Shown here: piece after piece, positions 1-64,000 of the stretch | How positions within the stretch are numbered: position 1 is the stretch's first letter | How the letters are laid out: every line of letters begins with the position of its first letter | Assembly: GCA_000004695.1 (NCBI GenBank) | Contig: CM000153.2 | Span: forward strand, 3,264,001-3,328,000 | Source: Dictyostelium discoideum | Taxonomy: Eukaryota | Length of the DNA: 64,000 nt | Direction of reading: 5' to 3' | The notes under the pieces: generated by a model | Told to the model about the DNA's origin: nothing | Seen by the model: the letters and a program-made list of their open reading frames with translations, nothing else | The model's database searches: none | Made by a program: the position numbers and the translations under genes

Positions 1-1230
1 CTTCTCAACTCTCTCTTCGAAAAGTATAGAACATGCTGTATCCTTTACCTTTGCAATACCCTCCTCTGTTAAATTTGACATTGGTATTAAATGTGTACCA
101 CCAATACCACCTCTTGCTGGATCTGCTAATGATTGAATTAATTTCCAATCATCTTCTGGTACATCTTCTGGTCTTCTTGCATCAATTTTATTTAATACAA
201 CTAATAATGGTTTATTTAAAAATAATGCTTTAATACTAAAGAATAAATCAACCTTTAAATAAAAAAATAAAAATATATTAATATATTAATTATTAATTAT
301 TATTATTATTAAATAATTATTTAATTAATTAAAAATACTTTACTTGTTGTTTAATTGTATAACCACAACGTTCAGAAATATCAATTAAAAATAAAACACA
401 GGAATGTAAATGAGCTAAAGCAGTGATAGATTGCATTTCAATTGTATTACGTTCATCTAATGGATGATCTAAAATACCTGGAGTATCGATAACTTGCCAT
501 GTGTTATATTTAAAATCGGTATGACCAACGAATAATGATTTAGTGGTGAAAGCGTATGGTTGTACATCAACGTTGGCACGTGTTAATTTGTTCATAAATG
601 ATGATTTACCAACGTTTGGATAACCAGTCAATAATAAGGTACGTGTATTTGGGTCAATTGATGGTAAACGAGCTAAATGTTGTCTAACTTGTTCCAAATA
701 TTGTAAAGATGGTCCTTGTTTTAACATTAATGTACACATTCTACCTAATGAAGCTCTCTTCAATTGTTTACAACGGTATAATGAATCACCATATTTCAAT
801 AATCTTAAATAATCTTTTGATAAATTATCAATTAAATTTCTTGCTGTATTTAATTGACCTAATGCCAATTTGTAATGATCTTTATCATATAATACATTTA
901 TAAGATCTGCATAAAATGGATGAATATCCTATAAAAAAAAAATATTAATATTTTTTTTTTTTTTTTTTTTTTTTTATTTTTTTTTTTTTTTTATTTAAAA
1001 AATATACATACATCTAATAATGGGAAATCACCAATAATTTGAGTTAATTTTTCATGATAACTTTGTGCTGTATATTTAACTTTTCTCATATAAAAGGTAC
1101 GAATACGACCAATTGCATATTGTTTATGGATTTCAGTTGGAGTTTTTCTTTGAGTTTTTGATAAAACGATATCAATGAAATCTTTTGATGTTGGTACAAC
1201 TTGAATCTTTTTGAAATTATAAAGAACCAT
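1..1230 (-). CDS. nog1: Nucleolar GTP-binding protein 1 (NOG1 family), 5' three exons; gene continues past window start. Exons (minus strand): 1012..1230 (ATG at 1230), 344..928, 1..252 (partial). Introns 929..1011 and 253..343.
   Basis: Exon 1 translates to [73 protein letters not shown]. Exon 2 translates to [31 protein letters not shown]...[73 protein letters not shown] (G1 and G3 motifs). Exon 3 translates to [31 protein letters not shown] (NKxD). The match to the conserved NOG1 sequence comes from memory. Donors are GTATGT and GTAAAG. Confidence 0.85.
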
Positions 1231-1632
1231 TTTTTATTTTTTTTTTTTTAATTTATAAATTTGTGTGTGTAGGGTGTTTTTGGTTGTTGGTTTTTTATTA
1301 CTTTTTTTTTTTTTTTTGAGAAATCAATTCCAAGTGATGAAATAGTTAACAGGTAGTTATTGATTGTTGTTTTTTTTTTTTTGGTTTTTGAAAAAATTAA
1401 AAGAATAAAAAGATTTATATATATATATTATGAAAATTATATAATAATACGATCGTTTTTATCTAATATTTGTTTAAAAAAAAAAAAAGAGAAAAAAAAA
1501 AAATTTGTAAAAAAAAAAGAACGAGCGAGGAAAAAAAAAAATTAAATAAAAAATAAATCAAAAAAAAATAAATTTTTACGTTTTTTTTCTTTTTTTTTTT
1601 TATTTTTATTTTTATTTTTTTTTTTTATTTAT

Positions 1633-1797
1633 TTTTATTTTTGGAAAAGCGATCAATATACTATTATTATTATTATTATTATTATTTCATTAATGGTGGC
1701 CAATCATCAATTTTATTTTTGGAAAAGCGATCAATATAATAATAATAATATTATTATTATTTTATAAATGGTGGCCAATCATCAATTTTATTTTTTA
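1633..1797. repeat. Tandem duplication (2 units of about 78-82 bp) in the divergent promoter region between nog1 and the amidohydrolase gene; each unit carries GGAAAAGCGATCAATATA ... (ATT)n ... ATGGTGGCCAATCATCAATTTTATTTTT (CCAAT box)
   Basis: Direct read: GGAAAAGCGATCAATATA occurs at 1643 and 1721; TGGTGGCCAATCATCAATTTTATTTTT at about 1693 and 1769. A nearby perfect inverted repeat GGAAATAAAATGATTTTAATTTATTTCC lies at about 1853-1880. Confidence 0.7.
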
Positions 1798-2433
1798 TGT
1801 GGAGAAAAAAAAAAAAAATAATAATAATAAATAAAATAACCAATTTTATTTTTGGAAATAAAATGATTTTAATTTATTTCCACAAATAAAATTAATCAAA
1901 AAAAAAAAAATAATAATAATAAATAAATAAAAAATAATAAAATAAATATTAATAATTAAGTGATGTTTCTATTTTTTTTATTTTTTATTTTTTATTTATT
2001 TTTTATTTTTATTTTTTTTTTTTTCTTTTAAAATAATTAAGGGTCCATAGAAAATAAAAAATAATATTAAAAAAAAAAAAAAAAAGATGTGACCAACTGA
2101 ACAGCTCTGCATAAATTTACTTTTCACCACTTTAATGCTAGAATTTTTATATTCGGACACAAAAATTCCAAACCTTTAATTTAATTGGAAAAGTAAAAAA
2201 AAGAATATGTTTTTGCTAAGCAAATTGTCACGTTTTGTTCTCAAGATATTTATTGGATTCGTTTTTTAATTTTATTTTATTTTTTTTTTTTATTTTTATT
2301 TTTTTTTTTTATTTTTTTTTTCGTTTTTCAGATTTTTTTATTTTTTTTTAATTTTATTTTATTTTATTTTTTTTTTTATTTAAATAACAGTTTTTAATTT
2401 TTTTTATTTGTTTGCTTGTTAATTTTTTATTAT

Positions 2434-2467
<34 letters not shown>

Positions 2468-2470
<3 letters not shown>

Positions 2471-3151
2471 ATAATGAATGAAATATCATCAAAAGAAGTT
2501 TCAAGTGTAAATAAAACCATGCAAGATGCAGATTATGCAGTAGTTGCCAAATGGATTATACCAGTGGTGCCAGAGAATACAGTTTATGAAAATCATTGTT
2601 TAGTAGTTAAGGATGAAAAGATATTGGATATTATTAGATTCAGTGATTTAGAGCAAAGATATAATGTGAAGAATGTAATAGATTTAAAAGAGATGAATTC
2701 CGACACAAGTTCATCAATAAGTTCAACCTCTGAATATATATTAGCACCTGGTTTCATCAATATGCATACTCACAGTGCCATGTCATTATTGAGGGGTTAC
2801 GCTGACGACGTTTCATTACATGATTGGTTAACAAAATTCATTTGGCCTGCTGAAGCACAACATGTTGGTGAAGAATTTGTTAAAGTTGGTACGGAATTAG
2901 CATGTTTAGAAATGATTAAAACCGGTACCACCTGTTGTAATGATATGTACTATTATCCAGAAGTCTCTGCTCAAGTCGTTGAACAATTTGGTATGAGAGC
3001 TACATTAGCCGCTCCAATCATTAAATTCCCAACAGTTTATGCTCAATCAGAACAAGAATACATTGAAAAAGGTATTCAATTAATTGAAAAATATAAAGAT
3101 CATTCTAAAATTAAAATTTCATTAGGTCCACATGCTGTTTATACAAGTAAT

Positions 3152-3183
<32 letters not shown>

Positions 3184-4010
3184 ATAATATATATATATTT
3201 TTAAAAGTATTAATACTTTTATAATTTAAAATTTATATAGTTACAGATGAAGCATATTTAAAAGTTAAAGAATTATCAGAAAAATATGGAGTTAAAATTC
3301 ATACACATTTACATGAAACTACTCATGAAGTTTCAGAAGAGGTTAAGGTTAGTGGTAAGAGACCAATTGAGAGATTGAGAGATTTGGGAGTATTATCATC
3401 ATCATTGATTGCAGCTCATATGACACAATTAACAAGTGAAGATTTAGATTTGACAGCAAAGAGTGGTATTAATGTTGTACATTGTCCAGAATCAAATTTA
3501 AAGTTGGGTGTTAAAGGTATTTCACCAGTTCATAAACTTTTAAAACAAGGTGTAAACGTTTCAGTTGGTACTGATTCTGCCGCTAGTAATGATGATTTAG
3601 ATATGTTGGGTGAATTACGTACTGCAGCTTACATTGATAAACTCTCTGCAAATACTCATTCAATTGAAGGTGGTGAACCTGTAACACCATCATATAAGAT
3701 TTTGTCAATGGCAACTATTAACGGTGCAAAGGCATTGGGTATCGATGATAAAGTTGGTTCACTTCAAATTGGTAAATTTGCAGATTTCATCGCTGTCAAA
3801 GTTTCAAGTCATCCAGTCTATGATCCAATCTCTCATTTAGTTTATGTTGGTACTAATCATGTCACTGATGTTTGGGTTGCTGGTAAACAATTATTAAGAA
3901 ATTCAAAATTAACAACTGTAAATGAAAATCAAGTTAAATCAAGAGTATTAGAATTCTCACAAAAAATTCATGCTTCTCGTCCAAAAACAAGTTTAACTGT
4001 TATCTCTTAA
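2468..4010 (+). CDS. Metal-dependent amidohydrolase of the ATZ/TRZ - MTA/SAH deaminase (chlorohydrolase-like) family; 2 exons 2468..3146 and 3241..4010 (intron 3147..3240, donor GTAATT, acceptor ATATAG)
   Basis: ILAPGFINMHTHSAMSLLRGYADDVSLHDWL (HxH metal motif), HTHLHET in exon 2, and C-terminal ...GSLQIGKFADFIAV..., typical of the amidohydrolase superfamily subgroup with 5-methylthioadenosine/S-adenosylhomocysteine deaminase and guanine deaminase. The ORF-track exon 1 tail [10 protein letters not shown] is read-through into the (TTA)n intron. The phase-1 junction restores ...AVYT-I-TDEAYLKVKEL.... Confidence 0.75.
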
Positions 4011-4239
4011 AAAAAAAAAAAAAAAAAAAAAATATAAAAAATAAAAATAAAAAAATAATAATAATAAAAATAAAAATAATAAAAAAAAAAAAATACAAAA
4101 TACAAAAATACAAACACATTTAGTTTTTTTTTTAATTTATTTTTAAATAATTAAAGGATTTTTATTTTAGATGATAAATTAATTTATTTATCTACTATTA
4201 AAAAATATGAATATTAATAATTAATTACAAATTTACTAT

Positions 4240-4279
<40 letters not shown>

Positions 4280-4346
4280 TTTAATAAATTAGATGTTTAT
4301 TATCACCATCGATTTATTAATATATTTTTATTTTTATATTAAATTT

Positions 4347-4393
<47 letters not shown>

Positions 4394-4956
4394 AATGTTT
4401 TTTTTTTTTTTTTTCTAAACTATCAAAAATTATCATCGTCATCTTAATCTTATACATCATGAAGATGGTATATCGCAATATGAAAATTAAAAAAATAAAC
4501 AAGTATATAAAAAAAAAAAAAAAGTTTATGAAAAAAAGAAAAAAGAGCACCACTAAAAAAACTTTACTAACAATAAAAATTTATTTATTGTTATTAATTT
4601 CAATTGTATTATCTGAGTATTTTTATCCTCATTTAGCCAATAAAAAATGGAAAGTTTTTTTTTTTTTTTTTTTTTAATTAAACAATTGAAAAAAATTAGT
4701 GCATTTGCATGTGAATTTTTTATTATTAAATTATTTTTTTGTTTTTTTAATATAATTTTATCATCTTTTCTTTTTTTTTTTTTTTTTTTGTAAAAAAATT
4801 AGTAAATATATATTGTAAATACAAATTTGTATTCTTTTATAACTCATGACAGAACTTCAGTCAATGTTTTTATTCAATATCAGATGACATTGGATTATGG
4901 GATTTTTTGATTTGTTAGTTAACAAATTGTTAAATTAATCAATTTTGTTAATGGGT

Positions 4957-4999
<43 letters not shown>

Positions 5000-5225
5000 T
5001 TGTTTCAAAAAAAAAGGTATAAATAAAAACCTTTTCTTTTATTTATTTATTTATTTATTTATTTTAAATTTTTTTTAATCTTTATTTTTAATTTCAATTA
5101 CTTTTTTTTTTTTTTTTTTTAATATTAAAATAAATAATTATTATTTGAAACTGATAGGAGCTTTCTCCACCCCTTTATATTTTTCAATTAAAAACACAAT
5201 GGTGATTGGAGATAAATATTGATAA

Positions 5226-5257
<32 letters not shown>

Positions 5258-6469
5258 TAAAATAAGATAATAAAAAAAAAAAAAAAAAAGAAAAAGTTTA
5301 ATATGTGGTTTTTTAATTGTTAATGATTTTTTATTTTGATACGATTTTATCGATGATACAAAAAACAAATTATAGATTTTGATTGGTAAAAATATTATTG
5401 TTGTTAATAATGTTGTCATTTTTGTTGTTGTTTAAGGTTTTTATATAAAAATTTGTTCATATTTCTGTAATTTGGATTTTAAAAAATAATGTATACAAGA
5501 AAGTTTATCAAATACCACCTTTTACCCACAGCTTTTATTAAAATGAGTTATTGTTATTTTCAAATAAAAAATTTATACAATTCAATAAAAAATACTATTT
5601 TAATATGAATTTATCCCTTAGTTTTTATCATTTTATCATTTTTTTTTTTTTTTTTTTTTTTTTATACATTTTATAAAATTTTTAATTTATTTCTTTCAAA
5701 TTTCTTTGTTTTTATGATTTTGAAATATAAAAGGTACATAATATATATATATAAAAAAAAAAACAATTTTATTATATTAAAATTCTCTTCTTTTTTTGGT
5801 GGTGGGTAAAAGTAAATTTTTTTTGTTTTTCTTTCTTTGTTTTCTTTATTTTTATTTTATTATTTTTTTTTTTTAATTTGAAATGGGGTATAAACCACTA
5901 ATTGAAAGATAACAACCCACTCACTCACACTTCACAATTCCAAAAACACACACATACTATTCCCACCAACAAAACCACTCTCTCTCTCTATAATGATATC
6001 TGTACAAATACACTCTGGGAGTAGTAGTTAAGATATTACTAATAAATAGATACATTGTATATAATGAGATAGAGTTAAATGAATGGTTTATATAACAATA
6101 AATCAAAATAAATAAAGAAACAAAAATAAAAGAAAAAAAAAAAAAAAAAAAAAGGAAAATACATACACATACACACACATACACACACACATATTATATT
6201 AAACACAATCAATAAGGTTGGTATAAAAATTTTAAAATAAAGTAACCACTACAACAACAATAACTATTACTACTAAAACCTCATAATATTTTTATAAAAA
6301 CACACTAAACAAACAACACACCAACACACCTTTTAACTTTATGTTTCATTATATCATTATCATTATTAAAATTAAATTACTTTCCTTTTTTATTATTTGT
6401 AGTTGGAAAAAGATTTTTTTAATTTTTTATTTTTTTAATAATTTGGATATCCAAAGATTATATAAATTA

Positions 6470-6509
<40 letters not shown>

Positions 6510-6784
6510 ATACTTTTCAAACAAAAAATAATAAAATAAATAAATAAAAAAAAATAATTATATAATTATAATAATTAAAATTATAAAATAATTTATAATT
6601 ATTATTTTTAAATTTTTTAAAAAAATAAATAAATATATATATATGTGTACAATAGTAAAAAAAAAAAAAAAAAATTTAATTAATATATTCATTTAAAATA
6701 AATTCAAAAAATAATTAAACGCAAGAAATCGTGTACTCTCTCCTGAACCTATAAATCTTTTTTTAAAAAAATAAATATATAAAA

Positions 6785-7141
6785 ATGACAATTATAAGTA
6801 TGTACAATTAAAAAATGTTTTAATCAAAACATGTATGAATTTTTTTTTTTTTAATAGATTGACTAATCTATTATCTTTTATTTTTTTTTTTTTTATAATT
6901 TTTTATAATTTTTTAATTTTGTTATATTTTAGATAGTTTACAATCATTCTTAAATTTTAAAAAAACCAATAATATAAATTGTTCATCATCCCTTTATATA
7001 GATTGTAAAAATAATAATATTGGTTATAGTAATAATAATAATAATAATAAAATATATGGAACAAATTTTATAGCTGGTTTCGATATATGGATAATTGATA
7101 ATGGTAAAACTTTTGAACCAAATGCAGGACTTAAATTGTAA
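6785..7141 (+). CDS. Speculative small 2-exon gene (73 aa): 13-nt first exon ATGACAATTATAA + GTATGT donor, exon 2 6933..7141
   Basis: TATAAA at about 6752. ATGACAATTATAA|GTATGTAC, then acceptor TATTTTAG|ATAGTTTACAA joins in frame (phase 1) to ...NSLQSFLNFKKTNNINCSSSLYIDCKNNNIGYSNNNNNNKIYGTNFIAGFDIWIIDNGKTFEPNAGLKL*. No homology recognised. Weak support. Confidence 0.2.
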
Positions 7142-7277
7142 TTCTAATTAATTGTTATATTATAAATTTTTAAAAAAAAAAATGTCATTTTAGAATAAAG
7201 AAAAAAAATAATTTTTTAAACATATATTTTAAATAAATAAAATATATCTACCCCAAAAAAAAAAAAAAAAAAAAAAA

Positions 7278-7321
<44 letters not shown>

Positions 7322-7862
7322 AAAAAGATATAAATAAAAATAAAACAAATAATAAAAAAAAAGGTAATTCTTTTTTTTTAAATATTATAAATTTACAAAA
7401 TATAAAATTACTTGTTTTTTTTGTTTTTAATTAATCCTTTTTTTTTTATATATAGTTTTTTAATTTAAGTATTTTTAAAAGATTGTGTTTTTGGACGTTG
7501 TGAAATGTAATTATTATGTTTTTGATGTTACTCACCTGCAATATGAAATTGAACATAGCCAAATTACATAAACATATAGATTGGCTAACAAATAATAATA
7601 ACCAACCAAATACTTTGAATTTTTCAATCTGATTTTATTTTATTTTTTTAAAATATTACAAAAATTATAATGAATTGTTTTTTATTTTTTTTATTTTTTT
7701 TATTTTTTTTTAACATGTCACTAGTTATTTTTTTAATCCATATAATTTTATTTCAATACAAAAATAAGTTTTGTCAAACCACCATATTTTAACACAAAAA
7801 AAAAAAAAAAAAAGAAAAAAAAAGAAATAAATATTAAAAAGAAGATAGTTTTTATTATAGTT

Positions 7863-8183
7863 TTAATCAAATTGAGTTGTACAATTTATCATTGATTTAA
7901 TTTCAGGTGATAATTTAGATTTATTATATGATGGTGATAAAGATAAATGAATAACAGATGTTGGTATATTATCAATAGATAAATCTTGAGAAAAATCTTT
8001 TGAAAATGTGATTGAAGTTACAGAATTTGGGAATGTATTTGGAAGTATTTTTTGATTGAATGAATTTTTAAATTTTATAGTTGAAATTCCGTATGGAAGT
8101 GCTCCAGCTTCAATAATTGAATTAAATTCTGACCCAAATATTAAAATTCTAAGACAACTTTTTTTATTCTGATCGTCATTAGT

Positions 8184-8220
<37 letters not shown>

Positions 8221-10196
8221 AGATTAAAATTTGATAGTTGCTGATTAAATGAATCTGAAAATTTTAATTCATAAACTGATGATGGTATTGAACTTTTATC
8301 TAATTTTTTATTAAAATTTGAACCTAAATCTAAAAAAGTTAAACTATTTGGTAAAATTCCATTGGGTAGAGGATGGTTATATTCTTTTGATAGTTTTAAT
8401 GTTGTCACACCAAATGGAATAGAACCTTTCAATAAAGGATGATTAAATGTTTGACCAAGTTGTAAATAAGTACAAGTTGAAGGAATAACACCGGGTAATA
8501 ACACTTGATTAAAACATTTACCAAAATCAATTCTTTTCAATGATGAATTTAATGGAAATGAATTTAAATCTAATTCTCTATTAAAATGAAAACCAAATTT
8601 TAAAGATTTTAAAGATTTTAAATTTAAAAAACTCTTTGAAATTAATTGATTAAATTTAAAACCACAATATAATGATTCAAGATTATCAGGTAGTCCATTT
8701 TCTTCAATGATTTGATTAAATGTTGAACCGAATTCAATTAAAGTTACATTTTTAGGGAAAGTATCAACTTTTATTGATTTATTACCATTATTAAATTTTT
8801 GACCAAATATAATTGATTTTAATGATATTGGTAATATTGAAATTAAACCTTCTTCTTTTTTTATATCATTCTTAAATTGAATTAAATATTGATCGAATGA
8901 AATACCAAATTCAATATGTTCAACAGTTTGAGGAATACTATTATAATATAAAGTTTGATTAAATGATTCACCAAATGTAATTGATTTTAATGATAAAGGT
9001 AAAATTGAGGGTAGAATAAGTCGATTAAATGATTTACCAAAACTAATTGAATTTAATGTTATTAATGAACTTAAAATAGTAGAATAATTTAAAGGTTGGT
9101 TCCAATCATCACCAAAAATTAAAACTTGTAATGATGTTGGTAGTGTAGATTTCTCAATTGGATAATTAAATTTATTTGATAAACGTAATATCTTTAATTC
9201 TTGTGGTAGTAAATTTAATGGTATTGGATGATTCCAATCACAACCTAAATCTAATTCTGTTAACGATTCACTTAATGAGTATGGATTTAATGGTTTATTA
9301 AAATTTAAACCCATTTTTAAAGTTAAAAGATTTGGACATAAACATTGTAATTGGGAATCATCAATCGGTTGATTAAAATTTCTACCAAATTGAAGATATT
9401 CTAAATCCTCTGGAAGATTTATTAATTCACTATTAAATTCATTACCAAATATAATCCTTTTTACATTTACTGGCCACTCAATTAAATGTAATGGTTGATT
9501 AAATTTAAAATTGAATATCATTGATGTTAAACTTGTAGGAAATTGGTCACTTTTGAATGGTTCATTAAAAAATGGACCAAATTCAATGGTTTCAATAAAA
9601 GAGTTTCTTAAAACTTTTACACTATGTCCTGATAAAATTTCATTTGAATTTATGAATATCCTTTTAAGAGTGATTGGTATTGAACCAATTTGAAAATTTT
9701 CTAAACCAATATCTGTATTTAATGTTAATTTAGTTAGTGATTCACCTAATGCTCCTTTTTCAACCATTGATTTAAATTTACCACCAATTTGTAATGTTAA
9801 TACTTGTGATGGTATTATACCCTTTATTAATGTACTTGTTGAATCAATAATATAAATAGAGGTTAACCATTCCCTATATTCATAATTTAATAATGATTCA
9901 ACCGTAAATTCTCTCTTTTCATTAAAAACTTTTTCATATAAAACAAGATTTTCTAAAATTGTATATTTTAAATAATTATTTCTCCAAATTTTAAAAAATA
10001 AAAAACTATTATCAATTTCATCTTCTTTATTTAAAAAAAATTTTTTTTTTTTAATTTTATTTCTATTTTTATTAATATTATAATTATTATTATTTGAATT
10101 ATTATTATTATTACTATTAAAACCTGGATTATTTAAAGGAATAAAGGTATTTTTTTCAATTGGTTTTTTTTTATAAATTTTACAAAAAAAAAACAT
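7863..10196 (-). CDS. FNIP-repeat-containing protein (Dictyostelium/giant-virus FNIP repeat family), single 777-aa ORF
   Basis: More than 20 tandem copies of the roughly 22-aa unit ...LP.SL..L.FG..FNQ.I... (e.g. FGKSFNRLILPSILPLSLKSITFGESFNQTL; LKFGFHFNRELDLNSFPLNSSLKRIDFGKCFNQVL). N-terminal FLFFKIWRNNYLKY box; internal poly-Asp tract. Confidence 0.8.
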
Positions 10197-10241
10197 TGGT
10201 TTTAAAAAGACCCTTTGGTGATTTGATTTTTTAAAAGATCT

Positions 10242-10314
<73 letters not shown>

Positions 10315-10351
10315 CATTTTTTATTTTTTAATTTAATTTACAAACTTTAAG

Positions 10352-10782
10352 ATGTTGACAAAGATATTAAATAATTTTAAATCTATTAATATAAGGTTTT
10401 TTACAAGACCAGGTTGTTCATTATGTCAGTCTGCCAAAGAAATAATATACCCAGCAGTTGAGGAAGATGTAATTTTCTAAATAAAAAAAAAAAAAAAAAA
10501 ATATATATATATAAAAATCACGTAAATATATTATTTACATTTTTATTTTTTTATTTTTTATTTTTAATTTAGTTTCCAACAAATAGATTCACAATTGAAG
10601 AAATTGATATTGATAAAGAAAATAATAAACAATATTTTGATAAATTTAAAAATGATGTACCAGTTGGTATGATTGATCAAAAAATTATATTTAAACATAG
10701 AATAGATGAAGATAAATTATATTATGATTTAGAAACAATTTTAAGACAACAAATTAAAAAAGAAAAAGAAGAAAAAGAATAA
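10352..10782 (+). CDS. Glutaredoxin-like thioredoxin-fold protein (DUF836 / Glutaredoxin_2 family, YDR286C-like); exons 10352..10459 and 10573..10782
   Basis: MLTKILNNFKSINIRFFTRPGCSLCQSAKEIIYPAVEED | FPTNRFTIEEIDIDKENNKQYFDKFKNDVPVGMIDQKIIFKHRIDEDKLYYDLETILRQQIKKEKEEKE*. CxxC (CSLC) preceded by a mitochondrial-presequence-like N-terminus. Donor GAT|GTAATT, acceptor TTTAG|TTTCC. Confidence 0.6.
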
Positions 10783-10944
10783 AAATAAAATTAAAAAATA
10801 AAATAACACACACACTGCTATCAAAATTTTTAATTTATTTATATACATTTTTTTTTTTTTTTTTATATGTTTTTTTTTTTGTATCGATTTATATTTTTTA
10901 TTTTTTTATTTTTTTTTTAAATAAACCAACAACAATAATTATTG

Positions 10945-11601
<657 letters not shown>

Positions 11602-11706
11602 ATTTCTGATATTGTATTTATAGTGTTGAAATGAAATGCTTTTTGGTTGAAAATATGAAAATGAAAAAAAAAAATAAAATAAAAAAAAAAAAAAAAAAAG
11701 ATTTTG

Positions 11707-11740
<34 letters not shown>

Positions 11741-13200
11741 AAGAATTAAAATGACATAGTGATTATTACATGTAAAAATTTTCAAAAAAAATAAAATAAA
11801 AGACATCAACAAAATACTAATTATTTGGAAAGATTTTATAAAAAACTACATGGTCATGACATGAAGCAAATGATTTGCGTACACCGTACAAGATGCAAAC
11901 AATATCAAAAAGTTGGAAATTAGTTTACCGCTACCACCACCAGAGAATTCAGAGTTTGAAACTTGTTAAGAAAGTGATAAAGATGGTGCTATGGTTTCCG
12001 TTGTCTCTCATAAAAATTTTGATGGTTGATGCACCTTCTCAAGCCCTACTGTTTCAATCAATCAAAAAAAGCAGGTATCTTTTAGATAATTAATTCAACA
12101 TTGAATATAAAAGAGATAAATTTAGCATATTGTTTTTTATTTTAAGGGGATAGGCCCCATTTTCAAAAAATGGCGGGGAACCTATGACCCTGTGTAAACC
12201 AAAGAATTCATTTAGTTTTTTGATTTAAAAATTAAAAAGAATAATAAAAAAAATAAAAATAAAATAAATAAAAAAAAGGTAATAACTATTTAATTAAATT
12301 ATTTATTCTGTCCTCTCATTTATCTTTTTTTTTAAAAAATAAAATTAGTAAACGAAAATAAAAAATCAATTTATTCCCTATTTGTTCATCAATATATATT
12401 TATATAAAATTTATTCCCTACTTGTTCTCCAAAATAAAAAAACAATTACAAAAAATGAATAATTAAATTCCTAAAATTTTTGGTTGAATATTCGAGTTTT
12501 ACGATTTCCCGAGGATTTAATATTAAAAAAAAAAAACAATTCATGACCAGCCCTAATCATAAAAAAACCACTAAAACATGCAAAGATTGGAAAAAAAAAA
12601 AAATAAAAATAAAAAAAAAAAACAAAATTAAAATAAATAAATAAAAGACACTTTCATTATAATTATAATTTTATTTTATTTTTTTTTATTTTGTTTTTTA
12701 ATTTTAATTTTTAGATATTGATAAAAACACAAAAGAAAAAAAAAAAAAATATTTTCGTTTTTATTTTCTTTTATTTTTTTTTTTAGTATTATTTAAAAAA
12801 AAAAAAAAAAATAATTTGTTTTATTTTTTTAATTTTTTTTTTTATTTTTGTTTTTTTTTTTCATTTTTTATTTATTTTTTTTTATTCACTATCTATTATG
12901 AATAGCAGAAATTATTCGATTGAAACCTCTTCAAATAAAATAATATACTTTTTTTTATTTTTTTTTTATTTAATTATTTTTTTTTTTAATTTCAAAAAAT
13001 AAAATATCCTCTCGTTGTTCTTCAAAATAAAAAATAAAATATAAAAAAAATAAATAAAAAAAATAATAATAATAAATAAAAAAATAAAAACTTTATTTAA
13101 TTTTATTTAATTTTTTTTTTTTTTTTTTTTTTCAACCAAAAACTAAATTTGTTTTTTATATTAAGACTGACTTAAATTGAGATTATTTTTATGGAAATAA

Positions 13201-13828
13201 TTATTCAGTTGGATAAATTTCAAAATATTCAATGGCATACTTATGATGAATGATTTATTTTTAAATTAGTACAACTTTTTTTAATCAATGTAAAAATAGT
13301 GAATAATATAATTATTATAACTTACTTTTCTAAGTTCTTCACGTGTAATACATTTGTCATCATCAGAATCCACATCTTCAAACATTGAGTTGGCCAAGAC
13401 TTTAGCTTGAGCTTCATTTGAACCACAAGTAACGAAAAATTGTCTGGCCTCATCCCAAGTAATTTTATTATCTTTATTTGAATCAGCCTATAAAATTTTA
13501 TTTATTTTTTTATTTTTAAAAATATTAAATTTCAATTACTATGTTTTTATGGGAAAGATTAATATTTATATATTTAATATATATATATTACATTAAAAAT
13601 AGTATCAACGAATTTTTTTAAACAATCTTCAGCTTTAATAATATAATCTACAAGTAATGCAGCTTTAACTTCATTAACCGAAAGTTTTCCATCTTTGTCA
13701 TGATCAAATAGTTCAAATAATGAATTGGTTGCCAAAGTTGGGTTTGGGTATTTGCATTTCTTGTACATGTCATTAATTTCTTTCTTTGAAAATTGGTTAT
13801 CACCATTTTTATCAAATGATTTAATCAT
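13201..13828 (-). CDS. EF-hand calcium-binding protein (4 EF-hand loops; Dictyostelium Cbp-like); exons 13592..13828, 13326..13487, 13201..13239 (last exon uncertain)
   Basis: [24 protein letters not shown]...[42 protein letters not shown] | [54 protein letters not shown] | [12 protein letters not shown]. Canonical 12-residue loops [36 protein letters not shown] and [12 protein letters not shown]. Donors GTAATA and GTAAGT. Confidence 0.6.
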
Positions 13829-14322
13829 TTCATTCTTTAATTTAAAAATATAAAATAAATTTTTTTTTTTTTTTTTTTTTTTTTTAAACGGTTCTTATAT
13901 TTTTAAGAACCCACACCAAAAATAAAAAATATTATAATTCCCATTTTTTTTTTTTTTATTTAAATTATTTTTTCCAAATTATATTCATTTTCTAATTTTT
14001 TACCCATTTAAAACAGTTTTCAAATAAGGTAAGAGTGTTTAAACTTTTTTTTTTTTTTATTTTTTTTTTTTTTATTTTTTTTATTTCCTTATATTGATTT
14101 TGTTTTTTTAAATTTAATTATTATTTTTTTTACAAATTGATTTTTTTTATTATTTTATTTATAATTATGTTGAATTTATGATTTTATATAATTTTATAAT
14201 AACAATCTTAACTTCAACACTTTAAATCTAAGCACAAAACCCAAAGTTAGAACTCCAGCTACCTAACAGTTATATATATATTAAAAAAAAAAATAATTAG
14301 AATTTAATTATTAATATAAATA

Positions 14323-14712
14323 TTATATAGATATATTATATTTTTTGATCAAAAAAAAAATAATAATAATAGTAATAATAATAATAATAATAAAATATAT
14401 GATACATACTAAAATCTCTTTTGAACTTATTACTCTTAAAAATACAGATACTAAATATTGAACTCTATTTGAATTTTCTAAATTCTCTTCCACTATTGGT
14501 TTAAATCCTTTGATTTTAAATGCTAATAGTCTACCATCAAAATTTGGTTGTGCAACTGATGATTCCAATACAATATAAGGTATGTAAAATATTGTTGGCT
14601 CATCATTTTTAGTTTCTTCACCATTATAACTAAAAATTTCAAAGTTATCAACACTGATTCCATAAATTCTCAAAAATGCAAGACTTACAAAGTTATCAAC
14701 ACTATTTGTCAT
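14323..14712 (-). CDS. Hypothetical protein, 5' exon(s); likely true start ATG at 14712 (MTNSVDNF...), GTATGT donor near 14411; 3' end not resolved
   Basis: The ORF track gives 14323..14733, but the first 7 residues come from an alternative start inside the repeat array. Translation is MTNSVDNFVSLAFLRIYGISVDNFEIFSYNGEETKNDEPTIFYIPYIVLESSVAQPNFDGRLLAFKIKGFKPIVEENLENSNRVQYLVSVFLRVIS. No homology recognised. Confidence 0.3.
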   Translation of the reverse strand: MTNSVDNFVSLAFLRIYGISVDNFEIFSYNGEETKNDEPTIFYIPYIVLESSVAQPNFDGRLLAFKIKGFKPIVEENLENSNRVQYLVSVFLRVISSKEILVCIIYFIIIIIITIIIIFFLIKKYNISI

Positions 14713-14905
14713 TAAAACTGAACTCAGTTGCAAATTTCATTTAACCAAAAACATACAAAGTTATCAACACTATTTGTCATTAAAACTGTACTGAGTTTGT
14801 TTCAAATTTCAATTTACAAAAGACATACAAAGTTATCAACACTATTTGCCCAATTTGTAAATTTAAGGGAAAGGGACACACAAAGTTATCAACACTATTT
14901 GTCCT
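14636..14905. repeat. Array of 5 dispersed-tandem copies (spacing about 53-72 bp) of the motif CAAAGTTATCAACACT(ATTTGTCAT); it is the reverse complement of ATGACAAATAGTGTTGATAACTTTG, i.e. the start codon plus first 8 codons of the gene at 14323..14712
   Basis: Direct read: copies at about 14637, 14690, 14757, 14829 and 14881 on the + strand. Copies 2 and 3 retain an intact ATG on the minus strand; copies 4 and 5 are degenerate (ATTTGCCCA, ATTTGTCCT). Confidence 0.75.
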
Positions 14906-15051
14906 TTGAAAAAAAAATTAATTTCTAAATTAAATAAAATAAAGTTAAAGTTTTCATTTAAAGTTTAAATTTTTTATTTTTTTATTTTTATTTACATTAT
15001 TTATTTATACAATTATATTTTTATTTTTATTTATACAATTTTATTTTTATT

Positions 15052-15333
15052 TTACAAGTAGATAGTTGAATATTCATCGTCATCGTAATAAAGGTCAGAA
15101 TCATATGTTGATTCAACACTTGACAAACTATTTATAGAATCTGATAGAGATTGTATTGTTGTTTTAAATGATAAATTATCCTTTCTTAATAATTCCATTT
15201 CTAATTTTAATTTTTTAATTTCTTGAAAAATTTTATCCTCTTGTTTTTCATTATTTTCTTTCATTGAATCAATTTCTTTATTAATAGAATGGAAATCATT
15301 TTTTAAAGATGTGATTACTTCTTTTAATGACAT
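15052..15333 (-). CDS. Hypothetical small coiled-coil protein (93 aa)
   Basis: MSLKEVITSLKNDFHSINKEIDSMKENNEKQEDKIFQEIKKLKLEMELLRKDNLSFKTTIQSLSDSINSLSSVESTYDSDLYYDDDEYSTIYL*. Heptad-rich, with an acidic C-terminus, flanked upstream by an (ATT)n microsatellite. No homology recognised. Confidence 0.35.
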   Translation of the reverse strand: MSLKEVITSLKNDFHSINKEIDSMKENNEKQEDKIFQEIKKLKLEMELLRKDNLSFKTTIQSLSDSINSLSSVESTYDSDLYYDDDEYSTIYL

Positions 15334-15341
15334 TATTATTA

Positions 15342-15355
15342 TTATTATAATTATA

Positions 15356-15454
<99 letters not shown>

Positions 15455-15455
15455 G
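15342..15455. repeat. (ATT)n / (TTA)n intergenic microsatellite of about 114 bp, followed by a (TATTTATT)n-like tract 15470-15535
   Basis: Direct read. Confidence 0.9.
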
Positions 15456-15502
15456 TATAATTTTTTTTATTTATTTATTTTTATTTATTTATTTATTTTT
15501 TT

Positions 15503-15533
<31 letters not shown>

Positions 15534-15816
15534 CAAATTTTAAAATAATAATACAACATGTAACTTTTTTAAGAGTTATTTTTATTTTACAAAATTATTG
15601 AAAAAAAAAAAAAAAACCAACAAAAAAAAAAATAAGAAAAAAAAATAAAATAATAATAAAATGAAATCACTGAATTGTTTCAAATTATTTTTAAAAAAAA
15701 CCCCTACGGTTTTTATTATAATCATTTTGATCAAAATTTTTTTTTTTTTTTTTTTTTTGGAAGTAAAAAACAATAATAATACAACAGAATTGATTTAAAA
15801 TAATCTCTTTTTAAAT

Positions 15817-17308
15817 TTAAAATTTATCAAGATTTTTAATTCTGCCACCCATTTGAATATCAACAGTGGAACCTTGAGGTCTTAATTCAATGTTATTTGT
15901 ATTTTTTTTTGAATTTCCATTCTTCTTCTTTTTAATTAAAACAATGGCAACAACAATAATTGCAATTAGTGCAAGACCACCTAGAATTGGACCAATGATA
16001 ACACCAATATTTGTTTTCTTTTTATTTTCAGAACCACAATCATCGCCATCATAATCTTCAACACATTGGCATTGACCAACTGTAGTATTACATAAACCAC
16101 CATTAAAACATGAAACTGAACAACTAACACCACTACAATCTATACCTTCATAACCTTGAGTGCATGAACATTCACCAACTGTTGTATTACATGAACCACC
16201 ATTTAAACATTGTGGAACTGTACAATCCTTTGTACCACAATTATCACCATAAAAGTCATTAATACATTGACATTGACCAACTGTTGTATTACATGAACCA
16301 CCATTTAAACATGAAACTGAACAACCAATACCACTACAATCTATACCTTCATAACCTTGAGTGCATGAACATTCACCAACTGTAGTATTACATGAACCAC
16401 CATTTAAACATTGTGGAACTGTACAATCCTTTGTATCACAATCATCACCATAAAAGCCATTTATGCATGAACATTCACCAACTGTTGTATTACATGAACC
16501 ACCATTTAAACATGAAACTGAACAACTAATACCACTGCAATCTACACCTTCATAACCTTGAGGACATGAACATTCACCAACTGTAGTATTACATGAACCA
16601 CTATTTAAACATGAAGCTGAACAACTAATACCACTGCAATCCGTACCTTCATAACCTTGAGCGCACGAACATTCACCAACTGTTGTATTACATGAACCAC
16701 CATTTAAACATTGTGGAACTGTACAATCTTTTAATTCACAATAATCACCATAATGATCATTTATACATTGGCAACCAGTGAGTGGATTACAAGTACCCCC
16801 ATTTAAACATTTTGTATCACAATTTGCATTTGGTTGACCAATGAATTTAATTGATTGTACTTGATTACCATATTTCATTAATATAGTTCTATTAAATAGC
16901 TGAGGTGACAATGAAACTGTTATTTTTGGTAAAACATCATTTGCAATTGATTTACTCTCATCACCAAATAATATTAATTCAATTCTAACTCTTGTATTAT
17001 TATTAAATGTTATTGAATATATTGAACTATCGAAACTAGGATCAATAATAAATTGATCTTCATTTGCTGGATTTTCAATTGTTAATGTAACAATTCTAAT
17101 TGCGCATTGTCCAACTTCTGAATTAATATTATTTTCAAATAATTTATAAATTGAGTTTGACATTGGATTTGGTTGAAATAATTTACTAATTATTGAAATT
17201 GAACCAATCGAAGTTTGACCATATATTGTATAAATATCTAAATATGAACCTGTTACTAATATAGATGCTGTCTGATAGAATAGAATTATTTAAAAGTTAA
17301 TAATAATG

Positions 17309-17391
<83 letters not shown>

Positions 17392-18948
17392 TGATTTAAT
17401 ATAATATTACTTACAATATCATCAATACCATCAGAGTTATAATCACCAATATCAATAGCCGCAGCATAGCCATTAATTGACATTTTTGAACAATCACCAA
17501 CTTGATCTTTTAAATAAATTGGATTTGAAGCATAATTTTTATTATTACCATACAAAATGGTGAATGGGATGTCAGTGTTACCACTGAATAAAAAATCTGC
17601 AAATCCATCATTATTTATATCCCCCAATCTAGGAGAAAAAGCCCAGCTATAGATGTTGCCAACAACTGCTATAACCAAACCATCCGATGGATTTAGATTT
17701 ATACTTAATGTTGTTGTTGGTGGATATTCTGTTTTACCCAAACCAAAAAAGCTATATAGTCACCCCCCGAAGTAAGTCTTGTAAGAATCTAAAATTATTT
17801 AATAAAATGTAAAAATAAGTATAATAACAATAAAGAATAATAAAGAATAAGAATAATCAAAAAATAATAAAGAATAAATTACACCAAAATCATTTAGTCC
17901 ATCATTATTAAAATCTCCAAAAGCATTTGGATGAACATTATTATTTGTTGTGCAACCTAAAAAGCTGAAACTGGTACCTTTGACACCATCATAAACTGGG
18001 ATATATGGTGAGGTAAAAGGGCCTCTACTACCATAAATAATATCGATTGCTATCTGTCCCCTATTTATCATTATATCACCAATCCCATCATTATTCATAT
18101 CATAAGGATAAGCCGCATATGAATTGAAATTATTAATTAAAAAACCATTACTCCCATTTAATGTTGAAGGGTCAAATTCAAACTGTGAATTAACTTGAAA
18201 TTTACCACCGTTTATACCAAATATCATATATGAAATTGGTGTTCCTGAAGTTGCATAAGTTCCTATACTTGCAGAGACCTAAAAAAAAAAAAAAAAAAAA
18301 AATATGTGTTAATACCCATGTGAATACCCCTTTTAAAAACAAAATAAAAAAATAAAAAAAATCTGTACCTACAAATAAATCTTTAATTGAGTCACCATTG
18401 AAATCAATGATTGATCTTACAAACCCAAATGCAATATTAGAGGACGAAACGTGAGAAATATAGAAACCATTATTACCATTCACTGTCGAAAAAGTAGAAG
18501 GTGATATAATTTGATCAGTACCATAGATAACACAAAGTTTTCCTGGTATAATATGTAAAAAAAGAGCAATATCGTCAAACCCATCATTATTTATATCACC
18601 AACAGCTATATTATTCATTCGAACAGTAGCATTTAAAAAAATAAAACCATTTGAACCGTTGATCTTTGATATGTCTGTTTGAAAATTAAAATTACTTGCT
18701 AATGGCCCATAAAATACATATAGTCCTTCTGAATTTATAGCATATATCAAATCATCATTACCATCACCGTTCAAGTCTCCATGTGCAATTGAAATTAAAC
18801 TTCTGCCTTCTGTTATTAAAAACCCATTTATTGAATTAATTTGAGAAAATGATGTTGGAAAAATTGAAATTACAACATTGAAATTATAATTTAAAATATA
18901 AAATAAAAATAAAATATAAAAAAAGTTTACCTTATATTTTTCTGTCAT
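15817..18948 (-). CDS. Type-I transmembrane adhesion-receptor-like protein: signal peptide, roughly 7 FG-GAP (integrin-alpha-type beta-propeller) repeats, 7 tenascin-type EGF repeats, TM helix, short basic tail. Four exons (minus): 18373..18948, 17883(or 17885)..18278, 17415..17728(or ..17751), 15817..17271
   Basis: FG-GAP signatures across exons: IAHGDLNGDGNDDLIYAI...YVFYG, IAVGDINNDGFDDIALF...VIYG, DFNGDSIKDLF, AFGDFNNDGLNDF, LGDINNDGFADFLFS...ILYG and DIGDYNSDGIDDI|TASILVTGSYLDIYTIYG. The terminal exon has 7 near-identical units CLNGGSCNTTVGECSC.QGYEG.DCSGISCS.SCLN, then TM IGVIIGPILGGLALIAIIVVAIVLI and KKKKNGNSKKN... The exon 2/3 junction is ambiguous: all three frames carry stops between 17741 and 17788, leaving either a GTGTAA phase-1 donor plus AACAG|AA acceptor, or an unrecognised micro-exon. 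Intron 3 contains an (AAT)n run. Confidence 0.7.
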
Positions 18949-19530
18949 TTTTTGTTAAAAAGGTAACTTTTTTTTCTGATTTTGAATTTTATCGAAATGT
19001 ATTAAATGCTTTTTTTTTTTTTTTTTTTTAAAAAAAATAAGGTCCGTTTTCTATTTTTTACACAAACGACGGTTTTTTTTTTTTTTGGCGAAAAAGATAT
19101 TTTTAAAAAATAAAATCTTTTATTTTGATTGAATTTTAAAATAATCACATGATAATTTCTTTAAATTTTAATATTTAAAAAAAAAAAAAAAATAAAAAAA
19201 AACAAAACTTTTTAAAATAATCATTTTAATTTTAAAACAAAAAAAAAAAAATTATATATAACTTTTGAAAATAAAAAAATAATTTTTTTTTTAATAAAAC
19301 CAATTCAAAACATTATTTAAATTAAACCAAGATAAAAAATTTTTAAAATAGATTTCAAATTTTTATAAAATAATATCCAACAATTTTTGACATTCGATCG
19401 TTTGCCAGATTTTCAAATAATATTTTTTTTTTTTTTATTTTTTTTTTTTTATTTGTTTTCTAAAAAATTGGAAAATATCTTCATCCATAAAATTTGTTAT
19501 TTGATTAAATTTAATTACAACTTTATTTAT

Positions 19531-19911
19531 TTATTTACAAATTTTCTTTTTTAATTTTTTTTTTTTTTTTTTTTTATTGATAAAACCTTTACATTTCTTT
19601 AAATAAAAACCATCATCTTCTTCAATTTCTTCAGCCCATTCAAAGATTGCCTCTTCAGAGATAACATCATTTTCATCACAAAAATCTTGAATTTTAAAGA
19701 TAAGATCTACCATACTATCTTCTCTTGAGAATTTAACCAACAATAAAACTGGTAAAATACTTGTTAAACAATCTAAACCATCTCTATCATAAGCGAATTT
19801 CAAACCATTGATTTCTAATTGAATATTCTCTAAAGGTAATTTCTCTATAATACCACGTCTAATTGTATCACCAACTTCACGATGAAATTTAACTGAATCA
19901 GGTTCAATTGG

Positions 19912-20007
<96 letters not shown>

Positions 20008-20217
20008 GTTGTTGTTGTTATTGTTATTGTTACAATTTGAACCTGTCATACAAATTACTTGAACACCTGGAAGATCATGCCATCTTGATGATTGAATATA
20101 TTCTTTAATTTGTGATGCATGTGCACAACAAAATACAAATATTTGTTGTACTCCTGATGCTGCTAAAAATTCTAATGTATAATCTAATAATGGTATATTA
20201 ACTAATGGTAATAATGT
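19531..20217 (-). CDS. eIF2B-epsilon-like ORF: N-terminal nucleotidyl-transferase fragment plus C-terminal W2 (AA-box) domain joined by an Asn tract of about 45 residues. It lacks the central left-handed beta-helix region and has no in-frame ATG before the NT-domain fragment. Truncated paralog or pseudogene-like remnant; first ATG is at 20049.
   Basis: Open frame from acceptor TTTAAATAG|ACA (20217): [62 protein letters not shown](N)45[118 protein letters not shown]. From memory, the N-terminal part matches human EIF2B5 [38 protein letters not shown] and the C-terminal part matches ENIVLEINSLKYAYN. No upstream coding exon is detectable in 20218..20317 before the T67 run. Confidence 0.45.
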
Positions 20218-20315
20218 CTATTTAAAAAAAAAAAATAATATATTAGCATTTTAATCTTGAATTTCACCCCTCTAATTGGGTTGAGTGTTTTTGGATTTTA
20301 ATTTGAATTCCCGAG

Positions 20316-20317
<2 letters not shown>

Positions 20318-20384
<67 letters not shown>
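20318..20384. repeat. Homopolymer T(67) in the divergent intergenic region
   Basis: Direct read; 67 consecutive T on the + strand. Confidence 0.95.
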
Positions 20385-20385
<1 letters not shown>

Positions 20386-20414
20386 GCACACACAAACACT
20401 CTCATAAATGGAGA

Positions 20415-21075
20415 ATGATTCAAAACGCATTTTTATATTTAAAGATAATCATTCTGATAGTAATAACAAATAATGTAAACTCACAATTAATTGATATTTA
20501 TTTCAGTAATAGTTATGATGATTTAAATGGTAATGGCACCATATCAAACCCATATCAAAATTTATGTTTACTTAATCAAATTTTAAATTCAAATAATAAT
20601 AATAATAATAATAACGATAATATAAATAGTTCAATAATAATAATAAATATTGATTATGGTGATTACAATTTAAATTGTTCATCATTTTTAATAATAAATA
20701 ACTTTAATAATATTTCATTCATACCTTATAAATCAAATAATAATAATAATAATAATGAAATTGTAAATTTAAATAATATAACCACATTAAAGATACTTAA
20801 TTCAAATTTAGGATTTGATGGGTTAATAACAATAATAACGAATCAAATAGAGATTTCATATAGTAGAATCATATTCAACAATGGATCAAAACTTTATTTC
20901 AACATAGAAAGATATGAACATTCAACACACTTTCAATGCTCAAATATTACATTTTCAAATTCAACATTTCTTTTAAAAAGAGATGAAAACTACCTTGTAT
21001 CAGAATCTAGTTCATTCGAATTTTTAGATTCATCTTTAGAAAATATATCTTTAATATTTAATAATAACCTATATT

Positions 21076-21153
<78 letters not shown>

Positions 21154-24100
21154 GTATTGGTAATAGTAGTAGAATTAGTAGTGGTAGTAGTAGTAGTAGT
21201 TATTTTTTATCAATGTTTAATTGTAATGCAACATTGATTTATTTCAGGATGAATGGATTTGGAAATGTTTTAATTAATAATTCATTATTAAATGATATAT
21301 CAATTAGAATAGAAGGTAGTTTTATAGTTAATATTAATAGTTCAGATATTTATGCAACTTCATTAGATCCACTTTTCATGGTGGCGAATATGGATATAGA
21401 AAGATCACTTTTAAATATAATAAATTCAAATATTTACTATTTAAATGATTCTGAGTATCCTTTAGCAATTATAGTTAAAAATAGTTTACTAAATATAAGT
21501 GGTTGTAATATAAATGGAAACTTTAAAAGAATTTATCCTCAAGCATTAATAAATGTTGCTGGTACTCCTTCATCATCATCATCAAATGATAGTAGTAGTG
21601 GTAGTAGTAGTAGTAGTAGTTGTATAGATAATGAAGCTTTATTAATTTTAGAGAATTCAAAGATTTCAAATTTTAATTCACCAAATAAATTTATTTTTTC
21701 AATTTGTTCAACTATTTTTATAAATAATATTACATTTTATTCAAATTCATACTCAACATTTTTATATATTAATAGTAGTAGTATTGTTAATTTAGATAAT
21801 ATTATAATGAAATGTGATGATATGAATAGATTTGAATATTTATTTTTAGCACTACCATCATCGTCATCATCATCATCATCAAATATAACAATTAATAATG
21901 TTTATATGAGTTGTGTTGGTATGTTTGAATTTGAAAATTGTAGAATTGAAATTTCAAATTTTAGTTTAGAATCATTTTCAAAACCTTCAACTATTAGGCT
22001 AAGTCATTCAAGTGAATTAATAATTAGGAATGGTGTTTTTATTTCAAGTATATTCAAAATTAAATCTTTTATGTTTTATTTAGAGCAGAATAGTAGGTTG
22101 GTCATTATAAATTGTCAATTTATAGATAGCACTACCAATATTATTTTCTCAAGAAATTCAGAAACAGTTTTACAATATTCAAATTTTTCAAATATAATAC
22201 CATATGGTGGTGGCAGTGGTGGTGATACATTTAATTCAAATTCAATTTTCTACTTTTCAAAAAGTTTATTACAAATTGAAAATTGTAATTTTAATCAAAC
22301 TCAAACTTTATCATCCCTATTTTATATGGAATTTTCAGAGAATGTAATTATAAAATCAACAAGATTTGAAAGAGTTGGTGATACTATTTTAAAAAGTTAC
22401 TTTTCAAACAACAATATTATCATTGATGATATTTATGTAGTGAATTGTAGTACTACACAGAGTGAGTTATTCTTTTTAACGTTTAATGAAAATGTTGTAA
22501 TTGGAAATTCAACTTTTAAAAATAATCATGGTATTGGTTATACTTTATTTACTATTAATGGTTGTTTACATTTTGAAATTAGTAAAACAATGATTTCAGA
22601 TAACTCTTTCTCATCAATTTTTAAAGAATCAAATTCAAATGCCATTCTACTAAATTCAATAATCTCAAATGGTAATACAGTTGATGATTTTTATAAATCT
22701 TCAAATTGTTCTTCCCTTTCAATTGATACTTTTAATTTTACAAATAATTATGTTAATTCAATATTCACAATAAATAAAATCACATCCAAAATTCAACTTT
22801 CAAATATTATAATTACAAATAATTATTTCACTAAAATAATTACAAAATTTAATCAATCTATAGTTGAAATTAATAATTTAACATTTATAGACAACATATT
22901 AATTGCACCTCAAAAATATGATTTGGATGGTGGTGGTGGTAGTAGTGGAGGTGGTGGTGGTGGTGGTGGATTATTCTTTGAAAATTGTCAAGTTATTTCT
23001 AAAGGTTTACAAATTTTAAATAATGAAATTTCAGTTAATTTAATTAATTTAAATGATTCTATATTATTAATTTCAGATGGTTTATTTGAAAATAATCAAA
23101 TTTCATCAAATTTTATTCATTCTGATTTTTCAACTGTTGCTTTATTTAATACAAAGGTATTGCATAATCAAGGTGGTGATGGTGGTGGTTCAACTTTATT
23201 TGTTATTCATAATTCAAATATTAATATAAGTGATTGTGAATTCTCTTTTAATAATCTTTATAAAAATGGTATGGGTTCAATTATTAATTTTGATAAATAT
23301 TTAAATAAATTTACTTATTTTCAAATTGAAAATACTTTATTTTCTTTCAATATTGCTAAATTTGGTCAATTATACTTTTCAGGTTATCCAAATGATCAAG
23401 ATGCATTTACAAATAGTAAAAATACATTTTCAAATAATACATTAATTTCAAATCATGCATCTTCACAAGGTGGTGCTATCTTTACAGAAAATTTCATTTT
23501 CTCTTTAAATATTTCAAATATTTTAAATTCAAATCATTTCGATAATAATACTTCATTATGTGGTGATAATTTCTCTTCAAGTATGTATTATTGTTTTTAT
23601 TTTTATTTTTATTTTTATTTTTAATAATTCTAATTTTTTTTTATTTTTTTTTATTAGGTTTAAAAGAAATTATTTTCATAGAAACTAATGGTACATTTTT
23701 AGTAAATGGAGTTGGAACTATTATCAATTATAATGCAGTGGATTTTTATAATAATGTATTCACCACATTATCTTCACCAATTCAAATTAGTATTACAAGT
23801 TTATCAAATAATGAAACACTGGTATTCACTGAAATGATTATTGGTGGTAAAGGAAGTTTTTTACATACTTTTATAGGACCACTTTATGAAAGATTTAAAA
23901 TTGAATTAAATTCCATACCATACTATTCAAATGTTTATTTAACACTTGGTGGATGTTTACCATTTCAATATATGAATAATTTAACATGTGAATATTGTCC
24001 AATAGGTTCATCATATAGTAATTCAATAGGTCAATGTTTTAAATGTAATCCTAATGCAGTGACATGTGTTGGTTCATTTGTAAATGTAAATACTGGATAT

Positions 24101-25240
24101 TATATGATCGATAATGAAATCTCAATGGTTGAACGATGTGCAAACGATATGTGTCTCTCAAATAATCAATGTCAATTTAAATATAGTTCAGGAGATTTAT
24201 GTTTCAGTTGTTTAGATCCAGACTCATCAACACCAACATTCATAGCAGCTAAACATGGAATTAATTGTTGTTCCCAATTTAAAGTATGGTTAATTGTACC
24301 ATTATTATTATTATATTTAGTTTCAGCATTAGTTCTCTCAATAATCAAATTAAATTTATTCACAACAATAATTGGACCAATAATAGTATTCCTTCAAATT
24401 AATTCAGTAGTTTTCTTTTCTTATAATGGTATTTACATTTTAGCATTCTTTAGAGTATCATTAGATATTTTAGATGGAATTTGTATTTTCAAAGGATTAA
24501 ATCATGGAGATAAAACATTAATTATATTATTAATTATAATAATAATGTTTTTAATTTCTTCAAGTGATTGGCTTCCTTTATGGTTATTTAGAAAATTAAA
24601 TTCAAATTTTAAATTATACAATTATTTAAAAAGAAATTTAAAAAAGAATAGAAATTTAAAGAAATCATCATCAACAACTCAACTTAATTATTTTATTAGA
24701 TCAAGATGGCAATTATTTCAAATCTTTATTATTCCATTAATATTCAATTCATTTACATTGATAATACCAAAGAAAATTAAAGATCAAACATTATTATTAG
24801 TAGATTTTTCAATTTTATTTGGATCATGGCAGAGTATAATTCAAATTTTCATTTCAGTTTTAGTAATAATATCAGCAATGGTATTTTTAATATTAAAATA
24901 TCAATTTTACAGCAAGGGTAAACTAAAGTTGTGGAGTTTCATTATAATTTTAAGATCAGTTTTATTTTCAATTCTATCAATTACATCAATTTTTAGCGAT
25001 AATGAATTTTATATGCCATCGATTATTCTAATTCAAATAGTCTATTCAAGTATTTACTTGTATTTGAAACCTTTAAAAGAAAAAATTGATAATAGTAATT
25101 TTATAAATTTAATTCAAATAATTATCTTTCTTTTCGCAGATTCAAGATTATTCCAACCAATTTCTCCCCATTATCTTGGCTTAATTTTAACTATTTTAAT
25201 TATTATTTTAAATTTATTTATAATAATAAAAACCTTTTAA
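20415..25240 (+). CDS. Paralog A of tandem family: signal peptide + large Asn/Ser-rich Pmp-like (GGAI / FxxN) beta-helix-type ectodomain + Cys-rich module + roughly 9-10 TM C-terminal domain (1582 aa); exons 20415..23580 and 23658..25240
   Basis: MIQNAFLYLKIIILIVITNNVNS|QLIDIYFSNSYDDLNGNGTISNPYQNLCLLNQILNS...; ...SSQGGAIFTENFIFSLNISNILNSNHFDNNTSLCGDNFSS. Donor TCA A|GTATGT, 77-nt intron, acceptor TTATTAG|GT, giving S-LKEIIFIETNGTFLVNGVG...CEYCPIGSSYSNSIGQCFKCNPNAVTCVGS...CANDMCLSNNQCQFKYSSGDLCFSCLDPD..HGINCC, then multiple TM helices. The two ORF-track ORFs 20415..23624 and 23591..25240 are joined by this intron. Confidence 0.75.
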
Positions 25241-25260
25241 ATTGTATTTGGCGGTTGCAG

Positions 25261-25296
<36 letters not shown>

Positions 25297-25381
25297 CAAA
25301 ATCTTTTTTTACTTTTTTTTTTTTTTTAATAAAAATCTTATTTTAAAAATAGTACTTTTAAAACAAATAAAAAGAAAGAAA

Positions 25382-25413
<32 letters not shown>

Positions 25414-25562
25414 TACGTGATCGCTGATTGGCTGGGCAAAAAATTAAAAAAAATCAAAATAAAAATGAAAATAAAAATGAAAATTCTCAAAAAAAAAAAA
25501 AAAAAAAATTGAAAACATAAACATTTTTATTCAAACCAAATTATTAGTTACATAAATGGAGA

Positions 25563-26256
25563 ATGATACATAATTTATATTTAAAGATAATCATTCTTTT
25601 ATTAATAATAAATAATAATGTAAACTCACAAATAATTGATATTTATTTCAGTAATAGTTATGGTGATTTAAATGGTAATGGCACCATATCAAACCCATAT
25701 CAAAATTTATGTTTACTTAATCAAATTTTAAATTCAAATAATAATAATAATAACGATAATAACGATAATAAAAATAATTCAATAATAATAATAAATATTG
25801 ATTATGGTGATTACAATTTAAATTGTTCATCATTTTTAATAATAAATAACTTTAATAATATTTCATTCATACCTTATAATTCAAATAATAATAATAATAA
25901 TAATAATGGAATTGTAAATTTAAATAATTTAACCACATTAAAGATACTTAATTCAAATGTTAAATTCGATGGGTTAATTAAAATCACAATAACAATTATA
26001 GAAAATGAAACGGAAATTATAAATAGTGATATATTATTGAATAATGGGGTAACTCTTTATTTTATCAAAAATTACCAACTAACCAACAGTGAATTTCAAT
26101 GTTCAAGTATTAAATTTTCAAATTCAAAATTTATTTCAAATTGGTCACAAAATGATGTATCTATTTATTTTAATTCAGATTCCAGCTTATTTGAATTTCA
26201 AAATTCTTTAGTAGAAAATGTATTTTTAAAATTTAATAATATAAAAAATTGTAGTA

Positions 26257-26287
<31 letters not shown>

Positions 26288-29200
26288 GAATGAAATTAAT
26301 TTTTTAACATTTAATAATAGTAATATCAAAGATTGTTATTTTGCAACTAGTGGTTTAAATTCAATTTTTAATAATTCTTTATTAGATGGTTTAAAAATGA
26401 ATATTGGAGCAAGTAGTATAGTAACAATTCTCAACTCTAAATTATATGCAAAACCAGATTCTATTTTAGGAACTTTTCTAATTACCAATGTTGATCAAAG
26501 TACAAAACCATCAGTTTTAAATATAGTTAATTCAAATATTTACCATTTACAAGATTCTCGTTATTCATTAATTATGCTATTTATAAATTCATTTGTAAAT
26601 ATTAGTGGTTGTACAATTGAAGGTAGGGAAACAATAGTTCAAACACCAATTGTATTAATTGGAATACCAAATAGTAGTGGTGGTGGTGGTAATAATAATA
26701 ATCAAGTGATACTAGTTTTAGAGAATTCAAAGATTTCAAATTTAATTTCACCAAAAGATTTTATCAATTCATTTAGTTCTACCGTTATTATAAATAATGT
26801 TCAATTTTATTCAAATTCATTTTCAACAATTATTTCATCAAGAGGGTCAACTTCTTTTAATCTTTATAATATCATTATTACATGTGATCAAAGGAATATA
26901 TTTACATCAATTATTAAAATGCCATCATCGGAAAATGATTTATATTCAAATTTGACATCTTTTATAGATTTTAATAATGTTTATATGGGTTGTGTTGGTG
27001 GATTTGAATTTCAAAATTCAAAAATCCAAATTTCAAATTTTAGATTAGAATCATCTTCAAAACCTTCAATATTTAGTTTAATTTTAAATAGTGAATTAAC
27101 AATTATTAATGCCACTTTTATTTCAAGTATATTTGATCAATCTCCTTCAATTTTTTATATTAATTCAAGTAAATTAACAGTTTTACAAAGTGAATTCAAA
27201 GATAGTACCAACTCTATTCTATCTTTATATGGTGGTTCAACAGCAACCTTTCAATCAACCAATTTTTCAAGTATAATAACCTATGAAAGAGTTCCAATTT
27301 TTAATAGTAGTTCAAGTTCATTATTTATTGAAAATTGTAGTTTTTTTGAAATTCAAACTTCAGTTTCATCATTATTCAATTGTTTTGATTGTGATAATTT
27401 AACTATAAAGAATTCAATATTTGAAAGAGTTGGTGATATCATTTTAGATTGTTTCAATACAAAACTAATAATTATTGATTCTATAAATGTTTCAAATTGT
27501 AGTTCACAAACAGGTTTATTCTATTTTTCAAATAATAGAAATGGTAGTAGTATTATCACAAATTCTTCATTTATAAATAATCATGGTATCGGTGTTACAC
27601 TATTTAATATATTTGAATCAAATTTTGAAATTAGTTCAACAGATTTAATAGATAACACATTTTTATCAATATTTGATGAATCATTTTCAAATGTAACAAT
27701 TGAACGCATTTACGTTACAGGTACAACTGGAATTTTTTATTCTGCTTTAAATTCAATATCGATTTTAGTTGATGGTTTAGATTTTAAAGATAATTATGTC
27801 ACCTCTGTATTTACTATTAATCAAGCTAATAAAATTGAATTTTCAAATATAGCAATTTATAAAAACTATTTCATAGATGGTGTAAATGTTATGATGATTA
27901 GTCTTTGTACATTGGAAATCAATAATTTTAATTTTATGGAAAATGTTTTAATTGCACCACCTAAATCAGAACAAACTAGTGGTGGCGGTAGTGGTGGTAG
28001 TGGTAGTGTTGGTGGAGGATTAATTTTTCAAAATTCTAATGTCATTTTCAATGATTTACAAATTTTAAAAAATGAAATTTCAGTTAATTTATTTAATTGT
28101 ATTAACAATACATTATTATCAATTACAGGTGGTTTATTTCAAAATAATAAAGTTTCATCAAGTTTTATTTTTTCTGAAATTTCAGTAATCAATTTAATTA
28201 GAACACATCTATTGCATAATCAAGGTGATAGTTCAACTTTATTAATGTTGTATGCTTCAAACATCAATGTGAATTATTGTGAATTCTCTTTTAATAATAT
28301 TTATCAAAATGGTAGTGGCTCAATATTAAATTTTAAAAGAAACTTGGAAACACACGAGTATTTAGGAAACTTTCAAATTGAAAATACTTTATTCTCTTTA
28401 AATATTGCTAAATTTGGTCAATTATACTTTTCAGGTTATCCAAATGATCAAGATGCATTTACAAATAGCAAAAATACATTTTCAAATAATACACTAATTT
28501 CAAATCATGCATCTTCACAAGGTGGTGCTATCTTTACAGAAAATTTCATTTTCTCTTTAAATATTTCAAATATTTTAAATTCAAATCATTTCGATAATAA
28601 TACTTCATTATGTGGTGATAATTTCTCTTCAAGTATGTATTATTATTATTTTATTTTTGTTCATTTTTTGGCCAATCTAACTTTTTTTTTATTTTTTTTA
28701 TTAGGTTTAAAAGAAATTATTTTCATAGAAACTAATGATACATTTTTAGTAAATGGAGTTGGAACTATTATCAATTATAACGCAGTGGATTTTTATAATA
28801 ATACATTAACAACATTATCTTCACCAATTCAAATTAGTATTACACGTTTATCAAATAATGAAATTCAAACTTATTCAGAAGCAATTTTAAGTGGTAAAGG
28901 AAGTTTTTTACATACTTTTATAGGACCACTTTATGAAAGATTTAAAATTGAATTGTATCTCAAACCATATTATTCAAATGTTTATTTAACACTTGGTAAA
29001 TGTTTACCATTTCAATATATGAATAATTTAACATGTGAATATTGTCCAATAGGTTCATCATATAGTAATTCAATAGGTCAATGTTTAAAATGTAATCCTA
29101 ATGCAGTGACATGTGTTGGTTCATTTGTAAATGTAAATACTGGATATTATATGATCGATAATGAAATTTCAATGGTTGAACGATGTGCAAACGATATGTG

Positions 29201-30374
29201 TCTTTCAAATAATCAATGTCAATTTAAATATAGTTCAGGAGATTTATGTTTCAGTTGTTTAGATCCAGACTCATCAACACCAACATTCATAGCAGCTAAA
29301 CATGGAATTAATTGCTGTTCCCAATTTAAAGAATGGTTAATTGTACCATTATTATTATTATATTTAGTTTCAGCATTAGTTCTCTCAATAATTAAATTAA
29401 ATTTATTCACAGAAACAACAATAATTGGACCAATAATAGTATTCCTTCAAATTAATTCAGTAGTTTTCTTTTCTTATAATGGTATTTACATTTTATCATT
29501 CTTTAGAGTATCATTAGATATTTTAGATGGAATTTGTATTTTCAAAGGATTAAATCATGGAAATAAAACATTAATTACACTATCAATAATAATAATAATG
29601 TTTTTAATTTCTTCAAGTGATTGGCTCCCTTTATGGTTATTTAGAAAATTAAATTCAAATTTTAAGTTATACAATTATTTAAAAAGAAATTTAAAAAAGT
29701 ATAGAAATTTAAAGAAATCATCAACAACTCAGTTTAATTACTTTATTAGATCAAGATGGCAATTATTTCAAATCTTTATTATACCATTAATATTCAATTC
29801 ATTTACATTGATAATACCAAAGAAAATTAAAGATCAAACATTATTATTAGTAGATTTTTCAATTTTATTTGGATCATGGCAGAGTATAATTCAAATTTTC
29901 ATTTCAGTTTTAATATTATCATTGGTAGTTTTAGTTATAATAATAAAACATTTCTATTACAGCAACAAAAAAAATCAATGGAATATTAATCTTAAGCAAA
30001 ATGGAAAGACATTATCTTTTAAAAGAATTTTATTAGTAGTTAAAACAATTTGTTTCATCTTTCTTTTAGGTTCATGGGATTTTATTATTATAAGATCATT
30101 TTTATTTTCAATTTTATCAATAGCTTTGATATTTAGCGATGGTAATTTATTTTTACCATCAATTATTTTAATACAAATCATTTATTCAATTATTCAATTT
30201 TTGTTGAATCCTTTCAAAAAAAAGGTTCATAATCTTATTAATTTAATCCAACTTATAATCTTTTTTTTTGCAGACTCAAGTTTATTCCACCCAATTACTC
30301 CTTTCGCTTTGGGATTAATGCTAACTATTTTAATTATTATTTCCCCTTTTTTTATAGCAATTGGAAATAAATAA
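25563..30374 (+). CDS. Paralog B of the same family (1579 aa); exons 25563..28632 and 28705..30374. The 72-nt intron has no stop and is a multiple of 3, so the ORF track shows one fused 1603-aa ORF.
   Basis: MIHNLYLKIIILLLIINNNVNS|QIIDIYFSNSYGDLNGNGTISNPYQNLCLLNQ.... The last roughly 550 nt of exon 1 and exon 2 are almost identical at nucleotide level to paralogs A and C; the central region is diverged. Intron position is conserved (TCA A|GTATGT ... TTATTAG|GT). Confidence 0.75.
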
Positions 30375-30413
30375 AAAAAAGTAATAAAAGAAATAAATAT
30401 TTTTTAAAAAGTT

Positions 30414-30475
<62 letters not shown>

Positions 30476-30536
30476 TTGGATGTTGCTTTTTTGCACATTT
30501 TTTAAATTTTTTTATCCCTTTGAATAAGCTAAGAGT

Positions 30537-31008
30537 TTATTTTATAAAACATAATTCACTAATTTCTAAATAATTTATATGGGTTTGATTTTGTTTTAAT
30601 CCTATTATATTAGCATCGCTATTTATATATTGATAAATTTTGCCTTGAAATTTTGGTTTTTCATGATAATGGCTTAAACAAGAATCAGTTTTAGGTTTTT
30701 TATAATCATAGAAATATAATTTTTCAAGTGATTTTGGAAGATTTGAAAAATCGATTTTATCTTTTTTAAATTTTAAATAAATATCTTTATAAGATAATTT
30801 TAGTTTTTTTAAAGTTTGTGGTAATTTATTTGTTTCTATTAAATCTTTAAATGTATTAAATGCTGTTTTTATTTCAAAAACATTTCTATCAGAATTTAAA
30901 AATGAAAGAGATGTTAATGATTTTGGTAAAAATAAAAGATCATTTTCAAAAGTCCATTGTATATTTAATTTAATTAAATTATCTGGAAATATTGATTTTA
31001 ATAATGAA

Positions 31009-31060
<52 letters not shown>

Positions 31061-32158
31061 TTTGAGATTTATATTGATTTAACTCATTTTTTAAAATGAA
31101 TCTATTAAAAATCAACAATGAAGATATGTAATAAAATGATTTATAATATTTAAAAAAATTTTCAACATAAATATTTAATTTAAATAATGATGGTGGAAAG
31201 AAGTTTATAATATTAATGTTTTTCTTTATCCAACAATAATTTGTTTGAATGATAAGAGTATGAAGTCCTTGGGGTAATGAATTTGAGCAGAATTTGAAAA
31301 TAATACCCCAACTTTTAATTTTAATTGCTGATATTTTTAATACTTTTAAACATTTTGGTAAATAATTTTTTTTTATTGTAAATTTGTCTCTTAAAATATT
31401 GTGAAAGTGAAGATATGTAATGTTTGTGTTATAAAAAAAATTAGAATTAAAATATCTTGATAATGGTGTAACTATTATTAGTTTCTCTAGTGATTTTGGA
31501 AATGAATTTTTTTTAATTATAACTGGTTGAATATCATAAATGTCTGGGGAACCAATTTCTAATTCTTTTAATTTTGGAGGAATAAAATTTTTTTTGAAAA
31601 TTGGGAAAAAACTACAACCAGTATTAAAACTCAATTGAATTTTTTCGATTGTATTATTCTTTTTAAATATTTTTAATTTTCTATTTTTAAAATATTCTTT
31701 TTTTAAAAAAAAAAAAAAATATTAATAAAAATAAAAAACACCAAATAATTTATAAAAATTTATTTACCACTCCCATTATTTCCAATATTAATAAAAAATG
31801 ACAATGATTTTGTAGATTTTGGTAAATATTTAATTAATTTTAAATTTGCTGTATTTGGTAAAATTATGGTTTCAATTTTATCAGATTTAATTAAAAAATT
31901 TTTAATTATTGTATTTTTTAAATCTAAAATATGTATTGATCTGATATTAGTAAGAGATAATGATATTATATTGGCTTTTATTATTAATTTAAAAGCATAA
32001 TCGATTTCAATATTATTTAATAAATTATTTAATTGATTGGAAACTAGTAAAACTCTATTTTTTTTATATAAATAAACATATCTAAAAATATTATTATTAA
32101 TTACTAAATTTCTCCAAACTTTAAAAAATAAATTATCCATTTTATATTTTATATACAA
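30537..32158 (-). CDS. FNIP-like / leucine-rich repeat protein with degenerate LPxSLxxL repeats (516 aa); exons 31768..32158 and 30537..31696 (71-nt intron, donor AGT G|GTAAAT, acceptor AAAAAG|AA)
   Basis: MDNLFFKVWRNLVINNNIFRYVYLYKK (same N-terminal FFK(I/V)WRN box as the FNIP gene at 7863..10196). Repeats YLPKSTKSLSF, FPKSLEKLII, YLPKCLKVLKI, LPQGLHTLII, FPPSLFKLNI, FPDNLIKLNI, LPKSLTSLSF, LPQTLKKLKL, LPKSLEKLYF. Internal poly-Asn. Confidence 0.6.
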
Positions 32159-32619
32159 ATAAATACATATTATAAAAAAAAGTGGAAAAAAGAAAAAGGG
32201 TGTGGTAAATAATAAAAAAAAAAAAAAAAAAAAAATTTTTGTATGACCCTTTCAAAATCTCTTTTAAAATTCCTTTTAAACACTATAGATCGAAAAAAAT
32301 TTTTTACTTTTTTTATTATTTAAAATAATTGTTGTAGGGAATTTTCAATAAAATTTCACTGCCCAGCGCAGTGAATTTTATTATTTAATTTCACTACACT
32401 TGCGCAGTGAAAAAAAAAATCGCTGACCCTAAATTTTTTTTTTTTTCAAAAAACAAATAAAGTTTATTAAATTATTATCTTTTATTAGTTTTTTAAACTT
32501 TTGTTTTATCAACCAAATAATGGTTATGAAATATAAACCCATAGAATTTTAAATGAAGTGAGTATTCATTTTTTTAAATTTAATAGTATTATAAATTAAT
32601 TTTAAAATTATTTTAGGGT

Positions 32620-32687
<68 letters not shown>

Positions 32688-33333
32688 AAAAAAAAAAAAA
32701 AAAAAAAAAAAATAAATAAATAAAAAATGAAGGAGAAACAAACTCACAAATAAATGTACCATTAATTTTTGGTTTTTGCAATAGGTCTAATTCTAGTTAT
32801 ATTAATTTTGTTTTTAGTGTAATATTAATTTCCTATTATTATTATTTGATTTGATTTGATTTTATATTATTTATTTATTTATTTTTTTTTTTTTCTTTTT
32901 CTTTTTTTTTTTCTTTTTTTGTACTCCTTTATCTTATTAAAATAAAAATAAAATTACACATTAAATAGTTTACCTTTTGCTTTCAAATTTTAATTTGTTT
33001 ATTTTTATATTTATTTTTTTTTTTTTTTTCAACTGTTTTGGCCAATATTTTTTTTTTTTTTTTTTTTTTTTTTCCCACCACTTTTTTTTTCCTCATATGG
33101 AAATAAAATAAAAATTAAAGTAATGGCTAAAAATAAAAAAAAAAAAAATAAAAAAAATAAAAAAAAGTAAAAAAAAATGAAAAAAATAAAAAAAATAAAA
33201 AAAAAAAATTCGGTGTAAAGAAAAGTAGTTGTAATATCCAATTAAAAAAAAAAAAAAATAATAAAAAAAAAAAAAAATTCCCAATACAAAAAAAAAAAAA
33301 TCAAATTAACACTAATTCACACATAAATGGAGA

Positions 33334-38185
<4,852 letters not shown>

Positions 38186-38459
38186 ATTTTTGTCAAATAA
38201 TAAAAAAAATTATTATCACTTAATTTTTCATTTAAATTGTTTCAACAATTATATTTAATTTGTTCGATATAATTACAAATTGAGAATCTTTTGTTGAAGA
38301 TAATTTGAAGTTTTATTTTAATTTTTATTTTTATATTTTTATTATTATAATTATTATTATTATAATTATTATTATTATTTTTAAATTATTCAACCTTATT
38401 GAAAAAGAAAATTTTATTGAAAAAGAAAATTTTATTGAAAAATAAATTCTTTGAATAAA

Positions 38460-40636
38460 TTATTTGATTATTTGTTTTGTTTTGTTTTTCATTTTTGAGA
38501 AAAGATCAATTTCAACAGCTTCACTTTTGTAATGACTACTCTGTTTGAGTTTAATTTGATTTTGGATGATATAGCCTACATTTGGTAAAGTAAGTAGTTT
38601 ATCAAATGTAGCGAATATTTCTTTTTGAGTCTTAACAGATGCTTTATTATTTTGGACATTATGTTTTATTTCTTCAACACTTGCTTTATATTCACTTAAG
38701 TGTTCATTGAGTTTTTGAATTAATTCTTGCGAGTTTTCAGAATTTTCCAATTGCTTTATTTGCATGTTGATATAATCTTCATAGTAACGATTAAATTTAA
38801 TTAATGAATGGTGCCACAAGAATACTGAAAAGTCAACAATTGCAGTCTTAATAGTATCATATTCTTCTTGGAATTGTATTTTTCTTTCTCCCATTTTTGT
38901 AACTAACAACTCCCTCTCATTAAATATTTCACTCTTTGTTCTTTGACCTATTGTTTTTTTATCAGTGCCTGGTAATTGATTGAGTTGAGGTGTTTCTTTG
39001 ATAGTAACTACTTGATGATCAAACCATAAACAAGGAAGTACTCCAGTGTTTGAACATTTTTTGCAAGTTCCCATCTTATTAATATTATCACACCAATAAA
39101 GTGAAGAATACCATTTTGGAGAAACAACATCAATGTTACAAGGATTATCGGTATTACTAGAGCATCCATTCTTTGTGCAAACCAATAGACTGTTTTCCAA
39201 TTTTTCCGCTATCACCACAGATACTGGAATGTATAATAATGATTCATCACCAATACTATTGTTCCTCAACTTTTCAGATTGTTGCTCCATTAATTTAATG
39301 TTGGTATTAATATTTGAAATACATGTTGACATTGGTTGAGCTAAATTGGAAATCATTGTTCTTGCATTATTTATACAAATTGTATTTGCAACATCATGTG
39401 GTTGAACTTTTGATATCTCTTCTAATAATCTTTTAAATTCTTTTGATGATCTATCCCAACTTCTACCAAAATCAAACTCATCATCTTCTGAAAAATTAGT
39501 TTCAATACCAGCAGTAGCATTATATTTTTTAACGGCTAAATAATTAAAAGATTCATTATCAAAACAAAATGTTTTTTCATTAGCATTTATTTCAATATCT
39601 GATTGATCTTTCATTTTTTTTAAATGATCCTCTAGGATGGCTCTTGTTGGACCTGGTTTATACATTGTACCTCTTGTATGAGTGAAACAAAAGAAAATAT
39701 TATCTTTTGCACTTGAATGTAAATGTAGTAATAATTGATTCAAACAATATTTGAATAAAACAGTGGCTCTAGTTTCATCTGGACGCATTAAAATACAAAT
39801 TGCATTTAACTTTTTTAATGATGAAATTTCGTGTAGGATATTCTCAAAATGTTTATTATCTTGCAATGTACCTTGTGGATCACCGACACCTGGAGCATCA
39901 ATTAAACAAAGTGTTTTACCATCTGGTAATTTAATTCTATATTGTCTTGAATACTGTGTAACTGAAGAGCCAATTTTGTAATCTTCAACATCTCCAAGTG
40001 AAAATTTATGAGTTTTATTTTCATCTTGAATTTCAATTTTTGAGGCAATTGTATAGATTTGTTCTAATGTTGCGTTTTCAAGTGCATCTTTTAAATTTGA
40101 ATACTCGATATAATTAACCACCATATTAACAAACGTTGATTTACCAACACCAGTTATACCAATTAAAAGTAGATAGATTGTATCCTTGTCATCATCAATC
40201 AAACCATTAACTTTATTAATAAGTAATGATGAATTTCCAATTGTTTTACCTCTATTTGATGAACAAGAATCTGGTGCTTTGGTTAATGGAAGTATTGAAT
40301 TTTTTAATATAGATAAATTTTCTTGAAATCCATTTGCTAATAAATTATATTCAAACTCATCATCTTTTTAAAATAATTTTAAATATATTAGTTTTTTTAT
40401 TTTTATTTTTATTTTATTTTAATTTTTTTTTTTATTTATTTTTTTTTTTTTTTTTTAAATTTTGTCTTACATTGTATAAAATTTTGGATCTCCCCAAAAT
40501 CTATATATCTTTCTTCTTGAGTTAATTTATTTTTAATGGTCACTCTGTTCTTAACATCATCTTTTGAAATTTCAAAAAACCTTCCGTTTGACTCCAAATG
40601 ATGTCTTAAAACAATGATTGCATAATCCAAATCCAT
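38460..40636 (-). CDS. P-loop GTPase (septin/AIG1/MMR_HSR1-like G domain lacking NKxD) with a C-terminal Cys-cluster and coiled-coil tail, paralog 1 (689 aa); exons 40471..40636 and 38460..40363 (107-nt intron, donor CAA T|GTAAGA)
   Basis: Exon 1 translates to MDLDYAIIVLRHHLESNGRFFEISKDDVKNRVTIKNKLTQEERYIDFGEIQNFIQ. Exon 2 translates to ...GNSSLLINKVNGLIDDDKDTIYLLLIGITGVGKSTFVNMVVNYI (G1) ... YRIKLPDGKTLCLIDAPGVGDPQG (G3) ... CTKNGCSSNTDNPCNIDVVSPKWYSSLYWCDNINKMGTCKKCSNTGVLPCLWFDH. Exon 1 is homologous to the N-terminus of paralog 2 (MNINNKISIIKKHLELNDRLYEVTEDNENKRVCLKNKLTLEEKFVNFDEINN). Confidence 0.7.
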
Positions 40637-41176
40637 ATCTTTTTTTTTTTTTTTTTTTTGGGTGTTATTTTATAAAAAAAAAAAAAAAAAAAAAAAAATG
40701 AATGAAAGAAAATTTTTAGTGGTGAAAAAAAAAAAAAAAAATTAAAAAAAAGAACTTAATTTTTTAAGAAAAAACATTGTCCAACTTTTAAAAAAAAATT
40801 AAAAAAATAAAAATTATTTAATTTTTTAAGAAAGATTTTGATGAAAAAAAGATTTTGGTGAAAAAAAGATTTTGATGAAAAAAAGATATTTTTTTTTTTT
40901 TTTTTGTAAAAGTAAAAATGGTTGGTCATTTTTTTTTTTTATTTTATTTATTTAATTTTTAAAAAAAGGTATGAGATTTAAGGTTGTGATTAGAAAAATA
41001 TTTCAAAATTTGGAAAAAGCTTTAAAACTTTAATAGTTTTCAGATTTAACTTTATCAGATCGCCATTGGTAACCAATCATGTTTCCAGTAGTTAACATTG
41101 GTTGGTTGTTTGCAAAAGGGCTTCTGAGTATCTTCTGTTGAATTTGATGAACGGCATACGTTTATTCTCTTGTTCT

Positions 41177-41212
<36 letters not shown>

Positions 41213-41627
41213 GGAAAAAAAAAAAAAAAAAAAAAACCCCCAAAAAAAAAAAAAAAGAAAAATAAAAATCCGTTTTTTGAGCCGGAATTAAAAAAAAATA
41301 AAAAAAAAAACAAATTAAAATAATATTTTCGTGATAACCCAAACATTATTGAAAGGCCAAAAGATTTCGAGAAGATGAAAAATAAAAAATATTTTTGGGT
41401 TAACTATAGCCACTTTACGTTTTGGCTTGCGACATAATGTGATTGTGTTTTCAGTGGTTGATGATGATGAATTTGTATATAAAAATGTTAAGGTGGACAA
41501 CAGATTAAAGGGTAAATTTTAATTGAAAAAAAAAATAATAAAAAAAAAAGTATCATGACTACTACAAAAGTAGAAGATATTGACAACAAAAAAAATGTCA
41601 AAACAATTATAATAAAATTAAGGTTTG

Positions 41628-43876
<2,249 letters not shown>

Positions 43877-44404
43877 TTATAAAGTTTATTTTTTAACCAA
43901 CACTTTGGTTTGTTTTTTTTTTTTTTATTTATTTATTTTTGTTTTTTTTTATTTTATACTTTTTTTTTTTAATGTGTTTGGAAAAATAAAAAAAAAATAA
44001 AAATAAAAAAAAAATAAAATATCTGTTCATTTTTATTTATTTAATTTTTTAAGAAAATGTTATCCGTTCATTTTTGTTTATTTATTATTTTAAGAAAATT
44101 TAAATAAGGAAAATGAAAAAAAGTGGTGTCACACACAAGTTTTGGCATGGATAAAAATAAAAATAAAATTTAAATATTTAAATAAAAAAAAAAATGAAAA
44201 TAAATTTGGTAATTAAAAAATATAAAAAAATAAAAAATTCAAAAAAAAAAAAAAATTTCGTTTTTTTTAAAATCTTTCGTTTTTTAATTTTTTTTTTTTT
44301 TTTTTTAATTTTATTTTTATTTTATTTTTTCATTTTTTTTTTATTTTTTTTTTTTTTTTAATCAACTCCTATACACACAAGCATTAATAAACTCAAATTA
44401 AAGA

Positions 44405-44952
44405 ATGAAGATTTTAACACACAATATGATGGCTTGCACTAAAAAGCAATGTATGGGTAAAGGTTTCCCATTAAAAGTAGAAAGCACAGAACAAATTGTA
44501 TTAGAACAAGAATTCAACTATGAATTCACTAAAAATATATATCCAAAACTTGATTGGTTAGGAATTGCTGAAATCTCAATAAAATTTAATATACCAATTC
44601 AATTAGATACAACAAAACATTCTTTAGAAGATGAAGAATTTTTAAAAACTTTACATAATTTACTTTGTAATGTAAGAATCAATATATAAATATATACTCA
44701 CTCACTCACTCACTCACTCACTCACTCACTCACTCACTCACTCACTCACTCACTCACTCACTCACTCACTCACTCACTCATCTAAATAACTTTACTAACA
44801 CATAAATACTTTTTATTAATTTTATTATATAGCTTAAAGTTATTACAGGTAGTTTAACATGTCCAAATTGTCAAAGAGTTTATCCAATTGATAAAGGTAT
44901 TCCAAATATGTTATTAAGAGAAGATGAAATTTATCAAGAAATTAAAGAATAA
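44405..44952 (+). CDS. trm112: TRM112 (multifunctional methyltransferase activator subunit), 128 aa; exons 44405..44671 and 44833..44952
   Basis: [89 protein letters not shown] | [39 protein letters not shown]. This matches Trm112p recalled from memory (MKLLTHN..GFPL.....FLR..HHLL.EV.V.EG.L.CPE.GR.FPI..GIPNMLL.E.E). Donor AAT|GTAAGA, acceptor TATATAG|CTT. Confidence 0.85.
44697..44780. repeat. (CTCA)21 tetranucleotide microsatellite inside the trm112 intron
   Basis: Direct read; 84 nt of perfect CTCA repeats. Confidence 0.95.
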
Positions 44953-44998
44953 ACTTTTTTTTTTTGTGTGTGATATTATAATATATGAAAGTTTTATT

Positions 44999-45805
44999 TT
45001 ATTTATTATTATTATTATCTTGTTGTGTTGTTGATCTTGATTTACCTTTTAAATCTAAAACTACAGTATTATCTCTTTCATTATTTTTTTGAATGATTAT
45101 TTTCTTTTCTTCTTCAGTGATTTCTTTAAGTGGACTTAATGATTTTAAAATTTTTGAAAAAGTAATTGGATCTTCGTTATCATTATTACTATTATTGAAA
45201 GCAGGATCACTCATTCTATTATCAATACCTTCCATAAGTTTATCATATAAATTTTGATCACGAATTGATAATTCAATATTATGATTTTTGTTTTTATTAT
45301 CTTCTACTAATACTTTTAATTCGGTTATATCTGCAATTATATTTTTATTGATACTATCTTTGTATATCTTTTTATGTGCCATATGACCTAATGCACCGAA
45401 AATACCTCCACAAAACATACCTTGAATAAAACGTCCACGTGCTAATATATGTGATGTTGTACCACCGATAATGAGACCGCTAAGTGTCCATGATGACATT
45501 GGTGGTAATAAAAGATTATATTGAAGTACATGTAAAGTTGATGCAAATGTTGTACCTATAAATGTTAAATTTAATACTGATTTCATAAATGAACCAACTG
45601 GTTCAACTCCTCTACCTCTAAATATTAATGGTGTAACTAAACCAACACCAACTCCACATAAAAATCCTGTCTTTGTACCTTGTAAAACACTATCACCAAT
45701 TGATGGTGCTTTTGGATGTAATAATATTCTAATTCTATCTGTTACAATTTTCTTTTCTTTATTATCATTTTCAATATTATTATTATTATCTTTATTTGAT
45801 TCCAT
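44999..45805 (-). CDS. Tim17/Tim22/Tim23-family mitochondrial inner-membrane protein (Tim17-like) with a long hydrophilic C-terminal extension (268 aa)
   Basis: ...TGFLCGVGVGLVTPLIFRGRGVEPVGSFMKSVLNLTFIGTTFASTLHVLQ...SSWTLSGLIIGGTTSHILARGRFIQGMFCGGIFGALGHMAH matches the Tim17 pattern G..G-rich TM1 ... W.S..SG...G.......G..........GGI..AL. Family assignment is from motif recall, not a search. Confidence 0.5.
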   Translation of the reverse strand: MESNKDNNNNIENDNKEKKIVTDRIRILLHPKAPSIGDSVLQGTKTGFLCGVGVGLVTPLIFRGRGVEPVGSFMKSVLNLTFIGTTFASTLHVLQYNLLLPPMSSWTLSGLIIGGTTSHILARGRFIQGMFCGGIFGALGHMAHKKIYKDSINKNIIADITELKVLVEDNKNKNHNIELSIRDQNLYDKLMEGIDNRMSDPAFNNSNNDNEDPITFSKILKSLSPLKEITEEEKKIIIQKNNERDNTVVLDLKGKSRSTTQQDNNNNK

Positions 45806-46152
45806 TTTATTTTAATTATTTAAAAAATAAAAATAAGAAAAAAAAAAATAAAAAAAAAAAAAGTGAAAGGGGGAGCGAATGAAAATTTTTATTTTTTTTT
45901 TATTTTTTTTTATTTTTTTTTGGTTGATTAAAAAAGCAATGAAATAAAAATAAAATTTCAAATAAAGAACCAAATAAAAATAAAAAGGAATTAAATACAA
46001 TTAAGATTTTAATTATAATAAAATATAAAAAAAAAAGAAAGTTATTAAAAATCTTTATTTTTTTATTTTTATTTTTTTTTTTTATTTTTTTTTTTTTTTT
46101 TATTTTTTTTTTTCCAAAAATTTGCCTCTCAAAAAAATTTTTTTCTTTTTTT

Positions 46153-46192
<40 letters not shown>

Positions 46193-46296
46193 AAAAATTT
46201 TTTAATTTACAATTATTTGTTATCCCCATTAAGCCAATTAAAAAAAAAATTAAAAATATTAATTTATATATTGTATATATAGGGTAGGTTAAAAGA

Positions 46297-46421
46297 ATGT
46301 GTGATAATTTTGCAAGAGTTTTATGTAAAATAGTAGTTGCTCAAGTTGCTAAAAATTTAGGTTTCCCTTCAATTAGTCAAATTGCAACAGATTTTTTAGC
46401 AGATGTAATTCAATTGGGTAG

Positions 46422-46475
<54 letters not shown>

Positions 46476-46893
46476 TAATTATAATATACTTATATAATAA
46501 TACATTAACAATATATATATTTATAAATAGATATACAAGATATTGGTATTAGAGCACATGAATATAGTGAATTATCATGTAGAACCGATTCAAACTTTTT
46601 CGATGTTAAACAAGCATTTGAAGATATGGCAATTAATATACACGAATTACAACAATTTCTTTTACAATCTGACGAAATACCATTTGCGCAAGTTGTCCCA
46701 CCATTCCCTTTACAAGGAAGTGTTGAGCAACCATCTAAACCATCACCATATAAAACTGAGGAACAAGAATTCCCATTACATATACCTTCTTTTTTACCAA
46801 GTTTCCCTGAGAAACATACTTTTTCAAAAACACCTGTAAGTGCTTTGTAAATTATTAAAAAAAAAAAAAAAAAAAAAAAAAGTGTAAAGTTAC

Positions 46894-46953
<60 letters not shown>

Positions 46954-47350
46954 GCTATATGGTGAAGTTGTAACAGATCCTTATAAAATAAAGAAAACTA
47001 AAAATAAACAAAAAAGACAGATTGAAAATTCATTAATTAAATTAACAGATATTACAACAACTAAAATTCCAAATTACGATATGATAAAACAACAACAATA
47101 TTCAAAAAAAGAAGAAGCTTCTGGTGTAAATAATAATAACAATAATAATAGCAAACAAAATAATAAGATATATAATAAAAATAATGAAGGTAGAAACAAC
47201 CATAATGAAAATAATAATAAAAAAGATGACGACAAAATGAATTTAGATAGTAATAATAATGACGATAGTAATAGTAATGAGTTTAATAAAAATAATTATA
47301 ATAATAATAATAATAATAATACCAGTGGTAACAAAGATGGTGAAAATAAC

Positions 47351-47391
<41 letters not shown>

Positions 47392-47653
47392 TAATAAACA
47401 AGAAATTAATAGAGATATTATACCGCCAACACCATTGGAATCTGTAAGCAATACATTTTATCAAAAATTAGAAGAGGAGGATTTAAAAAAACATCATGAT
47501 GAAGCACCAAGAAGATCATTATTATCAGAGGAGGATCAAGAAAGAGCTAAAAAGAGAGTAAAATGTGAAAGAATTTTAAGTTTAGTTCATGAATCATCTC
47601 ATTCTACAATTAATGAAGATGATAAAGATAAAGATATCATCGAACATGATTAA
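46297..47653 (+). CDS. taf8: TFIID subunit TAF8 (BTP/histone-fold N-terminus), 374 aa; exons 46297..46417, 46531..46835 and 46955..47653
   Basis: MCDNFARVLCKIVVAQVAKNLGFPSISQIATDFLADVIQL | DIQDIGIRAHEYSELSCRTDSNFFDVKQAFEDMAINIHELQQF...FPLHIPSFLPSFPEKHTFSKTP | LYGEVVTDPYKIKK...; compare human TAF8 ...HIPSHFPEFPDPHTYIKTPTYREP. Intron 1 contains T(about 40); intron 2 contains (AAT)n. Donors TTG G|GTAGGG and CCT|GTAAGT. C-terminal Asn-rich and acidic tail. Confidence 0.7.
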
Positions 47654-47818
47654 TTGAAAAAATAAAAAAAATAAAAAAAATTAAAATTAAAATTAATAAA
47701 TCTTTAAATTTAATTTATAAATCAATCAAATTATATAATTATTTGTTTTTTTTTTTATTTTATTTTATTTTATTTTGGTTTATTTTCTTATTTTTTTTTT
47801 TTTTTTTTTAAAAATTTA

Positions 47819-48212
47819 TTATTGTTCCTCTCTCCATAAACAATTTGGAGGTAAACAACCAAATTCTTCAATCCAAGTTTCTTTAATTGATGATTCTAAT
47901 CTATTTAACATTTGATAATGAGATTCTTTATTTGATTGAGCAACCGTTAATTTACTAAATATCATTGCAATGATTTTATCTAAAATATTTAATACTGGTG
48001 GTGGAGGTGCTTCAATTTTTCTCTTTTCATTCTCTTTATGAATTCTTTCTGCTTCAATCTCTTTTATCTTTCTTTCTTCAATTAATTTCTCTTTTTTATT
48101 TTTTCTATTATCTTCTTCATCTAATTCATTATCTGCTTCATCATCATCAGATTGCTGAAAACTTGTACTTGTTGTATCATCGCCTTCAATTTCTTCAATC
48201 ATTCTATCTTCA

Positions 48213-48262
<50 letters not shown>

Positions 48263-49306
48263 TTCATCATTATTTTCATCATCATTATTTTCATCATTAT
48301 CATAATCACTACCACTACCATCACAAGTACTACAATAACTACCATCATCATTATCACTACCACTATAATTTTCATTATTATTGTTATTATAATCATCATT
48401 TATTTCATTAATTTTATTATTATTAATTCTATTTAAATTATTTGAAATACCTTCATTTGTATAGATAACTTGTTGTAAATTTTTAATTATACCTTCATTT
48501 ATTTCATTTTCATAACGTTTTTGCATGATTTCTTCATATTGACGTAATTTAATTTTATATTCTAAATCTTCTTCATCCTTTAAACGTTTAGCTGTTGGAC
48601 CTAATAACTTTTGTTCTAATGCCATGAATTCAATTGCCAATGCCATATTATGTTTGTAGAGTAATGATCTATTGGTTTTAGCTAAATAAATACATTTCAG
48701 AATATTTACACTCTTCCATTCGGTTCTCTCTTTAATCTTGGACCAAATACTCTCCAAAAGGAATCCACCCAACATTGGAGGATATGATAGTAATGAGAAA
48801 TAATCACCTTTATACGCCTGTTCCAATTGCTTGATATCGTCTCTCCATTGTTTATTAGTCGTATGAAATGCTAACTCTCTCTCTAATAAATCGTCGGTCA
48901 TGGTGATAAAGAATTGCTCTTCACTATTTAATTTATTTAATAATCTGTCGAATAGATCTTGATTTTCAATTTTACCACCACCAATATACTTGATTTTGTT
49001 ATATGACCATTTAGTGAAATTAATTAATAATAATGGCTCTTCTTCTTCTCCATCTTGTTCTTGCTCTTTATTAATTTCTTCACCACCTTTTTTAATCTCA
49101 TTTTTTATAAATTCTTTAATTTTGTTATCTGTTTTATTTAATTCTTTATTTTCAATTTCTTTTTCTTTTTCTTCTAATTTCTCATATTCTTCTTCTAATA
49201 ATTTCAATTCTTTTAATTTATTACTAATCTCTAATGTTAATAAATTATTTTTAATTTGATCTTCTGAAATTGTATCCCATTCATCTGGAATATCTTTATC
49301 TGTCAT
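47819..49306 (-). CDS. Hypothetical acidic coiled-coil protein (495 aa) with a long Asn/Asp-rich insert
   Basis: Single ORF MTDKDIPDEWDTISEDQIKNNLLTLEISNKLKELKLLEEEYEKLEEK ... KWSYNKIKYIGGGKIENQDLFDRLLNKLNSEEQFFITMTDDLLERELAFH ... LPPNCLWREEQ*. No family recognised. Confidence 0.5.
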
Positions 49307-49378
49307 TTTTTTATAAATTTATTAAAATAGATAATAAAACAGATAATAAATATGAAAATAAAAAAATAAAAGTATATA

Positions 49379-49412
<34 letters not shown>

Positions 49413-49726
49413 AAAGCACACTTCCAAAAAATGAAATTTTTTTTTTTTTTTTCATTTTTTTTTTTATTTTTATTTTTATTTTTTATTTTATTTTTATTTT
49501 TATTTTTTTTGTTCTTAAAAACAAGTTTAAATAATTTAAAAGATCTTTCATAGTTTTAATTTTTTATTTTTTATTTTATTTTATTTTTTTTATTTTTTTT
49601 TTTTTTTTAATATTTTTTTTTTTTATTTCAAACTAAACAATTCAAAAATATATTAACATCTGAATAATCATAAAAAACAAAAAAAAAAAAAAAATATTTT
49701 TTTTTTTTTTCAATTTTTTTTTTTCA

Positions 49727-49757
<31 letters not shown>

Positions 49758-49913
49758 CATAGTTTTGATAATAATTTGTATAATAAACGAAAAATTAAAA
49801 TATTTTATACAAAAACAAAACACACACAAATTAATATTTAACCAAGAAACATTAGATATATATACACATTTATAAATTGGGTGTAAATAATAATAATAAT
49901 AATAATAATAAAA

Positions 49914-50438
49914 ATGAATAATTTATTAAAATCATTCACAAAATTCTCAATAAATGTACCACAAAATTTAATAATGAAAAGAAATTATTCATTAGTTTTA
50001 GATTCAGTTGAAATACCAAAAGAGATTGAACTTAAATATCATCGTCCACATCGTAAACAACCAACCAATGCACATAAATTATTAGTAAAGAGACAACATC
50101 AAGCTAAAATCAATTTAAAACGTAAAAGATTACAAAAAGAAATCCATGATTGGAGATTAGCACCACCACAACATTTACCAAAATTCAATGCAGAAAAAGT
50201 TAAACCAGCAAAAGAATACACTGGTCTCAAAGCTGATCAATTCGAAGAAATCCCATTTGGTTACAGACAACGTAAACATGTTAAATATTTGGAAAATCAA
50301 CAAGAAGAAAAAAGAATATTAGATGAAATTAAACAAAAACGTTTAAGAAAACATGTTGAATTAATCAATAAAGAAAAAGAAAGAAAAGAAACTTTTAAAT
50401 CAAAAATGGAATCAAGAAAACAAGAACAACAACAATAA
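49914..50438 (+). CDS. Hypothetical small basic protein with a mitochondrial-presequence-like N-terminus (possible mitoribosomal protein), 174 aa
   Basis: MNNLLKSFTKFSINVPQNLIMKRNYS... then Lys/Arg-rich ...HRPHRKQPTNAHKLLVKRQHQAKINLKRKRLQKEIHDWRLAPPQHLPKF.... Family not recognised. Confidence 0.45.
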   Translation: MNNLLKSFTKFSINVPQNLIMKRNYSLVLDSVEIPKEIELKYHRPHRKQPTNAHKLLVKRQHQAKINLKRKRLQKEIHDWRLAPPQHLPKFNAEKVKPAKEYTGLKADQFEEIPFGYRQRKHVKYLENQQEEKRILDEIKQKRLRKHVELINKEKERKETFKSKMESRKQEQQQ

Positions 50439-50675
50439 TAATAATAATAATAAAAAAATAAAATAAAATAAAAAAATAATTTTAAAAAAATAAAATAAAT
50501 ATATATATATATTATCATTTAAATAATAATAATAAAATTTTTTTTTTTTTTTTTTTTTTTTTGATTTCAAAAATTAGATAATCACTTTTTTTTTTTTTGA
50601 TTTCAAATTTTATTTTTTTTTTATTTTATTTTATTTTTTTCTAAAAAAAAAAAAAAAAACGAAACGATAATACTT

Positions 50676-50716
<41 letters not shown>

Positions 50717-50744
50717 CACTTTTTTTCCAAAAAAAAAAAAAAAA

Positions 50745-53700
50745 ATGATTACCACAATACAACAAATTGAAACTTTTTCAAAAAGTTTAAATAAAAATAG
50801 TATTGATAGTGATAAAAATGAAATTTATGATTCATTTTTAGATTGCATTTTAATAATTGATGATAATAATAATAATAATAATATTCTTGAACAATTAATT
50901 GAAAAATTAAAATCGATTTCAAATATTGAATATTTAAATAGTAATAATATAAATTATCACTTTATAAAATTATTATTAATTTCAATTCAAAGAATAATAA
51001 ATAATAATAAAAATGATAAAAATAATAATAATAATAATAATAATAAATTATATAAATCATTGTTTAATACATATATTGAAATATTAGAAATATCAAAAAT
51101 AATATTAAATCAAGATGAAAATCATTTAAATAAAGTTAAAATTTTAGAAATGGTTATTAATAATATTAAAGATACATTATCTTTAAATATTATTGAAAAT
51201 AGTTTTGAAATTGTAAATGATTTATTAGAGAAATCAAATTTATCAATGATATCAATTTTAGAAGAAAATGATGAAAATAATATTCATTTTAATGTTTTAT
51301 TTAATTTATTAAATAAAATTTATAATGAATTAAATAATAATAATAACAATAATAATAAAGAAATTTTATTAGTAATTAATAAATTTAGAGATATTTTTAT
51401 AAAGAATTCAATTGAATTATTAAAGAAATCAATAGATACAGATATTAGAAATGGTATTATTTCAACTTTATTATTACCATTAGTTAATGATTCAATTGAA
51501 ACTTTTAATATGGTTAAAGAATTTGCATATAAAATGATTTCTGATCCACCTGAATCATTATTCGTTTCATTAGTTAAATCTGAAGGTTTTAAATTATTAT
51601 CAAATCTTTTTAATTCATTTTATAAGAATTTAATATTTGATCCAATTTTTTGGCAATCTATAATTGTATGTAAATTATTTTTTAATTATTTAAAAAAAAA
51701 TATATATATAAATATTTATACATATAAACTAATTATTTTTATTTTTATTATTTTATTTTATTTTTTTTTTAAAAAAAAGAATGGACTTAATGATATTAAT
51801 GATTCATTAAATAGAAAAAGATCAAGTTATTTATTAAAGAAATCAATAAAGATATCAATTGAAAAAGAGAATGAAATTTCAACATGGGGTGATAATTGGA
51901 GTAAATATTTTAAATGGAGTAAAGAAGATAGTGAAAAATTACAAAAACTTTGGAATACATTCTTTTTGATTTATGAATCATTAGATGATTTTACAATTCA
52001 TTTAATTCAACCAGTATGGAAAGAAATTGATTCATTAGTAATTGGATCATCATCATCATCACCAATGTCATCACCATCATCAAAAGAAGGATTAGATTTT
52101 GAATGGGTTGAAATTTTATTTAAACGTTGTTTAAATCATCAAAACCCAGCAGTTATTAAAGTTTTAATAATTGATGTTTTAAATTCTAAACAATATATTC
52201 CATATTTACCAATTGAATTTATTAGTGGTACTTTAATTCAATCAATTTCAAATGCAGCTCTATATAAAGGTGTAACAGAATCAACTATTCATGTTGCCAC
52301 TATTAATTTCTTTACAAATTATTATCAATCATTATCAACAATTAAAGAGAAATCAAAATTCATTCAAACAATAATCAATTGTTTGGTTGTTAATCATTTT
52401 CAAAAGGAATTATTAGTTAATATTATAAAATTCATTGAAACTATTACAAATCAACAAAAATTGAAATTAACAGTTTTAAATAATGAATTTTTTCCAGTGT
52501 TTTTAAATTTTTTCGAAATTTCAATTAAAAGATTACATAGTAATGTTCGTAATAGAATTTATAAATCAATTATTAAATCATTAATTTATTTATGTGATGA
52601 AAATAATCAAGATTATCAACAACTTGATTTTAATAATAAATCAAAAATAATTTATTCAATTCCATTACATTTTCATACAAATTTAAAATATAATCAATTA
52701 TTAAATAATTGGTTAAATTCAATTAATCATAATGAAAATAATAATTTAAATAATATAAAATTAATTTTAAATAATTATAAAATTGAAGAAAAAGATAACT
52801 TAATAATAATTGATAAAGATATAATAATTAAAATTAAACAAGAATCATTTATAATTTCAAGAATGATTTTATATTTAAATTCAAAAGAATTTTCAGAAAT
52901 TATAAATGAAATATTAATTGAAATTTCAAAATTAATGATTAAAGATTCTACATGCAAATTTGGATTGGAGAATATGTCATTTAATAAATTTATTATATTA
53001 TTAGGTTCAATTTTATCAATTACAGAATTATCAAATCAAATTGAAACTTTGAAACCATTATTTATAAATACTGAAAATTTTTATGAAAGCTTTTTAGATT
53101 TCTTATTAAATAATTTTAAAAATCAACAACTTTTAAATCAATTACAATCAAATTATATACCAACTTTAGAAATTGAAGAATCTTTATATTTAATTCAATC
53201 ATTTATTATTGAAAATATTTTAAATGATAATAATTTAAAAAGTTATAAAATTAAATTAAATAATTATTTAAATCAAATTTTTAATAATAATAATATTGAT
53301 AAAAATAATAATAATAATAATAATATTAAAATTGAAATTCAAAAAGTAATTTATATTCAAAAATTATTTGGTATTTTTAAAGAACGTTCAAATATAAGTA
53401 AATTATTTAAAGTTGAAGAAATTGAAAAATTAATAGATTTTATTTTTAATATAACAATTCAAAAACCAAAACAACAACAACAAGAACAATATGATCATTC
53501 AATTAAAGAAACATTAGGATTATGGGGTAATATTAATTCATATTTTATAAAAACAAAATGGATGTTAATTAGAAATTTATTAACATGTCAATCAGAAATA
53601 ATGAAGAATGAAAATCAATCATTAGATCAATCAAAATTATTAATAGAGAAATCAAGTAATTATTTAGAGATATTAATTGATGATTTAAGTGGTTCAAATT

Positions 53701-55892
53701 TTTATTGTTCTCAACCAATATTTCATTGTTTAACTATTCTTTTACCAATTGGAACAAAAAGAAAAGATGGTAAAATTGGTTTTAACAAAGAATTATTTGA
53801 AAATTGTTTATCATATGCATGGACATCAGTTATGGATAGTGGTACATTAACATTTATTGGTTCATTTATTCAATTAGCTTATCAACATGATATTTTATCT
53901 GTTTGTATTAATGAAGAAGAAGAAGAGGATGATGAAGAGGAAATTTTTAATCATCATAATTTATTAAAAGAATATTTTTATAAATTATTAAATCAAAGTT
54001 CATTAGTAATTGGATTATATAATTTATTAATTATGAAAACTACAATGATTTGGAAAGAATATCCAGAGATTGCAATTCTTTATGTTGATGAAATATATGA
54101 ATCACTTGTATTTGGACCAACTAGAACTGCTGGTAATGAATTACATCAAGATGATTTAGAATTAACATTTCATGATGCTTTAATTGGTGTACCAACATTT
54201 GTTTTTAATTTACATCAAGATTCAATTTGTGAAAGTGCTAAAGATCAAATTAAATTTGGTTTTGGTAGTATTCCACATAAAGATAGTTTTGGTAGAGCAA
54301 TTGCAACAGTTTTCCTTTATGAAATGGGTAAATTATCAAAATCATCATCATCTCATCATATGAATGAAAATAAAAACAAAATTATTGAATTTATAAATTT
54401 AATTTCAATGAAATTATTAAATTCAAATTTTGATAAAGAATTTTTAAAGAAAAAAGAATATATTTTAAATACACCAATTCATAGATTAAAAGTTAGAATT
54501 TGGCAAAGTTTATGTATTTTATCAAAATTTATTCAACCAAATTCAAATGAACAAATGAATGAAATTGGTAGTGCTATCGTAAAGATTTTCCATTTATTCA
54601 ATTTACCATCAATTAGAAAATATGTAAATATATTTTTAGTAAACTTTATGAAGAGACATCATGAAATCATTGAAATACATTTAATTCAATTATTGGATAA
54701 TTTAAATGTACGTGGTGATATTTTAAGTTCAATAGTTGTAACAGCAGGTTATATTCTTTTGAATATTGAAAATAATAATCAACTTTATCAAAAGGTTTTC
54801 AATAGAATTTTATCATTAACAACATCTGGTCATCAAGTGGTTAAAACTATTGCCTCTTCAATCATTGTACAAATCTATGATACCGATAATAAATTAGCAG
54901 AGAAATTAAGTTCCGATAGTACAATGTTGGCATTTTTAAAACAATTACATTATTTTTTCACTAATAATCAACAAGCATTTAAATCATTGGAAAAACAAAA
55001 ACAAGTTATGGATTTAGAAAAGAAAAATCAATTTTCAAGTTCAAGTTTTCAAAATGTTTTCTATGATACACCAGTTTTAGAACAATTATCTCCAAGTGAA
55101 ATAATTTCACCAGGTATATTTGAATTTTTATTATCATCAAATGATTATTCAATTGGTAATCCACTTGAAAAACAATTACGTGATAAATTATTAGAAAAAT
55201 CAAAATATTTACCAAAAGTTATTGGTGTTGACAATGGTAATGAAAATGATAGTGATGATGATGATGAAAATCATAAAGAAAATAATATTAAAAAATTAAT
55301 TTCAAATACTGATGATATTGATGAATATATTGATAATAATCCAACAAGTTATCAAAAGAAAATTTTACCTTGGTCAAATGATTTAGATTTAGAAACTCGT
55401 GATGAATTAGTAGTGAAAAAAGCAAGACAAAGTATAATTATTGTCGCTAGTTTTATTGATAAAATACCAAATTTAGCTGGTTTAGCAAGAACTTGTGAAA
55501 TCTTTAATATTGAATGTTTGGTTGTATCTGATTTGAAAATTCGTGATAATAAAGAATTTCAAAATATAACTGTTACCGCTGAAAAATGGTTACCAATGGA
55601 AGAAGTTGCAGAGAATGATTTAAAGCAATACCTTTTATTAAAGAAATCTCAGGGTTATAGTTTATTAGGAGTTGAACAAACCTCTTCAAGTGTTTTATTA
55701 AATAAATTTGAGTTTCCTCAAAAATCAGTTTTAGTTTTGGGTAAAGAAAAAGAAGGTATCCCAACTGAATTCATTAATTTATTAGATAAATGTATTGAAA
55801 TTCCACAATTAGGTATCATTAGGAGTTTAAATGTTCATGTTAGTGGTTCTTTAATGATTTGGGATTACTTTAGACAACAATTAAATAAATAA
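50745..55892 (+). CDS. TARBP1-like large protein with a C-terminal SpoU/TrmH (SPOUT) RNA 2'-O-methyltransferase domain; probable exons 50745..51665 and 51780..55892 (114-nt in-frame AT-rich intron, donor ATT|GTATGT, acceptor AAAAAAG|AAT)
   Basis: C-terminus ...KSVLVLGKEKEGIPTEFINLLDKCIEIPQLGIIRSLNVHVSGSLMIWDYF is the SPOUT knot motif. The long helical/ARM-like N-terminus and the size match TARBP1-family methyltransferases. The ORF-track read-through segment VCKLFFNYLKKNIYINIYTYKLIIFIFIILFYFFFKKK is AT-rich, bounded by GTATGT...AG, and looks intronic. Confidence 0.7.
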   Translation: MITTIQQIETFSKSLNKNSIDSDKNEIYDSFLDCILIIDDNNNNNNILEQLIEKLKSISNIEYLNSNNINYHFIKLLLISIQRIINNNKNDKNNNNNNNNKLYKSLFNTYIEILEISKIILNQDENHLNKVKILEMVINNIKDTLSLNIIENSFEIVNDLLEKSNLSMISILEENDENNIHFNVLFNLLNKIYNELNNNNNNNNKEILLVINKFRDIFIKNSIELLKKSIDTDIRNGIISTLLLPLVNDSIETFNMVKEFAYKMISDPPESLFVSLVKSEGFKLLSNLFNSFYKNLIFDPIFWQSIIVCKLFFNYLKKNIYINIYTYKLIIFIFIILFYFFFKKKNGLNDINDSLNRKRSSYLLKKSIKISIEKENEISTWGDNWSKYFKWSKEDSEKLQKLWNTFFLIYESLDDFTIHLIQPVWKEIDSLVIGSSSSSPMSSPSSKEGLDFEWVEILFKRCLNHQNPAVIKVLIIDVLNSKQYIPYLPIEFISGTLIQSISNAALYKGVTESTIHVATINFFTNYYQSLSTIKEKSKFIQTIINCLVVNHFQKELLVNIIKFIETITNQQKLKLTVLNNEFFPVFLNFFEISIKRLHSNVRNRIYKSIIKSLIYLCDENNQDYQQLDFNNKSKIIYSIPLHFHTNLKYNQLLNNWLNSINHNENNNLNNIKLILNNYKIEEKDNLIIIDKDIIIKIKQESFIISRMILYLNSKEFSEIINEILIEISKLMIKDSTCKFGLENMSFNKFIILLGSILSITELSNQIETLKPLFINTENFYESFLDFLLNNFKNQQLLNQLQSNYIPTLEIEESLYLIQSFIIENILNDNNLKSYKIKLNNYLNQIFNNNNIDKNNNNNNNIKIEIQKVIYIQKLFGIFKERSNISKLFKVEEIEKLIDFIFNITIQKPKQQQQEQYDHSIKETLGLWGNINSYFIKTKWMLIRNLLTCQSEIMKNENQSLDQSKLLIEKSSNYLEILIDDLSGSNFYCSQPIFHCLTILLPIGTKRKDGKIGFNKELFENCLSYAWTSVMDSGTLTFIGSFIQLAYQHDILSVCINEEEEEDDEEEIFNHHNLLKEYFYKLLNQSSLVIGLYNLLIMKTTMIWKEYPEIAILYVDEIYESLVFGPTRTAGNELHQDDLELTFHDALIGVPTFVFNLHQDSICESAKDQIKFGFGSIPHKDSFGRAIATVFLYEMGKLSKSSSSHHMNENKNKIIEFINLISMKLLNSNFDKEFLKKKEYILNTPIHRLKVRIWQSLCILSKFIQPNSNEQMNEIGSAIVKIFHLFNLPSIRKYVNIFLVNFMKRHHEIIEIHLIQLLDNLNVRGDILSSIVVTAGYILLNIENNNQLYQKVFNRILSLTTSGHQVVKTIASSIIVQIYDTDNKLAEKLSSDSTMLAFLKQLHYFFTNNQQAFKSLEKQKQVMDLEKKNQFSSSSFQNVFYDTPVLEQLSPSEIISPGIFEFLLSSNDYSIGNPLEKQLRDKLLEKSKYLPKVIGVDNGNENDSDDDDENHKENNIKKLISNTDDIDEYIDNNPTSYQKKILPWSNDLDLETRDELVVKKARQSIIIVASFIDKIPNLAGLARTCEIFNIECLVVSDLKIRDNKEFQNITVTAEKWLPMEEVAENDLKQYLLLKKSQGYSLLGVEQTSSSVLLNKFEFPQKSVLVLGKEKEGIPTEFINLLDKCIEIPQLGIIRSLNVHVSGSLMIWDYFRQQLNK

Positions 55893-56021
55893 ATTTAAAA
55901 AAAAAAAAATAAAAAAACAAAATAAAAAACAATTTCTTTTATTTGATTTATAAAGAGTTCTTCTATACAGAATTATTCATTTTTCCATTATAAAACTTTT
56001 AGACCAAACTAAGAAAAAAGA

Positions 56022-56031
56022 ATCGAACCTA
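56022..56031 (-). promoter_or_regulatory. External B-box-like element (GGTTCGATTC on minus strand) about 30 bp downstream of the tRNA-Gly 3' end
   Basis: + strand GAATCGAACC at 56022-56031, which is GGTTCGATTC on the tRNA strand. Many Dictyostelium tRNA genes carry a duplicated downstream B box; this is not a full tRNA (no acceptor or anticodon arms found). Confidence 0.4.
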
Positions 56032-56059
56032 CGTTCTATCGAAATTTGGCACAAAATTT

Positions 56060-56130
56060 TGCGTATGCTGGGAATCGAACCCAGTTCGCATCCGTGGCAG
56101 GGATGCATCATACCACTAGACCACATACGC
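56060..56130 (-). tRNA. tRNA-Gly (anticodon GCC)
   Basis: Minus-strand sequence GCGTATGTGGTCTAGTGGTATGATGCATCCCTGCCACGGATGCGAACTGGGTTCGATTCCCAGCATACGCA: 7-bp acceptor stem GCGTATG/CATACGC, D-arm TGGTCTAGTGGTA, anticodon stem CATCC/GGATG with loop CTGCCAC (GCC), T-arm GGGTTCGATTCCC. Confidence 0.9.
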
Positions 56131-56205
56131 TTTTTTGATGAATTTTCAGTTCCAATAGAAAAATTTGGGGCATTTTAATTTAGTATGGTACTTTTTAAAA
56201 GGAAT

Positions 56206-56278
56206 CGCCTAGACATGGGATCGAACCATGGACCTAGCGGTTAACAGCCGCTCGCTCTGCCTACTGAGCCATCCAGGC
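56206..56278 (-). tRNA. tRNA-Asn (anticodon GTT)
   Basis: Minus-strand GCCTGGATGGCTCAGTAGGCAGAGCGAGCGGCTGTTAACCGCTAGGTCCATGGTTCGATCCCATGTCTAGGCG: acceptor GCCTGGA/TCTAGGC (one G-T pair), anticodon stem AGCGG/CCGCT with loop CTGTTAA (GTT), T-arm CATGGTTCGATCCCATG. Confidence 0.85.
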
Positions 56279-56508
56279 ACTTTGGATATTTTTGTTCGTA
56301 AAATATCCAGGTTTTTTTTTTAATATTTTGAAATTAAAAAAAGTTTTGTAAATTTTTGATTGTAATAAATTTTTAAAATTCAAAAATGAAACCAATAACA
56401 TTTTAAATTCAAAAAAAAATGTTTCAGTGATCCACACTGGACTGATTTCTAAACAAGAAGAGGTGATTAAATAAAAAAATTTATACATCCATTAAGTTTT
56501 ATTAATTT

Positions 56509-56555
<47 letters not shown>

Positions 56556-56639
56556 GTTATTATTATTTTTATATGATTTTCATATTAAAATATTTGTATT
56601 TTTTGAATTAATATTCTAAATTGGTGATTAATATATATT

Positions 56640-57603
56640 TTAAAAACCATATTTTGAAGCTAAATTTTTTGATAAAGAAAATGCTTTCTTATACATTTTA
56701 ATACTTTCATCAGTGGAACCAGATCTTTCTAATTCTTCAGCCATAACTAATAATCTTTCAGCTTCAGCTTCAGGGTCAACTGGTTGATCGGTATTGATAT
56801 CTGCAATTTTTTCAAACATTACATCAGTTCTCATGATATATTTAATTCCATCCAATACGGGTGAACCTTCATGGAAAAGATCTTGTGGGAATACAACTAA
56901 ATTACCAGTTTTTAATGGACCAACTACATCGATAACTTTTAGTGATTGCAAATCCACCGCTTTTAAAGAGTCATCATCATCATTTAACTCTAAATCATTT
57001 CCAGTACCTGTATTGGTATCTTTGAAATGTAAAACTGATGAAATGCTCTTTAAACTTTGATCATCTAAAAAGTTTGTTGCACCACCTGTATAATCTTGAT
57101 TTAAATAAAACATAAATGTATACAATGATCTCTTTGTTGAACTTTGAACATAGGAGCCATCATAATGTTTCTTGAATAAACCACCTTTATAATATTTACA
57201 CATTCTAAACTTTGGATTTAAGCCAATAGGTTTCCAAACACCACTCGGTGAACCAATTTTATATAGACCGTCACCTGGTTTAACTGTTGTAGTTATGTCT
57301 AATCCATTATCGTTCAAAAAGTTTTCAACTCTTTCCCAAGCAAACCTTGCAATATCTTCACTCATTACCATAATTCTATCATTAATTCGAAAATCATTCT
57401 TTTCACCACGTTGCCAATGTAAACTTTCCCAACCAATCTTTTCTGCTTCCTCTATAAAATATTTACATTCCTCTTCACTTAATGCATTATGTAATATAAA
57501 TCCACCACCCCATAAATCTTTTTTTGTAATTTTTGATAAATCAAATGAATTGCTTATTGAAATTGATGGTTCTTTCATATAATGTCCAATTGATCTTTGT
57601 TGT

Positions 57604-57608
<5 letters not shown>
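56640..57608 (-). CDS. 2-oxoglutarate/Fe(II)-dependent dioxygenase (prolyl 4-hydroxylase-like P4Hc family), about 322 aa; probable start MAQQRS at 57608
   Basis: ...CKYYKGGLFKKHYDGSY (HxD) ... YTFMFYLNQDYTGGATNF ... GNLVVFPQDLFHEGSPV (distal His), the double-stranded beta-helix jelly-roll signature. The ORF-track extension [10 protein letters not shown] comes from the upstream A-run and is probably 5' UTR. Confidence 0.7.
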
Positions 57609-57635
<27 letters not shown>

Positions 57636-58099
57636 CAATATTTTATTATTGATGTTATTGTTGTTTATGCTAATAAATAAATAAATAAATAAATAAATAA
57701 AAACTTTAAAATTTTGAAAATTTTTTTTTTTTTTTTTTTTTTTTTATGAGAAAAATATTATAAAAAAAAAAAACTATTGAAAAAATCTAATAATTACTTT
57801 CTTAAAAAAAAACATAATTAGTAGTTTTTCATTTTTTGGTTATTAAAAGTTTTTCATTAATAGATGGATATTGGATATTGTTTTGGAAAAAAAAAAAAAT
57901 TAAAAAATTAAATATTTTTTTTTTTTTTTTTTTTTTTTATTTTCATTCATATTTTTTTTTTTTTTATTTTTTATTTTTTAAAATTTAGAACATCAAAATT
58001 TTAAAAAAATAGTTGACTAATTATTGTTGTGTTTGTAATAAAAAAAAAAAAAAGAAATTGATATAAAAAAAGGTACAATTAGTATTTTCATTACAGGAA

Positions 58100-59816
58100 A
58101 TGTCAGAAGGAAATCAACCAAAAAGAGTATTAGGATTACCAGATGTTGATCCATCACAACAAGATACATTTGAAACACCTGATCCACCAGAATCAATCTC
58201 AAATTTGGCAGTATGTTATAATATAAATAATATTTAAATATAATATAAAAAAATAAAACAATAATAATAACCAACCATTTTCTATAACTACTATCAATAG
58301 GATGAATCATCAGAATTAGTAAATGAAAGTATTGATAGATCATCACTTAAACCAGCAAAATCACATTTAAAATTTGCAAATAGAAAATTCAATAATGATA
58401 ATGAAGGTAAATTATATTATATCAACCAATTAATCCAATTAATCCAATCAATCATATAGTTAATTAATTAATTAAACAATGAATCAATAATGATCATTAT
58501 TAACAAATTAATTACTTTTAAAAACATGTATATATATATATATATATAGATTTTTCAGATTCAATTTATAAAAAGTCAGTACCAAGAACTGGTGGATTAC
58601 TTAAAAATCAAACCGTATTCGATATATTACCATCAGATGAGAGTAAAGTTGAAACACCACTTCAAAAATTTCAAAGACTTCAATATGAAGTTATGAGTTT
58701 TAGAGAAGAAATGCAGGTAATTGCTGATGTAAGTTTATAATAATATATATATATATTTATATTTAATCATTATCAAAATTATAATTTACATAAATAATAA
58801 TTTATATTTAAAAAATAATAACAACAAATAGAATGGTGGTGAAGTTGAAAAAGATATTAAAGGTGTTGATTTAACACATCAATTAGCAGATTTACAAAAT
58901 CAATTATCACATTTATTAGAGAATGAAAAATTACAACCAATTTTAGACGAAAATAAACAAGTAATTCATTATTCTCAAATTCAAAATAATTCTTCTAAAA
59001 AGCTAATTTCTGAAATTGAATCATTTACACAACAATCATTATCATCATCAACAACTGAACAAAATACACAACAACCATCAAATAATAATACAACTACCAA
59101 TATAACATCATCATCATCAATAACACCAAATCATGTTACTTATGAATTATTTTATACTGGTGAACAATCAAAATCACAACAACTTCAAAGAATTCAAGAT
59201 CTTGAAAAAAGATTAGCAAAATTAGAAACTGCAACTGGAAATAAAACTACCGACTCTGTACCAATAACTCAATCAATTTTAGAGATTAAGGAGAAATTAT
59301 CTTTATTAGATACCACTAAAATTGATGTTTTACAACAAAAAATGAAAGTAAGCTATTTTTTATTTACTTAACACCCACTCTTGATCATTATTTAATATTA
59401 ACAAAAACAATAAAAAAAAAAAAAAAAAAAAAAAGACAGTTTCAAAAGAAATGGAATCATTAAAAATTCAGGATGAAACATCAACAAAAGCATTAACAAC
59501 CAATGAAAAGAAGATTAATGATATATTTGAAACAATGAATAAATGGGATATAGTTGGACAACAAGTACCAGCTATTATAAATAGACTCTACACTTTGAGA
59601 TCTTTACATGAAGAGGGTATCTCATTCTCTAATCATGTTTCAAATTTAGAAAAACAACAAAACGATATCACCTCACTTTTAATATCAAATAGTTCTTTAA
59701 TGAATAAAATGGATGATTCATTTAAATCAAACCTTTTAACAATTAAATCAAATATTCAACAATTAGAATCAAGAATAGAAACATTACAAAATAGACAACA
59801 ACAACAACAACAATAA
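58100..59816 (+). CDS. Dynactin subunit 2 (p50/dynamitin), about 430 aa, 5 exons: 58100..58210, 58301..58406, 58550..58728 (alternative in-frame donor at 58716), 58832..59347, 59436..59816
   Basis: MSEGNQPKRVLGLPDVDPSQQDTFETPDPPESISNLA | DESSELVNESIDRSSLKPAKSHLKFANRKFNNDNE | DFSDSIYKKSVPRTGGLLKNQTVFDILPSDESKVETPLQKFQRLQYEVMSFREEMQ(VIAD) | NGGEVEKDIKG...VTYELFYTGEQSKSQQLQRIQDLEKRLAKLETATGNK... | TVSKEMESLKIQDE...RQQQQQQ*. Matches human DCTN2 recalled from memory ([65 protein letters not shown]). Donors GTATGT, GTAAAT, GTAAGT/GTAATT and GTAAGC. Confidence 0.75.
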
Positions 59817-60152
59817 TGATAAATAATAAATAATAATATGGTTTATTTAATTTTCAAATCTAAACAAAAATGAATACCAATATTTAAATAACCTATAATA
59901 TAAATTTGATTTTTTTTTTTTTTAAATCATAATATTTGTTTAAATTTTATTTTATATTTCTAATTTAAAGACAAAGAGCTAGAAACTTGATAAGAAAGAA
60001 ATAATAGTGTTCGAAATTAGATATATCTTTGAAAAAAAAAAAAAAAAAAAAAATATAATTTAGAGTTATTAAATTTTACAAAAGATTATTTTATTATAAA
60101 TGGAAGTTATTTTTTAAATAAATGTTATTATTATTGAAATTGTTTGTATTAT

Positions 60153-61825
60153 TTATAATCTTTGTTCTAATAACATGTTATTATCTGGAGCGATACCAAC
60201 GCATGCTTTGAAGATATTTTCTATGCAGGCTCTTTGTTTGAAGAGTGCATTTACAACGGTAGCATGTTTTGGAACAATTGGTGCTTTAAGGAGGTATGAT
60301 CTGTAAAAATAAAAGTAAATTATCAATTTATACAATATTTTCATTGATTATTAATATTTTTAAATAAAAAAGAGAAAAGAAATATTATTTAGTATTTTTT
60401 TTTTTTTTTTTTTTAATAATTTTTAAATAAAACTTACAATAATGATAAAACTGGATGGAAAGTAGCAAATTGATCATCATCTTGTTTTTTCATTGTGATA
60501 CGACTAGTAACTTCAGCAAGAATAACTAAATCTAAAATAATTGGAGCGGCTAATAAAGAATCTTCACAAGTGTTGTGGAGAACGATTGTATTGTGACCAC
60601 CCATAAAGATTTGTGAGGTATATTCATCCATAGCTCTCTTTGAATCACCTACGTATGGGACGTATTTGATGACAATAACGTGATCTGGGTGTTCACCTTG
60701 TTTGTAGAGGATGTTATTTGAGGCAATCATATCATCGACAACATTTGATTTGGTAATTTCTTTGGAACGGAATTGTTGTGGAGCAGAGAGATTCTTACCA
60801 TCGTTATTACCTAAATGATTGTATGAAACGATTGAAACTGGTTTAATACCAGCACTGACGAGATAATCAGTGAGGACAGATTTGATTTTGGTTTGACCAG
60901 TTTTGAAATCATCACCACCAATGCTAACATTGTGTTGAATGGCTAAATCAACGACAGCTGGAACAAAGGTGTTTTGTGGTGAACCATTGATGTATGTGGT
61001 ATTTTCGAGGATAGAGGCGACGGCGAATAAAGTGGATGGTGAGATTTCTTCTTCGGAACGATCGATTGCGGCCATTAAATTTTCGATGGTATCATTGACA
61101 CCTGGAACGAGTGAAGAGAAACGTTCAGTGTTTGCGGACCACATAACGACGACGGTGTCGAGTTTGTTTGATTCTTTGAAATCTCTAATATCTTTTCTAA
61201 TTTGTTCCATTTGTTCCTTTTTGGTACCAGTTAAAACATTGTTGGCACGATCCTTTTGATTTGCAGCGATAAAGTCTGGGAAATAGATGGATGGGAGTGG
61301 AGTGATGTTTTTCATGTGTGGAATCAATTGAACTTGTAAATCATAGTCAAAAACTTGAGCACGTTGCATGGCATCAGCTAAGTTGGCATTGTTGATATCC
61401 CAACCACCGAAAACAATATCGTTTGGATGAACCATTGGGATTAAGTTCTTTAATGGAATGTAGGCATCACAACCATTTTCATCCATACCCATTCTAATGG
61501 TTGAGGACATAACAACTGAACCAAAATAGTTTGGTGTTTGAAGACCTTGTTTGGTATTCCAACATAAACCTTCACGATTGGCAATAACACCACCAACTAC
61601 TGTTGTACCATTGTTACCACATAAACCAACAATCATAACACCCATTCTTGGAACTTTACGTTCAGTCTTGAAAATATATTTTTGATCAACTGGTTCAACA
61701 ATTAATTCACCATTAACATTTTGAACTTTGGTAGTTTGATAAGTATAATCGGAAATAATATGTTCATCTGTATATTTAACATTTGGTGAATTAACCTTGA
61801 ATGATTCAAACATTTGTGCTGACAT
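60153..61825 (-). CDS. ino1: Inositol-3-phosphate synthase (myo-inositol-1-phosphate synthase), 511 aa; exons 60439..61825 (wait: 60438..61825) and 60153..60300; intron 60301..60437
   Basis: [34 protein letters not shown]..., ...[16 protein letters not shown]..., ...[24 protein letters not shown]...; the C-terminal exon ...HPVLSL|[49 protein letters not shown] matches MIPS C-termini (..SYLTKAPLVPPGTPVVNAL.KQRAMLENI.RACVGL.PENNM.LE). Exon 1 is 60438..61825 (phase-2 donor TT|GTAAGT, acceptor TTTTTACAG|A). The ORF-track N-terminal extension [10 protein letters not shown]... is upstream read-through. Confidence 0.85.
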
Positions 61826-63386
61826 TATTTTTTGTATATATGTTTGTTGATTTATCTGTGAAAAAATAAAAAAAAATAAAAAGTAAAAAAAAAAAAAAAC
61901 AGTTGCCAAAAAAAAAAAAAAAAAATTTTAGAAAAAAAAAAAAAAAAATATCAAAAAAAAAAAAATAAAATAAAAAAAAATAAAAAAAAATAAATTCGTT
62001 AGAAGGTCCCTTTTTTAATAGAAGGAAAAATAAAAAATTTTATAATAAATGTTTAAAAATTATTTAATTTAATTATTTTTAAATAAATAAATGAATAGTT
62101 ATTTCCAGCATTGCAAAATTTTTAAAAGAATAATTTCAAAAAAAAATCTATTTTTGTGTGTGTGTAATTTGTTGGATTTTTTTTTTTTATTTTTTCGTTT
62201 GTTTAAAAAAAAAAAAAACAATTATTTGTTTTTTTTATTTTTTTTTCTAAATTTAATTTAAATTATTTTATTTAAAAATAATAAAAAAAAATACATACAA
62301 ATATTAAATTTAATGTGGTTTGGTTTTTGATAATACGATAAATTGTATTTTTTCAAATTACTAAAAAAAAAAAAAAAAAACCTATTTTTAAGTAAAAAAA
62401 AAAATTTAAAAAAAAAATTAAAATTAAAAATCCAAAAAAAAAAAATTTAAATTTCCCCCTCAATGGTATTTTCAACTCAACATAGTATTTGATCCCGCAA
62501 TCAATGATACGATTTTTTTTTTTTTCCAAATTTTTTTTTTTTTTTTTTTTTTTATTTTTTTTTTTTTTTTTAATGAGAGAAAATTGAAAGGGTGTCGACG
62601 AGTTTTTTTGTAAATTCCAGAATTTGAATCGTACAAAGAAATAAAAAAAAAAAGAATAAATTAATTGTTTTTTGAATAAGCCATATTTTATTAAAAATTC
62701 AAACAATTACCAAAATAATATGGGTTTTTAAAACAATAATGATGATCACAAATTGATTTCAATTTAAGTTCTTTACAGTTTGCAACCTTAAATTTTGATT
62801 TTTTAAATTAAAAATTTTTTTTTTTTTTTTTTTTTCACCGAATGGCATTGCATTTCCCAAATTATTGACTCAAAATATAAAAAAGGAAATTTAATTTAAA
62901 ACAGATTATTTTAATTTTTCCCACCTTTTGGTATAAATAAAAATAATAATATTAATATTAAAATTTATATTTATTTAATTAATTTTTTTTTTTTTTTTTT
63001 TTCATTTCATATTATTTTATTCAGAGAATGGATTTTGCAAACAAAGCAAATGACATCAAAAATAATTTTTTTTTTTTTTTTTAACACCAAAGGGTATGAT
63101 AGATATTTGCAATCTTGACCAAAAGCAACTTTTAAAAATAAAAATCTTTTCAATTTATTTTTGGTCAGGGAAATTTAAAAGTTCCAAAAAGAAATTAATT
63201 CTAATAATTCAATTCAAAGTTTAACAAAATTTTAAACCATATGTGGTTTTTTATTTTTTAGTGTTTTTAGAAAAAAAAAAAAAAAAATAAAAATAAAAGT
63301 AAATAGATTAATTATTATGTAATTTTAAAATACATGTTCTTATTGTTATTATTTTATTTTGTTTATTTAATTTTTTTTTTTTAATT

Positions 63387-63539
63387 TTAATTTTCCATCC
63401 ATTTTAATGTGCCTAAAAGTAAAAATCTTGAAGGAAGTGGACCCGGTGCTGGTGAAATAACTGTAATTTTCTTTGTTTCCATATCGATATCAGAACTATA
63501 AATAAAATAAAATAAAATAAATAAAAAAAGGTTAGTTAA

Positions 63540-63589
<50 letters not shown>

Positions 63590-63906
63590 TACACATAAAG
63601 GAAACCAGCAACATTTGAATGAAAAATATTTGAAGCTTGTTTTGCATAAGAGATTGCAAATATTGAATGACACATATCTAAACTAGGATAAACTTCAGTG
63701 ATTTGAAGTGGATCAATTTGAGATGAAGTACCAATTGGTAATGCTGAAGCTGGTGCAGCAGGACCACCACCAGTTCTATAAATACTAACATCTTTAAAAT
63801 CTAATACTATATAATGTGGTGATAAATTATCGTTTATACCATTAAAATATTCTTTTATTCTATTCATTCTTGTTTTTTTTCTAAATACTGGTGGTCTTAT
63901 AAATAC
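63387..63906 (-). CDS. Hypothetical small protein, 3' two exons (63387..63495 and 63593..63906; T-rich 97-nt intron); probable additional 5' exon beyond the window end (...PKSGG|GTAATG near 63950-63965)
   Basis: VFIRPPVFRKKTRMNRIKEYFNGINDNLSPHYIVLDFKDVSIYRTGGGPAAPASALPIGTSSQIDPLQITEVYPSLDMCHSIFAISYAKQASNIFHSNVAGFLY | V-SDIDMETKKITVISPAPGPLPSRFLLLGTLKWMEN*. Donor TAT GT|GTATGT (phase 2), acceptor TTTATAG|T. The in-frame upstream reading terminates exactly at a candidate acceptor AAATAG|GTA (63906). No family recognised. Confidence 0.4.
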
Positions 63907-63950
63907 CTATTTGAAATAAATAAATTTATTATTAGTTAGTAAATTTATTG

Positions 63951-63982
<32 letters not shown>

Positions 63983-64000
63983 TACACCACCAGATTTTGG

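Follow-up and report, generated by a model that had tools for sequence, protein, structure and literature searches.

A short tandem repeat array joined to an apparently chimeric reading frame at a rearranged locus of Dictyostelium discoideum chromosome 4

The reading frame at 14712-14323 on the minus strand of a 64,000-nucleotide stretch of Dictyostelium discoideum chromosome 4 (the window; AX4-like, approximately 20% GC) appears to be a chimera, and its ATG seems to have been taken over from a tandem repeat. The repeat is real and well beyond chance. As a type it is ordinary, a minisatellite, and its history is instructive. We give an even chance to the reading that the array is a near-neutral, locus-specific intergenic minisatellite, kept uniform by recombination, which was accidentally fused to a gene relic. 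On this account, a unit of about 70 bp would have been tandemly duplicated before the sampled D. discoideum lineages split, and some units would have been shortened by deletion. Unequal exchange and gene conversion would remodel the array, with a 15-nt core staying near-identical and the spacers drifting, and the presence of an ATG within the unit would be incidental. About 2.5 kb would have been deleted in the AX4 lineage, a loss that took a small opposite-strand ORF together with the promoter and the 5' 680 bp of a large gene and put the last repeat unit in frame with what remains of that gene's exon 1, its final 72 codons. Just downstream of this relic a truncated cbp4a duplicate would have landed. 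Automatic annotation stretches the repeat-started ORF into a 248-aa fusion with EF-hand exons.

The repeat array and its neighbourhood

Along the minus strand the order is an FG-GAP/EGF gene (ending at 15817), a 93-aa ORF, 147 bp of 6% GC with a T9 run, the array, the ORF and a Cbp4-like EF-hand gene at 13834-13201 (Table 1). A large upstream ORF in the window corresponds to residues 24-507 of DDB_G0285745 (AX4) with 100% identity; neither exact look-ups of the window ORFs in public assemblies nor look-ups of AX4 proteins gave further comparators. The FG-GAP/EGF gene is single in the window (about 16033-19577) and is a tandem duplicate in a divergent strain (10001-12569 and 13221-16528 of locus L004), and its EGF region contains a periodic coding repeat of 99/201/300 bp (window 16033-16753).

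Table 1. Features of the array and its surroundings, in window coordinates unless a locus is named
Feature	Position	Strand	Remarks
93-aa coiled-coil ORF (MSLKEVITSLKNDF...YYDDDEYSTIYL)	15052-15333; L004 16889-17169	-	stop about 147 bp upstream of the array
T9 run	14909-14917	-	adjoins the upstream end of unit A; the divergent strain has T17
Unit A, 53 bp	14853-14905	-	core 14881-14895; AGG at the ATG position; then GTGTGT
Unit B, 72 bp, long type	14781-14852	-	core 14828-14842; GGG at the ATG position; then GTATGT
Unit C, 68 bp, long type	14713-14780	-	core 14756-14770; ATG at 14780
Unit D, 48 bp, short type	14665-14712	-	core 14688-14702; ATG at 14712; then GTAAGT
Unit E, terminal partial unit	14637-14664	-	core 14640-14654 within CAGTGTTGATAACTTTGAAA
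Junction or filler, TTTTTAGTTAT, 11 nt	14626-14636	-	between the array and the gene relic
Relic of a 1213-aa gene (final 72 codons of its exon 1)	14410-14625	-	parent intact at L004 19515-20558
Start of intron 1 of the relic gene	14352-14409	-	GTATGT donor at 14409-14404, then an (ATT)n run, into the junction with the cbp4a duplicate
Segmental duplicate of the cbp4a locus	12507-14386	-	equivalent to L002 9095-11555, 80-97% identity

The array consists of head-to-tail units in the minisatellite size class (about 10-100 bp). The 15-mer GTGTTGATAACTTTG occurs in five exact direct copies on the minus strand between 14640 and 14895, compared with about 0.35 expected by chance, and none of 100 shuffles reached five. 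The 9-mer GTTGATAAC has no occurrence outside the array in the whole 64 kb. The first-pass annotation had described a 25-mer at the start of the ORF that recurs upstream with its ATG intact, and a fifth, partial copy inside the coding region. Both descriptions were confirmed: the 25-mer ATGACAAATAGTGTTGATAACTTTG (minus strand) is exact at 14688-14712 and 14756-14780, and the copy within the ORF is the exact 15-mer of unit E. Two more copies of the 25-mer are imperfect (14828-14852, 3 mismatches; 14881-14905, 1 mismatch), so the upstream copies do not degenerate progressively as had been thought, the most distal one having the single mismatch. Core-to-core spacing in the window is 53, 72, 68 and 48 bp. 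The first three values lie within the range of 53-72 bp given earlier, and the 48-bp interval falls outside it. The earlier view that nothing is conserved between copies does not hold either: TRF found a tandem unit of 68-72 bp in 2.3-2.4 copies with 88-89% matches, neighbouring units have 50-nt blocks in common with 92% identity, and all five units and spacers can be aligned, with indels, to one consensus unit, the short ones resembling internal-deletion derivatives. Among the 25-mer copies, differences are confined to the first 3-5 nt, which leaves units A and B without the ATG. The ATG of unit D at 14712 is the one picked as start codon both by the ORF and by the gene model described below.

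The spacer of unit A is similar to that of the short unit 3 of the divergent strain, and the spacer of unit B contains a small palindrome, AAACT..AGTTT. A small conserved palindrome, AACTG-N4-CAGTT, stands directly before TTTTAATGAC in the long units (window 14713-14852; L004 17347-17600) and is missing from the short ones; the CAACTG in it fits the Myb-type YAACKG consensus. Five other tandem duplications of 41-83 bp, in 2-2.8 copies, were observed at window positions 1633-1795, 2262-2467, 44020-44099, 44254-44362 and 45930-46037. They lie in AT-rich, apparently intergenic DNA, so such duplications are frequent in the region.

The array itself (14640-14905) has 28.6% GC. This exceeds both the flanking intergenic DNA (6.2% at 14906-15051 and 8.3% at 15334-15816) and the neighbouring coding ORFs (22-26%). 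A GC island under strong AT mutation pressure suggests either constraint or a recent exon-like origin.

Other identities of the repeat were considered and rejected. A transposon end or dispersed element was rejected for the DNA covered: exact, 3-mismatch and nhmmer searches of the window and loci L001-L004 (about 150 kb of Dictyostelium DNA) found no other copies and no inverted pairs, all copies being direct. Within that DNA, the condition that the first-pass annotation had named as refuting its reading, a common dispersed repeat end, did not apply. Metagenome and viral scans for the repeat found none. A plus-strand coding repeat (66-aa ORF, 14728-14928) was rejected because the units do not have lengths divisible by 3 and the codons are used in a non-coding manner.

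Comparison with a divergent strain and the structure of the reading frame

Three genomes representing two diverged lineages were compared. The AX4-like lineage comprises the window and GCA_054883475.1 (locus L001), which are 99.7% identical, and the divergent lineage is GCA_054859385.1, whose dS to the AX4-like strains is 0.07-0.12. Locus L004 of GCA_054859385.1 is orthologous to the window, with an FG-GAP/EGF gene that is 91% identical and the same 93-aa ORF. Between the lineages this ORF shows 3 amino-acid changes and a dN/dS of 0.16. Its codon usage is coding-like, an (AAT)51 run lies ahead of it, and it is uncalled in the NCBI annotations of both assemblies examined. It is the sole neighbour of the array common to both lineages. 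Right after the same AT-rich flank and T-run, L004 contains an array of six units with spacings of 68, 72, 46, 67 and 38 bp, whose cores have 2, 1, 0, 0, 1 and 0 mismatches. The number of units and the order of unit types therefore vary by lineage, with five units in the window and GCA_054883475.1 and six in GCA_054859385.1. Because the array is present in the divergent lineage too, it is older than the split of the sampled D. discoideum lineages.

Homology between the window and L004 ends just after the last core (...CTTTGAAA), at window 14637, the left breakpoint of the putative deletion. It resumes 2.5 kb further on, where L004 20195-20539 corresponds to window 14626-14278 with 89.7% identity. 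The resumed stretch falls in the 347-aa first exon (L004 19515-20558, MDYLYKK...) of a called 1213-aa gene, which has its own ATG, starts about 1.85 kb downstream of the array and contains no Pfam domain. The intervening 2.5-kb segment (L004 17667-20194) is present in GCA_054859385.1 and missing from the AX4-like strains (window approximately 14637/14625). It contains the promoter and the 5' 680 bp of the large gene and an opposite-strand 140-aa ORF, which is hydrophobic-rich (L004 18195-17773, start context AAAAAATG). The indel is probably a deletion in the AX4 lineage and not an insertion in the other, because in the other lineage the exon is complete, stays in frame and begins with a start of its own. 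The array of the divergent strain lies between the 3' ends of two convergent ORFs, the 93-aa ORF and the opposite-strand 140-aa ORF, and not in promoter position; in the window, the chimeric ORF follows downstream of it.

The ORF at 14712-14323 is composed of units D and E, the 11-nt junction, the 72 relic codons and a read-through into the intron of the relic gene. The relic differs from the parent exon at 7 of 216 nt (94.6% amino-acid identity), and the remainder of the 1213-aa gene is absent from the window. The array would predate the fusion, and what looks like the ORF's own start would be borrowed from the repeat. The first-pass annotation had proposed serial short duplications of the gene's own translation start. 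Serial tandem duplication is borne out, but the units are not copies of that start, as the divergent lineage has the array and lacks this ORF next to it. The multiple in-frame or alternative start sites proposed at the same time are not supported: the ATG at 14780 (unit C) starts an 18-codon ORF (14780-14724) in another frame than the main ORF, and an ATG is present in 5 of 11 non-redundant units. In our reading, no splice-compatible alternative start in the window yields an ORF. The ORF contains no Pfam domain and has no homolog among 1.84 billion representative proteins. A word-indexed protein search with the 123-aa ORF model also gave no match; it missed the gene model P0001 even though P0001 contains the first 101 residues exactly, so this is a weak negative, the method being unreliable for short, low-complexity-rich Dictyostelium queries.

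Downstream of the relic, the duplicate of cbp4a and its flanks, when compared with the true cbp4a locus (L002), lacks about 470 bp at 13904/13880. Exon 1 (MVTKKEFLEDLTNAT) is lost with them, as are the proximal promoter and the first part of intron 1. Exons 2-4 remain intact (13834-13592, 13487-13326 and 13239-13201), and the intron-1 acceptor is kept. Window 13201-13834 (minus strand) therefore holds a third Cbp4-type EF-hand copy, 86-89% identical to Cbp4a and Cbp4b, with the reading frame of exons 2-4 intact. Protein searches returned no AX4 protein corresponding to this EF-hand copy or to P0001, and the copy may thus belong to the chimeric model or have become a pseudogene. A transmembrane-tail second exon at 14262-14196 was rejected, since its codon usage is non-coding and the stretch belongs to the intergenic part of the cbp4a-derived duplicate.

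P0001 is a 248-aa automatic model in GCA_054883475.1 that joins the first 101 codons of the ORF, through a 575-nt intron, to 'NEMIKSF...'. An intron of this length is long for Dictyostelium. The EF-hand part of the window is 100% identical to P0001, and the whole model could be rebuilt exactly from window 14712-14410, 13834-13592, 13487-13326 and 13239-13201. Its parts are 29 repeat-derived codons, the 72-codon relic and exons 2-4 of the duplicated cbp4a, and the model connects, in frame, the relic's own genuine donor at 14409 with the acceptor at 13835, the genuine one of cbp4 intron 1. In the AX4 lineage, the minisatellite may have been co-opted by a very young EF-hand gene, chimeric and in three parts, whose 5' end (start codon, 5' UTR and promoter-proximal region) it would now supply and whose product would have a novel N-terminus. 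We consider this unlikely. Like chimeric genes or pseudogenes that arise from a deletion combined with segmental duplication (exon shuffling, for example jingwei-like fusions), P0001 joins pieces of different origin, here repeat codons, a relic exon and duplicated cbp4a exons 2-4, by means of a genuine parental donor and acceptor. Unlike them, it has a 575-nt intron and no matching AX4 protein was returned, and it is known here as a gene model. If the co-option reading is true, it would be a gene birth through a repeat that donates the start codon, and if the chimeric model is expressed, it would provide a datable case in which a new gene was assembled out of repeat, relic and duplicated gene.

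The fusion of a minisatellite to a relic carries a caution, in that an ORF or automatic gene model that starts in a repeat can be the product of a rearrangement, and a single comparison with a related strain settles the matter. The comparison documents a recently rearranged D. discoideum locus, with an apparent 2.5-kb deletion, two ORFs lost and a truncated cbp4a duplicate. The rearranged arrangement is seen in both AX4-like assemblies examined, the window and GCA_054883475.1.

The pyruvate kinase gene (pyk), a neighbour of cbp4a, contains GTGTTGATAACTTTA in its coding sequence, which agrees with the core at 14/15 positions (L002 12746-12760, L003 12695-12709), where only about 0.03 such matches were expected in the scanned sequence. 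The match is in the same reading frame (GVDNFNEIL in pyk and ISVDNFEIF in the ORF) and extends to 22/25 with unit E when a 3-nt gap is allowed. An origin of the array from pyk was nevertheless rejected: the array of the divergent strain has no cbp4 or pyk nearby, the extended match is not found in its unit 6, and the nhmmer E value is 0.06-0.09. We judged the match to be a coincidence.

Divergence of the core and candidate binding sites

Among units of the same array, identity of the 15-nt core is 95% (100% in the window), whereas it is 58% in the preceding 10 nt, 61% in the following 7 nt and 67% in the alignable rest of the unit. We infer that the identity of the core is caused by recombinational homogenisation and that the array has no dedicated function. 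Between the lineages, changes were found at 4/75 core positions, 12/154 flank positions and 14/132 positions of orthologous spacers, a comparison of two lineages with low power for moderate constraint. The cores did not differ from flank and spacers together (Fisher test, p=0.36), and the Poisson probability of 4 or fewer core changes is 0.06-0.40 at neutral rates of 0.07-0.12. Constraint on the cores down to about 1% divergence was rejected (P=0.007). No conservation of the core above the neutral rate was thus found between the two lineages. All 4 core changes are at G positions and 3 of them are G to A/T, the direction that would be expected under AT-biased mutation pressure; one core copy has lost the G of GATA. 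In the window lineage there were no core changes against about 3 expected (P of about 0.05). Over 500 bp, the window and GCA_054883475.1 differ at 5 positions, all of them in the spacer of unit C, which they make resemble unit B; this clustering is a signature of conversion or unequal exchange.

These properties resemble those of Jeffreys-type minisatellites (VNTRs), which likewise have head-to-tail units of tens of bp, differ between strains in unit number and order (here 5 and 6), carry conversion-like patches such as the one between the two near-identical strains and have a core more uniform than the rest of the unit. Unlike those minisatellites, the present array has only 5-6 units, and its core is locus-specific and AT-rich with a GATA-like centre instead of being G-rich. 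We know of no link of the present array to a recombination hotspot.

Selection on a binding site would be a simpler account than recombination of a sharply bounded, uniform core, and this counts against the minisatellite reading. The array may be a homotypic cluster of candidate protein-binding sites with a regulatory or architectural role for the 93-aa gene or, in AX4, for the chimeric ORF, a possibility that we hold tentatively and with some doubt. The alternative in the first-pass annotation, a cluster of sites for a factor that recognises GTTGATAAC with its GATA-like core, falls under this reading. The core, (A)GTGTTGATAACTTT(G), holds a WGATAR-type TGATAA and an imperfect GTT-N3-AAC palindrome, and in both lineages 5-6 direct copies of this nearly invariant core stand within about 270-310 bp inside units that are otherwise variable. 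The contrast in GC between the array (28.6%) and its 6% flanks is also in favour of binding sites, as is the T-run directly before the array in both lineages; T-runs are typical upstream of Dictyostelium transcription starts. Homotypic clusters are known in the AT-rich intergenic DNA of Dictyostelium, for example repeated G-box/CAE elements, the TTGA repeats of ecmA/ecmB and GATA-like GtaC sites. The present array is like them in having several direct, G/C-containing copies within about 300 bp, a GC island and TGATAA in the core, but it is unlike them in showing no excess conservation between lineages and in its ancestral position 3' of both neighbouring ORFs. It also differs from a single GATA site, as the motif is longer (15-16 nt). 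GATA-type recognition exists in Dictyostelium, where there are GATA-type factors with GATA-like motifs and GtaC peaks are enriched for a GATA-like motif (PMC4506546). A paper on Dictyostelium loop anchors reported no DNA motif, and literature searches found no mention of the present motif and nothing relevant on the neighbouring gene IDs.

Several observations argue against binding sites. The cores have diverged at the neutral rate and along the mutation bias, and one copy is without the G of GATA. The array in its ancestral-like position lies between convergent ORFs, with 1.85 kb and one ORF separating it from the next same-strand gene start. Finally, the motif is absent elsewhere in about 150 kb of Dictyostelium DNA, apart from the match in the pyk coding sequence. 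If the 15-nt core does bind a protein, it would be a new cis-element in a genome in which few are known.

Start codons, splice donors and RNA-level readings

The conserved block ATGACAAATAGTGTTGATAACTTT followed by GTATGTC spans exactly from a start codon to a splice-donor consensus. In an ancestral form of the idea in the first-pass annotation, a small gene would once have begun at the array, and the units could be duplicates of its 5' end (the last part of the 5' UTR, ATG, 8 codons and GTATGT donor). Its body would have been deleted in AX4, the copies being alternative or decaying first exons. The GC of the array is exon-like. In the divergent strain, the approximately 100 bp past the last unit have 30-34% GC, the VDNF frame stays open for 35 codons there with coding-like codon usage (+0.39), and L004 contains one splice-compatible 50-aa ORF (ATG 17416, donor 17440, acceptor 17630). 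Nevertheless, the reading is improbable in view of how the units vary. The ATG is missing in 6/11 units (it is kept in 2/5 units of the window and 3/6 of the divergent strain) and the GT donor in 4/11, yet the central 15-mer is present in all, which is the opposite of what decaying exons predict. A 1-nt deletion in unit 3 of the divergent strain breaks the frame, and spacings of 68, 53, 46 and 38 bp are not multiples of 3. In our reading, no phase-compatible splice yields an ORF in the window, and the hypothetical 50-aa product is without paralog or homolog in the sequences searched.

Tandemly duplicated alternative first exons are similar to the array in that several units have an ATG and, 24 nt later, a donor-like GT(A/G)(A/T)GT. 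They are dissimilar in that many units of the array are without ATG or donor, frames are not kept and there is no productive splice in the window. A spliced-leader or mini-exon array (exon, GT donor and U-rich tract) was rejected as well, on the grounds of a single locus, donors that are not conserved in the other lineage and no Rfam match.

An RNA-level element is very unlikely. In such a case the array would be located in a long 3' UTR of the 93-aa gene or of the opposite-strand 140-aa ORF, and the core (UGUUGAUA) would be a repeated site for an RNA-binding protein, with UGUNNAUA within it as a putative PUF-like sequence. The array begins 147-178 nt past the stop of the 93-aa ORF in both lineages, and on the opposite strand of the divergent strain we read no AATAAA from the stop of the 140-aa ORF to the far side of the array. 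Between the stop of the 93-aa ORF and the array, however, there are many AATAAA signals. Folding was not significant on either strand (z = -0.8 and +0.56), no Rfam match was found in the array at E<=10, and the cores evolve neutrally. The array also remains intact in AX4 despite the loss of the opposite-strand ORF. A cluster of box C/D snoRNAs or other small RNAs was rejected on the same two grounds of folding and Rfam.

Elsewhere in the window, genes for tRNA-Gly(GCC) and tRNA-Asn(GTT) form an adjacent pair at 56060-56279 on the minus strand.

Follow-up and report, generated by a model that had tools for sequence, protein, structure and literature searches.

A small Dictyostelium family of FG-GAP propeller and EGF-stalk membrane glycoproteins with a putative variable recognition face, and a likely young pseudogene among its members

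The gene at positions 15817-18948 of the window (the whole 64,000-nucleotide stretch of Dictyostelium discoideum DNA that was analyzed) belongs to a small family of type I membrane glycoproteins that is specific to Dictyostelium. On balance, these proteins are probably receptors that recognize ligands through one variable face of a propeller head, with the copy in the window recently inactivated by a 1-bp deletion. The first-pass annotation had described a candidate adhesion or recognition receptor. That description suits the family, but the window copy is frameshifted with an early stop and is probably not a working receptor.

The annotated span proved to be the precise stop-to-start extent of a real minus-strand gene (18948..15817) with four exons, and all introns were GT..AG (Table 1). 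Splice sites of the window gene were applied to the paralogue locus L001 and gave an exact translation into P0004, which validated all splice junctions. An extra intron after MTEKYK in exon 1 was ruled out, as it lacked an in-phase AG. In AX4, only a 507-aa 3' fragment is annotated (DDB_G0285745). No paralogue of the gene was found elsewhere in the 64-kb window. The proposed domain order of signal peptide, FG-GAP propeller, EGF repeats, TM and tail was real: an N-terminal hydrophobic leader was located at aa 9-30 (hydropathy only), and a single TM was followed by a Lys-rich tail beginning KKKKNGNSKKN.

Table 1. Features of the gene, with positions in the window
Feature	Position	Strand	Remarks
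Whole gene, start to stop codon	15817..18948	-	DDB_G0285745 and its unannotated 5' part
Whole gene, second D. discoideum assembly			ACTFIT_005832
Exon 1: signal peptide and propeller blades 1-3	18373..18948	-	ORF, GT donor at 18372
Signal peptide, aa 1-35	18844-18948	-	hydropathy only
Intron 1 (GTAGGT...TTTTAG)	18279..18372	-	19% GC
Exon 2: blades 3-5 (part)	17883..18278	-	
Intron 2 (GTAATT...TTTTAG)	17789..17882	-	10.6% GC
Exon 3: blades 5-7 (part), site of frameshift	17415..17788	-	
Frameshift site, GGG vs. GGGG in intact paralogue (reading ...AFLVWGKTEYPP...)	17737-17739	-	DNA alignment to L001
Premature TAA downstream of frameshift	17705..17707	-	natural splicing gives a product of 351 aa
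Intron 3 (GTAAGT...ATCAG)	17272..17414	-	6% GC, mostly (ATT)n microsatellite
Exon 4 start: last strands of blade 7	17209..17271	-	
Complete propeller, aa 36-470	18843-17209 incl. introns	-	
Orphan middle domain, aa 471-599	16822..17208	-	
Eight six-Cys EGF units, order B-A-A-B-A-B-A-B	16024..16821	-	
TM helix IGVIIGPILGGLALIAIIVVAIVLI, aa 871-895	15934..16008	-	hydropathy; helix in AF2 model
Cytoplasmic tail, 38 aa (KKKKNGNSKK...ELRPQGST...NLDKF), and stop codon	15817..15933	-	

Because of the 1-bp deletion in exon 3, the protein is cut off within blade 5; the corrected reading at the lesion is ...AFLVWGK.... A frameshift in the T6 run at 17745-17750 (...AFFGLGK...) was considered and rejected, as alignment with the paralogues puts the lesion at the G run. 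The 20 aa around the site are conserved out to D. purpureum. The problem previously noted at the exon 2/3 junction was thus not a splicing ambiguity but an effect of the deletion inside exon 3. The second assembly (L002) has an identical G3 at the lesion, and its gene is identical to the window copy bar one T in intron 1; the flanks of the two assemblies differ by 24 mismatches and 13 gap openings in 23 kb. Since the frameshift and early stop are common to both assemblies, the window copy is most likely a young pseudogene. Downstream of the lesion, comparison with the paralogue still shows purifying selection, and the window copy has no other defect, from which we infer a very recent pseudogene or a null allele of the AX4-type lineage. 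The lesion could be confined to a strain and not be species-wide, as the second assembly may come from a laboratory lineage related to this one. The annotation of DDB_G0285745 should say that it covers the 3' part of a gene carrying a frameshift.

The automatic annotation of the second assembly chose a splice (donor TTTG/GTGTAA at ~17884, acceptor AACAG/AA at ~17729) by which an unusual intron would remove the frameshift and leave a functional 912-aa receptor (ACTFIT_005832). A GT..AG pair in the correct phase is present, but the 60 nt added to the intron have 38% GC, against 6-19% in the true introns, and encode 20 residues kept in every intact relative to D. purpureum. These residues form strands 2-3 of blade 5, which leaves the product without part of the propeller, and the usual acceptor, TTTTAG at 17789, is undamaged and the same as in the paralogue. 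A functional gene of this kind is highly improbable, and the 912-aa model is an artefact of splicing past the lesion. A sequencing or assembly error, with the gene intact in the organism, would fit a lesion of one base in a short G run in an otherwise intact gene. That reading is nonetheless very unlikely, given G3 in both assemblies, though these differ elsewhere in the region, the lack of a full-length model in the curated AX4 annotation as well, and the fact that runs of 3 or 4 bases are not error-prone. Recent inactivation by the deletion remains the preferred reading of the window copy.

The head was annotated with six or seven FG-GAP calcium loops. The pattern D-x-[ND]-x-[DN]-[GS]-x-x-D occurs exactly seven times (aa 58, 118, 182, 252, 314, 381 and 440), each followed by an aromatic-Gly. 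The proposed HMM check was borne out for both domain types: Pfam scores were far over the cut-offs (in brackets) for FG-GAP_3 (64.4 bits; 26.9), FG-GAP (43.4 bits; 22.1), EGF_TEN (107.9 bits; 65) and EGF_2 (84.5 bits in 7 stretches; 22.1), in a scan of a protein reconstructed at the T run, in which just three adjacent residues read otherwise than in the corrected protein (FGL for LVW). The expected 7-blade propeller was likewise found, the AF2 model of a paralogue having seven blades of four strands (pLDDT 75-94). Foldseek matches in the PDB included ITFG2 (3.9e-9) and, third-ranked, CRTAC1 (9etn, 3e-8); the lectins BP39L, CV39L, PLL and AAL-2 were also structural neighbours. By motif inspection only, FG precedes the Ca loop in 2 of 7 blades and GAP is found in none; the FG/GAP motif positions are the hypervariable positions described below. 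In such propellers, the 1,2 and 3,4 loops make up the Ca end, and the cage end lies on the opposite side (PMC3192720; PMC8023676). Loops were assigned to faces from the AF2 model of the paralogue and the integrin convention.

The middle domain (~130 aa) is an orphan: there was no Pfam match at E<=1, and when 1.84 billion representatives were searched exhaustively with an HMM, none outside the family matched. It is predicted at low confidence to be mixed alpha/beta (pLDDT 33-65), and the EGF stalk was also modelled with low confidence. The stalk had been described as seven EGF units of 31-32 aa; eight regex-defined units of 32-34 aa were counted, with six Cys spaced C-x3-4-C-x5-C-x4-6-C-x-C-x8-C and an NTT sequon in 7 of 8. 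TRF periods in the array were 99 and 201 bp. The reported DNA identity of 90-100% between units holds within two alternating unit types and fails between them: identities were 97% for u5/u7, 93-94% for u2/u5/u7 and 92% for u4/u6, against 69-77% for type A vs. type B and 59-69% for u1 vs. the rest, with all pairs outside the 92-97% group at 59-88%. Four segments that had been given as examples were out of register, but every pair of them has local stretches of 38-80 bp in common at 90-97% identity. The layout BAABABAB is common to the window copy and DDB_G0285585, so most of the EGF array is older than the paralogue split. A very recent expansion, as had been suggested, is therefore not indicated for most of the array, although the number of units is labile (4 to 10 across the family). 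The cytoplasmic tail, which reads KKKKNGNSKKNTNNIELRPQGSTVDIQMGGRIKNLDKF and does not contain GFFKR, is conserved out to D. purpureum.

The family was found only in Dictyostelium discoideum, citrinum, dimigraforme and purpureum, including in the HMM search of the 1.84 billion representatives. In AX4, DDB_G0271042 (the closest paralogue of the window gene) and DDB_G0285585 are intact, and DDB_G0285565 is another decayed relative. A full-text literature search with the four DDB_G identifiers returned no paper.

For the window copy vs. DDB_G0285585, dN/dS was 1.04 in the propeller, 0.32 in the middle domain, 0.12 in the EGF units and 0.09 in the TM and tail; within the propeller it was 2.05 for top loops, 0.10 for Ca loops and 0.18 for 3-4 loops. 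Across paralogue pairs, values were 1.1-3.1 for the 4-1 and 2-3 (top) loops and 0.06-0.77 for the Ca and 3-4 loops, with ~0.1 for EGF, TM and tail and 0.2-0.3 for the middle domain. The same loop pattern was seen in six further pairs, some without the window copy (e.g., 1.44 vs. 0.06). In five sequences of the D. discoideum clade, variation was seen at 64 of 89 top-loop positions vs. 14 of 188 in the bottom loops (Fisher p = 2e-28). In the paralogue DNA alignment, introns 1 and 2 were 95-96% identical vs. 91-93% for propeller exons 1-3. The excess of top-loop dN/dS over 1 was of marginal significance in the three pairs including the window copy (p = 0.015-0.04) and not significant in the other four, and the pairs are not independent. 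dS was elevated in the top loops too (0.15 vs. 0.045), and part of the signal could come from patchy gene conversion or from relaxed constraint. Taken from sequence comparison, the pile-up of substitutions in the 4-1 and 2-3 loops points to a putative diversifying ligand-binding face. Strain hyper-polymorphism at DDB_G0285585 was considered and dropped, the flanking formin gene being already ~3.5% divergent in other 'D. discoideum' assemblies.

In the intact proteins, the predicted signal peptide is followed by a seven-bladed FG-GAP/VCBS-type beta-propeller, in which a DxNxDGxxD Ca loop (1-2 loop) and a matching 3-4-loop glycine, on one face of every blade, may give a rigid fold. The orphan domain lies between this head and a stalk of 4-10 EGF units, putatively stiff and N-glycosylated, that may keep it away from the membrane, and the Gly-rich TM helix and short conserved tail would act as a membrane anchor. 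The opposite face, made of the 4-1 and 2-3 loops, would correspond to the end that bears the FG-GAP/cage motif in integrin alpha; it appears hypervariable between paralogues and strains, with everything else apparently conserved. The most likely job would be Ca-dependent recognition of, or adhesion to, variable extracellular ligands through this face, and candidate ligands would be glycans or surface proteins, whether on prey bacteria or on other cells. A further step is more tentative: the intact members (DDB_G0271042, DDB_G0285585 and other-strain relatives) are possibly a diversifying surface recognition system that discriminates prey bacteria or other amoebae, in which a Ca-stabilized propeller would have one face reshaped by positive selection, duplication and loss, and changes in EGF-stalk length.

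Two other readings of the family were weighed against a membrane receptor. The ectodomain may be mainly a secreted or shed Ca-dependent lectin or matrix component (slime sheath, stalk, spore coat), not a signalling receptor; the structural neighbours BP39L, CV39L, PLL and AAL-2 are lectins, CRTAC1 is secreted, and EGF-repeat matrix proteins are common in Dictyostelium. This is unlikely, as the TM and 38-aa tail are under strong purifying selection (dN/dS 0.09) and kept to D. purpureum, which favours anchorage in the membrane and a role in the cytoplasm. A true integrin alpha orthologue, retained vertically from an ancestral adhesion complex and maybe pairing with Sib proteins, is a very improbable origin. 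The proteins are integrin-alpha-like, as first annotated, at the level of fold and repeat, but Ca loops are present in 7 of 7 blades and the GAP/cage motif, Integrin_alpha2 legs and GFFKR are lacking. With the family profile, integrin alphaV in the PDB was a weak match (E 2e-4) whose best-scoring stretch was a single blade, vs. 1e-36 to 1e-14 for bacterial FG-GAP proteins; a single-sequence PDB search returned EGF proteins only (WIF-1, teneurin-2/3, Delta/Jagged). The restriction of the family to group-4 Dictyostelium also speaks against orthology, and a hypervariable top face is ill-suited to a conserved heterodimer interface. The suggested union of integrin alpha and beta logic in one chain is an analogy, not homology, the EGF units being of the six-Cys tenascin/teneurin type.

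The best sequence matches outside Dictyostelium were bacterial FG-GAP proteins (26-34% identity, E 1e-52 to 1e-14). Among the best 120 matches listed, Dictyostelium came first, then bacteria, and the amoebozoan ITGA of Kang et al. were not among them. The best non-family match (P0014) lies on a contig of 35% GC, flanked by IS110 transposase genes. Judged by its sequence relatives, FG-GAP_3 repeats and one Ca loop per blade, the propeller is of the bacterial kind, apparently through either inheritance from bacteria or exchange with them.

Dictyostelium serves as the model case of adhesion and phagocytosis by an amoeba that lacks integrins, and TgrB1/TgrC1 is a hypervariable recognition family. 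If the more tentative reading of a diversifying recognition system is true, the variable-face receptors would be a second such family in social amoebae beside TgrB1/TgrC1. Rapid change on one propeller face, with turnover of copies, pseudogenes and EGF number, makes a role of these proteins in recognizing prey or kin a testable proposal. An integrin-alpha-like head would also be placed where two surveys reported absence: ITGA was stated to be absent from Dictyostelium spp. (Kang et al., bioRxiv 10.1101/2020.04.29.069435), and Dictyostelium to lack proteins of integrin-alpha type or with repeated FG-GAP (Kang et al.; Chouhan et al., PMC3192720). Dictyostelium does have a seven-blade, Ca-loaded FG-GAP head, carried by an EGF stalk and a TM, of bacterial type and in group-4 species only. 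This sharpens the question of what counts as an integrin alpha homologue outside animals, and would offer a clean case of a bacterial-type propeller incorporated into a eukaryotic receptor.

Metazoan integrin alpha shares the seven-blade FG-GAP propeller head, but has Ca sites in only the last 3-4 blades (all seven in the Dictyostelium family) and carries the FG-GAP/cage motif on each blade (Chouhan et al. 2011), which motif inspection did not find here. Its thigh and calf legs (FG-GAP~Integrin_alpha2) have no counterpart at Pfam E<=1 in the Dictyostelium protein, which has the single TM but not the KxGFFKR that follows it; integrin alpha also has an obligate beta partner, whereas Dictyostelium has beta-like Sib proteins and no integrin beta. 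Bacterial FG-GAP/VCBS propellers (e.g., Nostoc 'beta strand repeat-containing'/'integrin alpha' proteins and T9SS-sorted Bacteroidota proteins) have the consensus LNGxNGF...GDxNxDGxxD...Y/F-G in common with the family and, like it, Ca motifs in all blades; bacterial examples with all seven have been described (Chouhan et al., PMC3192720). They usually keep a G-A(-P) after strand 2, which the Dictyostelium proteins have lost, and continue into RTX, cadherin or T9SS domains, whereas the Dictyostelium genes have spliceosomal introns and their proteins add the orphan domain, the EGF units and a TM and tail of eukaryotic kind.

Close parallels in domain logic are the amoebozoan 'Type II' ITGA of Kang et al., which have the same FG-GAP head with cation motifs, EGF, and a signal peptide and/or TM; in paralogue 1 of Flabellula citata, an EGF-like domain lies C-terminal to the head (Kang et al., bioRxiv 10.1101/2020.04.29.069435). 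Under that loose definition, the Dictyostelium proteins are membrane-docked with at least three FG-GAP blades, cation motifs and a flanking non-metazoan domain (EGF), but differ in having 4-10 EGF units and the orphan linker domain, and are likened by domain logic alone. CRTAC1/ASPIC (vertebrate, with bacterial UnbV relatives) also combines an FG-GAP propeller and EGF in one extracellular chain (PMC10477339), so that, with the Flabellula protein, the combination itself is already known. CRTAC1 is secreted, with a UnbV_ASPIC domain and a single calcium-binding EGF, whereas the Dictyostelium family has no UnbV_ASPIC or EGF_CA Pfam match, many non-cbEGF six-Cys units and a TM. Tenascin and teneurin EGF arrays are of the same six-Cys unit type, though in a context absent from the family, and Dictyostelium SadA likewise has tenascin-like EGF repeats but is a nine-TM protein without a propeller. 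The propeller lectins (Burkholderia BP39L, Photorhabdus PLL, fungal AAL-2/PVL) are soluble, single-domain proteins that resemble the Dictyostelium head in fold.

The gene was read on the minus strand from a start at 18948 to a stop at 15817-15819, and the extent given in the first-pass annotation was borne out by reverse-strand reading and candidate-exon translation. D. discoideum entries are 100% identical to the proteins encoded here. The three introns are all phase 0, GT..AG and AT-rich (GC = 19%, 10.6% and 6% for introns 1, 2 and 3, vs. 26-33% in exons; window GC = 21%). The four-exon model was considered validated, because the same junctions placed on the locus of the paralogue DDB_G0285585 (L001) reproduced its annotated 932-aa protein (P0004) exactly. 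Intron 3 is mostly microsatellite, with a length of 143 bp in the window vs. about 176 bp in L001. Features and neighbours are tabulated; the two large plus-strand genes are mutually 82-90% identical in long stretches, with further similar segments beyond them in the window (blastn), and resemble an array of orphan genes in tandem.

Features of the propeller gene and its surroundings, in window positions
Feature	Position	Strand	Basis or description
Exon 1	18948-18373	-	candidate-exon translation
Exon 2	18278-17883	-	candidate-exon translation
Exon 3	17788-17415	-	candidate-exon translation; 374 nt
Exon 4	17271-15817	-	candidate-exon translation
Extra GGG	17760-17768		in frame, exon 3
1-bp deletion	17737-17739		DNA alignment with L001
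TAA	17705-17707		met after the deletion
EGF units	16821-16024		eight
(ATT/AAT)n microsatellite	17290-17385		long; intron 3
(ATT/AAT)n microsatellite	15335-15455		long; 3' flank
Large gene	20415-25240	+	1582 aa, no Pfam domains
Large gene	25563-28974	+	at least 1579 aa, no Pfam domains; adjacent to the preceding
Small gene	19435-20049	-	ORF 19531-20049, 180 aa in the other assembly; directly upstream of the propeller gene; product opens with about 40 asparagines
ORF	15052-15333	-	93 aa, coiled-coil-like (…KKLKLEMELLRKDNLSFK…); just downstream of the propeller gene; absent from the gene calls of the second assembly
EF-hand protein gene	13201-14712	-	248 aa; following gene downstream; not taken to be functionally linked to the Ca-binding propeller

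With the natural junctions, the reading frame breaks in exon 3. Every intact relative, out to D. purpureum (40% identity), reads DYIAFLVWGKTEYPPTTT across this point, where the window has TTTGGGTAAAAC and L001 has TTTGGGGTAAAAC, a deletion of one base. Natural splicing then yields a 351-aa product ending inside blade 5 of the propeller. The exon 2/3 junction, flagged earlier as needing resolution, was a real trouble spot, but the cause is this frameshift within exon 3. A sequencing error is very unlikely, since the G3 is common to two assemblies that otherwise differ: over 23 kb the second D. discoideum assembly (GCA_054883475.1) has 24 mismatches and 13 gap openings relative to the window, and within the gene its sole difference is one T in a poly-T stretch of intron 1. 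Close to the frameshift, on its upstream side, the extra GGG (TCGGGGGGTG vs. TC---GGGTG in the paralogue) adds one Gly to the 2-3 loop of blade 5.

Existing gene models look like work-arounds of the lesion. The AX4 annotation DDB_G0285745 (P0011; 507 aa, 100% identical) takes an internal Met of blade 7 as its start and lacks a signal peptide, and ACTFIT_005832 (P0001; 912 aa) joins about 17884 to about 17729, a splice that drops 60 nt of 38% GC encoding 20 conserved residues of strands 2-3 of blade 5. Insertion of one G restored a 933-aa protein, hereafter the corrected protein. As the lesion is single and the regions downstream still look selected relative to the paralogue, we infer that this copy became a pseudogene recently.

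The corrected protein has only two hydrophobic segments, a leader (aa 9-30) and a TM helix (aa 871-895). Pfam was scanned with a first reconstruction differing at 3 adjacent residues (FGL for LVW), and the proposed FG-GAP assignment held: FG-GAP_3 scored 64.4 bits (gathering cut-off 26.9) and FG-GAP 43.4 bits (22.1), along with EGF_TEN at 107.9 bits (65) and EGF_2 at 84.5 bits in seven stretches (22.1). Seven D-x-[ND]-x-[DN]-[GS]-x-x-D loops are at aa 58, 118, 182, 252, 314, 381 and 440, and each is followed 10-30 residues on by an aromatic-Gly. The Gly is the counterpart of the glycine in the integrin 3,4 loop that completes the Ca site there (PMC3192720). On motif inspection the canonical FG and GAP residues were not conserved: there was no GAP motif, and FG preceded the Ca loop in only 2/7 blades. 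The anticipated seven-blade fold was also predicted by AlphaFold2 for the closest intact paralogue (DDB_G0271042, P0002; 94% identical; alignment of 87 sequences), with residues 36-470 forming seven blades of four strands (pLDDT 75-94) and blade 7 closed by the N-terminal strand. In the Foldseek ranking were ITFG2 (3.9e-9), CRTAC1 (3e-8), BBSome propellers, aldos-2-ulose dehydratase, AAL-2 lectin and integrin alphaX (8e-5). Residues 471-599 had no Pfam match and pLDDT of 33-65 in the P0002 model; when 1.84 billion representative proteins were searched exhaustively with an HMM, the only matches outside the family were two marginal repeat proteins (E 2e-4), and this middle domain is an orphan linker. 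Conservation of the 38-aa tail (KKKK at its start, ...NLDKF at its end) extends to D. purpureum.

The EGF array has eight six-Cys units, each 32-34 aa long, rather than the seven of 31-32 aa first counted, and 7/8 carry an NTT sequon. Tandem Repeats Finder (TRF) periods were 99 bp (78% matches) and 201 bp (92%, 2.9 copies), and two kinds of unit alternate, type A (...TQGYEGIDCSGIS; u2, u3, u5, u7) and type B (...INDFYGDNCGTKD; u1, u4, u6, u8). The claim of 90-100% DNA identity among units stood for u5/u7 (97%), u2/u5/u7 (93-94%) and u4/u6 (92%), but not for other pairs (59-88%): u3 is 86-88% identical to other type A units, type A to type B 69-77%, and u1 to the rest 59-69%. The segments originally cited as examples do contain local 38-80 bp stretches at 90-97%, though only after shifting into register. 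The order B-A-A-B-A-B-A-B is identical in the window gene and DDB_G0285585, and units at the same position differ by 1-4 nt between the two genes, much as u5 and u7 do within one gene (2-3 nt); therefore most of the array is older than the paralogue split (dS about 0.08). Very recent expansion, as first suggested, is compatible with the u5/u7 pair, by duplication or conversion, but not with most of the array. Unit number across the family is 4, 5, 6, 7, 8, 9 or 10, and the array is clearly labile.

Four members were found in AX4, two of them intact: DDB_G0271042 (999 aa) is 94% and DDB_G0285585 (932 aa; same chromosome, about 126 kb away) 87% identical over the 632 aa used as query (propeller, middle domain, first EGF unit). 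The others are the window copy and DDB_G0285565 (P0013), truncated and internally deleted, without blades 1-3 or the whole of the middle domain, of which part is missing; one annotation of this decayed member begins at an internal Met, and that of the newer assembly (P0010, ACTFIT_005806) fuses it to the short-chain dehydrogenase gene upstream. A tandem pair of family members occupies the DDB_G0285585 locus in two 'D. discoideum' assemblies of greater divergence (L004 and L005). Locus order there (L004:10001-17233, L005:10001-16528) is formin, Bax1-I, propeller gene(s), the pairs measuring 866 + 1000 aa and 729 + 997 aa, respectively; with family exon junctions the first L005 gene has a premature stop at codon 459, and its annotated 729-aa model skips the middle domain. 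Outside D. discoideum, the collections searched contained relatives only from D. citrinum, D. dimigraforme and D. purpureum; the family is restricted to Dictyostelium and varies in copy number and EGF number.

Nei-Gojobori dN/dS was calculated between the corrected window CDS and DDB_G0285585, with propeller sites partitioned by the strand boundaries of the AlphaFold2 model. Values were 1.04 for the whole propeller, 0.32 for the middle domain, 0.12 for the EGF array and 0.09 for the TM plus tail. Within the propeller, the 4-1 and 2-3 (top) loops (89 codons; 51.5/82 non-synonymous changes) reached 2.05, vs. 0.10 for the Ca loops, 0.18 for the 3-4 loops and 0.91 for the strands. The N:S ratio of the top loops differed from that of the bottom (Ca and 3-4) loops (Fisher p = 0.005) and from that of EGF plus tail (p = 6e-7), and a test of omega above 1 in the top loops gave p = 0.04. 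Six further, non-independent pairs repeated the contrast (top 1.1-3.1, bottom 0.06-0.77); some of them do not involve the window copy, among them the L004 tandem pair (1.44 vs. 0.06). Among five D. discoideum-clade proteins, 64/89 top-loop and 14/188 bottom-loop positions were variable (p = 2e-28), and at the DNA level introns 1 and 2 (95-96%) were more conserved than propeller exons 1-3 (91-93%). Amino-acid change is in excess on one propeller face. Part of this excess may stem from clustered conversion tracts or relaxed constraint, because dS, roughly uniform across regions (0.05-0.09), is also raised in the top loops (0.15).

As described for integrins, the Ca end of the propeller is built from the 1,2 and 3,4 loops, with the FG-GAP/cage positions on the other side (PMC3192720, PMC8023676). 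Given this and the beta-meander topology, the variable loops would occupy the face of the integrin alpha FG-GAP/cage motif. The 4-1 and 2-3 loops of the cage face contribute ligand-binding surface in integrins. The intact proteins would be calcium-stabilised surface receptors, possibly binding variable ligands through the 4-1/2-3 face, with the EGF stalk a putative glycosylated spacer and the conserved tail a probable cytoplasmic link.

The best matches beyond Dictyostelium were bacterial FG-GAP proteins (26-34% identity, E 1e-52 to 1e-14), including Nostoc, Bacteroidota T9SS proteins and metagenomes, and no metazoan integrin was among the best 120. The best of them (P0014, L003:1702-4983; 1093 aa) apparently has two tandem FG-GAP propellers separated by a Ser/Pro-rich linker, and a C-terminal TM helix. 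It is bacterial, as its contig is 35% GC and IS110 transposase genes lie on both sides; its eukaryote-like look suggests an amoeba-associated bacterium. Against all PDB sequences the family profile reached only integrin alphaV (whole-sequence E 2e-4), the best stretch being one Ca-loop blade and the second, of about 90 residues, insignificant. The propeller is of bacterial-type affinity.

The four gene identifiers were mentioned in no paper on full-text search, and a recent review of Dictyostelium adhesion names only Sib, SadA and Phg1-type receptors. In the genomes of 47 unicellular eukaryotes, Chouhan et al. (PMC3192720) found no FG-GAP protein with seven repeats, and according to Kang et al. 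(bioRxiv 10.1101/2020.04.29.069435) ITGA is absent from Dictyostelium spp. The literature has overlooked the family, which bears an interesting evolutionary signature; the window copy happens to be broken. The FG-GAP + EGF combination is not unique to it, being present in CRTAC1 (PMC10477339) and a Flabellula protein (bioRxiv 10.1101/2020.04.29.069435). The family departs from metazoan integrin alpha in most defining features (cage motif, Ca-site distribution, legs, GFFKR), but would fall within the loose 'Type II ITGA' definition of Kang et al.

What the first reader, a model, noticed from the sequence alone, without database searches (positions are those of the whole stretch)
19531..20317. 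eIF2B-epsilon-like gene remnant: N-terminal nucleotidyl-transferase fragment and C-terminal W2 domain joined by Asn(45), missing the catalytic core and any upstream start exon
The open frame 20217..19531 encodes about 57 aa homologous to the start of the eIF2B-epsilon NT domain ([41 protein letters not shown]), then 45 Asn, then about 120 aa matching the eIF2B-epsilon C-terminal W2/AA-box region ([15 protein letters not shown]...[15 protein letters not shown]). The roughly 400-aa central part (rest of the NT domain plus hexapeptide beta-helix) is absent. The NT fragment has no in-frame ATG. The first Met is MTGSNC just before the Asn run. No coding exon is visible in the 100 bp between the acceptor at 20217 and the T67 tract. 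This looks like an internally deleted paralog or pseudogene of the eIF2B catalytic subunit. If expressed from the internal ATG it could be a free W2-domain protein (possible eIF2-binding decoy).
Basis: partly seen in the sequence, partly recalled or inferred. Interest (0 to 1): 0.6.

Follow-up and report, generated by a model that had tools for sequence, protein, structure and literature searches.

The report
Degraded duplicate of eIF2B-epsilon gene
This is a broken, almost certainly non-functional leftover copy of the Dictyostelium discoideum eIF2B-epsilon gene, sitting inside a 7.8-kb piece of DNA that strain AX4 has and one wild isolate lacks; the intact gene lies elsewhere on the same chromosome, so the finding is an ordinary pseudogene.

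Summary
The open frame 20217..19531 (-) exists and derives from eIF2B-epsilon. Its retained blocks match the full-length AX4 protein (Q54RF3, 707 aa) at every residue but one. Exon 1 is absent, and residues 110-522 are replaced by 40 Asn (not 45). The W2 domain has also lost 33, 17 and 3 residues and its last 25 (AA-box 2), all at microhomology or repeat junctions. The copy begins inside parental intron 1, so it was copied as DNA. It is one end of an inverted, decayed copy of a 4.6-kb parental segment running from eif2b5 intron 1 through a CBP4-type EF-hand gene to just upstream of pyruvate kinase. An unrelated 5.2-kb block carrying an FG-GAP/EGF gene interrupts it. The 7.8-kb insert is bounded by the window's only two TTCCCGAG copies and is missing at the same site in wild isolate ACTFIW. 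There is no start codon for the N-terminal piece, four out-of-frame ATGs precede the internal Met, and no matching protein is on record. Verdict: an unprocessed pseudogene fragment in a strain-variable segmental duplication. A free W2 decoy is very unlikely. Interest is low.

The parts
20218..20303 (-). Copy of the 3' part of parental eif2b5 intron 1, including the polypyrimidine tract and the TAG acceptor next to 20217. Homology starts about 20 nt downstream of the parental 5' splice site.
   Evidence: blastn and alignments to parental loci L001 and L004. In the multiple alignment of intron 1 from five parental genes, the remnant is closest to the ACTFIW-type allele.
20032..20217 (-). Block A: the first 186 nt of parental exon 2 (residues 48-109, TLLPLVN...MTGSNC), a fragment of the nucleotidyl-transferase-like domain.
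   Evidence: 185/186 nt identical to three D. discoideum parental genes. 62/62 aa identical to AX4 eIF2B-epsilon. The single nucleotide difference is the ancestral allele retained in the remnant.
19912..20031 (-). (AAY)40 tract encoding 40 Asn. It replaces parental gene positions about 420-1743: the rest of exon 2, intron 2 and most of exon 3, i.e. residues 110-522.
   Evidence: The right end grades into the parental AATAATAAAAATAATGATGATAAT. The left 27 nt, AACAATAACAATAACAACAACAACAAT, have no donor in any sequence held.
19741..19911 (-). Block B: parental residues 523-579 (PIEPDS...LPVLL), the first three predicted helices of the W2 domain, including the invariant Glu of the LEINGLK motif.
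   Evidence: 170/170 nt identical to the ACTFIR and ACTFIW parental genes. Helices come from the AlphaFold model of the parent.
19669..19740 (-). Block C: parental residues 613-636 (LVKFS[S>R]ED...CDEN). It follows a 99-nt in-frame deletion (residues 580-612) whose junction has the 3-nt microhomology ATT.
   Evidence: The only two remnant-specific substitutions (TTA>TTG synonymous, AGT>AGA Ser>Arg) lie 3 and 18 nt into this block.
19579..19668 (-). Block D: parental residues 654-669 and 673-686 ([16 protein letters not shown] / [14 protein letters not shown]). It follows a 51-nt deletion (residues 637-653) between two copies of ATGAAAATGA, and contains a 9-nt deletion inside a GAAGAAGAT tandem.
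   Evidence: No mismatches to the parent apart from the 9-nt gap.
19531..19578 (-). Unrelated A-rich tail, [15 protein letters not shown] plus stop. Homology to the parent ends at GGTTTTATC|, so the last 25 parental residues (DWLKSAEEESDD..., AA-box 2 and the acidic tail) are lost.
19531..20049 (-). The only ATG-initiated reading of the remnant: a 172-aa ORF, MTGSNC-N40-partial W2. Four out-of-frame ATGs lie upstream, at 20249, 20120, 20083 and 20078.
   Evidence: This exact product is not in the 15-billion-protein collection.
12514..20315 (.). The 7.8-kb strain-variable insert that contains the remnant. It is present in AX4 and absent at the orthologous site of D. discoideum isolate ACTFIW.
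   Evidence: L002 (ACTFIW) is collinear with the window up to 12513 and again from 20305, with nothing in between.
12506..12513 (+). Border repeat copy 1, TTCCCGAG. Here 7 nt (TCCCGAG) are shared between the target site and the donor end (the parental sequence reads ...AAATCCTCGGGATAG).
   Evidence: The motif occurs only twice in the 64 kb, against 0.16 expected.
20308..20315 (+). Border repeat copy 2, TTCCCGAG. Here donor and target overlap by the 3 nt TTC. The ACTFIW empty site has a single copy of the motif.
12507..14345 (-). The far part of the same duplicated parental segment. It covers the intergenic DNA, a CBP4-type EF-hand gene relic (exon 2 at 13840-13592, exon 3 at 13487-13323; exon 1 and promoter missing) and DNA up to about 190 bp upstream of the parental pyruvate kinase gene.
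   Evidence: blastn to L001 12550-14777, L004 and L005. Exon comparisons are, EF-hand Pfam hits. The parental neighbour begins MVTKKEF like CBP4a (PMC3637376).
14346..19575 (-). A 5.2-kb block unrelated to the parental locus. It takes the place of only 310 bp of the parent and cuts off the 3' end of the remnant. It carries an apparently intact FG-GAP/EGF-repeat gene (18948..15817) and a 93-aa coiled-coil ORF (15333..15052).
   Evidence: No similarity to any fetched locus or to the rest of the window.

Best explanation
The feature is an unprocessed (DNA-copied) pseudogene fragment of eif2b5, the D. discoideum eIF2B-epsilon gene.

How it arose. About 4.6 kb of the parental locus was copied in inverted orientation into the intergenic region between a MIX23-like gene and a large beta-helix-like gene on the same chromosome. 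The copied stretch runs from about 20 nt inside intron 1 of eif2b5, through the downstream CBP4-type EF-hand gene, to just upstream of pyruvate kinase. Both outer junctions use short homology between donor and target (7 nt and 3 nt), and they leave the 8-bp target motif TTCCCGAG on each side. Because the copy never contained exon 1 or the promoter, it was non-functional from the start.

What happened to it. The eif2b5 part lost 413 codons, now bridged by an (AAY)40 microsatellite. It also lost 33, 17 and 3 codons at junctions with a 3-nt microhomology, a 10-nt direct repeat and a 9-nt tandem repeat. Its 3' end was cut off by a 5.2-kb unrelated block. The EF-hand copy lost its first exon.

What is shown and what is inferred. 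Shown: the homology, the breakpoints, the border repeats, the absence in one isolate and the existence of a full-length parent. Inferred: the insertion arose by microhomology-mediated template switching or break repair rather than transposition; the internal deletions arose either in that same event or later by slippage; and the locus produces no functional protein.
For: - Retained blocks are almost identical to the parent: 62/62 aa for the N-terminal block against AX4 eIF2B-epsilon, and 515/518 nt over the four coding blocks against the ACTFIR and ACTFIW parental genes.
- A full-length parent exists in AX4 (Q54RF3, 707 aa) and in every other isolate or species examined.
- Intron-1 sequence is retained and homology continues into the parental downstream gene in the same order and orientation. 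This means a genomic DNA copy, not a retrocopy.
- The insert is absent at the orthologous ACTFIW site.
- TTCCCGAG occurs only at the two borders, with 7-nt and 3-nt donor/target overlaps.
- The internal deletion junctions carry ATT, ATGAAAATGA and a GAAGAAGAT tandem.
- Exon 1 and the start codon are absent, upstream out-of-frame ATGs are present, and the missing core is nowhere else in the window.
- The deletions remove predicted W2 helices and AA-box 2.
- No protein from this locus appears in the exact look-up, and none appears among the 150 best of 754 hits in the 1.84-billion-representative search.
- The neighbouring EF-hand relic carries 9 relic-specific changes spread 3/3/3 over codon positions, as expected for neutral decay.
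Against: - The frame stays open for 228 codons in DNA of about 20% GC, and all deletions are in frame. I estimate this at roughly 1 in 9 by chance, because two of the junctions lie in codon-phased repeats. It is still the kind of pattern a selected ORF would show.
- The eif2b5 blocks carry fewer remnant-specific substitutions (2/518) than the EF-hand relic exons (9/411; Fisher p = 0.014). This could mean some constraint or gene conversion by the parent rather than plain neutral decay.
- I had no expression data.
- The AX4 parental DNA could not be retrieved, so remnant-specific changes were counted against other isolates.
- Only one other isolate could be examined at the insertion site. Insertion in the AX4 lineage versus precise loss in ACTFIW is therefore not settled.
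Confidence: 0.85

Rival explanations
1. The locus is expressed from the internal ATG (20049) and makes a 172-aa protein: poly-Asn plus a partial W2 domain. This protein would act on translation initiation, for example as an eIF2-beta-binding decoy like the eIF5-mimic proteins, or as an Asn-rich aggregation-prone modifier.
For: - The ORF is open and every deletion is in frame.
- Only one non-synonymous change occurs in 173 retained codons.
- The invariant residues E534, E555, E658 and W664 of the W2 domain are retained.
- Substitutions are fewer than in the adjacent EF-hand relic (p = 0.014).
- The remnant lies about 100 bp from a T67-containing divergent promoter region.
- AlphaFold still draws helices for the C-terminal part (pLDDT 71-95 per 10-residue block over residues 101-228), but this says nothing about stability.
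- Free W2-domain regulators exist (5MP; PMC3201852, PMC12439599).
Against: - Two predicted W2 helices, most of the last helix and all of AA-box 2 are deleted, including the invariant W688/L689 and the acidic CK2-type tail. AA-box 2 is described as important for eIF2-beta binding (PMC12439599).
- Removing one helix from each of two helix pairs is hard to reconcile with a HEAT-type fold (my inference).
- Four out-of-frame ATGs precede the Met.
- The whole insert is absent in a wild isolate.
- No such protein is in the collections.
- With only three nucleotide differences there is no statistical power to show purifying selection.
Confidence: 0.04
2. The remnant matters as RNA, not protein. A transcript driven by the neighbouring bidirectional promoter would share 78- to 186-nt stretches nearly identical to eif2b5 mRNA. 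It could feed the RNAi pathway or act as a competing RNA that modulates the parent gene.
For: - The stretches shared with the parent are 170-186 nt long and 99.5-100% identical.
- The remnant sits head-to-head with the gene that starts at 20415.
- From general knowledge, Dictyostelium has an active RNAi machinery.
Against: - There is no evidence of transcription.
- The remnant has the same sense as the parental mRNA, so it would need antisense transcription to give double-stranded RNA.
- It is absent in ACTFIW.
- Nothing in the sequence distinguishes it from a passive relic.
Confidence: 0.05
3. The structure is an assembly or cloning artefact of the AX4 reference, not a real locus.
For: I could not retrieve an independent AX4 assembly over this position. 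The region is rich in low-complexity DNA.
Against: - Mis-joining parental reads cannot produce the remnant-specific features: the (AAY)40 bridge, three clean microhomology deletions and two private substitutions.
- The insert contains 5.2 kb of unique DNA and a diverged EF-hand relic (7-8% nt from the parental alleles).
- The borders are clean, with a duplicated 8-mer.
Confidence: 0.03

Closest known systems
eIF2B-epsilon (EIF2B5 / Gcd6; D. discoideum Q54RF3)
   Same: It is the direct sequence source. Residues 48-109, 518-574, 607-630, 648-663 and 667-680 of the AX4 protein are reproduced with a single amino-acid change.
   Different: It lacks exon 1 and the start codon, 413 residues (the rest of the NT-like domain and the whole beta-helix), two W2 helices, AA-box 2 and the acidic tail. 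It cannot assemble into eIF2B or carry out nucleotide exchange (inference and from PMC4787765).
Unprocessed (duplicated) pseudogenes and gene relics inside segmental duplications
   Same: It is a DNA-level copy that keeps intron sequence and the neighbouring gene in parental order. It was truncated at the edge of the duplicated segment and then further deleted, and a functional parent exists elsewhere.
   Different: There are no frameshifts or stop codons, and point divergence in the coding blocks is very low (0.6%). The damage is all deletions plus a microsatellite bridge.
Microhomology-mediated templated insertions (FoSTeS/MMBIR-type or synthesis-dependent break repair)
   Same: Donor/target overlaps of 7 nt and 3 nt at the outer junctions. 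An 8-bp target motif is duplicated at the borders. Several internal junctions use 3-10 nt repeats, a foreign 5.2-kb block lies inside, and both private substitutions sit within 18 nt of one junction.
   Different: The mechanism is inferred from the scars only. The internal deletions could equally be later slippage events in a repeat-rich, AT-rich genome. The donors of the 5.2-kb block and of the AAC-rich start of the Asn tract were not found.
eIF5-mimic proteins (5MP1/5MP2, BZW1/2): free W2-domain regulators of eIF2
   Different: 5MPs have a complete W2 fold with both AA-boxes and are conserved genes. The remnant has a gapped W2 without AA-box 2, has no evident promoter or favourable start context, and is dispensable in at least one isolate.

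Membership tests
eIF2B-epsilon (functional subunit) | Complete N-terminal nucleotidyl-transferase-like domain with its own start codon | tested here: not met
   Only residues 48-109 are present. Exon 1 (residues 1-47) and residues 110 onward are absent. There is no in-frame ATG before codon 57 of the frame. The Pfam NTP_transferase score of 14 bits is below the 21.2 cut-off.
eIF2B-epsilon (functional subunit) | Left-handed beta-helix (hexapeptide) domain | tested here: not met
   The domain lies entirely within the 413 residues replaced by N40. tblastn finds no other piece of it in the window.
eIF2B-epsilon (functional subunit) | Intact C-terminal W2/HEAT domain with AA-box 1 and AA-box 2 | tested here: not met
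   Residues 580-612, 637-653, 670-672 and 687-711 of the parent are missing. The invariant W688/L689 and the nearly invariant Y651, A692, E694 and E695 are lost. The Pfam W2 score of 22.4 bits is below the 30 cut-off.
Unprocessed (duplicated) pseudogene | Close homology to a functional parent gene elsewhere in the same genome | tested here: met
   AX4 has the full-length protein Q54RF3. The remnant is 99.4% identical in nucleotides over 518 coding positions to the parental genes of two isolates.
Unprocessed (duplicated) pseudogene | Copied as genomic DNA: intron and flanking-gene sequence retained, no retrocopy hallmarks | tested here: met
   The 3' part of intron 1 is present. The parental downstream EF-hand gene and intergenic DNA follow in parental order. 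The deletion boundaries are not GT..AG (my reading).
Unprocessed (duplicated) pseudogene | Disabling lesions | tested here: met
   Loss of the promoter, exon 1 and the start codon; a 1.3-kb deletion; three further deletions; 3' truncation. No frameshift or premature stop is present, however.
Unprocessed (duplicated) pseudogene | No functional expression | not testable with these tools
   No RNA-seq, ribosome-profiling or proteome data were available. The only indirect evidence is that no protein from this locus is in the collections.
Free W2-domain eIF2 regulators (5MP-like decoys) | Complete W2 fold with AA-box 2 able to bind the eIF2-beta K-boxes | tested here: not met
   AA-box 2 and the acidic tail are replaced by a Lys-rich tail, and two internal helices are deleted. 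The importance of AA-box 2 is taken from PMC12439599.
Free W2-domain eIF2 regulators (5MP-like decoys) | Conserved, independently expressed gene | tested here: not met
   Absent at the orthologous site of isolate ACTFIW. Four out-of-frame ATGs lie upstream. Expression itself was not testable.
Transposon-mediated gene capture | Terminal repeats or transposase/integrase-related sequence in the insert, with a target-site duplication | tested here: inconclusive
   The 8-bp border repeat is present. One copy overlaps 7 nt of the donor sequence, which fits microhomology joining better. Pfam found no transposon-related domain in the ORFs that were scanned. The repeat scan gave only low-complexity matches.

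The most novel reading that the evidence does not exclude
The remnant is kept open because AX4-type strains express the 172-aa product: an Asn40 tract fused to a cut-down W2 domain that still carries the catalytic-motif Glu and AA-box 1. This product would interfere with, or sequester, eIF2 or eIF2B, giving a strain-specific modifier of the integrated stress response that arose from a gene fragment.
Probability: 0.04. Interest if true: 0.6.

Novelty: new member of a known kind. Interest (0 to 1): 0.15.

Why it matters
It matters little for translation biology. The cell has an intact eIF2B-epsilon gene, and this copy lacks what the protein needs to work.

It has modest value in three ways:
- As an annotation point: the ORF should not be called a gene, nor a second eIF2B-epsilon.
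- As a clean example of structural variation in D. discoideum. A 7.8-kb mosaic insert differs between the laboratory strain AX4 and a wild isolate. Its outer junctions carry 7-nt and 3-nt donor/target homologies, three of the deletion junctions inside the eif2b5 remnant lie in 3-10-nt repeats, and an (AAY)n microsatellite bridges a 1.3-kb deletion in frame.
- As a marker: the presence or absence of the insert could help trace strain relationships.

Tried and rejected
1. Retrocopy (processed pseudogene). Considered because an A21 run follows the point where homology ends (19576-19556) and an A67 run lies upstream. Rejected because intron 1 sequence is retained, the copy starts inside the intron, and the downstream parental gene is also copied.

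2. Deletions as aberrant splicing of a source transcript. Rejected because no placement of the 99-nt or 51-nt deletion gives GT..AG ends (my reading).

3. Old duplication with the eif2b5 part kept similar by gene conversion. This was suggested by 97-99% identity in the eif2b5 blocks against about 78% in the EF-hand region. It was mostly dissolved by calibration:
   - The EF-hand gene and intron 1 are hypervariable between isolates. The EF-hand exons differ by 4.9% nt between ACTFIR and ACTFIW, against 0/518 in the eif2b5 blocks.
   - A residual excess remains (p = 0.014) and is left open.

4. Purifying selection on the remnant. Three differences (two synonymous, one non-synonymous) give no power.

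5. Finding the remnant or its locus in more strains failed:
   - The first word-indexed protein search missed even the parent.
   - The AX4 parental protein is not retrievable as DNA.
   - A 93-aa ORF inside the insert is not on record.
   - The D. citrinum locus fetched (L003) turned out to start about 1.3 kb short of the orthologous site.

6. Searches for a donor of the 5.2-kb block and of the AAC-rich start of the Asn tract found nothing in the sequence held.

7. AlphaFold of the remnant draws helices with fair confidence. It cannot judge whether a HEAT domain missing two helices is stable, so I did not use it as evidence either way.

8. Literature searches found no paper dealing with eIF2B-epsilon in Dictyostelium or with a duplicate of its gene.
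Full report
**Organism and locus.** The window has about 20% GC, with long homopolymer and AAT runs. Two of its ORFs are exact matches to D. discoideum AX4 proteins DDB_G0285491 and DDB_G0285497. The window is therefore D. discoideum AX4, or an AX4-identical assembly.

**The observation.** On the minus strand a stop-free frame runs from 20217 to 19531. It reads as follows:
- 62 residues, TLLPLVN...MTGSNC
- 111 residues in three blocks
- a Lys-rich tail and a stop

The first part aligns to human eIF2B-epsilon residues 67-120 and the later part to 548-612, with a gap before 672-699 (E about 5e-20). Pfam gives sub-threshold NTP_transferase and W2 hits. The first in-frame Met is at 20049, giving a 172-aa ORF.

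**The parent.** An exhaustive HMMER search returned eIF2B-epsilon proteins, with the dictyostelid cluster on top. A second search gave full-length proteins from D. discoideum, D. citrinum, D. dimigraforme, D. purpureum and others. The AX4 protein is Q54RF3 / XP_639192.1, 707 aa.
- The remnant's first block is 62/62 identical to residues 48-109 of that protein.
- Over all retained blocks there is one amino-acid change, KFSSED to KFSRED.
- tblastn with the full-length protein finds nothing else in the 64 kb. The missing parts are therefore not hidden nearby.

**Breakpoints at DNA level.** The parental locus of isolate ACTFIR (L001) has exon 1 at gene positions 1-141, intron 1 at 142-232, exon 2 at 233-541, intron 2 at 542-629 and exon 3 at 630-2315. 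The remnant aligns to it as follows:

| Window | Parental gene positions | Note |
|---|---|---|
| 20303/20298-20218 | 3' part of intron 1 | copy begins inside the intron |
| 20217-20032 | 233-418 | 185/186 identical |
| 20031-19912 | replaces about 420-1743 | (AAY)40 |
| 19911-19741 | 1746-1915 | 170/170 identical |
| junction | 99 nt missing | microhomology ATT |
| 19740-19669 | 2016-2087 | two differences |
| junction | 51 nt missing | between two copies of ATGAAAATGA |
| 19668-19579 | 2139-2237 | minus one copy of a GAAGAAGAT tandem |

Homology ends at GGTTTTATC, so the last 25 codons are lost. All deletions are multiples of three. Two of the junctions lie in codon-phased repeats, so I estimate the chance of an all-in-frame result at about 1 in 9. 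That is not remarkable.

**Effect on the protein.** An AlphaFold model of the ACTFIR parent (P0162; 37-sequence alignment, mean pLDDT 74.5) places W2 helices at 527-544, 549-562, 567-580, 595-616, 622-635, 637-652, 658-670, 677-681 and 683-692. Mapping the deletions onto this model gives these losses:
- the loop and most of helix 595-616
- all of helix 637-652
- most of helix 683-692 and the acidic tail

The lost residues include the invariant W688/L689 and the nearly invariant Y651, A692, E694 and E695. Retained invariant residues are E534, E555, E658 and W664.

AA-box 2, which is lost here, is described as important for binding the eIF2-beta K-boxes (PMC12439599). A model of the remnant itself still shows helices, but that does not speak to stability.

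**The wider structure.** The remnant is not an isolated fragment. Window 12507-14345 matches, in the same inverted orientation, the DNA that follows eif2b5 in the parental locus. That DNA comprises intergenic sequence, a 162-aa EF-hand gene and sequence up to about 190 bp before the next gene, which is pyruvate kinase in the ACTFIW and ACTFIY parental loci.
- The parental EF-hand gene begins MVTKKEF, like CBP4a (PMC3637376).
- The window copy keeps exons 2 and 3 but lacks exon 1 and the promoter.
- Between the two parental pieces lie 5.2 kb (14346-19575), where the parent has only 310 bp. This block carries an FG-GAP/EGF-repeat gene and has no match in any sequence I hold.

**Strain variation and junctions.** In wild isolate ACTFIW the orthologous region (L002) is collinear with the window up to 12513 and again from 20305. 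The 7.8 kb in between is absent.
- The empty site carries one TTCCCGAG.
- AX4 carries two copies, at 12506-12513 and 20308-20315. These are the only two in the window, against 0.16 expected.
- At the first border the donor itself ends in TCCCGAG, a 7-nt overlap. At the other border donor and target share TTC.

This pattern fits microhomology-mediated joining of a templated copy better than transposition. Pfam found no transposon-related domain in the insert ORFs that were scanned. The T67 run (20318-20384) lies outside the insert, in the promoter region of the gene starting at 20415. ACTFIW has about 40 T there.

**Age.** Differences over the 518 aligned coding positions are as follows:

| Compared with | Differences |
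|---|---|
| ACTFIR and ACTFIW parents (identical to each other) | 3 |
| 'cf. discoideum' ACTFIY | 6 |
| D. citrinum | 20 |
| D. dimigraforme | 30 |

- One site is a derived state shared by the remnant and the two D. discoideum parents, to the exclusion of ACTFIY and the outgroups.
- At another site the remnant keeps the ancestral base.
- Only two changes are private to the remnant, and both lie within 18 nt of the 99-nt deletion junction.

The copy therefore arose within the D. discoideum lineage. The low identity first seen in intron 1 and the EF-hand region is largely explained by calibration. These regions are hypervariable between isolates, and the remnant's intron resembles the ACTFIW-type allele.

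A modest excess remains: 9/411 private changes in the EF-hand relic exons, spread 3/3/3 over codon positions, against 2/518 in the eif2b5 blocks (Fisher p = 0.014). Chance, mutation-rate differences, gene conversion by the parent or weak constraint could each explain it. I cannot separate them without the AX4 parental DNA, which was not retrievable.

**Coding potential.** The copy starts in intron 1, so the acceptor at 20217 has no upstream donor or exon. A transcript entering from the border would meet ATGs at 20249, 20120, 20083 and 20078, all out of frame, before the in-frame ATG at 20049. The 172-aa product is not in the protein collection. None of the 150 best hits listed by the representative search looks like it.

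**Conclusion.** The feature is an unprocessed pseudogene fragment of eif2b5. It forms one end of a decayed, mosaic, strain-variable segmental duplication.
The decoy half is very unlikely.
- The mechanism of origin is inferred from junction scars, not demonstrated: template switching or break repair with microhomology, with the internal deletions arising either in the same event or later by slippage.
- Whether ACTFIW never had the insert or lost it by recombination between the 8-bp repeats is open.
- Literature searches found no paper dealing with eIF2B-epsilon in Dictyostelium or with a duplicate of its gene.

Noticed in passing
window 15817-18948 (-): An apparently intact four-exon gene encoding FG-GAP repeats followed by about eight EGF/teneurin-type repeats and a transmembrane segment. 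It lies inside the strain-variable insert. It is absent from this site in isolate ACTFIW, and no related sequence exists in any locus fetched.
   Followed up: partly
window 13323-13840 (-): Relic of a CBP4-type EF-hand gene (exons 2 and 3 open, exon 1 and promoter missing), copied together with the eif2b5 fragment. Its 9 private nucleotide changes are spread evenly over the three codon positions.
   Followed up: partly
L001:13275-14026, L004:9251-9999, L005:9112-9888, L007:8805-10961: The CBP4-type EF-hand gene next to eif2b5 varies strikingly. Its exons differ by 4.9% nt between two D. discoideum isolates that are identical over 518 nt of eif2b5. There are two tandem copies in D. dimigraforme, and none is called in D. 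citrinum.
   Followed up: partly
window 20318-20384: An uninterrupted T67 homopolymer upstream of the gene starting at 20415. The same position in isolate ACTFIW has about 40 T, so the run length is polymorphic.
   Followed up: partly
window 20415-25240, 25563-30374, 33334-38185 (+): A tandem family of about 1,560-1,600-aa proteins rich in Asn/Ser runs, with no Pfam hit in AX4. A D. citrinum member hits PF13229 (Beta_helix). The same array is present in ACTFIW and D. citrinum.
   Followed up: partly
window 56060-56130 and 56205-56279 (-): A closely spaced pair of tRNA genes, tRNA-Gly(GCC) and tRNA-Asn(GTT).
   Followed up: no
window 14680-14922: Four tandem copies of a repeat of about 70 nt (core ACAAAGTTATCAACACTATTTGTC) near the edge of the 5.2-kb foreign block.
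   Followed up: no
window 15052-15333 (-): A 93-aa ATG-initiated ORF with coiled-coil character inside the foreign block. It is not on record as a called gene product.
   Followed up: partly
window 10945-11601 (-): A MIX23-like gene whose Asn tract is much longer in AX4 (about 31 Asn) than in ACTFIW (NNNNNNNKNNKNNN). This is another example of in-frame AAT-repeat length variation between strains.
   Followed up: no
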